Shown one piece after another: positions 1 through 64,000 of a stretch of 64,000 nucleotides of DNA. A program made the translations under genes and the position numbers. Below the pieces are notes generated by a model. It saw only the letters and a list, made by a program, of their open reading frames with translations. It ran no database searches and had not been told where the DNA came from. Numbering within the stretch: position 1 is the stretch's first letter; each line of letters starts with the position of its first letter. The DNA is from Escherichia coli (GTDB taxonomy: Bacteria > Pseudomonadota > Gammaproteobacteria > Enterobacterales > Enterobacteriaceae), in NCBI RefSeq assembly GCF_009931435.1, contig NZ_CP043414.1; one strand, given 5' to 3'.

Positions 1-314
1 AACGGATGGTGACTCTGGAACATCTGCGTGAACGGGTTGAGCAAGCCGAGCAGCAGGATATTCCGGCAGCGGAGTTACTTGATCCATTACTGATGCCAAT
101 GGACAGTCCAGCTTCGGACTATCCGGTGGTGAATCTTCCGTTAACGTCTTCTGTTTACTTCAAAAATGGTAACCCGGTTCGTACATCCGGTGCGCCGCTG
201 GAAGGACTGGTTCGCGTTACAGAAGGTGAGAATGGCAAGTTTATCGGTATGGGCGAAATTGACGATGAAGGCCGCGTTGCGCCTCGTCGCCTGGTGGTTG
301 AATACCCGGCGTAA
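1..314 (+). CDS. truB: tRNA pseudouridine(55) synthase, C-terminal fragment (5' end lies outside window)
   Basis: ORF 6..314 is open to the window edge; position immediately upstream of rpsO-pnp matches the conserved truB-rpsO-pnp order; protein ends ...RRLVVEYPA. Confidence 0.75.
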
Positions 315-366
315 TGTTAACCGTCTTGCGATAACAAGTCGCTACGAGTAGAATACTGCCGCTTAA

Positions 367-732
<366 letters not shown>

Positions 733-748
733 TTCTTGCGAGTTTCAG

Positions 749-776
749 AAAAGGGGCCTGAGTGGCCCCTTTTTTC
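749..776 (+). terminator. rpsO rho-independent terminator (GGGGCC-loop-GGCCCC + T-run)
   Basis: inverted repeat aaaaggggcctgagtggccccttttttc read directly after rpsO stop. Confidence 0.8.
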
Positions 777-977
777 AAACTGACGGCAGCAATTCACTGG
801 AAACTAATGTATTGTTGCTATGAATGATCTTCCGTTGCAGAGGTTCGCGCGGCTAATGAGAGGCTTTACCCACATTGGGCTGGGTTAGGGTTGTCATTAG
901 TCGCGAGGATGCGCAGAAGATCGGGTATTAACACCAGTGCCGTAAGGTGCTGTCTAAGAAAGAGAAAGGATATTACA
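777..977 (+). promoter_or_regulatory. pnp 5' leader (autoregulatory region; RNase III-processed stem-loop reported for this leader)
   Basis: ~200 nt untranslated gap between rpsO terminator and pnp TTG start; the in-frame upstream extension of the ORF track (891..) is probably leader, not coding. Confidence 0.55.
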
Positions 978-3113
978 TTGCTTAATCCGATCGTTCGTAA
1001 ATTCCAGTACGGCCAACACACCGTGACTCTGGAAACCGGCATGATGGCTCGTCAGGCTACTGCCGCTGTTATGGTTAGCATGGATGACACCGCGGTATTC
1101 GTTACCGTTGTTGGTCAGAAAAAAGCCAAACCAGGTCAGGACTTCTTCCCGCTGACCGTTAACTATCAGGAGCGTACCTACGCTGCTGGTCGTATCCCAG
1201 GTAGCTTCTTCCGTCGTGAAGGCCGCCCAAGCGAAGGCGAAACCTTGATTGCGCGTCTGATTGACCGCCCGATTCGCCCGCTGTTCCCGGAAGGCTTCGT
1301 CAACGAAGTTCAGGTTATCGCCACCGTGGTTTCTGTTAACCCGCAGGTTAACCCGGATATCGTTGCGATGATTGGTGCTTCCGCAGCACTTTCTCTGTCT
1401 GGTATTCCGTTCAATGGTCCGATTGGTGCTGCCCGCGTAGGTTACATCAATGACCAGTACGTACTGAACCCGACTCAGGACGAACTGAAAGAGAGCAAAC
1501 TGGATCTGGTTGTTGCCGGTACAGAAGCTGCCGTGCTGATGGTTGAATCTGAAGCTGAACTGCTGAGCGAAGACCAAATGCTGGGCGCAGTGGTGTTCGG
1601 TCATGAACAACAGCAGGTTGTTATTCAGAACATCAATGAACTGGTGAAAGAAGCCGGTAAACCGCGTTGGGATTGGCAGCCGGAGCCGGTAAACGAAGCG
1701 CTGAACGCGCGCGTTGCTGCGCTGGCTGAAGCTCGTCTGAGCGATGCTTATCGCATCACCGACAAACAAGAGCGTTATGCGCAGGTTGATGTCATCAAAT
1801 CTGAAACCATCGCGACGCTGCTTGCTGAAGATGAAACCCTGGACGAAAACGAACTGGGTGAAATTCTGCACGCTATCGAGAAAAATGTTGTTCGTAGCCG
1901 CGTACTGGCAGGCGAACCGCGTATCGACGGTCGTGAAAAAGATATGATCCGTGGTCTGGATGTGCGTACTGGCGTGCTGCCGCGTACTCACGGTTCTGCG
2001 TTGTTCACCCGTGGTGAAACGCAGGCACTGGTTACCGCAACGCTGGGTACTGCACGTGACGCACAGGTTCTTGATGAACTGATGGGCGAACGTACTGACA
2101 CCTTCCTGTTCCACTACAACTTCCCTCCGTATTCCGTAGGTGAAACTGGCATGGTCGGTTCTCCGAAGCGTCGTGAAATTGGTCACGGTCGTCTGGCGAA
2201 GCGCGGCGTGCTGGCAGTAATGCCGGATATGGACAAATTCCCGTACACCGTACGTGTAGTGTCTGAAATTACCGAATCCAACGGTTCTTCTTCTATGGCT
2301 TCCGTGTGCGGTGCGTCTCTGGCGCTGATGGACGCAGGTGTGCCAATCAAAGCTGCTGTTGCGGGTATCGCAATGGGGCTGGTGAAAGAAGGCGACAACT
2401 ACGTTGTACTGTCTGACATTTTGGGCGACGAAGATCACCTGGGCGATATGGACTTCAAAGTTGCGGGTTCCCGCGACGGTATCTCTGCACTGCAGATGGA
2501 TATCAAAATTGAAGGTATCACCAAAGAGATCATGCAGGTTGCGCTGAATCAAGCTAAAGGTGCGCGTCTGCATATCCTGGGCGTCATGGAGCAGGCGATC
2601 AACGCGCCGCGTGGTGATATCTCTGAGTTTGCACCGCGTATCCATACCATCAAGATCAATCCGGACAAGATCAAAGACGTTATCGGTAAAGGCGGTTCTG
2701 TTATCCGTGCCCTGACCGAAGAAACTGGCACCACCATCGAAATCGAAGATGACGGTACTGTGAAGATCGCAGCGACCGACGGCGAGAAAGCGAAAAACGC
2801 TATTCGTCGTATCGAAGAAATCACCGCAGAAATCGAAGTGGGCCGCGTCTACAATGGTAAAGTGACCCGTATCGTTGACTTTGGCGCGTTTGTTGCCATC
2901 GGCGGCGGTAAAGAAGGTCTGGTCCACATCTCTCAAATCGCCGACAAGCGTGTTGAGAAAGTGACCGACTACCTGCAGATGGGTCAGGAAGTTCCGGTGA
3001 AAGTTCTGGAAGTTGATCGCCAGGGCCGTATCCGTCTGAGCATTAAAGAAGCGACTGAGCAGTCTCAACCTGCTGCAGCACCGGAAGCTCCGGCTGCAGA
3101 ACAGGGCGAGTAA
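978..3113 (+). CDS. pnp: polynucleotide phosphorylase (PNPase), 711 aa, TTG start
   Basis: ORF 891..3113; N-terminus [21 protein letters not shown] begins at the in-frame TTG at 978; RNase PH-like repeats, KH and S1 regions at C-terminus (…[28 protein letters not shown]…). Confidence 0.95.
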
Positions 3114-3123
3114 GGTTGCCATT

Positions 3124-3150
3124 TGCCCTCCGCTGCGGCGGGGGGCTTTT
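3124..3150 (+). terminator. pnp rho-independent terminator
   Basis: gccctccgctgcggcggggggc hairpin followed by tttt just after pnp stop. Confidence 0.75.
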
Positions 3151-3221
3151 AACCGGGCAGGACGCCTTGTTAGCAACCGGGAACAGGACGTTCATTCAAC
3201 CGTGGTCTTCGGGAGTGGGAA

Positions 3222-4106
3222 ATGAAGCCTTTTTTGCGCTGGTGTTTCGTTGCGACAGCACTTACGCTTGCAGGATGCAGTAATACTTCCTGGCGTAAAA
3301 GTGAAGTCCTCGCGGTACCATTGCAACCGACTTTACAGCAGGAAGTGATTCTGGCACGTATGGAACAAATCCTTGCCAGTCGGGCTTTAACCGATGACGA
3401 ACGCGCACAGCTTTTATATGAGCGCGGAGTGTTGTATGATAGTCTCGGTCTGAGGGCATTAGCGCGTAACGATTTTTCGCAAGCGCTGGCAATCCGACCG
3501 GATATGCCGGAAGTATTCAATTACTTAGGCATATATTTAACGCAGGCAGGCAATTTTGATGCTGCCTATGAAGCGTTTGATTCTGTACTTGAGCTTGATC
3601 CAACTTACAACTACGCGCACTTGAATCGCGGGATCGCATTATATTACGGCGGTCGTGACAAGTTAGCGCAAGATGATCTGCTGGCGTTTTATCAAGACGA
3701 TCCCAATGATCCTTTCCGTAGTCTGTGGCTTTATCTCGCCGAGCAGAAGCTCGATGAGAAGCAGGCTAAAGAAGTGTTAAAACAGCACTTCGAAAAATCG
3801 GATAAGGAACAGTGGGGATGGAACATTGTCGAGTTCTACCTGGGCAACATTAGCGAACAAACGTTAATGGAAAGGCTCAAGGCGGACGCAACGGATAACA
3901 CCTCGCTCGCTGAGCATCTCAGTGAAACCAACTTCTATTTAGGTAAGTACTACCTAAGTCTGGGGGATTTGGACAGCGCCACGGCACTGTTCAAACTGGC
4001 GGTTGCCAACAACGTTCATAACTTTGTTGAGCACCGATACGCATTGTTGGAATTATCGCTCCTGGGCCAGGACCAAGATGACCTGGCAGAATCGGACCAG
4101 CAATAG
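3222..4106 (+). CDS. nlpI: TPR-repeat outer-membrane lipoprotein NlpI
   Basis: 294 aa; signal peptide with lipobox LTLAGC; TPR-like repeats; conserved pnp-nlpI-deaD order. Confidence 0.93.
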
Positions 4107-4285
4107 CTGACGTACACATCAGCCCGTAATCTTTTTTGATTGCCATCACCTTAACGGGTGAGGGCGTTGTTGTTCGTTAATACACCTACTTTGAGCCGGT
4201 TCACACTTTTCAATGAAAATTGCTGATCAATTTCATGATGAGTTATGTAGACTGGCCGCCATTAATTTTGAGGCACACGTACTAC

Positions 4286-6175
4286 ATGGCTGAATTCGAA
4301 ACCACTTTTGCAGATCTGGGCCTGAAGGCTCCTATCCTTGAAGCCCTTAACGATCTGGGTTACGAAAAACCATCTCCAATTCAGGCAGAGTGTATTCCAC
4401 ATCTGCTGAATGGCCGCGACGTTCTGGGTATGGCCCAGACGGGGAGCGGAAAAACGGCAGCATTCTCTTTACCTCTGCTGCAAAATCTTGATCCTGAGCT
4501 GAAAGCACCACAGATTCTGGTGCTGGCACCGACCCGCGAACTGGCGGTACAGGTTGCTGAGGCAATGACGGATTTCTCTAAACACATGCGCGGCGTAAAC
4601 GTGGTTGCCCTGTACGGCGGCCAGCGTTATGACGTGCAATTACGCGCCCTGCGTCAGGGGCCGCAGATCGTTGTCGGTACTCCAGGCCGTCTGCTGGACC
4701 ACCTGAAACGTGGCACTCTGGACCTCTCTAAACTGAGCGGTCTGGTTCTGGATGAAGCTGACGAAATGCTGCGCATGGGCTTCATCGAAGACGTTGAAAC
4801 CATTATGGCGCAGATCCCGGAAGGTCATCAGACCGCTCTGTTCTCTGCAACTATGCCGGAAGCGATTCGTCGCATTACCCGCCGCTTTATGAAAGAGCCG
4901 CAGGAAGTACGCATTCAGTCCAGCGTGACTACCCGTCCTGACATCAGCCAGAGCTACTGGACTGTGTGGGGGATGCGTAAAAACGAAGCGCTGGTACGTT
5001 TCCTGGAAGCGGAAGATTTTGATGCGGCGATTATCTTCGTTCGTACTAAAAACGCGACTTTGGAAGTGGCAGAAGCTCTTGAGCGTAACGGCTACAACAG
5101 CGCTGCACTGAACGGTGACATGAACCAGGCGCTGCGTGAGCAGACTCTGGAACGCCTGAAAGATGGTCGTCTGGATATCCTGATTGCGACCGACGTTGCG
5201 GCCCGTGGCCTGGACGTTGAGCGTATCAGCCTGGTAGTTAACTACGATATCCCGATGGATTCCGAGTCTTACGTTCACCGTATTGGTCGTACCGGCCGTG
5301 CGGGGCGTGCTGGTCGTGCGCTGCTGTTCGTTGAGAACCGCGAGCGTCGTCTGCTGCGCAACATTGAACGCACTATGAAGCTGACCATTCCGGAAGTAGA
5401 ACTGCCGAACGCAGAACTGCTGGGCAAACGCCGTCTGGAAAAATTCGCCGCTAAAGTACAGCAGCAGCTGGAAAGCAGCGATCTGGATCAATACCGTGCA
5501 CTGCTGAGCAAAATTCAGCCGACGGCGGAAGGTGAAGAGCTGGATCTCGAAACTCTGGCAGCCGCACTGCTGAAAATGGCACAGGGTGAACGTACTCTGA
5601 TTGTTCCGCCAGATGCGCCGATGCGCCCGAAACGTGAATTCCGCGACCGTGACGACCGTGGTCCGCGCGATCGTAACGACCGTGGCCCACGTGGCGACCG
5701 TGAAGATCGTCCGCGTCGTGAACGTCGTGATGTTGGCGATATGCAGCTGTACCGTATTGAAGTGGGCCGCGATGATGGTGTTGAAGTTCGTCATATCGTT
5801 GGCGCGATTGCTAACGAAGGTGACATCAGCAGCCGTTACATCGGTAACATCAAGCTGTTTGCTTCTCACTCCACCATCGAACTGCCGAAAGGTATGCCGG
5901 GTGAAGTGCTGCAACACTTTACGCGTACTCGCATTCTCAACAAGCCGATGAACATGCAGTTGCTGGGCGATGCACAGCCGCATACTGGTGGTGAGCGTCG
6001 TGGTGGTGGTCGTGGTTTCGGTGGCGAACGTCGTGAAGGCGGTCGTAACTTCAGCGGTGAGCGCCGTGAAGGTGGTCGTGGTGATGGTCGTCGTTTTAGC
6101 GGCGAACGTCGTGAAGGCCGCGCACCGCGTCGTGATGACTCTACTGGTCGTCGTCGTTTCGGTGGTGATGCGTAA
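4286..6175 (+). CDS. deaD: cold-shock DEAD-box ATP-dependent RNA helicase DeaD/CsdA (629 aa)
   Basis: ORF 4220..6175; start set at [13 protein letters not shown]; motifs [12 protein letters not shown] (LVLDEADEM), [13 protein letters not shown]; Arg/Gly-rich C-terminal tail. Confidence 0.95.
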
Positions 6176-6200
6176 TCAACGCTGAACAGCGAACACAATC

Positions 6201-6280
6201 TGTAAAATAATATATACAGCCCCGATTTTAACCATCGGGGCTTTTTTTCTGTCTTTTGTACTCGTGTACTGGTACAGTGC
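6201..6280 (+). promoter_or_regulatory. mtr control region: TyrR-box-like TGTAAA-N6-TATACA and TrpR operator-like palindrome tgtactcgtgtactggtaca
   Basis: motifs read directly upstream of mtr; mtr is known to be TrpR-repressed and TyrR-activated. Confidence 0.55.
6218..6250 (+). terminator. deaD rho-independent terminator
   Basis: agccccgattttaaccatcggggct hairpin + T7 run after deaD stop. Confidence 0.8.
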
Positions 6281-6328
6281 AATGCATAACAACGCAGTCG
6301 CACTATTTTTCACTGGAGAGAAGCCCTC

Positions 6329-7573
6329 ATGGCAACACTAACCACCACCCAAACGTCACCGTCGCTGCTTGGCGGCGTGGTGATTATCGGCGGCACCATT
6401 ATTGGCGCAGGGATGTTTTCTCTGCCAGTGGTCATGTCCGGTGCGTGGTTCTTCTGGTCAATGGCGGCGCTGATCTTTACCTGGTTTTGTATGCTGCATT
6501 CCGGCTTGATGATTCTGGAAGCTAACCTGAATTATCGAATTGGCTCGAGCTTTGACACCATCACCAAAGACTTGCTGGGCAAAGGCTGGAACGTGGTCAA
6601 CGGCATTTCCATTGCCTTTGTGCTCTATATCCTGACCTATGCCTATATTTCTGCCAGCGGTTCGATTCTGCATCACACCTTCGCGGAGATGTCGCTGAAT
6701 GTTCCGGCACGAGCTGCAGGTTTTGGTTTTGCGCTACTGGTGGCGTTTGTGGTGTGGTTGAGCACCAAAGCCGTCAGCCGGATGACGGCGATTGTGCTTG
6801 GGGCGAAAGTTATTACCTTCTTCCTCACTTTCGGCAGTTTGCTGGGGCATGTGCAGCCTGCGACATTGTTTAACGTCGCGGAAAGCAATGCGTCTTATGC
6901 ACCGTATCTGTTGATGACCCTACCGTTCTGTCTGGCCTCATTTGGTTATCACGGTAACGTGCCGAGCCTGATGAAGTATTACGGCAAAGATCCGAAAACT
7001 ATCGTGAAATGCCTGGTCTACGGTACGCTGATGGCGCTGGCGCTGTATACCATCTGGTTGCTGGCGACGATGGGCAACATCCCTCGTCCGGAGTTTATCG
7101 GAATCGCCGAGAAGGGCGGTAATATTGATGTGCTGGTACAGGCATTAAGCGGTGTATTGAACAGCCGTAGCCTGGACCTTCTGCTGGTCGTGTTCTCAAA
7201 CTTTGCAGTGGCGAGTTCGTTCCTCGGCGTAACGCTGGGTTTGTTTGACTATCTGGCAGATCTGTTTGGTTTTGACGACTCTGCCCTGGGCCGCTTGAAA
7301 ACGGCACTGTTGACCTTTGCACCGCCTGTCGTGGGTGGCCTGCTGTTCCCGAACGGATTCCTGTACGCCATTGGTTATGCTGGCTTAGCGGCTACCATCT
7401 GGGCTGCAATTGTTCCGGCGCTGTTGGCCCGCGCATCGCGTAAACGCTTTGGCAGCCCGAAATTCCGTGTCTGGGGCGGCAAGCCGATGATTGCACTGAT
7501 TCTGGTGTTTGGTGTTGGCAACGCACTGGTGCATATTTTATCGAGCTTTAATTTGCTGCCGGTGTATCAGTAA
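6329..7573 (+). CDS. mtr: tryptophan-specific permease Mtr (aromatic amino acid/H+ symporter family)
   Basis: 414 aa polytopic membrane protein [33 protein letters not shown]... Confidence 0.93.
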
Positions 7574-7579
7574 TCAGCG

Positions 7580-7685
7580 GTGCCTTATCCGACATTTCTG
7601 CTGCCTACACAATGCCTGATGTGCTTCGCTTATCAGGCCTACGTAGGACAGCGTTGCCAGCTCGGATAAGGCTTCCCACGTTAAA
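7580..7685. repeat. REP/BIME palindromic elements (2-3 units)
   Basis: gccttatccgacat..., gcttatcaggcctacgtagg..., ctcggataaggc units in the mtr-yhbW convergent gap. Confidence 0.8.
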
Positions 7686-7690
7686 ACACA

Positions 7691-8698
7691 CTATCCCAGT
7701 AACTCTTCCTTAACATCCATCGCCAGCTCAAACGAATGCAGGCGCGCCTGGTGATCGAAAATCTGCCCGTTAACCATAATCTCATCCGCGTCGGTTTCGC
7801 GCAGGATCGACTGCAAACCATGACGCACTTTCGCTTTATCACCCACCAGCGACATACTCAGCGCCTGCTGCACGCCATACTGCTCAGACGGTGACCAGAA
7901 CTGATCCATATTTTGAATCGGTGGCGGCAGTTGCCCGGTTTCACCGCGGCGCAGCTTCACAAAGGCTTGCTGCATTGAGGTAAACAGAAATTCAGCGTCG
8001 CGGTTGCTGTCGGCGGCGATAATATTGATGCACACCATCGCATACGGTTTTTCCAGTCGTGCCGACGGTTTGAAGTTGCTGCGATAAAGATGCAGCGCCT
8101 GGAATAGCATATCCGGTGCGAAGTGTGAGGCAAACGCGAACGGCAGACCAAGCTGCGCCGCCAGTTGTGCACTGTAAAGGCTGGAGCCTAATAACCACAC
8201 GGGGATTTTCTCGCCATAGCCTGGTACCGGGCGCACATGCGGATTGGGATCGCGGGCGTCAAACCAGTCCACCAGCTCCGCGACATCGCGGGGGAAATTA
8301 TCAATATCGCCGCTCATATGACGACGTAGAGCCATCATGGTTCGCTGGTCACTACCCGGAGCACGGCCCAGCCCCAAATCGATTCGCCCCGGATAGAGCG
8401 TATTGAGCGTGCCGAACTGTTCGGCGATCACCAACGGTGAGTGGTTTGGTAACATCACGCCGCCAGACCCCAGATGCAGCGTAGTGGTATTCGCCGCCAG
8501 ATAGCCAATCAAAACTGATGTTGCAGCACTGGCAATACCGGTCATATTGTGGTGTTCTGCCAGCCAGTAGCGATGATAGCCGCGCTTTTCAGCCAGACGG
8601 GCGAGGTCGAGAGAGTGGGAGAACGCTTCTCGCGCTGAAGAACCTTCTGGGATGGGGGCCAGATCGAGTAGCGAAAACGCAGTGGTTTTATCAGTCAT
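7691..8698 (-). CDS. yhbW: luciferase-like (LLM-class) flavin-dependent monooxygenase
   Basis: 335 aa ORF; [19 protein letters not shown]...; position after mtr. Confidence 0.85.
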
Positions 8699-8778
8699 AA
8701 CAGCTCACTTTGTTACCGATTAATCTTTAATACTGCATTAAAGGGTAGTTAAAGTTGTTAACAAAGTGAGCTATTTGC

Positions 8779-9657
8779 TTAGGCTTGCAGTTCCAGCCCA
8801 GCCAGCCGTCTCCAGTAGCCGTTACAGTCGCTGTTTGCCGTCAACGGGAGTGGTGCAGCGCCATTTTCATTAGCGCGGAAGGCGTCGAGCATCGCGAAAG
8901 TGTCAGTACCCTGCGGTGACAGGCGGACCACATCAACCAGCCCCTGCATGGATGCCAGCTCGTTACCGAGGTTGTACACGTAGCCGCTCATGGTCTGAAT
9001 GCCATTGAGCACAAACACTTGTTGGTTTTCCTGCGACAGCACGTTGCGCCCGTTCGGATACTTAATGCAGCAGGTTTCACACTCATCTTTTGGGCGGTCT
9101 TCCGAACGCGCGGTAAAGCAGCGGGCGGAGTAGGCCAGCGGCAGATGACCGTAGCTCAAGACTTCCACTTCAAACTGGTTGCGAATGCCCAGCTCATCGC
9201 ACTGATTAAGCAGATTCACCAGCCAGTCGCGGGAAAGTTCCACCGGCATACACCAGCGCATCATTCCCTGTTTGAGCAATATTTTCAGCGTCACCGCGTT
9301 GTAGCAGTTCAGAGCGTGTCCGGCGACGAACGGCAGTTTGCGCTCAGCGCACATATTCACCACGCCGAGATCGCTGGCTTCAATCAGAAACTCACCGTTC
9401 TCAACATAGCGTTTCAGTTCGCCCAGTTCGGAGGATGCCTGCACCAGCGCCAGCGTGGAGAGCACAATCTGCTTGCCACTTCCGGCGAGCGATTTTGCCA
9501 TCTCCAGCCAGTCGCCAACTTTGGTTGCCCGGCGTTTGCTACAGACCGCTTCACCGAGATAAATCACGTCTGCGCTGCTGGCGGCGGCCTGCTGATAAAA
9601 ATCTTCCAGCGTCTCTTTTGGCCAGTACCACAGCACCGGCCCTAAGGAATATTTCAT
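8779..9657 (-). CDS. ubiV: peptidase-U32 family protein, O2-independent ubiquinone biosynthesis hydroxylase subunit UbiV (YhbV)
   Basis: ORF 8779..9675; start set at MKYSLGPVLWYW (292 aa); U32 family; adjacent to ubiU. Confidence 0.85.
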   Translation of the reverse strand: MKYSLGPVLWYWPKETLEDFYQQAAASSADVIYLGEAVCSKRRATKVGDWLEMAKSLAGSGKQIVLSTLALVQASSELGELKRYVENGEFLIEASDLGVVNMCAERKLPFVAGHALNCYNAVTLKILLKQGMMRWCMPVELSRDWLVNLLNQCDELGIRNQFEVEVLSYGHLPLAYSARCFTARSEDRPKDECETCCIKYPNGRNVLSQENQQVFVLNGIQTMSGYVYNLGNELASMQGLVDVVRLSPQGTDTFAMLDAFRANENGAAPLPLTANSDCNGYWRRLAGLELQA

Positions 9658-9665
9658 TACTTTTC

Positions 9666-10661
9666 TCACTGCCATTTACGGTGATACGCGCCAAGAGTGG
9701 TTTGTGTGCCTTCGGACATCGACCCGAGCGTCTCCATCCACGCGCTTTGCGGCACGAAGTTTTGCGGATCGGCCTTACAACGGTCGATAGCCTGACGCCA
9801 GACTTTCGCTACCTGGCTGACATACGCAGGGCTACGCTGGCGGCCTTCAATTTTCACCGAAGCGATATTCGCCGCCATTAACTCCGGCAGTAGCTCAAGG
9901 GTATTGAGACTGGTTGGTTCTTCCAGCGCATGATAGCGCTCGCCGTCCACCAGATAACGCCCTTTACACAGCGTCGGATAACCTGCGTTTTCGCCGTCCT
10001 GATAACGGTCGATCAGCACTTCGTTCAGGCGGGATTCCAGCCCCTGCGGCGTTTGCTGCCAGCGCACGAAACGGGCCGGAGAACATGCCCCCACGGTGTT
10101 GGGCGACTCACCCGTCAGATACGACGACAGATAGCAACGACCTTCCGACATAATGCACAGACTGCCGAAAGCGAACACTTCCAGCGGTACAGGCGTGACC
10201 CGCGCCAGTTGTTTCACCTGATGAATCGATAACACGCGCGGCAGCACCACGCGGGCAACGTCAAAATGGCGATGATAAAAGTGAATCGCCTCTTCATTGG
10301 TCGCCGAAGCCTGCACTGACACATGACGCTCAATATGCGGGTAACGCTCGGCGGCGTACTCCAGCATGGCGAGGTCGGCGAGAATCAGCGCGTCGGCACC
10401 CAGCTGCGCCGCCATATCCACGGCGCGCTGCCAGCGGGCGTAACCGTCCGGATGCGCAAAAGTGTTAATCGCGATGTGAAGTTTGCGGCGATGTTGATGG
10501 ACAAAACTCACCGCTTCCTGCAATTTTTTCTCGGTAAAGTTAAGGCCGGCGAAGTGACGGGCATTGGTATCATCTTTTAGCCCGATATAAACAGCATCTG
10601 CGCCGTTTTCGATGGCCGCCTTAAGCGCCGGGAGATTTCCGGCAGGGCAGAGCAGCTCCAT
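9666..10661 (-). CDS. ubiU: peptidase-U32 family protein UbiU (YhbU), 331 aa
   Basis: ORF 9666..10688; start set at MELLCPAGNLPALKAA; U32 family with Cys cluster. Confidence 0.85.
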   Translation of the reverse strand: MELLCPAGNLPALKAAIENGADAVYIGLKDDTNARHFAGLNFTEKKLQEAVSFVHQHRRKLHIAINTFAHPDGYARWQRAVDMAAQLGADALILADLAMLEYAAERYPHIERHVSVQASATNEEAIHFYHRHFDVARVVLPRVLSIHQVKQLARVTPVPLEVFAFGSLCIMSEGRCYLSSYLTGESPNTVGACSPARFVRWQQTPQGLESRLNEVLIDRYQDGENAGYPTLCKGRYLVDGERYHALEEPTSLNTLELLPELMAANIASVKIEGRQRSPAYVSQVAKVWRQAIDRCKADPQNFVPQSAWMETLGSMSEGTQTTLGAYHRKWQ

Positions 10662-10869
10662 AATTTTTCCTGAAGGGTGCGCTATCAAAGCGCAAAAATG
10701 TTAACGAACTGGGATTTTAGTTAACCTTGCTGCGACAATTTTTGATTTAAGGCAGTTAAAGTTGTATTGGTGGTAGCAGCAATTTCATATGGAATTGTTG
10801 ATTTATACCGCTATGTTATTTTTCTGATATGGCAAAATAGGATGATTGTTGAAACAGGGAGTAAAACTC

Positions 10870-11394
10870 GTGTTGGATAAACTGCGTTCCCGTATTGTGC
10901 ATTTGGGGCCATCTCTGTTGAGTGTACCGGTAAAACTGACGCCATTTGCGCTAAAACGCCAGGTTCTTGAGCAGGTCTTAAGCTGGCAATTCCGTCAGGC
11001 GCTGGATGATGGCGAGCTGGAGTTTCTTGAAGGCCGCTGGTTAAGTATTCATGTGCGTGATATTGACCTGCAATGGTTTACCTCGGTGGTGAATGGCAAA
11101 CTGGTCGTTAGCCAGAACGCGCAAGCTGATGTGAGTTTTAGTGCCGACGCCAGCGATCTGCTGATGATTGCGGCGCGTAAACAGGATCCGGACACGCTCT
11201 TCTTCCAGCGTCGGCTGGTGATTGAAGGCGATACGGAGCTGGGATTATATGTGAAAAACCTGATGGACGCCATTGAACTGGAGCAAATGCCGAAAGCCTT
11301 ACGCATGATGCTGCTGCAACTGGCGGATTTTGTTGAGGCGGGAATGAAAACCACGCCTGAAACCAAACAGACATCGGTAGGTGAACCATGCTAA
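10870..11394 (+). CDS. ubiT: SCP2-domain lipid-binding protein UbiT (YhbT), GTG start
   Basis: ORF 10846..11394; 174-aa version begins VLDKLRSRIVHLGP; divergent from ubiUV. Confidence 0.8.
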   Translation: MLDKLRSRIVHLGPSLLSVPVKLTPFALKRQVLEQVLSWQFRQALDDGELEFLEGRWLSIHVRDIDLQWFTSVVNGKLVVSQNAQADVSFSADASDLLMIAARKQDPDTLFFQRRLVIEGDTELGLYVKNLMDAIELEQMPKALRMMLLQLADFVEAGMKTTPETKQTSVGEPC

Positions 11395-11891
11395 TTCGAG
11401 TAGAAATTCCAATTGATGCGCCGGGTATTGATGCCCTGCTGCGTCGTTCATTCGAAAGCGATGCGGAAGCGAAGCTGGTTCACGATCTGCGTGAAGATGG
11501 CTTTCTGACGCTGGGGCTGGTGGCGACAGATGACGAAGGTCAGGTCATTGGCTATGTGGCATTCAGTCCGGTTGATGTGCAGGGCGAAGACCTGCAATGG
11601 GTCGGCATGGCACCGCTGGCGGTAGATGAAAAATACCGTGGACAGGGACTGGCACGCCAACTGGTCTATGAAGGACTCGATTCGCTTAATGAGTTCGGCT
11701 ATGCCGCAGTGGTGACGCTGGGCGATCCGGCGCTGTACAGCCGTTTCGGCTTTGAACTGGCGGCACATCACGATCTGCGTTGCCGCTGGCCGGGCACTGA
11801 AAGCGCCTTCCAGGTACATCGTTTAGCGGATGATGCGCTGAATGGCGTAACCGGTTTGGTTGAGTATCACGAACACTTCAATCGCTTTTAA
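11388..11891 (+). CDS. yhbS: GNAT-family N-acetyltransferase YhbS
   Basis: 167 aa; acetyl-CoA-binding-like QGLARQLV motif; 7-nt overlap with ubiT stop. Confidence 0.85.
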
Positions 11892-12180
11892 TCTTTGGGG
11901 TTTGCAGGCTGCTCAACAGTTCTGCAAACCCTGCGCCTTCTGCTACCAGACGCTCTTTTTGCCGTTTGGTCAGTTGCTTGATGCGATATTCCATCCGTAA
12001 CGCCAGCGAGCGGTCGCCCACTGGCGCGGAAAACGCCAGCGTCAGTTCTCCTTTCCCGCGCAGTGCTTTCGCCCCTTTTCCGCTTTGGTGCTGCTGATAG
12101 CGGCGTTCAACATCCGTGGTGATCCCGGTATAAAGCTTATTGTCGGCGGTACGGATCAAGTAAAGAAACCAGGGTGTCAT
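11878..12180 (-). CDS. yhbQ: GIY-YIG domain protein YhbQ (UPF0213)
   Basis: ORF 11878..12192; start set at [27 protein letters not shown] (GIY-YIG signature). Confidence 0.85.
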
Positions 12181-12230
12181 CGTCTGCGTCACATGTTAAG
12201 GTCAGGCCCACAGTATAAAAGAGAACAGCT

Positions 12231-12653
12231 ATGGAAACACTCACCGCCATCAGCCGTTGGCTGGCAAAACAACATGTTGTCACCTGGTGTGTGCAGCAGG
12301 AAGGGGAATTGTGGTGCGCCAATGCCTTTTATCTTTTTGATGCACAGAAAGTTGCCTTCTACATTTTGACGGAGGAAAAAACGCGTCACGCGCAGATGAG
12401 TGGGCCGCAGGCGGCAGTTGCTGGAACGGTAAACGGTCAGCCGAAAACGGTAGCGTTAATTCGCGGCGTGCAGTTTAAAGGTGAGATCCGCAGACTGGAA
12501 GGTGAGGAAAGCGACTTTGCGCGCAAGGCGTATAATCGTCGCTTTCCGGTTGCCAGAATGCTGTCGGCGCCGGTGTGGGAAATCCGGCTTGATGAAATCA
12601 AATTCACTGACAACACGCTGGGCTTTGGTAAAAAAATGATTTGGCTACGTAGC

Positions 12654-12674
<21 letters not shown>
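12231..12674 (+). CDS. yhbP: UPF0306 protein YhbP (pyridoxamine-5'-phosphate-oxidase-like fold family)
   Basis: 147 aa ORF divergent from yhbQ. Confidence 0.8.
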
Positions 12675-13210
<536 letters not shown>

Positions 13211-13211
13211 T

Positions 13212-13262
<51 letters not shown>

Positions 13263-13289
13263 GGGAGCGCAAGGCAGACAATTCTGTAA

Positions 13290-13935
<646 letters not shown>

Positions 13936-14007
13936 TTATTCCCAAGAATTGATAGTGAGCGTAATATTCACGCGCTCAATTATCATAACTTATTCCTGGG
14001 GAATGCT

Positions 14008-15048
14008 ATGACTGGTCAGTCTTCATCTCAGGCGGCAACGCCCATTCAGTGGTGGAAACCCGCGCTTTTCTTTCTCGTTGTCATTGCTGGTCTCTGGTAT
14101 GTGAAATGGCAACCTTACTACGGCAAAGCGTTTACCGCCGCCGAAACTCACAACATCGGTAAATCAATACTCTCACAGGCGGATGCTAATCCGTGGCAGG
14201 CGGCGTTGGATTACGCGATGGTCTATTTCCTCGCGGTATGGAAAGCGGCGGTGCTGGGAGTGATCCTCGGGTCGTTGATTCAGGTGCTGATCCCTCGTGA
14301 CTGGCTGCTACGCACGCTTGGGCAATCGCGCTTTCGCGGCACGCTGCTGGGAACGCTGTTTTCGCTGCCGGGCATGATGTGTACTTGCTGTGCGGCACCG
14401 GTCGCGGCGGGGATGCGTCGCCAACAGGTGTCGATGGGCGGGGCGCTGGCATTCTGGATGGGCAATCCGTTGTTAAACCCGGCGACGCTGGTGTTTATGG
14501 GTTTTGTCCTCGGCTGGGGCTTTGCGGCGATTCGTCTGGTGGCGGGACTGGTGATGGTGTTGCTGATTGCGACCCTGGTGCAAAAATGGGTGCGTGAAAC
14601 ACCGCAAACACAGGCACCGGTCGAAATTGACATGCCGGAAGTGCAGGGCGGATTCTTTAGCCGCTGGGGTAGGGCGCTATGGACGCTTTTCTGGAGTACG
14701 ATCCCGGTATATATCCTTGCCGTACTGGCGTTGGGTGCTGCTCGCGTCTGGTTATTCCCCCATGCCGATGGTGCTGTCGATGACAGCCTGATGTGGGTGA
14801 TTGCGATGGCGGTAGCGGGATGCTTGTTTGTCATTCCCACGGCAGCAGAAATTCCGATTGTACAAACGATGATGCTGGCAGGTATGGGAACCGCTCCGGC
14901 GCTGGCATTGTTGATGACGCTTCCTGCTGTAAGTTTGCCGTCGCTGATAATGTTGCGTAAAGCGTTCCCGGCGAAAGCCTTATGGCTGACGGGTGCGATG
15001 GTGGCGGTGTCTGGTGTGATTGTCGGCGGGCTGGCGCTGTTGTTCTGA
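14008..15048 (+). CDS. yraQ: inner-membrane permease YraQ (UPF0718)
   Basis: 346 aa multi-TM ORF. Confidence 0.85.
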   Translation: MTGQSSSQAATPIQWWKPALFFLVVIAGLWYVKWQPYYGKAFTAAETHNIGKSILSQADANPWQAALDYAMVYFLAVWKAAVLGVILGSLIQVLIPRDWLLRTLGQSRFRGTLLGTLFSLPGMMCTCCAAPVAAGMRRQQVSMGGALAFWMGNPLLNPATLVFMGFVLGWGFAAIRLVAGLVMVLLIATLVQKWVRETPQTQAPVEIDMPEVQGGFFSRWGRALWTLFWSTIPVYILAVLALGAARVWLFPHADGAVDDSLMWVIAMAVAGCLFVIPTAAEIPIVQTMMLAGMGTAPALALLMTLPAVSLPSLIMLRKAFPAKALWLTGAMVAVSGVIVGGLALLF

Positions 15049-15054
15049 TTTGAG

Positions 15055-15245
15055 GGAAAACATGTCGGATGCGGCGTAAACGCCTTATCCGACCTACGGT
15101 TTGCATCGTTGCAGGCCTGATAAGACGCGGCAAGCGTCGCATCAGGCAACGGCAGTCGGATGCGGCGCAGGCGCCTTATTCGACCTACGGTTTGTGTCGT
15201 GTAGGCCTGATAAGACGCGGCAAGCGTCGCATCAGGCATTACAAG
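15055..15245. repeat. BIME: tandem array of about four REP units
   Basis: repeated gatgcggcgtaaacgccttatccgacctacgg / gcaggcctgataagacgcggcaagcgtcgcatcaggca units. Confidence 0.9.
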
Positions 15246-15251
15246 GTGCTG

Positions 15252-15827
15252 CTATTTAATAAACGTAAACGCTGTGGTTACACGTTTTACGCCGCTCACC
15301 CGACTGGCAATATCTGCCGCCGCTTTCGCTTCACGTTCAGTCACCAGCCCCATCAGGAACACTTCACCATTTTCAGTGGTCACTTTCACGTTGGAGGATT
15401 TCACCAGATCGCTGGTTAACAGCTGCGAACGCACTTTGGTGGTGATCCACGTATCGTTAGACGCTTCGCCCAGACCAATCGGCTGGCCCTGACGAATCTC
15501 GTTATACACTTCGTTGGCACCGTCTACGCCCATAGCAATCTGTTTGGCGCGAGCCGAAAGTTCAGCGTTTGGTGACTGCCCAACCAGCAGCACTTTGCCC
15601 TGATAGGCCGTTACATTAATGCGAGCTTCTTTCTTGATTTGTTCGTCTTTCGACAATGCGCTGTTCACGCGCACTTCCAGGGTTCCATCGTCCACCTGGG
15701 TGCCGACACTGCGTGGGTCAGTTGCGGCTTTTGTACCCACAGCCGCGGTGCCCACTACGGCGGCAGCAACGCAACCTTGCAACAGCAGTGCGGAAATAAG
15801 GACTGCGATTGGCGATAATGCCTTCAT
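15252..15827 (-). CDS. dolP: dual-BON-domain outer-membrane lipoprotein DolP (YraP)
   Basis: 191 aa; lipobox LLLQGC; two BON-like halves. Confidence 0.9.
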   Translation of the reverse strand: MKALSPIAVLISALLLQGCVAAAVVGTAAVGTKAATDPRSVGTQVDDGTLEVRVNSALSKDEQIKKEARINVTAYQGKVLLVGQSPNAELSARAKQIAMGVDGANEVYNEIRQGQPIGLGEASNDTWITTKVRSQLLTSDLVKSSNVKVTTENGEVFLMGLVTEREAKAAADIASRVSGVKRVTTAFTFIK

Positions 15828-15836
15828 GTATTCTCC

Positions 15837-16427
15837 TTAAACATCCTGGTGAGGGAAAAGCGTGTTATCGATCAGATCGCACAAGCAATTTACCGTCAGC
15901 ATATGCATTTCCTGAATGCGAGCACTACGATGCGAAGGAATGCGGATCTCCACATCCTGTGGCCCTAACAACCCTGCAAGTTCACCGCCGTCATAGCCAG
16001 TCAATGCCACAATGGTCATATCACGCGTAACAGCAGCTTCTACTGCTTTTACGATATCGCGGCTGTTGCCACGGGTGGAAATGGCTAACAACACATCTCC
16101 CGCATGCCCCAGCGCCCGCACTTGTTTTGCATACACTTCATCATGTAAGCGATCGTTGGCAATCGCCGTTAAGACAACATTATCAGTATTTAGTGCAATG
16201 GCAGGTAAGCTGGGCCGCTCCGTTTCGAATCGGTTGATCATGCTGGCAGCAAAATGCTGTGCGTTGGCAGCGGAAGTTCCATTACCACAACAGAGGATTT
16301 TGTTGCCATTGAGCAGAGACTGAACCAGCGTCATGGCTGCACGGGAGATGGCATCCGGAAGCGCCTCTGCTGCCGCAATTTGAGTTTGAATGCTTTCAGT
16401 GAAGCAAGCTTTAATTCGTTCTTGCAC
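15837..16427 (-). CDS. diaA: DnaA initiator-associating protein DiaA (SIS domain)
   Basis: 196 aa; SIS-domain phosphoheptose-isomerase-like sequence; position between yraN and dolP. Confidence 0.9.
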
Positions 16428-16446
16428 GCTAATCCTTAAACCTTAA

Positions 16447-16842
16447 TTATGAGTGGTCATTAAAGGCATCCTTAATCCACTCAACTTCATTCCCGGTGAA
16501 GGCTACCACATCGAACCGGCAATCCACAGTATCAAAACTCCCATTATGACGCGCGAGCCACAAGCGGGCAGTCTGTAATAATTTGTGTTGTTTGCTGCGG
16601 GTCACACTGGCTGCCGCACCACCGTAAAGGGCTGAGCGGCGGTAACGCACCTCGACAAAAACGGTGGTCCTGCCTTCACGCATTATCAGATCGATCTCGC
16701 CGCCACGCTCGTTCACGTTAGCGGCGACAAACCGCAGTCCTTTGCTCTCCAGCCAGCGACGCGCTTGTGCTTCCCACGCATCGCCGGTCTGTTTAGTGGT
16801 TAACTGGCGGGGACTACCTGACCTTGTTGGTACTGTAGCCAT
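16447..16842 (-). CDS. yraN: UPF0102 protein YraN (predicted Holliday-junction-resolvase-like nuclease fold)
   Basis: 131 aa ORF; overlaps lpoA 3' end. Confidence 0.85.
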
Positions 16843-18836
16843 GATAACTTCCTGTTAATTACGCAATCCGGGTTAGCCGTCAGACTTCCGGTATTACCGT
16901 TGATTTCGAAACCCTGAACCTGGCGCATTTGTGAGAAATGATTTGCCAACGACCAGGCATCAACGCCCATCGCATACATGCGAGCCAGCGAATAATCGTT
17001 ATTCACCGCACTGAGCGCCTGCTGCATTAATGGCAGATTACCGCCCGCCAGCATCGGGATTTCGCTATATTGCAAACCTTCCATTTCCAGACGGAAATCC
17101 GGACCCGCGGTGCCTTGTGCGCTTCGGGAGCTTGCGTACAGCGTTGCACCGCTCTGGCTACCGTTACGCATGGCGATCATCGGTTTGATAAAAGCGATTT
17201 CACCCGGCGTTGCCACAATGTACACCGCATCGACACGACCGCCATTATTGGTGAACTGGTCATAGGTTGGCGTGGTTTGCAGCATTGGATTGTTGGTCGT
17301 TATGCCTGAATCGGTTGTCGCTCTGGGAGTAATCGGGCTACCGGTTAAAGCGATACCAGAACCACCGTTAACTCCCGCGCGTAATTCGCTGGTGGAACCA
17401 AATTTTTGTTGCAAAACGGTACCGCCGCCCAGCTTCTGCCACTCTTGCGCAAACGCATTGGCTACGCGATCGCCCAGCGAACTGCGAGGGATCAGCACCA
17501 GTGGCGCTTGTTTACCCTGGTCACGAATATGACGCGCTGCATCGCGCGCTTCGTCTTCCGGTGAAAGCGCGAAGTAACAAATATTGACGCGGTTTTCGAT
17601 ATTTTCCGGCTGGTTCAGTGCCAGCACGTTCAGCGGGGTGTTGCTTTTCAGTAACTCTTCAACGTTATTTTTCAGCAACGGACCGACCACAATACTCGCG
17701 CCATCCTGCTGAACCTGGTTGAGGATCTGGCTAAGCGGTTGTGATGAGGTATCATAAATTTTCAGCTCTGCGGATGGATTCGCGGGGGCGCTTACCGCCG
17801 CAGTGTTTGCCGCCGGGGCGCTTACAGGCACTGGTTGAGCCGCGGTTTCTTCGCCTGTCAGATCGCTAACCGAGGCTTGTGCCGGGCTGGCAACGCCGTC
17901 AACAGTTTGCTGCTGGGGTTGTTCTGCAACGTCTGCGATTGGTGCGGCAGTTGCCTGTGCCGCCACTGGCTGAGTGCCGATATTTTTCGCCGCTTCAAAG
18001 CCTTGCTGAATAGTGCGGCCAAATACTGCGGCCTGACCATTCAACGGCAATAACAGGGCTATTTTGTTGGTTGACGCTGGTTTAAATGCTTTTACGTTTA
18101 CCAACTGCGTAGGCAGCATTTTCGCGCCCGGGTTGTTCGGATAACGTTTCTGCCAGTCGGCGATCCCAGCTTTCATCATGTCGGGATCGTTACGGTTATC
18201 AAACCAGACGCGCTGCAGATCAAGCCAGCCTTGCAGAATATTTTCGTCGGCGTTGATCACCAGCGTATTCGCCTGGTCCTGAGTCATGGAGGAGAGTGCC
18301 TGCCATGTAGCATCAATATTCTGTTGCTTTTCTTTCGCGCCGAGCAGGGGTTCCTGAGCAATTAAGGCGCGCAGTAAATCAATGGAAGGACGCCCCTGAC
18401 TGGCATCGATTTTTGCCTGCCAGTAACGCGCCTGCTGGTTTTGATCTAAATCGGCAGGTGTGATTTTCGCCAGCAGGGTTTGTGCGCCAGCAAAATCTTT
18501 CTGCGCCAGCTTAATTTCTACTGCCAGAAGAGTTTTCTCGCGACGCTGGTAATCGTTCAGTTCCTGCGGCAGCTGGTTAAACAGCTCCACCGCCTGCCCG
18601 GTTTTACCTTCTTTCACCAGTGCACGAATGGCGAGTAATTGCCAGTTGATCCTGGTATCATCAGCGCTTTGCTGCATCTGCTGAAGATAAAAGGCAGAAT
18701 CAGCCTGCGCCGTGCCCTGCATATAGGCAGTGGACTGATCGGGAGTATGGGTGCCACAACCGGCGAAAATCAGGGCTGCCAGAACAACAGGCAGACAACG
18801 CGCGGCTTTCAAACGAGAAAATGTTGAGGGTACCAT
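16800..18836 (-). CDS. lpoA: penicillin-binding protein 1A activator lipoprotein LpoA (678 aa)
   Basis: ORF 16800..18866; start set at [27 protein letters not shown] (lipobox); N-terminal TPR-like and C-terminal periplasmic-binding-like domains. Confidence 0.9.
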
Positions 18837-18900
18837 AATGTATCCAGTGATATTTTTTTTACGCAATGCTCAATATTAAATCGGCAATACGGACGACACA

Positions 18901-19764
18901 ATGAAACAACACCAATCGGCGGATAATTCTCAGGGCCAGCTTTACATTGTACCGACGCCAATCGGCAATCTGGCAGATATCACCCAGCGTGCGTTGGAGG
19001 TTTTACAGGCCGTTGATCTGATTGCCGCCGAGGATACGCGTCATACCGGTTTACTGCTGCAACATTTTGGAATTAACGCCAGGTTGTTCGCCTTGCACGA
19101 CCATAACGAACAACAGAAAGCCGAAACGTTACTGGCGAAGCTGCAGGAAGGGCAAAACATTGCGCTGGTGTCCGATGCCGGAACGCCACTAATTAACGAT
19201 CCCGGCTATCATCTGGTGCGTACCTGCCGAGAAGCGGGGATTCGCGTGGTGCCACTACCGGGGCCGTGTGCTGCTATCACTGCATTAAGTGCTGCGGGTT
19301 TACCATCCGATCGTTTTTGTTATGAAGGCTTTTTACCTGCCAAATCAAAAGGCCGCCGTGATGCGCTAAAAGCCATTGAAGCGGAGCCGCGCACGCTGAT
19401 TTTTTATGAATCGACCCACCGTCTGTTAGATAGCCTGGAAGATATCGTTGCGGTATTAGGCGAATCCCGCTACGTCGTTCTGGCGCGTGAGCTGACCAAA
19501 ACCTGGGAAACCATTCACGGCGCGCCCGTTGGCGAGCTGCTGGCGTGGGTCAAAGAAGATGAAAACCGTCGCAAAGGTGAAATGGTGCTGATTGTTGAAG
19601 GCCATAAAGCACAGGAAGAAGACTTACCTGCCGATGCCCTGCGCACGCTGGCGTTGTTACAGGCTGAGCTTCCGCTGAAGAAAGCGGCGGCGCTGGCGGC
19701 AGAGATTCACGGCGTGAAAAAAAACGCGCTGTATAAGTATGCGCTGGAACAGCAGGGGGAGTGA
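18901..19764 (+). CDS. rsmI: 16S rRNA (cytidine1402-2'-O)-methyltransferase RsmI
   Basis: 287 aa; tetrapyrrole-methylase-like fold; divergent from lpoA. Confidence 0.9.
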
Positions 19765-19768
19765 TTAC

Positions 19769-19803
19769 AGGCGTCGCAGCAAGAATAGAGCTGCAACGCC
19801 TAC
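19769..19803. terminator. hairpin shared by convergent rsmI and agaI (likely bidirectional terminator)
   Basis: aggcgtcgcag...ctgcaacgcct inverted repeat in the ~50-bp gap. Confidence 0.5.
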
Positions 19804-19813
19804 ACCGGGCGAT

Positions 19814-20581
19814 TTAACGACGACACATCTCATCAATCATGCATGTGAAATAGTTATGCAGCCATAAAAACGAAGCCGGGATAGCGGTAGAGACTTTAGC
19901 CGTGAGAAAACGTTCTGTCGCATCCTGCTTTCCTTCGCCAGTCACCAGTAGCAAAACTTCGCGGGTATTGAGAATATCCTTCAGGCCTAAGGTGATCCCA
20001 CGAGTCACGGGGCGACCCGCGGTTTTTAACATCTCATGTTGCTGTGTTCTGGCATCAAGTTGACTGATATGGCAGGCCGGTTGCAGGCTTTCTCCCGGTT
20101 CGTTCAGCCCAAGATGACCGTTTTTCCCCAATCCGAGAACGCATAAATCCAGACCGCCTTTGCGCGCAATCAGGTTCGTTACCCGTTCGCACTCTGTCTC
20201 ATTTATCTCTTCGGAGCGAAAGCTGATGAGCTGGTCTTCACGTAGCCCCAGCGGCTGCACGATATGCTGTTGAAGGAAAGTTTCGCAGGTGCCAGGCATC
20301 GTTAATGGCAGATCCACCCATTCGTCGAGCTTCACGAAGGTGAGCTGGCTGACATCAACCTGCTGCTGGTGGATTTTTTCTACCAGATAATGATACGTCA
20401 GTAATGGCGTGGCTCCGGTCGCCAGGCAAATCACGGCATCCGGTTTGCTACGGATCACGGCCAATAAATATTCGCTGGCACGTTCACTTAACGCCGTATA
20501 GTTTTCAACTTGTTGAAGGGTTTGCACAGGATGAAATTCCTTTAGTAAAGAGGCACCACCAGACGCAGTGCCTCGTTCCAT
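19814..20581 (-). CDS. agaI: galactosamine-6-phosphate deaminase/isomerase (NagB family)
   Basis: 255-aa ORF, last gene of agaS-kbaY-agaBCDI; NagB-like; true start may be a few codons downstream. Confidence 0.85.
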   Translation of the reverse strand: MERGTASGGASLLKEFHPVQTLQQVENYTALSERASEYLLAVIRSKPDAVICLATGATPLLTYHYLVEKIHQQQVDVSQLTFVKLDEWVDLPLTMPGTCETFLQQHIVQPLGLREDQLISFRSEEINETECERVTNLIARKGGLDLCVLGLGKNGHLGLNEPGESLQPACHISQLDARTQQHEMLKTAGRPVTRGITLGLKDILNTREVLLLVTGEGKQDATERFLTAKVSTAIPASFLWLHNYFTCMIDEMCRR

Positions 20582-21373
20582 TTACAAAATGCCGAATGCG
20601 GAACAAACAATAGAGAGCACAAAAGTCACGCCGATTAACAGCACCGGATGCGCTTTTTTCACCCGCAGGAAGTAATACATCAGCAGGGTATAGGCCATCG
20701 GTAAAATGTTCGGGAAGACTTTATCGAAGAAATCCTGCTGCAGGGCGACGCTGTGGGTACTGTCGATCGCAAACGATGTCACCACGTTAATATGCACATA
20801 CGAAGCGATCAGCCCGCCGATTACCGTGATCCCGAGGATGGTTGCCGAACGAGCAATCATCTGCGAGTTCTCTCGCACTTTATCGATCGCCTTCACGCCG
20901 ACTGAATAACCGACGTGGGTCCAGCCGACGCGCAGGAAGAAGATAAGCAGGTAAACGGCGAAAAATAGAATCGGCCCCAGCAAGTTTCCCTGGCTGGCAA
21001 ATGATGAGCAAATTCCCGCCATAATCGGCAATAAGGTAAACCAGAAAATCGCATCGCCAATCCCGGCGATTGGGCCAAACAGTGCCACTTTGAGGCCTTT
21101 AATGGTGTCGCGGTTTTCTCCTTTTTCTTCCATCGAAATTAATAACCCCATCAGGAATCCGACCAGATTCGGGTGGGTATTAATAAATTCGAGGTTATCT
21201 TTCATCGCCGCGCTTAGGCCCGGTTTGTCGTCCTTATAAATCTTTTTCAGGATCGGCAACATCGCCCAGGTAAAACCGCCCGCCTGCATCCTTTCGTAGT
21301 TAAAGCTTGCTTGTAGCAGTGACGAACGAAAGCCCAGACGGGTGATATCTTTTTTACTGATTTCAGATCCCAT
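20582..21373 (-). CDS. agaD: PTS mannose-family EIID component (galactosamine-specific), 263 aa
   Basis: ORF 20582..21520; start set at MGSEISKKDITRLGFRS, giving 11-nt overlap with agaC. Confidence 0.88.
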   Translation of the reverse strand: MGSEISKKDITRLGFRSSLLQASFNYERMQAGGFTWAMLPILKKIYKDDKPGLSAAMKDNLEFINTHPNLVGFLMGLLISMEEKGENRDTIKGLKVALFGPIAGIGDAIFWFTLLPIMAGICSSFASQGNLLGPILFFAVYLLIFFLRVGWTHVGYSVGVKAIDKVRENSQMIARSATILGITVIGGLIASYVHINVVTSFAIDSTHSVALQQDFFDKVFPNILPMAYTLLMYYFLRVKKAHPVLLIGVTFVLSIVCSAFGIL

Positions 21374-22166
21374 TGCTGTAGTCCTCTTCTTCATTTTTAC
21401 TGGCAACGGGCTGCGGTTGCGCTTGCTGCCGGGATTTCGCATTGAAAAACTCATACACCGCAAAGCCTGCGCCCAGTACGGCAACCGGCAACAGGTTGCT
21501 GACCTGGATGTAGCAAACAAACAGGAAACCGGCGATCAGGTAAGGGATATATTGCGCTTTGAACATTACGCGCAGCAGCAAGCCAAAACCAACGGCAGGC
21601 AGAATACCGCCAGCCACTTCAAAGCCGTGGGTCAGCCAGGCGGGCATCGCTTTCACCAGCGCCTGCATCGCCCCTTGCGCCAGGTAAGTACAGAGGAAAG
21701 CAATCACCGCATACGCTGAAGCGACGATGAGCATCGTTGTCCAGTTAAGTCGGGAAAACGCTGCTGTATCCGCCTCTTTCGCACAATTATCAGCTTTGGT
21801 CATGAATAATGAGAAAGCGGAATAGAAGAACAGAATGACGTACTGCATTAACAAACTAAACGGCAGACCAAGACCAATTGCCGTTTTGGCATCGACGCCC
21901 GTAGACCATGCAATGACGGTGGTCATCAGACCCGCCATAATTGGGTTGGGCGGCTGAACACCACCTGCGGGGGTTAATCCGGCGAAAGCCAGTTCTGTCA
22001 GGCCACCGGTAATTAAGCCAATCTGAATATCACCGAGAATAGCACCTGTAAGGGTACAAACGATTATCGGGCGGAATAAAAATAAGGCTTCCAGCCAAAA
22101 ATCAATCCCCAGAACGAAAACTAACGCCGCCAGGGATAATCCCTGAATTAGGGTTATTTCATGCAT
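21363..22166 (-). CDS. agaC: PTS mannose-family EIIC component (galactosamine-specific)
   Basis: 267-aa membrane ORF MHEITLIQGLSLAALVF... Confidence 0.88.
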   Translation of the reverse strand: MHEITLIQGLSLAALVFVLGIDFWLEALFLFRPIIVCTLTGAILGDIQIGLITGGLTELAFAGLTPAGGVQPPNPIMAGLMTTVIAWSTGVDAKTAIGLGLPFSLLMQYVILFFYSAFSLFMTKADNCAKEADTAAFSRLNWTTMLIVASAYAVIAFLCTYLAQGAMQALVKAMPAWLTHGFEVAGGILPAVGFGLLLRVMFKAQYIPYLIAGFLFVCYIQVSNLLPVAVLGAGFAVYEFFNAKSRQQAQPQPVASKNEEEDYSNGI

Positions 22167-22204
22167 TTTTATTACCTCAAACCAGTATTAAGGCGATTTT
22201 AAAT

Positions 22205-22681
22205 TTAGTCAGGGATTTGTTCTTTTTGATCGCCGGGGACGTCCTGAATAAAAATATTCACACCGCGTTGTTTAATAAAGCGTAAGTCCGCGAGATCTTG
22301 ATCGTCGATATAAACTTTACTGCTGATTTGCTTTTTACCTTCCGAGAAATGCATATTGCCGACGTTGACATCTTTCAGGTCAATGCCACCTTCTATCAAT
22401 TTACGTACCGTTTGCGGCGTACGGCAAATCAAGAAGATTTTCTGATGCGGTGCAGCTTTGCCGATGACGTTAATGGTTTTTTCGATAGTAAAGAAACGAA
22501 TGCCAAAGCCGTAGGTTTCCGCGGTAATACCCATTAATTTTTGTTGAATATCATCGTTAGCGACAACATCATCCACGACTACCAGCAGATTTGCACCGAT
22601 GGTAGATGTCCAGGTCACACCAACCTGACCGTGAACCAGACGGTTATCAATACGGGTTAAGAGAATATTTGGACTGCTCAT
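22205..22681 (-). CDS. agaB: PTS mannose-family EIIB component (galactosamine-specific)
   Basis: 158 aa; RIDNRLVHGQV phospho-His region. Confidence 0.88.
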   Translation of the reverse strand: MSSPNILLTRIDNRLVHGQVGVTWTSTIGANLLVVVDDVVANDDIQQKLMGITAETYGFGIRFFTIEKTINVIGKAAPHQKIFLICRTPQTVRKLIEGGIDLKDVNVGNMHFSEGKKQISSKVYIDDQDLADLRFIKQRGVNIFIQDVPGDQKEQIPD

Positions 22682-22847
22682 TGTGTAATCCTCACCATAA
22701 AGTTGAATAATATAATTTTTTTAAATATATTATTGTTGCGATATTTTACTGATGTATTTATTAAGGTTTAGTTATCTCCTTTACCATTAAGGCACTCCCC
22801 GATATTAATCGGGAAGTACATTGGGATAAATCATAAAAAACTAATGA

Positions 22848-23720
<873 letters not shown>

Positions 23721-24875
23721 TTATGCCTGCCACGGATGAATGATTACGCCTTGCACCACGCGGTTAACGGTGCCGCTGGCTGATGGGGTATCCGGCGTAT
23801 TGCCCATATGCAGCGACTGCATCAGTGCAAACGTCTGGGCGTACATCAGGAAGCAAAATGCCTGCTCAACGTCGATAAAGTGACGTGACGGCGGCAGGAT
23901 GATATGTGGACCGGCGGTAATAACGTCGTTGCCTTCCGCGGCGATGGCGATTACGCGCATTGCCTGGTTGTCACGGCGGAGTTCTGCCAGCAGATCAAGA
24001 TCATACTGACGCGTATAGGGGTGGCTGGAGACAAACACCACCACCAGCGTTTCGTTATCGACCAGCGATTTCGGGCCATGACGGAATCCGGTCGGGGAAT
24101 CATAAAAGGCCGCCAGTTTACCCGCCGTCAGTTCCAGTACTTTCAGCGCCGACTCGCGTGCTGCGCCCTGTAAGCCACCGCTGCCGAGATAAACGATCCG
24201 TTTCCACGGTGCGTAACCAAACACACCTTCGCTGAAATCGCCCAGTGAGGTCAGGATCGCCTGGCAACGATCCGCTACGTCGCGGAAGGTCTGGCTATTG
24301 ATTGTCTCAGGTGCGAAAACCGCGAGGCAGCTGGCCATCATAGTGGTAATGCTGCTTGTCATTGCAAAGCCGCGATCGTGCGTTTCTGCGGGCATCAGCA
24401 GGGCAAACGCGTTGTCGCTGTTGATCGCGTTTTGGTAAAGAGCGCCCGCTTCGTTGCAGGTGATCGGCAGGTGATAGCATTCCGGTACAAACTGATTCGC
24501 CAGTTCCACGGCGGCGACGCTTTCCGGGCTGTTGCCAGATCGACCGAAGGAGATCAACAGCAGTGGATGAGCTGGATTCAGGTAGTCCATCGGATTAGTG
24601 ACCAGATCGGTGGTCGGTACGGCGCTGAAGTTTTTACCGGTATGGCTGGCGAGCCACGGCGCGATGATATCACCGATAAATGCCGAGGTTCCGGCTCCGG
24701 TCAGGATGATCCGCAGATTCTCTTTGCGCAGTAACGGTTCAAGGAAGTTATTGAGCGCGGAACGTAGCGCGTCGATGTTGGTGAGTGAACGGATCCATGC
24801 GCGAGGCTGATGGCGGATCTCTTCTTCAGTCCATGTGCCGGTGGTGGCGGCCGCTGGGGTGTAATTTTCTGGCAT
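23721..24875 (-). CDS. agaS: SIS-domain sugar-phosphate isomerase/deaminase AgaS
   Basis: 384 aa, two SIS domains; first gene of the agaS operon. Confidence 0.88.
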   Translation of the reverse strand: MPENYTPAAATTGTWTEEEIRHQPRAWIRSLTNIDALRSALNNFLEPLLRKENLRIILTGAGTSAFIGDIIAPWLASHTGKNFSAVPTTDLVTNPMDYLNPAHPLLLISFGRSGNSPESVAAVELANQFVPECYHLPITCNEAGALYQNAINSDNAFALLMPAETHDRGFAMTSSITTMMASCLAVFAPETINSQTFRDVADRCQAILTSLGDFSEGVFGYAPWKRIVYLGSGGLQGAARESALKVLELTAGKLAAFYDSPTGFRHGPKSLVDNETLVVVFVSSHPYTRQYDLDLLAELRRDNQAMRVIAIAAEGNDVITAGPHIILPPSRHFIDVEQAFCFLMYAQTFALMQSLHMGNTPDTPSASGTVNRVVQGVIIHPWQA

Positions 24876-24924
24876 AACTCAATCCTTAGTCTGATGAACT
24901 TGACTTCCGGCATTGCAGGCTTCG

Positions 24925-25050
24925 CTTGCCTTTCGTTTCATTTCACTTGGTGATTCGTTTCGTTGATTAAAATCTATAGAAAAGAAATCGAAAGTTCAAT
25001 GGAGAAAAAAGAAATAAAACGAAATTTGTGATCGTTGAAAGAAAAGACAA
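24925..25050. promoter_or_regulatory. agaS promoter region with clustered AgaR-operator-like TTTC/GAAA-rich motifs
   Basis: ctttcgtttcatttc, attcgtttcgttg, gaaatcgaaag, gaaataaaacgaaat seen upstream of agaS. Confidence 0.55.
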
Positions 25051-25084
25051 GGGAAGATTAAAGGATTGCGTGATAACGTCGCTA

Positions 25085-25150
25085 TGTGTACCGATTGCTG
25101 GAAGCGGCGTACCGTAGAGCGGATAAGACGCGCCAGCGTCGCATTCGACA
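25085..25150. repeat. REP-like palindromic element
   Basis: gcggataagacgcgccagcgtcgcat unit between agaS promoter and agaA 3' end. Confidence 0.5.
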
Positions 25151-25225
25151 CCACTGCACAGATTAAAACGAAAGAAAAAGAAAGGCCTTACGGGGGAAGT
25201 GAAGGCCCAATAAAGGAGCAAACCA

Positions 25226-26359
25226 TCAAAACGAAGCTAATTGACCCTGAATCCAGATTTGTTGCACATGCAGTCCGCTATTCAGCGCAACGACGCTGGC
25301 GCGTTTGCCCGGTTTAAGTGATCCCAGAACACCATCAACACCCAGCATACGCGCCGGATGCAGCGATGCCATATGGATGGCTTCCGCAGGCGTTACGCCC
25401 GTCAACTCGACCATGTTGCGCACTGCCGCATCGACAGACAGCGTACTGCCCGCCAGCCCACCGGACGCGGTACGGACAACGCCACCGTGCATCTGCACTT
25501 CTTCACCACATAACGTATAGCGACCATCCGGCATCCCGGCTGCCTGCATCGCGTCGGTGATGAGCACGATTCTCTCTTTCGCACAGCAACAACACAGCGA
25601 CATCGCCGCCGGATGAACATGATGCCCATCGGCTATCAGTTCCAGCCAGGCGCGCTTGTCCGTTAAACCCGCGCCAACCATTCCCGGTTCGCGGTGATGT
25701 AATCCTGTCATCCCGTTATAGCAATGCACCAGGCCGTCTGCGCCAGCATCAAATGCGGCGCGGGTTTGTTGCCAGGTTGCTGCGCTATGTCCCAGCATTA
25801 CCCGCACGTTCTGCTGTTTAAGATGACGAATGGCTTGTAACGCGCCCGTTTTTTCCGGTGCCAGCGCCACCACGCGCAAGGTATGCCGTGAAACAGCAAT
25901 CAATTGATCCAGCTCGGCAATTTCCAGCTCGCGAAACAGCTCCGGCGGATGTGCGCCTTTATTCTGCGGCGTGAAGTACGGCCCTTCGAGATAACTCCCC
26001 AGCACTTGCGCACCAGGTCCACCGCGCTGGCAGCGTAGCGCAATACGTTCCAGCGCCGCATGAATGGTATTAAGCGGCGCGGTTACGGTAGTCGGCAACC
26101 AACTGCCGACACCTTCCCGTGCCTTGTGCATTGCCAGCTTGTCGAGCGCATCCGGCGCGTCATCCATAACATCAACGCCCGCACCACCGTGTACATGGGT
26201 ATCGATATAAGCGGGGCAGAGCAGTTCCGCATCGCGTTCAGTCACGCCCACTGGAATCGGTTCGATTGCTGCGATTACACCGTCAGCAATACACAACTGA
26301 TGGTCATCGAGCCATCCCTCTTCAGTCAGCAGCCTTCTGGCGCGCAGAACGTGTGTCAT
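25226..26359 (-). CDS. agaA: N-acetylgalactosamine-6-phosphate deacetylase (NagA family), apparently full length
   Basis: ORF 25226..26380; start set at MTHVLRARRLL so that ATG overlaps agaF stop (ATGA); metal-binding H-x-H near N-terminus. Confidence 0.85.
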   Translation of the reverse strand: MTHVLRARRLLTEEGWLDDHQLCIADGVIAAIEPIPVGVTERDAELLCPAYIDTHVHGGAGVDVMDDAPDALDKLAMHKAREGVGSWLPTTVTAPLNTIHAALERIALRCQRGGPGAQVLGSYLEGPYFTPQNKGAHPPELFRELEIAELDQLIAVSRHTLRVVALAPEKTGALQAIRHLKQQNVRVMLGHSAATWQQTRAAFDAGADGLVHCYNGMTGLHHREPGMVGAGLTDKRAWLELIADGHHVHPAAMSLCCCCAKERIVLITDAMQAAGMPDGRYTLCGEEVQMHGGVVRTASGGLAGSTLSVDAAVRNMVELTGVTPAEAIHMASLHPARMLGVDGVLGSLKPGKRASVVALNSGLHVQQIWIQGQLASF

Positions 26360-26790
26360 ATTCCTTCCTCGACCGGACATTCTTCATGGCAGCGGCCTAA
26401 CTCGTCTACCAGACTGGTCAGCCCACGGTGTCCACACTCCAGCGCCTGCACACGGAATTCTTCACCGCTTAACCCTTCGCGCTCCAGCACCATTTCCAGT
26501 AACAGTTGCAAATTGGTGCCGGTGATCACTTCATAGCCCGGTTTTTGCATCGCCAGCGTTGAAGCCACGCGAAACGGTGTGCCGCCCAGCAAATCTGTCA
26601 GAAAAACAATGCCGTCTTCACAATCCAGTTTGGCAATGGCTTCTTCAAGCTGCGATGTAAGCAGCGCAGTGCTTGAGGTTTCCGGAAAATCAATGGCGAT
26701 AAACTGCGACTGCTCGCCGAGGATTTGCTTCATTGCTTTTTCCATGCCGCTGGCAAATCCGCCATGCCCTGTCAAAATAATACTTAACAT
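26356..26790 (-). CDS. agaF: PTS mannose-family EIIA component
   Basis: 144 aa; MLSIILTGHGGFASG... Confidence 0.85.
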   Translation of the reverse strand: MLSIILTGHGGFASGMEKAMKQILGEQSQFIAIDFPETSSTALLTSQLEEAIAKLDCEDGIVFLTDLLGGTPFRVASTLAMQKPGYEVITGTNLQLLLEMVLEREGLSGEEFRVQALECGHRGLTSLVDELGRCHEECPVEEGI

Positions 26791-26807
26791 CTAATACCTC
26801 ATTGTAT

Positions 26808-27692
26808 TTAAAGGAAATGACAGAATTTACCGACGATGCCAAGAACCACGGTAACCGCAATCAGGCGCAGCGGACTCCAGCCGCGGCGTACCAGCCAGAA
26901 CATGGTCAGGGTGTAGACCAGCGGTAAGAAGGCAGGCATCAGTTTGTCGATAACGTCAGCCTGCAGCTTAACCACTGCATCGCCCGCCGTGATTTCCAGC
27001 GTGGTGCTTAAACGAACATAGGTTGCCACCAGCGCGCCGATCACCGTCATCCCAACGATAGACGCTGCATGGCCGACTTTTTTGGTATTCGCTTTAATGA
27101 GTGGGATCGCCGCCACGCCCATGCGGTAAGCATAATGCGCCAGACCAAAACGCAGCCCCAGGTGTACCACGTTAAACAGCACAATAAACACGACTGCGCC
27201 AAGAATAGAGCCTTGCAATGCCAGACTGGCACCAATCCCGCCACAAATCGGCAGTAACGTTAGCCAGAACATGGCATCGCCAATCCCACCGAGCGGCGCA
27301 CCGACGGCAATTTTGGTGCTCTGAATACTGTTAACGTCCTGCTTAGAACGCTCCATCGCGAGGATAATGCCAATAACAAACGTCACCAGAAACGGATGGG
27401 TATTGAAGAAACCCATATGCCCCTTCATGGCGCGCGCCAGGTCGCGTTTATTAGTGTGGATCTTTTTCAGAGCAGGCAGCAGACCGTACAACCAGCCGGA
27501 AGCCTGCATACGTTCGTAGTTAAAAGACGCTTGTAACAGCATGGAACGCCAGGCGACGCGGTTGATATCTTTTTTTGTTAGCTCCGCGCCAATGCTCTGA
27601 TCTTCATACACGTTTTCATTGACGCCTGTCAGTAGTGTTTCTTCGTTTTCACTGACGTTCGGCAGGGTAGTTTGATTAGATGCCATCTTCAA
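26808..27692 (-). CDS. agaE: PTS mannose-family EIID component (N-acetylgalactosamine-specific)
   Basis: 294-aa membrane ORF, paralogous to agaD. Confidence 0.85.
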   Translation of the reverse strand: MKMASNQTTLPNVSENEETLLTGVNENVYEDQSIGAELTKKDINRVAWRSMLLQASFNYERMQASGWLYGLLPALKKIHTNKRDLARAMKGHMGFFNTHPFLVTFVIGIILAMERSKQDVNSIQSTKIAVGAPLGGIGDAMFWLTLLPICGGIGASLALQGSILGAVVFIVLFNVVHLGLRFGLAHYAYRMGVAAIPLIKANTKKVGHAASIVGMTVIGALVATYVRLSTTLEITAGDAVVKLQADVIDKLMPAFLPLVYTLTMFWLVRRGWSPLRLIAVTVVLGIVGKFCHFL

Positions 27693-28455
27693 ATTCCTCT
27701 TTCTGTGCCGCAGGTTGAGTCGGTTCAGGAGATTTACGCAGCAGGTCGATCAGCGCCATCGCCAGCGCGGCGGCAGCAATAGCCAGCACCGGTAACTTGA
27801 GCCAGGCGGCGGCAACGAAGCCCAGGATGAAGTAGGGGATATAGACGTTTTTCATCATGATTTTCAGCAGCACGGCAAAACCGATTGCTGGCATGATGCC
27901 GCCCGCGACGCCAAGGCCGTCGATTAACCGTTGCGGCAGGACATCAATGATGGTTTTTGCATGCTCCGCGCCGAAGTAGATAGGCAGGAAAGCGCAGAGA
28001 AAATAGAACGTGCCGAGTGCCAGCAATGCCAGATAGTTCACGCGTTCAATGCCGCGAGTATCGGCGTTCTCCGCCATCCGGTCGCAGCGGGACATCACGC
28101 CAGACATCACCGAGAACAGGAAGGTAATCCCCATCTGTACTGCGACAGCGAAAGGTACGGCGACACCGACCGCGACATCCGGTTTCACGCCAGTAGTAAT
28201 GGCAAACGCCGTGCCGACGATAGTTCCGATAATCACGTTAGGCGGCTGTGCGCCCGCCAGCGGTGCCAGCCCCATCCACACCAGTTCCAGCGTACCGCCG
28301 GTTAAAATACCGGTATGCAGATCGCCAAGCACCAACCCAACTAACGGGCCGAGGACCACCGGGCGGTGCATATGGGTTAGGCCGTTAAACATATCCAGGC
28401 CAGCGATAAAGGCGATAATGCCCAACGCAAATGCCTGCAACAGACTGATTTCCAT
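27676..28455 (-). CDS. agaW: PTS mannose-family EIIC component (N-acetylgalactosamine-specific), full length
   Basis: 259-aa membrane ORF, paralogous to agaC. Confidence 0.85.
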   Translation of the reverse strand: MEISLLQAFALGIIAFIAGLDMFNGLTHMHRPVVLGPLVGLVLGDLHTGILTGGTLELVWMGLAPLAGAQPPNVIIGTIVGTAFAITTGVKPDVAVGVAVPFAVAVQMGITFLFSVMSGVMSRCDRMAENADTRGIERVNYLALLALGTFYFLCAFLPIYFGAEHAKTIIDVLPQRLIDGLGVAGGIMPAIGFAVLLKIMMKNVYIPYFILGFVAAAWLKLPVLAIAAAALAMALIDLLRKSPEPTQPAAQKEEFEDGI

Positions 28456-28465
28456 GATGAATCCC

Positions 28466-28939
28466 TCAAAGTAATTTAAAGAGGTCCACAGCAGGCTCTG
28501 TCGGGACGCCCTGAACGAAGCATTCCACCCCAGCGGCTTTCAGGTCGTTAAATGCTGCGATATCGCCCGCATCCACAGAAACCGTTTTGGCGATTTGTTG
28601 CTTGCCATTGGCGTAGTGCATATTGCCAACGTTAATGCGATTCACCGGAACGCCACCTTTCACCAGCGTCAGGAAATCGGCAGGTGTTTTACAAACCAGC
28701 AGGATTTTCTGTCGATCGGCGGCGCGATGAATGTTGTCGATCACTTTTTGCAGCGTCCAGAAACGTACGGCGATCCCTTCTGCCAGCACCATTTCCATCA
28801 GGTTTTGTTGTACCGGATCTTCGGCAACCTCATCATTGGCTACCAGCACCAGATTTGCCCCCGCAAATCCGACCCACTGAACGCCGACCTGACCGTGAAT
28901 CAAGCGTTCATCAATCCGGCTTAAAACAATATTTGGCAT
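28466..28939 (-). CDS. agaV: PTS mannose-family EIIB component (N-acetylgalactosamine-specific), 157 aa
   Basis: ORF 28466..28975; start set at MPNIVLSRIDERLIHGQ. Confidence 0.85.
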   Translation of the reverse strand: MPNIVLSRIDERLIHGQVGVQWVGFAGANLVLVANDEVAEDPVQQNLMEMVLAEGIAVRFWTLQKVIDNIHRAADRQKILLVCKTPADFLTLVKGGVPVNRINVGNMHYANGKQQIAKTVSVDAGDIAAFNDLKAAGVECFVQGVPTEPAVDLFKLL

Positions 28940-28961
28940 AGCGTGTTCCTCTTTGTTTTGC

Positions 28962-30242
28962 TTATTGGCCTTCACAGGCTGTGTGGTACTGCGCCAGGAT
29001 GTCCTGAATATGGTTGATAATGAGTTCCCGTGGCGTTGGCTGCAGCTCGCCGGAGCGAACTTTCACGTATTGCAGCGGCAGGTACTGACTGATGAGCGGC
29101 AGCGGAATTGGCGCATCCGCCAGGTTACGAACCAGATGAGCGAAAGCGTCATCAATCTGGCTGTCCGGCCAGTAATAGCGCACGCGATCCGAGTAGCTAT
29201 AACCACGCGCCAGACGACGCGCGTTGCCGTCACCGTGGTAGTGGCTTTGCCAGTATTCCGGGCGGTCGAGCATCACGTTTTCCAGCACCTGACGCAGACC
29301 GGAACAGGCTTTTGCTGGCACCAGTTCTTCTTCAATCGCCGCCAGAGAGAACAGAGCTTCACGCAGGGCGAAGGTCAGCGCTGGGCCAACTTTCAGAATG
29401 GCAAAGTGGTCAATCACCAGCTGGCGCAGCGATTGCGGCGTTTGGTAATCGGTAGAGTGCGCTTCGAAAATCAGCGTTTCGTAGTTTTCGACCATCTGGC
29501 TTAAGGCGGTCGCTTTAGCTGGCTGATAATCAATAACGTTGGTGTGATCGAATTCGACGCCGGGTTGTACCACCAGAGCAATGATGCGTGGCCAGATGGC
29601 ATTCAGACCTTGCTTTTCAAAGGCGTGACGATGGGCTTCCAGCGTGGCGCGGGCGGCATCCGGCGTAGTGACCGCCAGCTCGCTTAAGGTTTCATGCGCG
29701 CCGCCAGGTACCGGCACTTCGGTACCAATGACATACACCAGATCGGCTTCGCCAAAGTGTTCACGGCAGGTTTCTTCCGCGACTTTAGCCAGTCGGGCGG
29801 CGCGTTCAGCCACGATGTCATCGGTTAAGGGAACCGGATCGTCCTGACAGGACATGCTGCAATCAAGGTGAATTTTTTTGAATCCTGCCGCCACGTAGCT
29901 TTTAATCAAATCATCGGCATTGGCCATCGCCTGAGCTGCAGGCAGGTTTTGCCAGCGGTTTGGCCCCAGATGATCGCCACCCAGAATCAACGCGTCTTGT
30001 GGGAAATTCAATGAGTCGGCGAGCTGACAAACAAAGCCGCGAAAATCGGCGGGTGTCATTCCGGTATAACCACCGAACTGGTCCACCTGATTGGATGTCG
30101 CTTCAATCAGTAACGGTGTTTGGTTTACACTGGCGTAGCGGATTGCAGCTTCCAGCACCAGCGGGTGTGCGGAACAAACGGCATAAATCCCATTTGTTTT
30201 GCCCTCTTTGTGCTGCCTCACCATTTCTGTCAGATGTTTCAC
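28962..30242 (-). CDS. kbaZ: tagatose-bisphosphate aldolase non-catalytic subunit KbaZ (426 aa, GTG start)
   Basis: ORF 28962..30308; start set at in-frame GTG ([10 protein letters not shown]...); the longer ATG-initiated form would run into the operator region. Confidence 0.8.
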
Positions 30243-30314
30243 TTTCCTCTCCAGTTCAGATTGCTGCGATATTAATCTTTCGTTTTGTTTCAGTTGATAC
30301 TGCGTCATGGTGAG

Positions 30315-30478
30315 ATAAAAATAAAACGAAAGATAATAGTTTTCTGATCTGATTCACAAAAGAAACATAATGAAAGTCACTGAAACGAGAGTAGCTTGCG
30401 TCAATGGGCAAGGTGGGCTTGCATTTGCTCAATAGAAAGGCGTAAATAGGCAAAACGAAATGAAACGAAAGTTTTACG
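30315..30478. promoter_or_regulatory. divergent kbaZ / agaR promoter region with AgaR operator-like motifs
   Basis: aaataaaacgaaag and aacgaaatgaaacgaaag motifs in the intergenic gap. Confidence 0.6.
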
Positions 30479-30490
30479 AAAGGACTTACT

Positions 30491-31300
30491 ATGAGTAATA
30501 CCGACGCTTCAGGCGAGAAGCGAGTGACAGGCACCAGCGAGCGACGAGAACAAATCATTCAGCGCCTGCGACAGCAAGGGAGTGTGCAGGTTAACGATCT
30601 GTCGGCATTGTATGGCGTATCTACTGTGACGATCCGCAACGATCTGGCTTTTCTGGAAAAGCAGGGGATCGCTGTGCGGGCCTATGGCGGCGCGTTGATC
30701 TGCGATAGCACGACGCCGTCAGTCGAGCCATCAGTGGAAGATAAAAGCGCGCTGAACACTGCGATGAAACGCAGCGTTGCGAAAGCTGCCGTTGAGTTGA
30801 TTCAGCCAGGTCATCGGGTGATCCTCGATTCCGGGACCACCACGTTTGAGATTGCTCGTCTGATGCGCAAGCACACCGACGTAATTGCGATGACCAATGG
30901 TATGAACGTAGCCAATGCACTGCTGGAAGCAGAAGGCGTTGAACTTCTTATGACCGGCGGGCATCTGCGGCGTCAGTCGCAATCTTTTTACGGCGATCAG
31001 GCTGAACAATCGCTACAAAATTACCACTTTGATATGCTTTTTCTCGGCGTAGATGCGATCGATCTGGAGCGCGGCGTCAGCACGCATAATGAAGATGAAG
31101 CCCGTTTAAACCGTCGGATGTGCGAAGTTGCGGAACGGATCATTGTGGTCACCGATTCCAGTAAGTTCAACCGTTCCAGTTTACATAAGATCATTGATAC
31201 TCAACGTATCGACATGATCATTGTTGATGAAGGCATTCCTGCGGATAGTCTGGAAGGCCTGCGAAAGGCTGGGGTTGAAGTGATTCTGGTCGGGGAGTGA
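30491..31300 (+). CDS. agaR: DeoR-family transcriptional repressor of the aga operons
   Basis: 269 aa; N-terminal HTH (…[17 protein letters not shown]…) and DeoR sugar-phosphate-binding C-domain. Confidence 0.9.
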
Positions 31301-31589
31301 GAAATGGCGCCCGTAGCTCAACACGGATGTGTTCGGCGGGCATTGTTCACTGACCTTTTACAGCCTGTTTTCTGCTCAAATTAGAAACTTCAGCAAAGGT
31401 AATGCAAATGCATTATTAACAGCAGAAAGCGCCAGAACCAACGAAAAAAGAGAGCATGTTTCCCATTTTGCGAGGCGCTTTCCAAATCACCCGCTCAGTC
31501 CCCTCGCGTTGCAGTGCTAAAAGCACTATTTTGCAAATTTGTGACCTTCTTCACTCTCCCAAAAGGCGGTGATCTCACGGTGGGGATCC

Positions 31590-31815
31590 ACTTTCTGCTT
31601 TCGCTTTTCTGCCGTTAGCACTCGCTATTTCGGCATCTCTTCTTTTCACTTTTTCAGTTTGTCATTTTCATTTGCGGTCAACCGAAAGTTCTGGAGTCGA
31701 TTTTTCCAGGTTTCAACGCCGTTGTCGCGTTCACAAATTCACTTCTTTTCTTCTGATGTAATGCATTCAAAAGAAAATGAAAGCTGCAAAATGCAAGAAT
31801 GCAACGAAATACTTT
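31590..31815. promoter_or_regulatory. long leader of the second DeoR gene, rich in TTTC/GAAA repeats (candidate operator array)
   Basis: ctttctgctttcgcttttctgcc, tcttttcactttttcagtttgtcattttcatttgcgg, gaaaatgaaagctg; motif class resembles the aga operators. Confidence 0.4.
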
Positions 31816-31832
31816 TTCAGGGAGCGATAAAC

Positions 31833-32603
31833 ATGCTAGATAGCCTAAGACGCCGCGAACAAATCATTGATTTGTTATGTGCCCAGGGAAGCGTACGCGT
31901 TGAGCCGCTCAGCATCCATTTTGGTGTCTCATCGGTCACGATCCGCAATGACTTACGGTATCTGGAGCAAAAAGGTTGCGTCATGCGTTCCTATGGCGGT
32001 GCCGTGTTGAATCAACACTTTGCGCTCGACAGACCCTTGCAGGATAAAGATCGCCTTAATCGTGATGTTAAAGTGCGAATTGCCGAAAAAGCGGCCAGTT
32101 TTGTCAAAGATGGCGATACATTAATTATCGATTCTGGTTCAACGACCACGCTAATTCCCGCTTCGCTCAAAGGGCGTCGGGATTTAGTCGTCATGACGAA
32201 TGCCTTGAATATCGCCTGGGAAATGGCCAGTTTTGAACGGGTGGATGTTATGATCCTTGGTGGAAATGTTCGCCAGAGCGTCTACTCCCTGTATGGGCCT
32301 TCGGCAGAACAACAACTCCGGCAGTATCGCTTTGATAAGCTGTTTTTGGGCGTGGACGGCTTTTGCCTTGAAGCAGGGATTACCACACCACATCCGGGTG
32401 AGGCACATCTGAACCAGGTGATGTGCCAGGTTGCGCAGGAAATTACTGTTGTCGCGGACTCCAGTAAATTTGGCCGCAAAAGCTTCTGTATGATCGGTGA
32501 AGTGAGCGAGATAGATCGACTGATTACCGATAGCGGTATTCCGGAGAATTACAAAGCAGCATTAACGCAAATGGGTGTGGAAGTTGTGATTGCTGATGAG
32601 TGA
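31833..32603 (+). CDS. DeoR-family transcriptional regulator, AgaR paralogue (256 aa)
   Basis: ORF 31569..32603; start set at MLDSLRRREQIIDLL preceded by GGAG; alignable by eye with AgaR along its length (…VTIRNDL..LE.KG…YGGA…DSG.TT…FLGVD…). Confidence 0.8.
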   Translation: MLDSLRRREQIIDLLCAQGSVRVEPLSIHFGVSSVTIRNDLRYLEQKGCVMRSYGGAVLNQHFALDRPLQDKDRLNRDVKVRIAEKAASFVKDGDTLIIDSGSTTTLIPASLKGRRDLVVMTNALNIAWEMASFERVDVMILGGNVRQSVYSLYGPSAEQQLRQYRFDKLFLGVDGFCLEAGITTPHPGEAHLNQVMCQVAQEITVVADSSKFGRKSFCMIGEVSEIDRLITDSGIPENYKAALTQMGVEVVIADE

Positions 32604-32604
32604 G

Positions 32605-32642
32605 AAAATGTGGCTGGAGATAAACGTCGCCAGCCACATTAC
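32605..32642. terminator. bidirectional hairpin terminator between convergent DeoR gene and ROK kinase gene
   Basis: aatgtggctgg...ccagccacatt inverted repeat. Confidence 0.6.
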
Positions 32643-32647
32643 GTTAT

Positions 32648-33559
32648 TCAGGTTGCAAGTTCGATTTGCAGCAACGCCGCGCCTCGTACACCGCTCGTTG
32701 CTCCGTGAATCGCAGAAAATACGCGCGCAGGTTCCAGTCCAGGAAGAAGATAACGCGTCATAGCTTTCGGCAATAACGTGTAAATTTCTTTGAAGTTAGA
32801 CACACCGCCGCCAAGAACAAATGCATCTACGTCGAGAATATGCTGCAACTGTGCCAGCGTACAACCAACCATATCTATCCAGGCGCTAATGGTGGTGATG
32901 GCACTGGGAACGCCACGTTGATGATTTTCTAACAATGTCTCCATAGTGATTTGCTCACCGCTGAAATGCTTATGTAACCAGAGCAAGCCAGGACCGGACT
33001 GGTAGCGTTCCAGGCACCCTTGCAAACCGCAGCCGCATTGTAATTCAGGCAGGTTATAGCGCCGCGTAAATGTCGCCGGGAGCGGTAAATGGCCAAACTC
33101 GCAGGCCATACGGTTACGGCCACGGTACAACTGGCCATCAATAACTAATCCCCCGCCCATACCCGTGCCGATAATCGCGCCAAAGATCCGACTATATTGA
33201 CGAGCTTGATCGGTATGCGCTTCTGATAGGGCGAAGCAGCAGCAGTCATTATCCATTATTACCGGGCGGTTAAGGCGATTTGCCAGATCGGTTAACACCT
33301 GGCGTCCGGTCAGGCAGGGAACGTTAGAAGACAACAGTTTACCGGTGTGCCGATCCATAACGCCGGGCATCCCGATACCTATTTTGCCTTGCGTACCCGT
33401 GGCCCAGTCAGCGGTATCAATCAGAGACACAAATGTGGATAGAAAAAGCGCGTAATCCTGAACAGGCGTAGCTACCCGCTTGCGCCAGCAAATTTGTAAA
33501 TCCTGATCAAAGGCGACTATCTCTGTTTTGGTTCCACCAATATCAACACCGTAAAACAT
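32648..33559 (-). CDS. ROK-family sugar kinase (NagK-like N-acetylhexosamine kinase candidate), 303 aa
   Basis: N-terminal GVDIGGTK ATP motif; ROK zinc motif CGCGLQGCLERY; same length as the NagK family. Confidence 0.8.
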   Translation of the reverse strand: MFYGVDIGGTKTEIVAFDQDLQICWRKRVATPVQDYALFLSTFVSLIDTADWATGTQGKIGIGMPGVMDRHTGKLLSSNVPCLTGRQVLTDLANRLNRPVIMDNDCCCFALSEAHTDQARQYSRIFGAIIGTGMGGGLVIDGQLYRGRNRMACEFGHLPLPATFTRRYNLPELQCGCGLQGCLERYQSGPGLLWLHKHFSGEQITMETLLENHQRGVPSAITTISAWIDMVGCTLAQLQHILDVDAFVLGGGVSNFKEIYTLLPKAMTRYLLPGLEPARVFSAIHGATSGVRGAALLQIELAT

Positions 33560-33577
33560 CGCTCATCTCCTTTGGTT

Positions 33578-34834
33578 TCACAGCACAACCAGGGTATTTT
33601 CCTTGCGAGCGCGTTCGGCGGCAAAGACCATTAAATGACTTTCGAGCGATTCATCTGGTCCTGAAAGGATCATCGCTCGATCGTCAGCCATCACGGCATG
33701 GATAAAGCTGTCCATCAGATAGTAATCACCACCACCGTGCCCTCCCATTTGGGTGTGAGTGCCTGCGTTTTTCTCTTCAACGGTGTAAATAGTTTCCTGG
33801 TCGGTGAGAAAATCAAAACACCGAATGGTGTTGCCATCGCCTTCCAGATAACCTTTCGAACCGAAAACTCGGGTTTTGCGATCCTCCATTTTCGTAAAGG
33901 CTGTCATTGTAAAAGTGACGCTCTGCTGATGCGCAAACTGCATGTTTACCACTTGATGATCAACAACATCGTTATCGCAGCAATAAACACAGCGACCATA
34001 GGGGCCGTCACGCAGGGCCTGACGAATATTCTCTTCAGTAGGATTTGGTGTTAACACGTGGCGAAAGTGAAACGTACATTTATGGGCTTCGCCAGCATAA
34101 ATTTTGCATGCGGACCACGGGCAGGTCGCTTCTGCCTGGCAATCGAGACAGCGTTCGGCTGCGCCTTCAGGTTGGTTTTGTTTTACAAAATGGTTGAGCC
34201 CGCCAAATGAGCTAACGGTTTTACAGTTGTCTCCCATGATGTAGCGGATCCAGTCCAGATCGTGGCAGGACTTTTGTAACAACATAAATGATGATTCAGC
34301 CTCGTTGCGCCAGTTACCACGCACAAAAGAGTGTGCCTGGTGCCAGTAACCGACGGGTTCGAGATGCTGCATACTGATAATGTCGCCAATGATGCCGCTG
34401 TCGAGTAAGGATTTGAGTTTTTGTGTATATCGGGTGTAACGAAGAACGTGTGCGACGGCTAATAAGACATTATTGCGTTTGACGGCATCAATGATAATGC
34501 GGCAATCGTGCTCTGTTGGCGCGAGCGGTTTTTCCAACAGAATGTGATAACCGAGATCGGCAAAAGCGACGGCCGGATCTCTATGCATATTGTCTTGCGT
34601 ACAAATAAGTACAGCATCAGCCATTTTTGGCCGAGCAGCAGCCTCTTTCCAGTTGCTAAAAATATTATCTGTCGGGATCGTATGCCGGGACACAACTTGC
34701 TCGCGGTAAGCCTCTCTAGGTTCAGCAACACCTACCACTTGCATTCTGTCCGGATGCTCAAGGGCATAGCGGGAATATATTTCTCCACGTGCGCCTGCAC
34801 CTATTACTAAAACAGTGACTTTATTTTTACTCAT
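33578..34834 (-). CDS. Gfo/Idh/MocA-family NAD(P)-dependent oxidoreductase with Cys-rich insert
   Basis: N-terminal Rossmann VLVIGAGARG and EKP motif (LLEKPLA); internal Cys cluster CLDCQAEATCPWSACK ... CVYCCD. Confidence 0.75.
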   Translation of the reverse strand: MSKNKVTVLVIGAGARGEIYSRYALEHPDRMQVVGVAEPREAYREQVVSRHTIPTDNIFSNWKEAAARPKMADAVLICTQDNMHRDPAVAFADLGYHILLEKPLAPTEHDCRIIIDAVKRNNVLLAVAHVLRYTRYTQKLKSLLDSGIIGDIISMQHLEPVGYWHQAHSFVRGNWRNEAESSFMLLQKSCHDLDWIRYIMGDNCKTVSSFGGLNHFVKQNQPEGAAERCLDCQAEATCPWSACKIYAGEAHKCTFHFRHVLTPNPTEENIRQALRDGPYGRCVYCCDNDVVDHQVVNMQFAHQQSVTFTMTAFTKMEDRKTRVFGSKGYLEGDGNTIRCFDFLTDQETIYTVEEKNAGTHTQMGGHGGGDYYLMDSFIHAVMADDRAMILSGPDESLESHLMVFAAERARKENTLVVL

Positions 34835-34876
34835 ATAAAGAAATACCTTTCTGATAAATTCATCTTAATTGCTACG

Positions 34877-35635
34877 TTATAAATTACGAAAACTAACAAG
34901 ATGAAATCCGTGTTTTTCAATCGCATATTTGAGTGACGGTGTAGTCAGAACCGTAAGTTCTTCCAGCCGTTGATAGCAGTAACTGCTCGACATTAAGTGG
35001 TTATCTACAAATCCAGGGTGACACATAATTTCCAGCGATTTTTCATCACGTTTTATGGCGCTATCGAGGAGTGATAAAAAAAAGTCTTCTGAAATATTAT
35101 TATCGTAGAAATTACTGCTGAATCCCTCACTACTTTTGGCATCCAGCGAATCGATTTTTTTCTCTCGCAGGACAGAATGGTCTATACGTAATGGTAAATT
35201 TTTCTCACGCGCGAACCGCGCGACAACGGGATAAACCTGCGGGAGCATATGAACGCTGTGATGGCTGTCTAAATGGGTGGGCTCCCGTTTAAATACATCA
35301 ATAAAACGTTGATATTGAGAATTCAGTTCCTGTTCAATTTCACCCGTGTTTAATTGCCCTTGCTCCGCGACATCCCAGATCCATTTACCTAATTGGCCTG
35401 CGCGTACCAGCGAAGGCATATCCGTTAAGGCAGCGCCATAGCTCAAAACAAAATGTAACCCGACGCCGAGCTGTGGGGTTTCGGCACTTAAAGAGGCAGC
35501 ATGATCAATTGCCGGAGCATTCATCATCGCAGTTGTTGAGCGAACGACACCATTTCGTACTGCCTCGATAATTCCATAATTAATACCTTTACTTAGTCCA
35601 AAGTCATCCGCATTCACAATTAATAAGCGTTGCAT
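34877..35635 (-). CDS. YdjC/ChbG-family carbohydrate deacetylase
   Basis: MQRLLIVNADDFGLSKGINYGIIEA... and HLDSHH metal-site motif typical of the ChbG/YdjC family. Confidence 0.85.
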   Translation of the reverse strand: MQRLLIVNADDFGLSKGINYGIIEAVRNGVVRSTTAMMNAPAIDHAASLSAETPQLGVGLHFVLSYGAALTDMPSLVRAGQLGKWIWDVAEQGQLNTGEIEQELNSQYQRFIDVFKREPTHLDSHHSVHMLPQVYPVVARFAREKNLPLRIDHSVLREKKIDSLDAKSSEGFSSNFYDNNISEDFFLSLLDSAIKRDEKSLEIMCHPGFVDNHLMSSSYCYQRLEELTVLTTPSLKYAIEKHGFHLVSFRNL

Positions 35636-35647
35636 AAGGCGTCCTTG

Positions 35648-37000
35648 TTATTGATGAGATTGGGTAAGTTCAGCAATGGTGCTGGAAAATTGAGGCAGAT
35701 GTTTTTTATGGGCAATGATCAGTTCACGTACTAATTTTTCAGCGTCGTTATCCGAGGTCATTAGCGGGTTAAGGCACAGAGCCAGCAGCGTATCGTTATA
35801 GTTACCACTTATTGCCGCCCGGGCTGCCGCGATCTCAAAACATTTGATTGAATGAATGAGCCCCAGTACATTTTCGTCAAAATGAGTGAGACGCGGGTGG
35901 GGGGTAACACCGTTATTCCCCAGAATGCAGGTCATTTCAACGGTCCAGTCTTCAGGGATATTTTTTACACTGCCCTTGTGTGGAATATTAACGTAGTGTT
36001 CTGTTTGCGTGTCATTATAAATTGCATTAATAACGGCACAGGCTGCATCTGAATAATACGCACCACCACGCAGCTCCAGTTCTTCAGGTTTTGTATTTAG
36101 TTCTGGGTCCTTATACAGCTCAAATAATTTTTTCTCTAATGCCTGCACGACTTGTGCACGAACGCCATTTTTATAAAATTCCCCCATCTCAATAGCGAGC
36201 ATTTCTTTATGTTTAAAATAGTAACGTAAGTAAGCACAGGGCAGGAGATTAAGTGCCCGAATTAAATTAGGATTGAAGGTTAAACTGTCAATATTTTTGA
36301 CGGTACTTCCTTCAAGCAAACCTTCAACGACGCCATCGAGCAATTCAGCAAAACGTGATTGTCCATTGACCCATACGTCTTTAAGAAAGACCATATGATT
36401 TAAGCCAAATATGTCTATTGAAAGATCATCGTCCGCGCCAAGTTTTAGGGCATTGCAAACGAAGCTCTTCATCCCAATAGGGACATTACAGACACCGATA
36501 AAACGTTTAAATTGGGTATGGCGGTACACGGCTTCAGTAACCATCCCGGCAGGATTGGTAAAATTAATAATCCAGGCATCAGGGCAAAGTTCCTCAACAT
36601 CTTTGATAATATCAAAAACTACTGGAATGGTTCGTAACCCGTTGAATAAACCGCCCGCGCCATTGGTTTCTTGCCCGAGATATCCCTGACTTAGTGGAAT
36701 CAACTCATCCATTTCCCGAGCTTTTAATTGCCCGACCCGAAATTGTGTGGTGACAAAGTGCGCGCCCTGTAATGCAGCGCGACGGTCAAGTGTTTTCACT
36801 ATTTTTAACGGAATGCCAGCTTTTATCACCATCCGCTGACAAAGGTCGAAAATAATGTCCAGCTTTTCTTTGCCTTCTTCAATATCAACTAACCATAATT
36901 CACTGACCGGTAATTCATCGTAGCGTTTTATGAATCCTTCAAGGAGTTCTGGTGTATAGCTACTGCCACCGCCAATAGTAACGATTTTTAAGTTTTTCAT
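35648..37000 (-). CDS. glycoside hydrolase family 4 NAD+/Mn2+-dependent 6-phospho-glycosidase (ChbF-like), 450 aa
   Basis: N-terminal KIVTIGGGSSYTPEL dinucleotide-binding signature and GH4-type core (…FINFTNPAG…CNVPIGM…). Confidence 0.85.
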   Translation of the reverse strand: MKNLKIVTIGGGSSYTPELLEGFIKRYDELPVSELWLVDIEEGKEKLDIIFDLCQRMVIKAGIPLKIVKTLDRRAALQGAHFVTTQFRVGQLKAREMDELIPLSQGYLGQETNGAGGLFNGLRTIPVVFDIIKDVEELCPDAWIINFTNPAGMVTEAVYRHTQFKRFIGVCNVPIGMKSFVCNALKLGADDDLSIDIFGLNHMVFLKDVWVNGQSRFAELLDGVVEGLLEGSTVKNIDSLTFNPNLIRALNLLPCAYLRYYFKHKEMLAIEMGEFYKNGVRAQVVQALEKKLFELYKDPELNTKPEELELRGGAYYSDAACAVINAIYNDTQTEHYVNIPHKGSVKNIPEDWTVEMTCILGNNGVTPHPRLTHFDENVLGLIHSIKCFEIAAARAAISGNYNDTLLALCLNPLMTSDNDAEKLVRELIIAHKKHLPQFSSTIAELTQSHQ

Positions 37001-37077
37001 GTTACTTCCATACTCAATATTAAATTGACTTGTGATGCCATGGTTTTATCTAAACGCTGGCATGATGAAGTGTGCTA

Positions 37078-38439
37078 TTAAAACTTTAATGCATTGGCAA
37101 TGTCTTCTTCGCTTTCTTGTTTAATTATTTCAACTTGTGCTTTGTTTGAGATAATGACAAAGGGAAGATAAACCATTGTGGCAACACCTAAGTTAAAGAG
37201 CGCCAGGAGTAATCCAGCAATGCTACCATTCGAGCTAAAGAACGCATTGAGTCCAGGAGGCATGGTCCAGGGGGCAATATTTGTTGATGGCGGAATAATA
37301 CCCATGTTATAGGCGATTAAGGTAATCCCGGCGAGAATAGGTTGAATCATCACAAACGGGATTAACATAATGGGGTTCATAATGATCGGCAAACCAAATA
37401 AAATAGGTTCGTTGATATTAAAGATACCAGAAGGTAACGCTAATTTAGCAACCTGACGATAATCTTCCCGGCGTGACGCAATGAAAATGGCGAAAATGAG
37501 TCCCAGCGTTGCCCCTGTTCCACCGAGGAACACGTAAGCGTCAAGCATTGGCCCGGTCCAGAAATGGAAGGTTTTTCCTGCTTCCAGTGCCGCTTGTACT
37601 GAACCATATTGTGTATAGGTGGCGATATTCTCCAGTCCCCACGGACCCAACGTGCTGCTTTGCAACGCGGTTAATACTAAGCCGCCGTGGATACCAAAGA
37701 ACCATAACAGGGAATTAAAGACAACGAATGTCCAGCCAACAATACCGCTCATTGACGTTAATGGCGTAGCCAGTGAGGTGATAATGACCTGATGGAAATT
37801 GGTGCCATATATCGACAATATCCCAGACAAACTACCCATAATTAACAGGATGATAAACCCGGGCACCATTGCTGAGAATGAGCGTGATACTGCGGTCGGA
37901 ACACTCGCGGGCAACCGAATCACCCAATTGCGGCGGATAATAAAAGCGAAAATTTCCGCTACAACTAATCCAATGATCATACCAGACAGAATATTGGCGC
38001 CGCCTAACCAGTTTGCACCAATGACATTAGCGGTTTCTCCTGCCTTGAAGGGGGTGACAGTCATAAACGCTGCGACAGAGAGTAAGCCAACGGATAACGA
38101 ATCAACTTTCCGTTCTTCGGCCAACCCCATCCCAATAAAAAAGGGGGTCATGAGTGACATAATGCCCAGCGTGCCATGATAAGCACTGTCACCGACGACG
38201 GTGAAGGCGCTTAAGGTTTTTATGGTCGATGGTTCCAGTCGGACGCCTAATGAATAAAAAAAGGAGCCTTCGCCAAAATCTAAAAAAACGCTATTAATGA
38301 GGACAAATAACGTACCGGCTAACGTTAATGGCATCATACGGATAAAACCGTTTTTTATTGCATTGACGTGAGGTTGTTTCCCTAATTTAACTGCAAAAGG
38401 AAGAATGAGTTTTTCAAGTAACGCCATCACTCCGGGCAT
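37078..38439 (-). CDS. PTS lactose/cellobiose-family EIIC component (ChbC-like)
   Basis: 453-aa polytopic membrane ORF with the lactose/cellobiose-family EIIC motif …[14 protein letters not shown]…. Confidence 0.85.
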
Positions 38440-38508
38440 AAAAATATCCTTATATACCGATTAATGTATCACTGCGACTTTGGTTTTATTAATATCCTGT
38501 TGCTATGG

Positions 38509-38826
38509 TTACTTTTGCTCTTTTTTTATTATGGCGATAGCTGATTTTAGAACACCTAAGCCATCAATTTTTCCATATAACATTGAATCAATAACTTCCA
38601 CTGGCTTTCCTGGTAATAAGCTTTGGATCTCTGATTGCATGTAAGCAATTTGAGGTCCCAATAATATAACATCGGCTTCCGGCCCTTTCTCTGCGGCAAC
38701 AGATTCGGAGAATGCTTCGATAATTACTGGCACATCATATTTTATCGCCTGCACTTTCATTTTTGACACCAGCAGTGATGTTGACATTCCCGCTGAACAA
38801 AATAAGTATATTTTTTTCTTTTCCAT
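38509..38826 (-). CDS. PTS lactose/cellobiose-family EIIB component (ChbB-like), 105 aa
   Basis: ORF 38509..39042; start set at [23 protein letters not shown] (phospho-Cys motif), preceded by GGAG. Confidence 0.8.
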
Positions 38827-39059
38827 AGGGACTCCAGATATATTACGTAATAATATATTTGTCATGCCATGAATGGCATATGAGGCGACTTTAATTAAAA
38901 AGGCACGGATGTTTATATTGATTTCCTGAATGTCGTCTTTTGGTATTAATCTCAAAAATTTCAGGAGCCATTGAATAATCTGGTTTATAGGATTGAATGT
39001 CAAGAGAGTGAAATTGTGGGCGTGTTGTAATAAAAATAGCACGGCTTTCGGTAGGTTTC

Positions 39060-39165
39060 TTTTTTAGCGGAATGAAAAGTACAGGCAAAATGGTAATTGA
39101 ATAAATTAACGTTTTTTCAATAGATTACGTTTTTTTCTGCCTACAGGAATGAAAAAAACAACAAT
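39060..39165 (-). promoter_or_regulatory. putative promoter/operator region of the EIIB-led operon with two GGAATGAAAA repeats
   Basis: gcggaatgaaaagtacagg and acaggaatgaaaaaaacaac about 75 bp apart in AT-rich DNA upstream of the EIIB start. Confidence 0.35.
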
Positions 39166-39211
39166 CTAAAAATACTTTAGATATGTGAGAGTTATCACTT
39201 ACTTTTCGTGG

Positions 39212-39245
39212 GGAAAACGGGGAAACACAGTCTCCCCGTTTTCCG
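39212..39245 (-). terminator. garD rho-independent terminator
   Basis: aaacgggga...tccccgttt hairpin immediately downstream of garD stop. Confidence 0.65.
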
Positions 39246-39259
39246 TTCATGCAAGGCCG

Positions 39260-40831
39260 TCAAGTCACCGGTGCCGGGTTAAACACCGCCAGCTGGTTAT
39301 GCAGTCCCCATTGATCTGAGAAGGTTTTCTTCTTCCCGCTGGCGACGTCGAGAATAAAATGGAACAATTTCCAGCCCACCTCTTCAATAGTTTCTTCGCC
39401 GGTAGCGATGGTGCCCGCATTAATATCCATTAAATCAAACCAGCGGTTCGCCAGCTCGGTGCGGGTCGCCATTTTAATGACGGGTACCGCCATCAGGCCG
39501 TACGGCGTGCCGCGACCGGTCGTAAACACTTGCACGGTAATCCCTGATGCCACCTGTTGCGTGCCACAGACAAAATCGCTGGCTGGCGTCGCGGCGTAAA
39601 TTAATCCGCGTTTAGTCGGGCGTTGACCGGGCGATAGCACTTCAACAATTGCGCTTTTACCCGATTTAGCAATGGAGCCGAGAGCCTTCTCCACTACGTT
39701 TGCCAGACCGCCTTTCTTGTTGCCCGGAGAAGGGTTGGCGCTGCGGTCGGTTTTTCCCATATTGAGATAGTTATCGTACCACTCCATCTCCTCCAGCAGC
39801 CGTTTGCCGACCTCTTCGTTCACTGCGCGTGGTGTCAGCAGATGGATCGCGTCACGCACTTCTGTGACTTCTGAAAACATCACCGTTGCGCCGCAGCGCA
39901 CCAGTAGATCAGACGCATACCCAACCGCCGGGTTTGCCGTTACGCCAGAAAACGCATCGCTGCCACCGCACTGCATGCCGACAACCAGTTCTGAAGCCGG
40001 ACAGGTTTCTCGCTGACGTTGATTCAGTTTTTGTAGATGGCGTTCGGCGACCTGCAAAATATCCTCGACCATGGACTGAAAACCGACATGCTTTTCATCC
40101 TGCAAACTGACAATGCTGGCGCTTTCTACTGGAATAGCTTGCACATCATCCGTTCCAGTCAGCAGGCGCTCAGGCTGCAACTTTTCACAACCCAGACCAA
40201 TCACCATTACTTCGCCGCCAAAGTTAGGGTTCAGCGAAATATTGTGAATGGTACGAATAGGCACAACTGCCGCCGGTGCGTTAATCGCCACGCCACAACC
40301 GTACAAATGATTCAGCCCCACCACGCCATCGACGTTCGGGTATTTCGGTAGCAGATCGCGTTCAATGATTTTTACTACATAGTCCACCACGCCTGCCACA
40401 CAGTGGACGCTGGTGGTGATGCCGAGCAGGTTTTTGGTGCCCACGCTGCCATCGGCATTGCGATAGCCCTCAAAGGTGTATCCTTCCAGTGGCGGTAAGG
40501 GGGCCGGGACTTTAGTTGCCAGTGGCAGCGTGTGTAACGGTGGCGCTTCCGGTAGTACAACCATTGATTCGTCGATCCAGCTTCCGCGTGGGATTGCGCG
40601 CACGGCGTAACCAATCACTTCACCATAACGAATAATTTCACCATTAGCCGGAATGTCCAGCAATGCGACTTTATGCCCCTGGGGAATATGTTCAATTAAT
40701 TCCAGCCCATCCGGAAAACGCGTTCCTGCTTTCAGGCCATTATCATTAACAATAATTGCCACATTATCTGTGTCGTGAACTTTTATATAAAACGCAGTTG
40801 GCGTTTCTTGTCTGATTTCGATGTTGGCCAT
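39260..40831 (-). CDS. garD: galactarate dehydratase (L-threo-3-deoxy-hexulosonate-forming)
   Basis: 523 aa; [28 protein letters not shown]...; divergent from garPLRK. Confidence 0.9.
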
Positions 40832-41205
40832 TGTGCAATATTCTCCAGCCAGGGGTTATTAAAATGAGGACCTGGTCTCATTTAAAAATAAATGACTTCA
40901 TTGGGTGAAATAAGAATGTCAGGAGTTTAAACGCAGAAATGTGATCAATGTCAATCATTTCAGGGATTGCAGTGCCGCCCGGCAGGGTAAAGCGCAAATC
41001 TGTGCTTTAGCGCGCAACCTTATGTGCATATGCTCAAAATAATATTTAAATAGTAATAATTAAATTAGCATTTGCACAATGATTATTATTCTCTCGCTGC
41101 TTATACTAATTCCTGAGTTCATTGTCGTAACGGCATAAATTAAACTCATAAATAACACCTTCCCCATAATAATAAAAATCAGCATAAGTACCCGAGGTAA
41201 ATAAA

Positions 41206-42540
41206 ATGATTCTGGACACCGTTGACGTAAAAAAGAAAGGCGTGCATACCCGCTATTTAATATTACTGATTATTTTTATTGTTACCGCCGTTAACTACGC
41301 CGATCGTGCAACGCTGTCTATTGCTGGTACCGAAGTGGCAAAAGAGTTGCAGTTAAGTGCGGTTTCGATGGGTTACATCTTTTCTGCTTTTGGCTGGGCC
41401 TACTTGCTGATGCAAATCCCCGGCGGCTGGCTGCTTGATAAGTTTGGCTCGAAAAAAGTTTACACCTACAGCCTCTTTTTCTGGTCGCTATTCACCTTCC
41501 TGCAAGGCTTTGTTGATATGTTCCCGCTGGCCTGGGCAGGGATCTCCATGTTCTTTATGCGCTTTATGCTCGGCTTCTCGGAAGCGCCATCATTCCCGGC
41601 GAACGCCCGTATTGTCGCCGCCTGGTTCCCGACGAAAGAACGTGGTACTGCCTCCGCCATCTTTAACTCGGCGCAATATTTCTCGCTGGCGCTCTTTTCG
41701 CCTCTGCTTGGCTGGCTGACTTTCGCCTGGGGATGGGAGCACGTCTTTACCGTTATGGGGGTGATTGGTTTTGTGCTGACGGCGCTGTGGATCAAGTTGA
41801 TTCATAACCCGACAGATCACCCACGTATGTCTGCGGAAGAGCTGAAGTTTATATCTGAAAATGGCGCGGTGGTCGATATGGACCACAAAAAGCCGGGCAG
41901 CGCGGCAGCAAGCGGTCCCAAACTGCATTACATCAAGCAATTGCTCTCTAACCGCATGATGTTGGGCGTATTTTTCGGACAATATTTTATCAACACCATC
42001 ACCTGGTTCTTCCTCACCTGGTTCCCGATTTATCTGGTGCAGGAAAAAGGCATGTCGATTCTGAAAGTGGGTCTGGTCGCCTCGATTCCGGCACTGTGTG
42101 GTTTTGCGGGCGGCGTGCTGGGAGGTGTCTTCTCGGATTATCTGATCAAACGCGGTTTGTCCCTGACCCTGGCACGTAAGCTACCGATTGTGCTGGGAAT
42201 GTTGCTGGCTTCCACCATCATATTATGTAACTACACCAACAACACCACGCTGGTGGTCATGCTGATGGCGCTGGCTTTTTTTGGCAAAGGATTTGGTGCT
42301 CTGGGCTGGCCGGTGATTTCTGACACCGCGCCGAAAGAGATTGTTGGCCTCTGCGGCGGCGTCTTTAACGTCTTTGGAAATGTTGCCTCCATTGTCACTC
42401 CACTGGTGATTGGCTACCTGGTAAGTGAACTGCACTCCTTCAATGCAGCACTGGTTTTCGTGGGATGTTCAGCGCTGATGGCGATGGTCTGCTACCTCTT
42501 CGTAGTTGGCGACATTAAACGTATGGAATTGCAGAAATAA
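41206..42540 (+). CDS. garP: MFS galactarate/glucarate/glycerate transporter
   Basis: 444 aa MFS permease, first gene of garPLRK. Confidence 0.9.
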   Translation: MILDTVDVKKKGVHTRYLILLIIFIVTAVNYADRATLSIAGTEVAKELQLSAVSMGYIFSAFGWAYLLMQIPGGWLLDKFGSKKVYTYSLFFWSLFTFLQGFVDMFPLAWAGISMFFMRFMLGFSEAPSFPANARIVAAWFPTKERGTASAIFNSAQYFSLALFSPLLGWLTFAWGWEHVFTVMGVIGFVLTALWIKLIHNPTDHPRMSAEELKFISENGAVVDMDHKKPGSAAASGPKLHYIKQLLSNRMMLGVFFGQYFINTITWFFLTWFPIYLVQEKGMSILKVGLVASIPALCGFAGGVLGGVFSDYLIKRGLSLTLARKLPIVLGMLLASTIILCNYTNNTTLVVMLMALAFFGKGFGALGWPVISDTAPKEIVGLCGGVFNVFGNVASIVTPLVIGYLVSELHSFNAALVFVGCSALMAMVCYLFVVGDIKRMELQK

Positions 42541-42555
42541 GCAAAGGTATAAGCG

Positions 42556-43326
42556 ATGAATAACGATGTTTTCCCGAATAAATTCAAAGCCGCACTGGCT
42601 GCGAAACAGGTACAAATTGGTTGCTGGTCAGCACTTTCTAATCCGATCAGTACAGAAGTTCTTGGTTTAGCTGGCTTTGACTGGCTGGTGCTGGATGGCG
42701 AACATGCGCCGAACGATATCTCCACGTTCATTCCGCAGTTAATGGCCCTGAAAGGCAGCGCCAGCGCGCCAGTAGTGCGAGTGCCGACCAACGAGCCGGT
42801 AATTATAAAGCGTCTTCTGGATATCGGTTTCTATAACTTCCTGATTCCTTTTGTAGAAACAAAAGAGGAAGCAGAGCAGGCGGTGGCATCAACCCGTTAC
42901 CCACCGGAAGGCATTCGCGGCGTCTCCGTTTCTCACCGCGCCAATATGTTTGGCACCGTGGCGGATTATTTCGCTCAGTCGAACAAGAACATCACCATTC
43001 TGGTCCAGATAGAAAGTCAGCAGGGCGTAGATAACGTCGATGCCATTGCCGCTACCGAAGGTGTAGACGGTATCTTCGTCGGCCCCAGCGATCTGGCTGC
43101 GGCATTAGGCCATCTCGGCAATGCCTCGCACCCGGATGTACAAAAAGCAATCCAGCATATTTTTAACCGTGCCAGTGCGCACGGCAAACCCAGCGGTATC
43201 CTCGCGCCGGTCGAAGCCGATGCGCGTCGTTATCTGGAATGGGGCGCGACGTTTGTGGCTGTCGGCAGCGATCTCGGCGTCTTCCGCTCTGCCACTCAGA
43301 AACTGGCTGATACCTTTAAAAAATAA
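42556..43326 (+). CDS. garL: 5-keto-4-deoxy-D-glucarate (2-dehydro-3-deoxyglucarate) aldolase
   Basis: 256 aa HpcH/HpaI aldolase family. Confidence 0.9.
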
Positions 43327-43361
43327 CCACCACCGCAACAAGAGAGATGATTGATATGACT

Positions 43362-44246
43362 ATGAAAGTTGGTTTTATTGGCCTGGGGATTATGGGTAAA
43401 CCAATGAGTAAAAACCTTCTGAAAGCAGGTTACTCGCTGGTGGTTGCTGACCGTAACCCAGAAGCTATTGCTGACGTGATTGCTGCAGGTGCAGAAACAG
43501 CTTCTACGGCTAAAGCGATCGCTGAACAGTGCGACGTCATCATAACCATGCTGCCAAACTCCCCTCATGTGAAAGAGGTGGCGCTGGGTGAGAATGGCAT
43601 TATTGAAGGCGCGAAGCCAGGTACGGTATTGATCGATATGAGTTCTATTGCACCGCTGGCAAGCCGTGAAATAAGCGAAGCGCTGAAAGCGAAAGGCATT
43701 GATATGCTGGACGCCCCGGTGAGCGGCGGTGAACCGAAAGCCATCGACGGTACGCTGTCAGTGATGGTGGGCGGCGACAAGGCTATTTTCGACAAATACT
43801 ATGATTTGATGAAAGCGATGGCGGGTTCCGTGGTGCATACCGGGGAAATCGGTGCAGGTAACGTCACCAAACTGGCAAATCAGGTCATTGTGGCGCTGAA
43901 TATTGCCGCGATGTCAGAAGCGTTAACGCTGGCAACCAAAGCGGGCGTTAACCCGGATCTGGTGTATCAGGCAATTCGCGGTGGACTGGCGGGCAGTACC
44001 GTGCTGGATGCCAAAGCGCCGATGGTGATGGACCGCAACTTCAAGCCGGGCTTCCGTATTGATCTGCATATTAAGGATCTGGCAAATGCGCTGGATACTT
44101 CCCACGGCGTCGGCGCGCAACTGCCGCTCACAGCTGCGGTTATGGAGATGATGCAGGCACTGCGTGCCGATGGTTTAGGAACGGCGGATCATAGCGCCCT
44201 GGCGTGCTACTACGAAAAACTGGCGAAAGTCGAAGTTACTCGCTAA
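43362..44246 (+). CDS. garR: 2-hydroxy-3-oxopropionate (tartronate semialdehyde) reductase
   Basis: ORF 43347..44246; start set at MKVGFIGLGIMGKPM (Rossmann GxGxxG). Confidence 0.9.
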   Translation: MKVGFIGLGIMGKPMSKNLLKAGYSLVVADRNPEAIADVIAAGAETASTAKAIAEQCDVIITMLPNSPHVKEVALGENGIIEGAKPGTVLIDMSSIAPLASREISEALKAKGIDMLDAPVSGGEPKAIDGTLSVMVGGDKAIFDKYYDLMKAMAGSVVHTGEIGAGNVTKLANQVIVALNIAAMSEALTLATKAGVNPDLVYQAIRGGLAGSTVLDAKAPMVMDRNFKPGFRIDLHIKDLANALDTSHGVGAQLPLTAAVMEMMQALRADGLGTADHSALACYYEKLAKVEVTR

Positions 44247-44342
44247 TGACGTCGTGCCCGGATGGCGTATTGCAATCCGGGCCTGGAATCCAGGCCGAAT
44301 AAGAGAAACGCCCTCCGGCGTCATGTGGTAACAGGCATAGGT

Positions 44343-45488
44343 ATGAAAATCGTAATCGCCCCAGACTCTTATAAAGAAAGTTTATCTGCCAGCGAGGTTG
44401 CGCAGGCGATAGAAAAAGGATTTCGGGAAATTTTTCCTGATGCACAGTATGTTTCCGTTCCGGTTGCCGACGGTGGTGAAGGAACGGTGGAAGCCATGAT
44501 TGCAGCCACCCAGGGGGCTGAACGTCACGCCTGGGTTACAGGGCCGCTGGGCGAGAAAGTGAATGCCAGTTGGGGGATCTCCGGCGATGGCAAAACCGCG
44601 TTTATCGAAATGGCGGCGGCCAGTGGGCTGGAACTGGTACCTGCGGAAAAACGCGATCCACTTGTGACCACTTCACGCGGTACTGGCGAATTAATCCTGC
44701 AGGCGCTGGAGAGCGGCGCGACAAACATTATTATCGGCATTGGCGGCAGCGCCACCAACGACGGCGGCGCAGGCATGGTGCAGGCGCTGGGGGCGAAATT
44801 ATGCGATGCCAACGGCAATGAAATTGGTTTTGGCGGCGGTAGCCTTAATACTCTGAATGATATTGATATTTCCGGCCTCGATCCGCGCTTAAAAGATTGT
44901 GCTATTCGCGTCGCTTGTGATGTCACCAATCCGCTGGTGGGCGATAACGGCGCATCGCGCATCTTTGGCCCACAAAAGGGAGCCAGTGAAGCGATGATTG
45001 TCGAGCTGGACAATAACCTCTCTCACTATGCCGATGTCATTAAAAAAGCGCTGCATGTTGATGTGAAAGATGTCCCCGGCGCAGGAGCTGCGGGCGGTAT
45101 GGGCGCGGCGCTGATGGCGTTTCTTGGTGCGGAACTGAAAAGTGGTATTGAAATCGTCACGACGGCGCTGAATCTGGAGGAACATATTCACGATTGTACG
45201 CTGGTGATCACCGGTGAAGGGCGTATTGACAGCCAGAGTATACACGGCAAGGTTCCGATTGGCGTCGCAAACGTGGCGAAAAAGTACCATAAACCGGTGA
45301 TTGGCATTGCGGGTAGCCTGACCAATGATGTTGGCGTTGTACATCAGCATGGCATTGATGCGGTCTTCAGCGTATTGACCAGTATTGGTACGTTGGATGA
45401 AGCATTCCGCGGGGCTTATGACAATATTTACCGTGCTTCACGTAATATCGCCGCGACACTGGCGATTGGAATGCGCAACGCGGGGTGA
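44343..45488 (+). CDS. garK: glycerate 2-kinase (381 aa)
   Basis: ORF 44262..45488; start set at MKIVIAPDSYKESL (glycerate kinase family N-terminus). Confidence 0.9.
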   Translation: MKIVIAPDSYKESLSASEVAQAIEKGFREIFPDAQYVSVPVADGGEGTVEAMIAATQGAERHAWVTGPLGEKVNASWGISGDGKTAFIEMAAASGLELVPAEKRDPLVTTSRGTGELILQALESGATNIIIGIGGSATNDGGAGMVQALGAKLCDANGNEIGFGGGSLNTLNDIDISGLDPRLKDCAIRVACDVTNPLVGDNGASRIFGPQKGASEAMIVELDNNLSHYADVIKKALHVDVKDVPGAGAAGGMGAALMAFLGAELKSGIEIVTTALNLEEHIHDCTLVITGEGRIDSQSIHGKVPIGVANVAKKYHKPVIGIAGSLTNDVGVVHQHGIDAVFSVLTSIGTLDEAFRGAYDNIYRASRNIAATLAIGMRNAG

Positions 45489-45513
45489 CAAGGGCGCGCA
45501 AACCCTCTATACT
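45484..45513 (+). promoter_or_regulatory. rnpB promoter: -35-like GTGACA overlapping garK stop, -10 TATACT
   Basis: hexamers about 17 bp apart, -10 lies a few nt upstream of the M1 RNA 5' end GAAGCUGACC. Confidence 0.6.
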
Positions 45514-45520
45514 GCGCGCC

Positions 45521-45897
<377 letters not shown>

Positions 45898-45904
45898 ATT
45901 TTAA

Positions 45905-45940
45905 CGAAAACCCGCCAGCGTAAACTGGCGGGTTTTTGCT
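45905..45940 (+). terminator. rnpB rho-independent terminator
   Basis: aacccgccagcgtaaactggcgggtttttgctttt. Confidence 0.8.
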
Positions 45941-45959
45941 TTTGAGGAGGGTGGTCGGA

Positions 45960-46060
45960 AAGATGAACGTCTTATCTGGCCTACAAAACAACGAAAATTC
46001 AATATATTGCACAGAGGCAATGTAGGCCTGATAAGCGTAGCGCCTCAGGCAATTTTGTGT
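45960..46060. repeat. REP palindromic elements
   Basis: ggcctacaaaac... and gtaggcctgataagcgtagcgcctcaggc units. Confidence 0.75.
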
Positions 46061-46169
46061 TTATCATCAGTCTCGAACCTGCTTCGGCAAGCTTTTACTT
46101 TTGGTGCAGACGGAAAGATGAACGAATATCTAAGCTATTAATAATAGACTTTGCAAGAAATCATTACAT

Positions 46170-47339
46170 TTATATTTCATTTAAAAGATCGTAATCATAC
46201 GTATATTCTTTGCTAATAAAACGACACTCGTTGAAGCTAAATTTATCGTCTGAAAAGGAATTGTCAACAGAATCTCTCTCTTCCTCCAGGCTATTATCTG
46301 AAAGCAAGTCGTTTGAGTTAGTATAATCTAGGTTGTAATCGACAGTATAATTAATTTCTGGATCGGTTTGGTAATCATTTTTTTTGACGCAATCATATTC
46401 TTCAATAATTTTGTCGATATAATCATATGCTTTTTCTAATGAGAAGTTTTTCATCTCTGGTAATTTAACTTTGCTCAAATAATTATTAATTTTTGAGGAG
46501 TTTTTATATATGCTTTTTGTTAATTCTTTTTCTAATTTGTCTGTTATATTTGCTGTTGGTATGGATTTTATAATCGCATATCTCATGATTTTTAATTGAT
46601 CTTCGGTTAAATCTCCAAGCTCATTTAAACAACTTTCGACAAAGTTGATTTTTTCTCTGGAATAATCATCGCTGATACTTGTTAACGCTGGGGTGATTTT
46701 TAATAAAGAATTCCATGAGATAGTACCATTGTGTGTCGAACGCATAAAATTTATATTGTACATATTGGTTTTAGTAAACTTTGTTGCAAACAATGTAAAG
46801 GGATCTAAAGTCGCGTAAGCCATATGTTTATTTGAAAAATCATAACCAGTTAAATCGACGTTATGCAAGTCCAGATAGGATAAATCTATTACGTCGCCTG
46901 CTCCAGAGCTAAAGATTACATTTAATCTTCTGATTTCATTGTAAATTTTATTTAATGAACAATTTGTGTTCATGATGTCTGCTGAAATTTTTATGTTATT
47001 TAACGGTTCACAAATTATAAGCTCGCAGGTATTGTCTGATCGTTGCGTTATTTGGGCATTATAACCTAAAAAGTCTATGCGAAGAGACGAGTCATTATAA
47101 ATTATTACATTTTTTAAGTATGCTAATTCTTGTTGAAAATCACCATCGATAATACATGTCCCACCAGGTTGCAACGCGCTGATTAACGTGAGCATTTGAT
47201 TAGAAGTCTGTTTTAGTTTTACTACACCTGGTGCTAGTGCTTTGAGGTCATTTATTATGGGGGTTTCAGGAATGTCATTCATTTTTATACATACTAAATT
47301 ATTACCTAAGTCATTACCTATTGATGAAACCGGGAACAT
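46170..47339 (-). CDS. yhaC: AT-rich uncharacterised protein with pentapeptide-repeat segment (YhaC-like)
   Basis: 389 aa; DLSYL/DLHNV/DLTGY/DFSNK five-residue periodicity; acidic Asp/Asn/Tyr-rich C-terminus; low GC by eye. Confidence 0.7.
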   Translation of the reverse strand: MFPVSSIGNDLGNNLVCIKMNDIPETPIINDLKALAPGVVKLKQTSNQMLTLISALQPGGTCIIDGDFQQELAYLKNVIIYNDSSLRIDFLGYNAQITQRSDNTCELIICEPLNNIKISADIMNTNCSLNKIYNEIRRLNVIFSSGAGDVIDLSYLDLHNVDLTGYDFSNKHMAYATLDPFTLFATKFTKTNMYNINFMRSTHNGTISWNSLLKITPALTSISDDYSREKINFVESCLNELGDLTEDQLKIMRYAIIKSIPTANITDKLEKELTKSIYKNSSKINNYLSKVKLPEMKNFSLEKAYDYIDKIIEEYDCVKKNDYQTDPEINYTVDYNLDYTNSNDLLSDNSLEEERDSVDNSFSDDKFSFNECRFISKEYTYDYDLLNEI

Positions 47340-47360
47340 TATTTTATCCTTTTTAAATAA

Positions 47361-47900
47361 TCAATGAGAATCATGATTAAAATGATCTGGTGAAAAAAAG
47401 AGAATTTGCCAACAATCTGAAACATTGTCAGTTTTATTAAAATGATTAAATTCCGTTAAGATAACTTCTTTTTGCGTGAACTTTGCGCAAAACTTAAAAA
47501 TTGTCTCCTTGATACACTCCAGATCTTTTCTATTGATGGCTGAACAAGTACATTTTTCGCCAAAAGGTGAAAATGTGCCTACATCTAAAGTTTGTATTAT
47601 ATAATCATCATTTACTCCTGTAGAAATATCAATGATGAATGGACTTCTATTTTCCGGTTGGATTCGGATCATTACAGAAGAAACATCACCTTTATAGACA
47701 TTCAATGCAGTAATCGCAGATAATATTCTCCGCAATTCATTGCTTATGCTGTAAATTTCATTAACGTCATTTGTCGATATAATCTCGGCAAATTTTATTT
47801 TTACCTTCCAATAATCAATGTTTCTATTATAAGTGTTAACAGTCTCGTACATTGGTGGTATCGAAGGGGGTAAAAAATGTGAAACCGAATAACCTTTCAT
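47361..47900 (-). CDS. yhaB: AT-rich uncharacterised protein (YhaB-like), 179 aa
   Basis: ORF 47361..47930; start tentatively set at MKGYSVSHFLPP; 21 nt upstream of yhaC on the same strand. Confidence 0.65.
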   Translation of the reverse strand: MKGYSVSHFLPPSIPPMYETVNTYNRNIDYWKVKIKFAEIISTNDVNEIYSISNELRRILSAITALNVYKGDVSSVMIRIQPENRSPFIIDISTGVNDDYIIQTLDVGTFSPFGEKCTCSAINRKDLECIKETIFKFCAKFTQKEVILTEFNHFNKTDNVSDCWQILFFSPDHFNHDSH

Positions 47901-48138
47901 TGATGCCTGCCTTGTCATCATGACAAACAATAATCAATGCTTATTCTCCTTGCACGGTTCGCTCACAACTATCAAAAAACGCTCAATTACCCGGCATTAC
48001 AGTCAACGAAGCAAAATTCTGTGGTCTACAACGATGTAAAGCACAACGAAAATCCTCCTTGTTCTCTTCTTCTGATCGTATAGCGATGAACATCAATTAT
48101 TCGTTTTGTGATCCTCAACACAAAATGCTATTTAGTAA

Positions 48139-48513
48139 CTATGGTGACAGTAGAAACGAGGGGAAACGATTGCATTCACAAAATGACGTCCTGTAAGAAG
48201 GGTGAAAGTTGATGTTAATCAATTGTTCGAGATGATCAATATCTGTATTCAAAATTTTAAAACATTGATAAAATAAATGTTTGTCCTCCAACAAATAGCG
48301 AGAAAAAATGTGACGTGCCGCATTATTTATCGCTGAAAATGATTTATTTATAATAAAATTTGATAACTTGCTCATAAAATTTAACTCAAAATTTGCCTGG
48401 TAATTATCCGCTAATTGCTTGAAATATGGTCGCAGCTGCTTTTTTTTATTAACCACATAACGAATGATGTTATCGCCATAAAATATGGTTATCCCTGTCA
48501 TTTTTTTTGACAA
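48139..48513 (-). CDS. tdcR: AT-rich small ORF at the tdcR position, divergent from tdcA; true start uncertain (internal Met at MSKLSNFII)
   Basis: 124-codon ORF, location upstream of and divergent from tdcABC. Confidence 0.55.
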   Translation of the reverse strand: MSKKMTGITIFYGDNIIRYVVNKKKQLRPYFKQLADNYQANFELNFMSKLSNFIINKSFSAINNAARHIFSRYLLEDKHLFYQCFKILNTDIDHLEQLININFHPSYRTSFCECNRFPSFLLSP

Positions 48514-48689
48514 AAATCAGGGTTTATGCTGATTTATATACTTTAACTTATTGATATATAAAAATATTTAATTGATACAGTGATGTCCAAAAAAGTATTG
48601 AAAGTTAATTTGTGAGTGGTCGCACATATCCTGTTCATTTCATTTTGATACACTTCATGCCGTCAATGAGGTTATTAACGTAGGTAGTT

Positions 48690-49628
48690 ATGAGCACTAT
48701 TCTTCTTCCGAAAACGCAGCATCTGGTAGTCTTTCAGGAAGTCATTAGAAGTGGCTCTATCGGCTCGGCTGCAAAAGAATTAGGGTTAACTCAACCCGCC
48801 GTCAGTAAAATCATTAACGATATTGAAGACTATTTTGGCGTGGAATTAGTGGTGCGGAAAAATACCGGTGTAACATTAACACCTGCCGGTCAATTGTTAC
48901 TCTCCCGTTCCGAATCCATTACCCGTGAAATGAAAAATATGGTTAATGAGATAAGCGGTATGTCTTCTGAGGCGGTGGTGGAAGTCTCATTTGGTTTTCC
49001 TTCATTGATTGGTTTTACTTTTATGTCCGGGATGATCAACAAGTTCAAAGAGGTGTTTCCGAAAGCGCAGGTTTCTATGTATGAAGCGCAACTGTCTTCG
49101 TTCCTACCGGCAATCCGCGACGGTCGCCTGGATTTTGCGATTGGTACGTTAAGCGCAGAAATGAAGCTTCAGGATTTACATGTTGAGCCGCTGTTCGAGT
49201 CCGAGTTTGTGCTGGTAGCCAGTAAGTCCCGAACATGCACCGGCACCACCACGCTGGAGTCGTTGAAGAACGAACAGTGGGTGTTGCCACAAACCAATAT
49301 GGGGTACTACAGCGAGCTGCTTACCACGTTACAAAGAAATGGCATCAGTATTGAAAACATCGTTAAAACTGACTCAGTCGTGACAATTTATAATCTTGTC
49401 CTCAATGCTGATTTCTTAACTGTAATTCCTTGTGATATGACGTCACCTTTTGGTTCTAATCAATTTATTACTATCCCGGTTGAAGAAACATTACCTGTGG
49501 CACAATATGCCGCGGTATGGTCGAAAAATTATCGTATTAAAAAAGCAGCATCGGTTTTGGTGGAATTAGCCAAAGAGTATTCATCTTATAATGGGTGTAG
49601 ACGAAGGCAATTAATAGAAGTTGGTTAG
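48690..49628 (+). CDS. tdcA: LysR-family transcriptional activator of the tdc operon
   Basis: 312 aa, N-terminal LysR HTH (…GSIGSAAKELGLTQPAVSKII…). Confidence 0.9.
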   Translation: MSTILLPKTQHLVVFQEVIRSGSIGSAAKELGLTQPAVSKIINDIEDYFGVELVVRKNTGVTLTPAGQLLLSRSESITREMKNMVNEISGMSSEAVVEVSFGFPSLIGFTFMSGMINKFKEVFPKAQVSMYEAQLSSFLPAIRDGRLDFAIGTLSAEMKLQDLHVEPLFESEFVLVASKSRTCTGTTTLESLKNEQWVLPQTNMGYYSELLTTLQRNGISIENIVKTDSVVTIYNLVLNADFLTVIPCDMTSPFGSNQFITIPVEETLPVAQYAAVWSKNYRIKKAASVLVELAKEYSSYNGCRRRQLIEVG

Positions 49629-49726
49629 TTATTTGTTTTTATTTAAACATAAATAATCCACCTGTCTGTTTTGCAGGTGTCGGTTACGGTTACCTACATA
49701 TTTAATTCAGGCTAAGAGGTTTTATA

Positions 49727-50716
49727 ATGCATATTACATACGATCTCCCGGTTGCTATTGATGACATCATTGAAGCAAAACAACGACTGGCTGGGCGAAT
49801 TTATAAAACAGGCATGCCTCGCTCCAACTATTTTAGTGAACGTTGCAAAGGTGAAATATTCCTCAAATTCGAAAACATGCAGCGTACCGGTTCATTTAAA
49901 ATTCGTGGCGCATTTAATAAATTAAGTTCACTGACCGATGCGGAAAAACGTAAAGGTGTAGTGGCCTGCTCTGCGGGCAACCATGCGCAAGGGGTTTCGC
50001 TCTCCTGCGCGATGCTGGGTATCGACGGTAAAGTGGTGATGCCAAAAGGCGCGCCGAAATCCAAAGTAGCGGCAACGTGCGACTACTCCGCTGAAGTTGT
50101 TTTGCATGGTGATAACTTCAACGACACTATCGCTAAAGTGAGCGAAATTGTCGAAATGGAAGGCCGTATTTTTATCCCACCTTATGATGATCCGAAAGTG
50201 ATTGCCGGTCAGGGAACGATTGGTCTGGAAATTATGGAAGATCTCTATGATGTCGATAACGTGATTGTGCCAATTGGCGGTGGCGGTTTAATTGCTGGTA
50301 TTGCGGTAGCGATTAAATCAATTAACCCGACTATTCGTGTTATTGGTGTACAGTCAGAAAACGTTCACGGCATGGCGGCTTCTTTCCACTCCGGAGAAAT
50401 AACCACGCACCGAACTACCGGCACCCTGGCGGATGGTTGTGATGTCGCCCGCCCGGGTAATTTAACTTACGAAATCGTTCGTGAATTAGTCGATGACATC
50501 GTGCTGGTCAGCGAAGACGAAATCAGAAACAGTATGATTGCCTTAATTCAGCGCAATAAAGTCGTCACCGAAGGTGCAGGCGCTCTGGCATGTGCTGCAT
50601 TATTAAGCGGTAAATTAGACCAATATATTCAAAACAGAAAAACCGTCAGTATTATTTCCGGCGGCAATATCGATCTTTCTCGCGTCTCTCAAATCACCGG
50701 TTTCGTTGACGCTTAA
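49727..50716 (+). CDS. tdcB: catabolic (biodegradative) L-threonine dehydratase, PLP-dependent
   Basis: 329 aa; PLP-Lys motif region …[15 protein letters not shown]…. Confidence 0.92.
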
Positions 50717-50734
50717 TTAATTCGTTGAGGATAG

Positions 50735-52069
<1,335 letters not shown>

Positions 52070-52094
52070 TCCGTAACTCAGGATGAGAAAAGAG

Positions 52095-53303
52095 ATGAAT
52101 GAATTTCCGGTTGTTTTGGTTATTAACTGTGGTTCGTCTTCGATTAAGTTTTCCGTGCTCGATGCCAGCGACTGTGAAGTATTAATGTCAGGTATTGCCG
52201 ACGGTATTAACTCGGAAAATGCATTCTTATCCGTAAATGGGGGAGAGCCAGCACCGCTGGCTCACCACAGCTACGAAGGTGCATTGAAGGCAATTGCATT
52301 TGAACTGGAAAAACGGAATTTAAATGACAGCGTGGCCTTAATTGGCCACCGCATCGCTCACGGCGGCAGTATTTTTACCGAGTCCGCCATTATTACCGAT
52401 GAAGTCATTGATAATATCCGTCGCGTTTCTCCACTGGCACCCCTGCATAATTACGCCAATTTAAGTGGTATTGAATCGGCGCAGCAATTATTCCCGGGCG
52501 TAACTCAGGTGGCGGTATTTGATACCAGTTTCCACCAGACGATGGCGCCGGAAGCTTATTTATACGGCCTGCCGTGGAAATATTATGAAGAGTTAGGTGT
52601 ACGCCGTTATGGTTTCCACGGCACGTCGCACCGCTACGTTTCCCAGCGCGCGCATTCTTTGCTGAATCTGGCGGAAGATGACTCCGGCCTGGTCGTGGCG
52701 CATCTTGGCAATGGCGCGTCAATCTGCGCAGTTCGCAACGGTCAGAGTGTTGACACCTCAATGGGAATGACGCCGCTGGAAGGTTTGATGATGGGTACCC
52801 GCAGTGGCGATGTCGACTTCGGGGCGATGTCCTGGGTCGCCAGTCAAACCAACCAGAGCCTGAGTGACCTGGAACGCGTAGTGAATAAAGAGTCGGGATT
52901 ATTAGGCATTTCCGGTCTTTCTTCGGATTTACGTGTTCTGGAAAAAGCGTGGCATGAAGGACACGAACGCGCGCAACTGGCAATTAAAACCTTTGTTCAC
53001 CGAATTGCCCGTCATATTGCCGGACACGCAGCTTCATTACGTCGCCTGGATGGAATTATATTCACCGGCGGAATAGGAGAGAACTCAAGTTTAATTCGTC
53101 GTTTGGTCATGGAGCATTTGGCTGTATTAGGCGTAGAGATTGATACAGAAATGAATAATCGCTCTAACTCCTGTGGAGAGCGAATTGTTTCCAGTGAAAA
53201 TGCGCGTGTCATTTGCGCCGTTATCCCAACCAACGAAGAAAAAATGATTGCTTTGGATGCCATTCATTTAGGCAAAGTGAACGCGCCCGCAGAATTTGCA
53301 TAA
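52095..53303 (+). CDS. tdcD: propionate kinase / acetate kinase family (402 aa)
   Basis: ORF 52083..53303; start set at [23 protein letters not shown] (acetokinase signature). Confidence 0.9.
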
Positions 53304-53336
53304 TTTAGTTGAAGTATTGTAGAGAGATTATTTTTC

Positions 53337-55631
53337 ATGAAGGTAGATATTGATACCAGCGATAAGCTGTACGCCGACGCATGGCTTGGCTTTAAAGGTA
53401 CGGACTGGAAAAACGAAATTAATGTCCGCGATTTTATTCAACATAACTATACACCGTATGAAGGTGATGAATCTTTTCTCGCCGAAGCAACGCCAGCCAC
53501 CACGGAATTGTGGGAAAAAGTAATGGAAGGCATCCGTATCGAAAACGCGACTCACGCGCCATTGGATTTCGATACTAATATTGCCACCACCATTACCGCT
53601 CATGATGCGGGATATATTAACCAGCCGCTGGAAAAAATTGTTGGCCTGCAAACAGATGCACCATTAAAGCGCGCGCTGCATCCGTTCGGCGGTATTAATA
53701 TGATTAAAAGTTCATTCCACGCATATGGCCGTGAAATGGACAGTGAATTTGAGTACATCTTTACCGATCTGCGTAAAACCCATAATCAGGGCGTATTTGA
53801 TGCGTACTCACCGGATATGCTGCGCTGCCGTAAATCGGGTGTACTGACTGGTTTGCCAGACGGTTATGGTCGTGGGCGTATTATCGGTGACTACCGCCGC
53901 GTAGCGCTTTACGGCATCAGTTATCTGGTACGTGAACGCGAACTGCAATTTGCCGATCTCCAGTCTCGTCTGGAAAAAGGCGAAGATCTCGAAGCCACTA
54001 TCCGTCTGCGTGAGGAGCTGGCGGAACATCGTCGTGCGCTGTTGCAGATTCAGGAAATGGCGGCGAAATACGGTTTTGATATCTCCCGTCCGGCGCGGAA
54101 TGCGCAGGAAGCGGTGCAGTGGCTCTACTTCGCTTACCTGGCGGCAGTGAAATCACAGAACGGCGGCGCAATGTCTCTTGGCCGTACGGCATCGTTCCTC
54201 GATATCTACATTGAGCGCGACTTTAAAGCTGGCGTGCTCAATGAGCAGCAGGCACAAGAACTGATCGACCACTTCATTATGAAGATCCGTATGGTGCGCT
54301 TCCTGCGTACGCCGGAATTTGATTCGCTGTTCTCTGGCGACCCGATCTGGGCGACGGAAGTGATCGGTGGGATGGGGCTGGACGGTCGTACGCTGGTGAC
54401 CAAAAACTCTTTCCGTTATCTGCACACCCTGCACACTATGGGGCCAGCACCGGAACCAAACCTGACCATTCTGTGGTCGGAAGAATTACCGATCGCCTTC
54501 AAAAAATATGCCGCGCAGGTGTCTATCGTCACCTCTTCCTTGCAGTATGAAAACGACGATCTGATGCGTACTGACTTCAACAGCGACGATTACGCGATTG
54601 CCTGCTGCGTTAGCCCGATGGTGATTGGTAAGCAAATGCAGTTCTTTGGTGCACGCGCTAACCTGGCGAAAACGCTGCTCTACGCAATTAACGGCGGGGT
54701 GGACGAGAAGCTGAAGATTCAGGTCGGCCCAAAAACAGCACCGCTGATGGACGACGTGTTGGACTACGACAAAGTGATGGACAGCCTCGACCACTTTATG
54801 GACTGGCTGGCGGTGCAGTACATCAGCGCGCTGAACATCATCCACTACATGCACGACAAGTACAGCTACGAAGCCTCGCTGATGGCGCTGCATGATCGTG
54901 ATGTCTATCGCACTATGGCGTGTGGCATCGCGGGCCTGTCAGTGGCGACGGACTCCCTGTCTGCCATCAAATATGCCCGCGTGAAACCAATCCGTGACGA
55001 AAACGGCCTGGCGGTGGACTTTGAAATCGATGGCGAATATCCGCAGTACGGCAACAATGATGAGCGTGTAGACAGTATTGCCTGCGACCTCGTTGAACGT
55101 TTTATGAAGAAAATTAAAGCGCTGCCGACCTATCGCAACGCCGTCCCTACCCAGTCGATTCTGACTATCACTTCTAACGTGGTGTACGGGCAGAAAACCG
55201 GTAACACGCCGGACGGTCGTCGCGCCGGAACACCGTTCGCACCGGGCGCTAACCCGATGCACGGTCGTGACCGTAAAGGTGCCGTGGCCTCGCTGACGTC
55301 GGTGGCGAAACTGCCGTTCACTTACGCCAAAGACGGTATCTCGTACACCTTCTCAATTGTCCCGGCGGCGTTGGGCAAAGAAGATCCAGTACGTAAAACC
55401 AACCTTGTCGGCCTGCTGGATGGGTATTTCCACCACGAAGCGGATGTCGAAGGCGGTCAACACCTCAACGTCAACGTAATGAATCGGGAAATGCTGCTGG
55501 ATGCCATCGAGCACCCGGAAAAATATCCTAACCTGACAATCCGTGTCTCTGGCTACGCCGTGCGTTTCAACGCACTGACCCGTGAACAGCAACAAGATGT
55601 TATTTCACGTACTTTTACCCAGGCGCTCTGA
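53337..55631 (+). CDS. tdcE: 2-ketobutyrate formate-lyase / pyruvate formate-lyase (glycyl radical enzyme)
   Basis: 764 aa; C-terminal glycyl-radical motif …RVSGYAVRF…. Confidence 0.92.
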
Positions 55632-55644
55632 CGCCGGAGGATGT

Positions 55645-56034
55645 ATGAAAAAGATTATCGAAACGCAACGTGCCCCAGGCGCAATCGGCCCTTATGTTCA
55701 GGGTGTTGATTTAGGCAGCATGGTCTTCACCTCCGGGCAAATTCCGGTTTGCCCGCAGACAGGTGAGATCCCGGCTGATGTGCAAGATCAGGCGCGTTTA
55801 AGCCTCGAAAACGTCAAAGCGATCGTGGTTGCTGCCGGGCTGAGCGTGGGTGATATCATCAAGATGACCGTGTTCATCACCGATCTGAATGATTTTGCCA
55901 CCATCAATGAAGTCTATAAGCAGTTCTTCGATGAGCATCAGGCGACCTACCCGACCCGGAGCTGTGTGCAGGTCGCGCGTTTGCCGAAAGATGTGAAGCT
56001 GGAAATTGAAGCCATCGCAGTACGTAGTGCGTAA
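55645..56034 (+). CDS. tdcF: RidA/YjgF-family enamine/imine deaminase (129 aa)
   Basis: ORF 55582..56034; start set at MKKIIETQRAPGAIGPYVQ preceded by GGAGG. Confidence 0.9.
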   Translation: MKKIIETQRAPGAIGPYVQGVDLGSMVFTSGQIPVCPQTGEIPADVQDQARLSLENVKAIVVAAGLSVGDIIKMTVFITDLNDFATINEVYKQFFDEHQATYPTRSCVQVARLPKDVKLEIEAIAVRSA

Positions 56035-56105
56035 AGCCTCGTGAGCGGGACGGTCGCAAGGTCGTTCCGCTCCACTTCACTGAACGGCAATCCGAGGGTG
56101 TGGAT

Positions 56106-57470
56106 ATGATTAGTGCATTCGATATTTTCAAAATTGGGATTGGACCCTCCAGTTCGCATACCGTGGGGCCGATGAATGCCGGAAAAAGTTTTATTGATCG
56201 GCTGGAAAATAGCGGCTTATTAACCGCGACGAGCCATATTATGGTCGATCTGTACGGGTCGTTGTCACTGACGGGCAAAGGCCATGCCACGGATGTCGCC
56301 ATCATCATGGGACTAGCAGGAAACAGTCCGCAGGATGTTGTTATTGATGAGATCCCTGCATTTATTGAGTTAGTGACGCGCAGCGGGCGGTTGCCGGTGG
56401 CTTCTGGGGCGCATGTTGTTGATTTTCCTGTAGCAAAGAACATTGTTTTCCATCCTGAAATGTTGCCTCGTCATGAGAACGGGATGCGGATTACTGCCTG
56501 GAATGGGCAGAAAGAGCTATTAAGCAAAACTTACTACTCAGTCGGTGGCGGATTTATCGTTGAAGAAGAACACTTCGGTCTGTCGCACGATGTCGAAACC
56601 CTCGTACCTTATGATTTTCACTCAGCAGGTGAACTGCTGAAAATGTGTGATTACAACGGCCTGTCTATTTCTGGCCTAATGATGCACAACGAGCTGGCGC
56701 TGCGCAGCAAAGCGGAAATTGATGCCGGGTTTGCCCGTATCTGGCAAGTGATGCACGACGGCATTGAACGCGGGATGAATACCGAAGGCGTGCTGCCAGG
56801 ACCGCTTAATGTGCCTCGTCGTGCCGTTGCGTTGCGTCGCCAGCTGGTTTCCAGCGATAACATCTCTAACGATCCGATGAACGTCATCGACTGGATCAAC
56901 ATGTACGCGCTGGCAGTGAGTGAAGAAAACGCAGCCGGTGGGCGCGTAGTAACAGCGCCGACCAATGGGGCGTGCGGCATTATTCCGGCTGTGCTGGCTT
57001 ATTATGATAAGTTCCGTCGCCCAGTAAATGAGCGGTCGATTGCCCGCTATCTACTGGCAGCGGGGGCTATTGGCGCGCTGTATAAAATGAACGCTTCCAT
57101 CTCTGGCGCGGAAGTCGGCTGTCAGGGGGAAATTGGCGTGGCCTGTTCAATGGCGGCGGCAGGGTTAACTGAACTACTGGGCGGCAGTCCTGCGCAGGTA
57201 TGCAATGCGGCGGAAATTGCTATGGAGCATAACCTTGGGCTGACCTGCGATCCGGTTGCCGGACAGGTACAAATCCCGTGCATTGAACGTAATGCCATTA
57301 ATGCCGTGAAAGCAGTAAACGCTGCGCGGATGGCGATGCGCCGCACTTCGGCACCGCGTGTTTCACTCGATAAAGTGATCGAGACGATGTATGAAACCGG
57401 CAAAGATATGAACGATAAATACCGCGAAACATCACGCGGAGGATTGGCCATTAAAGTGGTCTGCGGTTGA
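56106..57470 (+). CDS. tdcG: L-serine dehydratase (Fe-S dependent), 454 aa
   Basis: ORF 56100..57470; start set at MISAFDIFKIGIGPSSSHTVGPM. Confidence 0.9.
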   Translation: MISAFDIFKIGIGPSSSHTVGPMNAGKSFIDRLENSGLLTATSHIMVDLYGSLSLTGKGHATDVAIIMGLAGNSPQDVVIDEIPAFIELVTRSGRLPVASGAHVVDFPVAKNIVFHPEMLPRHENGMRITAWNGQKELLSKTYYSVGGGFIVEEEHFGLSHDVETLVPYDFHSAGELLKMCDYNGLSISGLMMHNELALRSKAEIDAGFARIWQVMHDGIERGMNTEGVLPGPLNVPRRAVALRRQLVSSDNISNDPMNVIDWINMYALAVSEENAAGGRVVTAPTNGACGIIPAVLAYYDKFRRPVNERSIARYLLAAGAIGALYKMNASISGAEVGCQGEIGVACSMAAAGLTELLGGSPAQVCNAAEIAMEHNLGLTCDPVAGQVQIPCIERNAINAVKAVNAARMAMRRTSAPRVSLDKVIETMYETGKDMNDKYRETSRGGLAIKVVCG

Positions 57471-57744
57471 CATTGCTGTCAGCTTTCATCCTTGGGTGCA
57501 CAAATGTGCACCTTTTTTTTGTGATCTGACGCAAATAGAGAATGAATATTCTCTTGCGGTTAATTTAGTAGAAAATTCTTATCCATCTCCGTTATTTCAA
57601 AGTCTTGATTGTGAAGATTTTCTCTGACCTCGCGCGTATCATTTCCTTATTCTAATAACTCGCCTGCAAAAATGTAGACCGCATATCGCCTTGATGCGGC
57701 TCGGAAAAAAATAATAAGCCCTACAAAATATTGAGCGAGAAATT

Positions 57745-59076
57745 ATGGAAATTGCATCGAATAAAGGCGTCATTGCAGACGCATCGACCCCGGCAGGTCG
57801 TGCTGGAATGAGTGAGAGCGAGTGGCGAGAAGCGATCAAATTCGACAGTACTGACACCGGCTGGGTGATTATGAGTATCGGGATGGCGATTGGCGCAGGG
57901 ATTGTTTTTCTCCCGGTGCAGGTCGGTTTGATGGGATTGTGGGTATTTTTGCTCTCATCGGTGATTGGTTACCCGGCAATGTATCTGTTTCAGCGGTTGT
58001 TTATTAATACGCTGGCAGAATCACCAGAATGTAAAGATTACCCGAGCGTCATTAGCGGTTATTTAGGTAAAAACTGGGGCATCCTGTTAGGTGCACTCTA
58101 TTTCGTAATGCTGGTGATCTGGATGTTCGTCTATTCCACCGCCATCACCAACGATAGTGCTTCCTACCTGCATACCTTCGGCGTGACGGAAGGGTTGCTG
58201 TCAGACAGTCCCTTTTATGGTCTGGTACTGATTTGCATTCTGGTGGCGATCTCCTCACGCGGCGAGAAATTGTTATTCAAAATTTCGACGGGGATGGTGC
58301 TGACCAAGCTGCTGGTGGTCGCGGCGCTGGGCGTGTCGATGGTGGGAATGTGGCATCTGTATAACGTCGGTTCGCTACCGCCTCTGGGGCTACTGGTGAA
58401 AAACGCCATTATTACTCTGCCGTTTACCCTGACGTCGATTCTGTTTATCCAGACGTTAAGCCCGATGGTGATCTCTTATCGCTCGCGGGAAAAATCCATT
58501 GAAGTGGCGCGGCATAAAGCATTGCGGGCAATGAATATCGCGTTTGGCATTTTGTTTGTCACCGTCTTTTTCTACGCCGTGTCGTTCACGCTGGCGATGG
58601 GACATGACGAAGCGGTAAAAGCCTACGAGCAGAATATTTCCGCGCTGGCAATTGCGGCGCAGTTTATTAGCGGTGACGGCGCAGCGTGGGTGAAAGTGGT
58701 CAGCGTCATTCTTAATATTTTTGCCGTAATGACTGCATTCTTTGGTGTCTATTTAGGTTTTCGCGAAGCAACGCAAGGGATCGTAATGAACATCCTGCGT
58801 CGTAAGATGCCCGCCGAGAAGATTAACGAAAATCTCGTTCAGCGCGGCATCATGATTTTCGCCATTTTACTGGCCTGGAGCGCCATCGTACTGAACGCAC
58901 CGGTGTTGAGCTTCACCTCTATCTGTAGCCCGATTTTCGGCATGGTAGGGTGCTTGATCCCGGCGTGGCTGGTTTACAAAGTACCGGCATTGCACAAATA
59001 CAAAGGGATGTCTCTGTACCTGATTATCGTCACTGGTTTGTTGCTTTGTGTATCTCCGTTCCTGGCATTTTCTTGA
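57745..59076 (+). CDS. cyuP: HAAAP-family amino-acid transporter (cysteine/D-serine importer YhaO/CyuP)
   Basis: 443-aa membrane ORF immediately upstream of cyuA. Confidence 0.85.
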   Translation: MEIASNKGVIADASTPAGRAGMSESEWREAIKFDSTDTGWVIMSIGMAIGAGIVFLPVQVGLMGLWVFLLSSVIGYPAMYLFQRLFINTLAESPECKDYPSVISGYLGKNWGILLGALYFVMLVIWMFVYSTAITNDSASYLHTFGVTEGLLSDSPFYGLVLICILVAISSRGEKLLFKISTGMVLTKLLVVAALGVSMVGMWHLYNVGSLPPLGLLVKNAIITLPFTLTSILFIQTLSPMVISYRSREKSIEVARHKALRAMNIAFGILFVTVFFYAVSFTLAMGHDEAVKAYEQNISALAIAAQFISGDGAAWVKVVSVILNIFAVMTAFFGVYLGFREATQGIVMNILRRKMPAEKINENLVQRGIMIFAILLAWSAIVLNAPVLSFTSICSPIFGMVGCLIPAWLVYKVPALHKYKGMSLYLIIVTGLLLCVSPFLAFS

Positions 59077-59103
59077 TTTACCTGAAATTTTAAGGTTTTT
59101 ATT

Positions 59104-60414
59104 ATGTTTGATTCGACTTTAAATCCGTTATGGCAGCGTTACATCCTCGCCGTTCAGGAGGAAGTAAAACCGGCGCTGGGATGTACTGAACCAATTTCAC
59201 TGGCGCTGGCGGCGGCGGTAGCTGCGGCAGAACTGGAAGGTCCGGTTGAACGAGTAGAAGCCTGGGTTTCGCCAAATCTGATGAAGAACGGTCTGGGCGT
59301 CACCGTTCCTGGCACGGGAATGGTGGGGCTGCCGATTGCGGCGGCGCTGGGAGCGTTAGGTGGAAATGCCAACGCCGGGCTGGAAGTGCTGAAAGACGCA
59401 ACTGCGCAGGCAATTGCCGATGCCAAAGCACTGCTGGCGGCGGGGAAAGTCTCAGTTAAGATCCAGGAACCTTGCGATGAAATCCTCTTCTCACGCGCCA
59501 AAGTCTGGAACGGTGAGAAGTGGGCGTGTGTCACCATCGTCGGTGGGCATACCAACATTGTGCATATTGAGACGCACAATGGCGTGGTGTTTACCCAGCA
59601 GGCCAGTGTAGCAGAGGGCGAGCAAGAGTCGCCACTGACGGTGCTCTCCAGAACGACGCTGGCTGAGATCCTGAAGTTCGTCAATGAAGTGCCGTTTGCG
59701 GCGATCCGCTTTATTCTCGATTCTGCGAAGTTAAATTGTGCGTTATCGCAGGAAGGCTTGAGCGGTAACTGGGGGCTACATATTGGCGCGACGCTGGAAA
59801 AACAGTGTGAACGCGGTTTGCTGGCGAAAGATCTCTCTTCATCCATTGTGATTCGTACCAGCGCGGCATCCGATGCGCGTATGGGCGGCGCTACGCTTCC
59901 GGCAATGAGTAACTCCGGCTCGGGTAACCAGGGGATCACTGCAACAATGCCTGTGGTGGTGGTCGCAGAACACTTCGGGGCCGATGATGAACGGCTGGCG
60001 CGTGCGCTGATGCTTTCGCATTTGAGCGCGATTTACATCCATAACCAGTTACCGCGTTTGTCTGCGTTGTGTGCCGCAACGACAGCAGCAATGGGGGCTG
60101 CTGCTGGGATGGCATGGCTGGTGGATGGGCGTTATGAAACCATCTCGATGGCGATCAGCAGTATGATCGGCGATGTCAGCGGCATGATTTGCGATGGTGC
60201 GTCCAACAGCTGCGCGATGAAGGTTTCGACCAGTGCTTCGGCTGCGTGGAAAGCAGTGTTAATGGCGCTGGATGATACCGCTGTGACCGGTAATGAAGGT
60301 ATTGTGGCGCATGATGTTGAGCAGTCGATTGCCAACCTGTGTGCGCTGGCAAGCCATTCGATGCAGCAAACGGATCGGCAGATTATCGAGATTATGGCGA
60401 GCAAGGCCAGATAA
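59104..60414 (+). CDS. cyuA: L-cysteine desulfidase (UPF0597 / YhaM)
   Basis: 436 aa; Cys-containing motif …[13 protein letters not shown]…. Confidence 0.85.
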
Positions 60415-60429
60415 ACGCCTGGTTATGGG

Positions 60430-60545
<116 letters not shown>

Positions 60546-60546
60546 T

Positions 60547-60711
60547 TTACGCGGTAGCTTCATCCTCGGCTAAACGCGTTTCAGCATCCGCGACAATGGC
60601 TTCCAGTTCGCTCAACATCTCTTCATAGCCAAAATTATTGGCGGTGCGAGCCGGTTCCTTCGCCACCACGGGCTTCACTGGCTGACGCTTTTTGGCCGAT
60701 TTTTTACTCAT
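60547..60711 (-). CDS. yhaL: small basic protein YhaL (~54 aa), not in the supplied ORF track
   Basis: minus-strand ORF reading M(M)SKKSAKKRQPVKPVVAKEPARTANNFGYEEMLSELEAIVADAETRLAEDEATA*; fits the yhaM-yhaL-yhaK order. Confidence 0.6.
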   Translation of the reverse strand: MSKKSAKKRQPVKPVVAKEPARTANNFGYEEMLSELEAIVADAETRLAEDEATA

Positions 60712-60733
60712 CATCATCTCCCTGTAAAAACAA

Positions 60734-61435
60734 CTAGACAGGCAAATCTATCAGCAAAGCGCGCAGTGGGGAATCGGCAACCAGCGTAATGTTAGCCTCG
60801 TCACGAATAAACGCCCCATCACCGCAGGTCAGCACCGCTTTCTCTTCATGATGCGTAAGCGCATGAAATTGCCCGTGAATCGATTGCAAATACGCGCGTG
60901 GCCCATGCAACTGGAAATTCGCACTTTCGCCTTTGTCTAGCACGATATGATGCAGCCACACTTGCTGGCGCAACTGCAGGCTTCCCATCGCCCCCTCTGG
61001 CGAGGCGATTAATTGCTGCTTGCCCATATCAAGCGCCAGTTTTTGAATCAGCGGATTCTCTCGCTGCGGGCAGGCATCCAGCCAAAGCTGCATCCGTGTT
61101 AACGGTTTGTCTTTGCTGAGATTGTGTTCGCTATAGCTGATACCCGGCTGGGTAGAGAGCAGCAACGCTTCACCTGCGTAGGCCTGAATATGATTGCCTT
61201 CGCTGTCACGATACTCAGCTTCTCCATCCAGAATCACATTTAAAATATCGACTTTGGGATAGGTTCGTGGCTGGAAGGCGGCACCTGGGGCCAGAACTTC
61301 CTGGTTAAGCACACGCAGGGAGGCATAACCTAACAATTTCGGGTCGAAGTAGTGTCCAAAGGAAAAAGTATACCGGGCCTGCAACCATCCGTAGTCTGCT
61401 TGTCCACACTGCCTGGCAGTTCGGGTAGTAATCAT
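60734..61435 (-). CDS. yhaK: pirin-like cupin protein YhaK
   Basis: 233 aa bicupin-type ORF. Confidence 0.85.
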   Translation of the reverse strand: MITTRTARQCGQADYGWLQARYTFSFGHYFDPKLLGYASLRVLNQEVLAPGAAFQPRTYPKVDILNVILDGEAEYRDSEGNHIQAYAGEALLLSTQPGISYSEHNLSKDKPLTRMQLWLDACPQRENPLIQKLALDMGKQQLIASPEGAMGSLQLRQQVWLHHIVLDKGESANFQLHGPRAYLQSIHGQFHALTHHEEKAVLTCGDGAFIRDEANITLVADSPLRALLIDLPV

Positions 61436-61539
61436 AATTCTTGACCTCTCTTTACTTCCTTTTATGGTAAGGGGCTGGACGCTACATTGTTAGCCAGATA
61501 TTCTGCCCGGTATGTTCAAATTTCCTGAATGAGAACGAA

Positions 61540-62436
61540 ATGGCCAAAGAAAGGGCATTAACGCTGGAAGCACTACGGGTTATGGATGCGATCGATCGCC
61601 GGGGCAGTTTTGCGGCGGCGGCGGATGAGCTGGGACGCGTGCCTTCCGCACTTAGCTACACCATGCAAAAACTAGAAGAAGAGCTGGATGTGGTGTTGTT
61701 TGACCGCTCGGGCCATCGCACCAAATTCACCAATGTCGGGCGAATGTTGCTGGAGCGAGGGCGCGTTTTGCTGGAAGCCGCAGATAAACTGACTACCGAT
61801 GCGGAAGCCCTCGCGCGCGGTTGGGAAACGCATCTCACCATTGTGACTGAGGCGCTGGTACCGACACCCGCCTTTTTCCCGTTAATCGACAAACTGGCGG
61901 CAAAAGCCAATACCCAACTGGCAATCATCACCGAAGTGCTGGCGGGGGCGTGGGAACGGCTGGAGCAGGGGCGCGCGGATATTGTTATCGCGCCGGATAT
62001 GCATTTTCGCTCCTCGTCGGAGATCAACTCGCGCAAACTCTATACCTTAATGAACGTCTATGTTGCCGCGCCTGATCACCCGATTCATCAGGAGCCGGAA
62101 CCGTTATCTGAAGTGACGCGCGTGAAATATCGTGGAATTGCGGTGGCGGATACCGCTCGTGAGCGCCCGGTGTTGACCGTACAGCTGCTGGACAAACAGC
62201 CGCGCTTAACGGTGAGCACGATTGAAGATAAACGTCAGGCATTACTGGCGGGGCTTGGCGTGGCGACGATGCCGTATCCGATGGTTGAAAAAGATATTGC
62301 GGAAGGACGGTTGCGTGTCGTCAGCCCGGAATCGACCAGCGAGATCGATATTATTATGGCCTGGCGTCGTGACAGTATGGGGGAAGCGAAATCCTGGTGT
62401 CTGCGGGAAATTCCCAAACTTTTTAGCGGAAAATAA
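61540..62436 (+). CDS. yhaJ: LysR-family transcriptional regulator YhaJ
   Basis: 298 aa; N-terminal HTH …FAAAADELGRVPSALSYTMQKLE…. Confidence 0.88.
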   Translation: MAKERALTLEALRVMDAIDRRGSFAAAADELGRVPSALSYTMQKLEEELDVVLFDRSGHRTKFTNVGRMLLERGRVLLEAADKLTTDAEALARGWETHLTIVTEALVPTPAFFPLIDKLAAKANTQLAIITEVLAGAWERLEQGRADIVIAPDMHFRSSSEINSRKLYTLMNVYVAAPDHPIHQEPEPLSEVTRVKYRGIAVADTARERPVLTVQLLDKQPRLTVSTIEDKRQALLAGLGVATMPYPMVEKDIAEGRLRVVSPESTSEIDIIMAWRRDSMGEAKSWCLREIPKLFSGK

Positions 62437-62449
62437 TATTTGTTATTTT

Positions 62450-62480
62450 TAATAAAAAGGGGCGAAATATCGCCCCAATT
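62450..62480. terminator. bidirectional rho-independent terminator between convergent yhaJ and yhaI
   Basis: aaaaaggggcgaaatatcgccccaattc with flanking A/T runs. Confidence 0.75.
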
Positions 62481-62486
62481 CTAAGA

Positions 62487-62843
62487 TTAATTTGAACCAA
62501 ACTTCGGATCGTTTCCGTAACGATTGCTGCCAGAATTGCCTTCTAAACAGGCAAATACAAACAGAACTAACCAGCCAATGACCGGTACCAGATAGAGAAG
62601 CGCCCACGCACCTGAACGGTCAGTATCGTGCAGACGACGAACGCACAGAGCAATGACCGGAATGATTGTTGCTGCCAGGTAAATGAGAGAAAGGAATGGA
62701 AACTCTAAACCTAAAATCAATTGAATGACATTGATAATAGTGCCGACGATGGCGTTAATCAGAGTAAACATCCAGTACTCTTTACGACGTGCACGACCAG
62801 AGAAACCAACATAATTTTTTAATACGGCTAAATACCACTGCAT
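62487..62843 (-). CDS. yhaI: DUF805 inner-membrane protein YhaI
   Basis: 118 aa; MQWYLAVLKNYVGFSGRARRKEYWMF... Confidence 0.85.
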   Translation of the reverse strand: MQWYLAVLKNYVGFSGRARRKEYWMFTLINAIVGTIINVIQLILGLEFPFLSLIYLAATIIPVIALCVRRLHDTDRSGAWALLYLVPVIGWLVLFVFACLEGNSGSNRYGNDPKFGSN

Positions 62844-63045
62844 AAAAACATCCCTTTAATTAAAAGTTGCGAAAGTCTATTCCGGGGATGGAGTAAATGC
62901 TATTCGTATCTTTCTTTTTCGGATGTTATAAAGGTTTTGATATTTAAGATAAATACATGGTCGTGTTTTATATGTAATTTATATAACGACATTGAAATAA
63001 TTTCAATAAACATTAGGAGATTATTTATTCATCAACATGATGATA

Positions 63046-63075
63046 AAAGCCGGATGAGTCAGACATCCGGCGAGG
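63046..63075 (-). terminator. hairpin terminator downstream of yhaH
   Basis: ccggatgagtcagacatccgg inverted repeat; T-rich tract on the minus strand. Confidence 0.55.
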
Positions 63076-63084
63076 AGATTTGTT

Positions 63085-63450
63085 TTAAGGTTCCAGTTTC
63101 GGATCTGGTCCAAAGCGGTTTTCGCCTGGCGTACCTGCCTGGCAGTTAAAGACGATGATAATCAGCCAGCCGATAAACGGAATTAAGAACAGCAGTGCCC
63201 ACCACGCCGAGCGGTCGGTGTCGTGCAGGCGGCGGAACTGAACTGCCCACCATGGTAAAAACACCAGAATACCGTAGATTGTCGTCAGGATGCCTTCGCC
63301 ACCGGCGCGTTGCCAGCCTAACATTTTATCCAGCAGCCCCAGCACGAACGTAAAGATGATGTTGACCAGAATAAACATCCAGTACTCTTTGCGCCGCGCA
63401 CGGCCCCGGAAACCGACATAATTTTTTAGTACTTTCAGATACCAGTCCAT
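63085..63450 (-). CDS. yhaH: DUF805 inner-membrane protein YhaH (121 aa), paralogue of YhaI
   Basis: ORF 63085..63471; start set at MDWYLKVLKNYVGFRGRARRKEYWMF. Confidence 0.85.
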   Translation of the reverse strand: MDWYLKVLKNYVGFRGRARRKEYWMFILVNIIFTFVLGLLDKMLGWQRAGGEGILTTIYGILVFLPWWAVQFRRLHDTDRSAWWALLFLIPFIGWLIIIVFNCQAGTPGENRFGPDPKLEP

Positions 63451-63544
63451 TTTTGCCTCAATTTTGCTCAATCACTTGTTTTTAAAGCAGCAAATTAAGA
63501 ATAGACGTGAATGAAATGGCAGTAAATATTATCTCGATGAATTA

Positions 63545-63700
63545 ATAAGGCGCTGTGAAGGATAAGGGCAAGCGCAAAATTGCCAGATGCGCTACGCTTA
63601 TCTGGCCTGCGCGGTCATTGCAACATATTGAATATAAATGTTTTGTAGGTTTGATAAGGCGTTTACGCCACATCCGACATGAACAACACGCACTTAGCTA
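63545..63700. repeat. REP palindromic elements
   Basis: gcgctacgcttatctggcctgcgcgg... and gtaggtttgataaggcgtttacgccacatccgacat. Confidence 0.8.
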
Positions 63701-63732
63701 ATTATCAGAGGCACCTCGTAAGGCGCCTTTTT

Positions 63733-64000
63733 TTAACCGAAGCGAACATCTCGTCCGTGCGGTTCATCGAGATCCTGCCACGGACCAATTGAAATAATCC
63801 CCGTAGGGTTGATGGTCTTATGGCTGCGGAAGTAGTGATTACGGATGTGAGCGAAATTGACGGTTTCGGCAATTCCCGGCATCTGGTAGATATCGCGCAG
63901 GAAGCCATACAGATTCAGGTAATCGCTGATGCGGTGCTTATCGCACTTGAAGTGGGTGACATACACCGGATCAAAACGGACCAGTGTGGTCCACAGGCGA
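63733..64000 (-). CDS. yqjG: glutathionyl-hydroquinone reductase (Xi-class GST), C-terminal fragment; 5' end outside window
   Basis: minus-strand frame open to the window edge; translation …ISDYLNLYGFLRDIYQMPGIAETVNF…; position after yhaH. Confidence 0.65.
   Translation of the reverse strand, partial: RLWTTLVRFDPVYVTHFKCDKHRISDYLNLYGFLRDIYQMPGIAETVNFAHIRNHYFRSHKTINPTGIISIGPWQDLDEPHGRDVRFG

Follow-up and report, generated by a model that had tools for sequence, protein, structure and literature searches.

The stretch of DNA analysed here (64,000 nucleotides of Escherichia coli, hereafter the window) ends in the E. coli locus yhaL-yhaK / yhaJ / yhaI / yhaH / yqjG, as judged from 99.6% identity to E. 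coli chromosomes and from the RefSeq annotation. Two neighbouring minus-strand genes, yhaI and yhaH, encode proteins of the DUF805 family (Table 1). The pair itself is already known and is annotated across E. coli genomes; both genes are still classed as uncharacterised (PMC11551758), and RefSeq has both of them in its annotation of the locus but gives the YhaI of the window no gene name. The longest open reading frame of yhaH begins with a TTG at 63471; the ATG at 63450 is the annotated start and the one common to homologues. The neighbouring regulator gene yhaJ serves here as a synteny anchor only, and no regulation of the pair by yhaJ is implied.

Table 1. Features of the yhaJ-yhaI-yhaH region, in window coordinates
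Feature	Position	Strand	Description
yhaJ	61540..62436	+	LysR-type regulator (Pfam HTH_1 and LysR_substrate), convergent with yhaI
yhaI cassette	62438..63089	minus	652 bp: last two codons and stop of yhaH, yhaH terminator, spacer, yhaI, yhaI terminator
yhaI terminator	62459..62476	minus	GGGGCGA-tatt-TCGCCCC then TTTTTATT; between convergent yhaI and yhaJ
yhaI	62487-62843	minus	118 aa, DUF805, accessory paralogue, window-type allele; protein MQWYLAVLKNYVGFSGRARRKEYWMF...NRYGNDPKFGSN
Hyperdivergent yhaI block	62535..62708	minus	Codons 46-103, helices 2 and 3; separates two E. coli alleles
AT-rich spacer	62844..63084	minus	241 bp, GC 0.31; presumed regulatory region and yhaI 5' UTR
Shine-Dalgarno-like AGGGA	62851..62855	minus	8-12 nt upstream of the yhaI ATG; read from sequence
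Candidate sigma-70 promoter for yhaI	62978..63006	minus	-35 TTGAAA (63006-63001), 17-nt spacer, -10 TATAAA (62983-62978)
yhaH intrinsic terminator	63049..63071	minus	Directly after the yhaH stop codon; part of the cassette
yhaH	63085-63450	minus	121 aa, DUF805, core gene of the locus; protein MDWYLKVLKNYVGFRGRARRKEYWMF...NRFGPDPKLEP

The YhaH and YhaI proteins

Both proteins exceed the gathering cut-off of Pfam DUF805 (PF05656; 25.7 bits), YhaI with 108.5 bits and YhaH with 120.9 bits. The family comprises 27,953 cluster representatives at E <=1e-3, and many of its members carry two to four units per chain. Eight residues (R17, R20, W24, P62, R69, R70, H72 and D73) do not vary among 69 diverse homologues, and both window proteins have them all, which accordingly display the GRARR..E.W motif near the N-terminus, P62 and the RRLHD loop after helix 2. 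An AlphaFold2 model of YhaI (pLDDT 90, pTM 0.81) predicts an amphipathic helix at residues 2-9 followed by hydrophobic helices at 20-44, 50-73 and 78-85/89-99, the last kinked at P87. This is the small helical membrane protein expected of DUF805, and a YhaH-GFP fusion is found at the membrane (PMC3225971). For a natural two-unit DUF805 protein, the AlphaFold model has good domains and a pTM of only 0.51, so that unit-unit packing, and hence a YhaH-YhaI interaction, is without structural support. A profile search of PDB sequences returned no relative, its sole match having an E-value of 0.077. No defence-system model of PADLOC matches YhaH or YhaI, and NCBIfam has no match for either YhaI allele and only two far-below-cutoff matches for YhaH (22.6 vs 80 and 18.9 vs 33 bits).

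The initial annotation had described yhaI and yhaH as DUF805 paralogues derived from an old tandem duplication. Their paralogy is borne out by the Pfam matches of both. The genes are adjacent and share a strand. The pairwise alignment suggested there as a check gives 63 of 118 identical residues by BLASTP (53%, residues 1-114/118, E 2e-44); with the proteins 53% identical end to end, the similarity extends well beyond the N-terminal motif. YhaH orthologues across the Enterobacteriaceae are 70-90% identical, compared with this 53% between YhaH and YhaI. A neighbour-joining tree has the YhaH genes branching in line with the species and the YhaI of E. coli in a clade separate from YhaH, alongside YhaI-type proteins from Intestinirhabdus, Superficieibacter and Citrobacter and one encoded on a Rep3 plasmid. 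Because the two clades are separate, the duplication behind both subfamilies predates the radiation of the family, and by its sequence YhaI appears to represent an old DUF805 subfamily of its own, distinct from YhaH. Adjacency, shared strand and full-length homology are what in-paralogues would display; YhaI and YhaH are not mutual closest relatives, however, and do not occur as a pair throughout the lineage. The duplication is thus old, as proposed, and the paralogy full-length, with separate clades, but in E. coli it is not a simple duplication fixed vertically at this site.

An accessory cassette between yhaH and yhaJ

We surveyed 5426 complete E. coli genomes with a 1161-bp region as query. 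About 1070 of them matched over <=44% of the query, and identities were unexpectedly low and fell into distinct groups. Aligned representatives resolve three states of the locus, namely a window type, a K-12 type and an empty type. Alignment of the window with K-12 (L004) and with cassette-less genomes (L002, L003) places sharp boundaries at 62438 and 63089. In the empty type, found for example in Nissle 1917, APEC O18 and Ecol_743, the 652 bp between these boundaries are replaced by 40 bp with an unrelated hairpin, AGCACCTTTTACAAGGTGCT (-16.4 kcal/mol), and YhaH ends in LEQE* rather than in the LEP* of cassette-bearing genomes. The intact empty site is present in 1009 of the 5426 genomes; about 81% carry the cassette. 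Rare derivatives have a truncated yhaH pseudogene (L003) or an IS1 insertion.

The segment differs from its flanks in composition: yhaI has a GC content of 0.43-0.45 (0.43 in the window allele) vs 0.52 in yhaH, and a GC3 of 0.41-0.46 (0.41 in the window allele) vs 0.63 in yhaH and 0.60 in yhaJ. Like a genomic islet, then, it varies in presence, its boundaries are sharp, relatives retain an intact empty site, and its base composition is unlike that of the flanking core genes. The third mark of an islet, a mobility signature (integrase or transposase, end repeats, identifiable donor), is missing, and the junctions contain no mobility gene, target-site duplication or divergent flanking tract. A plasmid origin of the cassette was considered and is unsupported: the only matches are mislabelled chromosomes or weak DUF805 matches, and none of them is a genuine copy of the cassette on a plasmid. 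Only yhaH is a fixed core gene, and yhaI with its spacer is an accessory add-on. The initial annotation missed this accessory and dimorphic character of yhaI, which is not a fixed duplicate.

To place the cassette in a wider context, we anchored a tblastn synteny survey of 80 Enterobacteriaceae species representatives on YhaJ (93-100% identical). The yhaK-yhaJ-[DUF805]-yqjG-yqjF locus is conserved, nearly always with a single DUF805 gene that is a YhaH orthologue (70-90% identity). E. albertii, Escherichia sp. E1V33 and two further Escherichia representatives have yhaH only. The hairpin AGCACCTTTTACAAGGTGCT lies at the yhaJ-yhaH junction of empty E. coli, E. albertii and Escherichia spp. alike; in other genera the junction is a 43-65 bp convergent terminator of unrelated sequence. 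At the Escherichia junction a REP insertion sometimes duplicates the hairpin.

YhaI-type genes do occupy the same yhaH-yhaJ slot in C. sedlakii, in some C. amalonaticus strains and in Superficieibacter, where three DUF805 genes stand in a row. E. coli and Citrobacter share the architecture of the cassette, that is, a terminator, an AT-rich spacer (224-241 bp, GC 0.28-0.31), yhaI and a second terminator, the equivalent spacers of C. amalonaticus and C. sedlakii measuring 224-225 bp at GC 0.28-0.29. Hairpins of the form (C)GGGGCAAT...TTGCCCC(G), homologous to the yhaI terminator, follow the yhaI-type genes of C. amalonaticus, C. sedlakii and Intestinirhabdus. In one C. amalonaticus genome (L016) a single gene joins the body of yhaH to the tail of yhaI and the yhaI terminator, a fusion that arose by deletion through recombination between the conserved C-terminal coding stretches of the paralogues. 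Loss thus does occur, and absence of the cassette is not always ancestral.

The use of one slot in several genera also fits an ancient tandem duplication at this locus that descended vertically into E. coli, with the yhaI-less genomes (B2, other Escherichia, most genera) each having lost yhaI. The homologous terminator and AT-rich spacer across those genera, the documented loss in L016 and the grouping of the Citrobacter YhaI copies with one another all speak for such a history. It would nevertheless demand that yhaI was lost independently many times, with a neat convergent-terminator junction of 43-65 bp left behind on each occasion, and all cassette-less Escherichia share one hairpin unrelated to the cassette. 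The Escherichia empty site is not of the L016 fusion kind, and the LEQE* tail of its YhaH is not derived from yhaI. Given in addition that the composition of yhaI and its spacer is unlike that of the neighbours and that a YhaI-type gene is also plasmid-borne, we regard vertical descent with repeated loss as rather unlikely, though it is the alternative with most in its favour. Parsimony favours an Escherichia ancestor with yhaH only and a gain of the cassette in part of E. coli.

Two divergent alleles of yhaI

The K-12 genes yhaH (b3103) and yhaI (b3104) have the same locus, order and orientation as those of the window. YhaH of the window is 100% identical to YhaH of K-12, with 9 synonymous and 0 non-synonymous differences between the genes (dN = 0). 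The two YhaI proteins, in contrast, are only 84% identical and represent different alleles, 17 of their 19 changes falling within residues 46-103. The corresponding block differs from K-12 at 20-30 positions per 100 bp, compared with 0-7 in adjacent windows. Between the alleles, codons 38-108 have dS 1.03, dN 0.165 and omega 0.16, with all differences there inside 46-103; outside the block, dS is 0.09 in yhaI codons 1-37 and about 0.10 in yhaH and yhaJ. For scale, yhaH of E. coli has a dS of 0.42-0.63 to E. albertii and of 1.3-2.1 to Salmonella, with omega at 0.04-0.10. The divergence of the yhaI block within one species exceeds the former and approaches the latter.

Both forms are common. The window-type block is present in 2294 genomes, about 2081 carry the K-12-type block (>=95% identity), and the thousands of complete genomes exclude an assembly or annotation artefact as the source of the two alleles. 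Recombinants between them exist (P0004, P0007). Each E. coli allele has the other as its closest relative, and among 5.8 billion proteins none more than 67% identical was found outside E. coli. Gene conversion from yhaH was examined as a source of the block and rejected: DNA identity between the block and yhaH is 49-55%, and of the 58 sites that differ between the alleles yhaH agrees with either one at only a minority. The divergent block is either a segment imported from a distant, unsampled yhaI lineage or the mark of two old alleles that have been kept.

In these respects yhaI resembles other hyperdivergent mosaic alleles of E. coli, with a tract of dS ~1 in flanks of dS ~0.1, recombinants and two common forms. 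It differs from them in that the variable part lies in inner-membrane helices rather than in a surface-exposed loop, and in that public data hold no donor lineage for the block. The allelic differences lie on one helix face, in helix 2 (resultant 0.73, p 1e-4) and in helix 3 (p 0.03), a pattern that would fit lipid-facing or partner-facing positions.

Could yhaI instead be a decaying, functionless remnant, its divergence and patchiness reflecting relaxed constraint only? The gene is missing in a fifth of strains, several database entries look frameshifted, and substitutions on one helix face would be expected of tolerated lipid-facing changes. The omega of the block is also two to four times that of yhaH (0.05-0.10 between genera), yet a value of 0.16 at dS ~1 still denotes clear purifying selection. 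About 4350 genomes have an intact open reading frame, none of the family-invariant residues has been lost, and yhaI is strongly and specifically inducible (PMC3891560, PMC2731931). Decay of a functionless gene is accordingly improbable in our judgement.

Transcription of yhaI and its biological setting

The initial annotation had noted about 240 bp of AT-rich DNA with a terminator hairpin between the genes and had judged independent transcription probable; both points hold. The spacer measures 241 bp at GC 0.31 (down to 0.24 in 120-bp windows), with the hairpin at 63071-63049. The yhaH terminator reads GCCGGATG-7 nt-CATCCGGC then TTTTAT, an 8-bp stem with 6 GC pairs and a 7-nt loop that folds at -15.0 kcal/mol (z -4.8); the yhaI terminator folds at -16.3 kcal/mol. 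A relaxed scan predicts a promoter-like site within the spacer, TTGAAA-17-TATAAA, with 10/12 consensus matches. Its K-12 counterpart has the weaker -35 element TTTAAA (9/12). A strict sigma-70 scan of 62400-63750 returned no promoter; that scan demands T at -10 position 6 and for this reason misses the candidate. Near the yhaI start, the Citrobacter cassettes share the conserved stretch TTTTAATTAA-GG-AT, and the E. coli and Citrobacter spacers align weakly beyond the last ~30 nt. An Rfam search (E up to 1) gave no match within the spacer or either gene, and no match to the CpxR box GTAAA-N5-GTAAA with <=2 mismatches lies in 62844-63084; a box is present at 62754-62768, within yhaI. Sub-threshold Rfam matches to the REP-derived naRNA4 fall outside the spacer and the genes only.

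Ler is an anti-silencer of the H-NS family. In EHEC it activates yhaI 36-fold; outside the LEE only four genes are activated by it in late-log cells, among them yhaI but not yhaH (PMC3891560). Activation of the Cpx response raises yhaI 3.2-fold on arrays and 40.3-fold by qRT-PCR, compared with 1.9-fold for yhaH (PMC2731931). Despite this published induction, the spacer contains no CpxR box upstream of yhaI of the kind expected in the direct CpxR regulon, and Cpx control may therefore be indirect or act through a degenerate site. In Salmonella, the validated targets of the sRNA SdsR include yhaH mRNA, and YhaH protein accumulates toward stationary phase (PMC5137417).

With terminators after both genes, a promoter-like site in the spacer and discordant published expression, yhaI and yhaH are very probably transcribed separately. 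A single operon read through from the yhaH promoter, with the spacer as an untranslated linker, is very improbable. The genes are adjacent in the same orientation, the spacer lacks a strict-consensus promoter, and a single table row in Bury-Mone et al. groups 'yhaH yhaI yhaJ' as a putative unit (PMC2731931); that row cannot be an operon, however, since yhaJ lies on the opposite strand. An operon would have no terminator between co-regulated genes, and here a strong one stands directly past the yhaH stop codon, the 10/12 promoter-like site follows within the spacer, Cpx activation is 40-fold for yhaI as against 1.9-fold for yhaH (PMC2731931), and the Ler set contains yhaI only (PMC3891560).

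Taken together, a core yhaH accompanied by an accessory, separately transcribed and dimorphic yhaI cassette is the best explanation of the locus, and we consider it probable. Under this explanation yhaH would be the ancestral DUF805 inner-membrane gene of the yhaK-yhaJ-yhaH-yqjG-yqjF locus, held under strong constraint, and the compact, low-GC cassette would occupy the slot between yhaH and yhaJ as a presence/absence polymorphism, B2-type strains and other Escherichia species being without it. Transcription of yhaI would form a unit of its own starting in the spacer. Because the spacer is AT-rich and Ler, an anti-silencer, activates the gene, we infer that H-NS silences the spacer in the uninduced state and that Ler may act there as anti-silencer. 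YhaI could be a condition-specific (stress- or virulence-regulated) inner-membrane partner of, or substitute for, a constitutive YhaH.

Such an arrangement recalls the H-NS-silenced, Ler-antagonised genes of EHEC, both LEE and extra-LEE, which yhaI resembles in its AT-rich upstream region (GC 0.31), low GC content and patchy distribution, and Ler activation of LEE genes is comparable with the 36-fold effect on yhaI (PMC3891560). It differs from LEE-type islands in being a single 652-bp one-gene cassette in the chromosome backbone without mobility genes, and in being present also in non-pathogenic strains such as K-12; H-NS silencing, moreover, is presumed here from the features named above.

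Inner-membrane host factors for the entry of phage genomes include ManYZ (lambda), PtsG (HK97) and NfrB (N4). YhaH is likewise an inner-membrane protein whose loss confers phage resistance: strain TK001 becomes resistant to phages PhiWec188 and PhiWec190 when yhaH is mutated and can be infected again once the gene is complemented (bioRxiv 10.1101/2024.11.29.626071; PMC12695924). This recent link, which concerns YhaH, is the only functional handle on the pair, and YhaH may or may not act at the entry step itself. It is conceivable, although we hold it to be a long shot, that DUF805 proteins are inner-membrane phage entry factors and that phage pressure keeps the three yhaI states (absent, K-12-type and window-type). 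If so, each state would change which phages use a YhaH/YhaI assembly, and the two helix-face variants at dS ~1 would be a long-lived balanced polymorphism.

The pair belongs to the uncharacterised 'y-ome' of E. coli, and confirming its existence adds little. More consequential is the distribution of alleles, since K-12 and O157 share one, B1-type strains (IAI1) and the window strain have another, 84% identical, and B2 (Nissle 1917) has none. As yhaI is not core and differs by strain, results on yhaI are not transferable between strains. Its absence from the B2-type genomes examined (Nissle 1917, APEC O18) could explain why a Ler effect on the gene is on record for EHEC alone, if EPEC E2348/69 also lacks yhaI. 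The spacer is a conserved part of the transferable unit and probably the place where the Ler and Cpx responses act, which recommends it as a compact model for how one gene is silenced and anti-silenced. Finally, now that YhaH has been tied to phage infection, yhaI and its alleles are obvious variables for studies of phage host range.

Variation of DUF805 loci across genomes

A comparison of Citrobacter loci provides a clear case in which recombination between the two paralogues produced a deletion. Other C. amalonaticus strains carry the tandem DUF805 pair, whereas strain ku-bf3 carries a single gene in which the body of yhaH is joined to a yhaI-type tail (PKQNEMR*) and is followed by the yhaI terminator. 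Superficieibacter electus encodes three consecutive DUF805 proteins, and the spacer preceding its YhaI-type copy comprises 464 bp of REP-rich DNA.

In E. coli isolate 30224_1#201, which is of the empty type (the short hairpin segment occupies the place of the yhaI cassette), yhaH is reduced to a fragment and the locus therefore contains no intact DUF805 gene. No DUF805 match was found at the locus of Escherichia sp. MOD1-EC7003, and one E. coli genome (NZ_OZ501570.1) carries an IS1 insertion inside the region. In BL21(DE3) (NZ_CP081489.1), the junction probe matches at the yhaJ end only; the unmatched yhaH end suggests an additional rearrangement or deletion.

Locations of the DUF805 genes and associated features
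Feature	Location	Context
yhaH	window 63085-63450 (-)	DUF805
yhaI	window 62487-62843 (-)	DUF805
Two overlapping CpxR-like boxes, one mismatch each	window 61441-61465	yhaK-yhaJ divergent promoter region
CpxR-like box, one mismatch	window 62754-62768	inside yhaI coding sequence, opposite strand
REP-type palindromic repeats	window 63540-63690	yhaH-yqjG interval; sub-threshold Rfam naRNA4 matches
REP-type palindromic repeats	window 60405-60580	downstream of yhaL; sub-threshold Rfam naRNA4 matches
Chimeric single DUF805 gene	L016:5390-5830	C. amalonaticus ku-bf3; comparison locus L085:2911-3925
Three consecutive DUF805 genes (145, 122, 119 aa)	L088:2119-3860	Superficieibacter electus; between Ldh_2 gene and yhaJ
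yhaH pseudogene fragment, 66 bp	L003:2608-2673	E. coli isolate 30224_1#201, empty type
YhaI-type DUF805 gene	L089-L091, 3501-3860	61% identity to YhaI
Doubled empty-site hairpin	L005, L006, L008, ~5395-5615	E. albertii and two other Escherichia representatives

A plasmid-type relative and candidate regulatory sites

A Rep3 replication gene and a phage-type integrase are also present on L089-L091, the contigs, annotated by NCBI as E. coli, that carry the YhaI-type gene. This gene adjoins a Wzz-like gene and is flanked by two genes encoding CaiF/GrlA-family regulators. GrlA is an activator of ler. These neighbors are notable because chromosomal yhaI is itself activated by Ler (PMC3891560).

Across the entire window, CpxR-like matches with no more than two mismatches number 85, against 55 expected. 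A link is possible between the one-mismatch boxes and the Cpx effect reported for this group of genes.

Membrane topology of YhaH and YhaI

The structure model, made for YhaI, contains three hydrophobic helices, and the conserved P87 is predicted to kink residues 78-99. Both the N-terminus and the RRLHD loop carry strong positive charge, and natural proteins include head-to-tail strings of two to four DUF805 units. A C-terminal GFP fusion of YhaH gave a fluorescent signal in a screen limited to proteins whose C-terminus is cytoplasmic, as predicted or experimentally shown (PMC3225971). Together, the helix count, the charge distribution, the GFP signal and the multi-unit proteins would fit better with residues 78-99 re-entering the membrane than with their spanning it.

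REP repeats and insertion at the convergent junction

REP-type repeats occur in the yhaH-yqjG interval and downstream of yhaL. Over positions 63500-63700, each 100 bp of the window shows 13-16 differences from K-12, yet this stretch is almost the same as in the B2-type genome. In E. albertii, as well as in two additional Escherichia representatives, a REP-containing insertion of ~170 bp lies between the two copies of the doubled hairpin. This arrangement shows that small insertions have repeatedly targeted the convergent junction.
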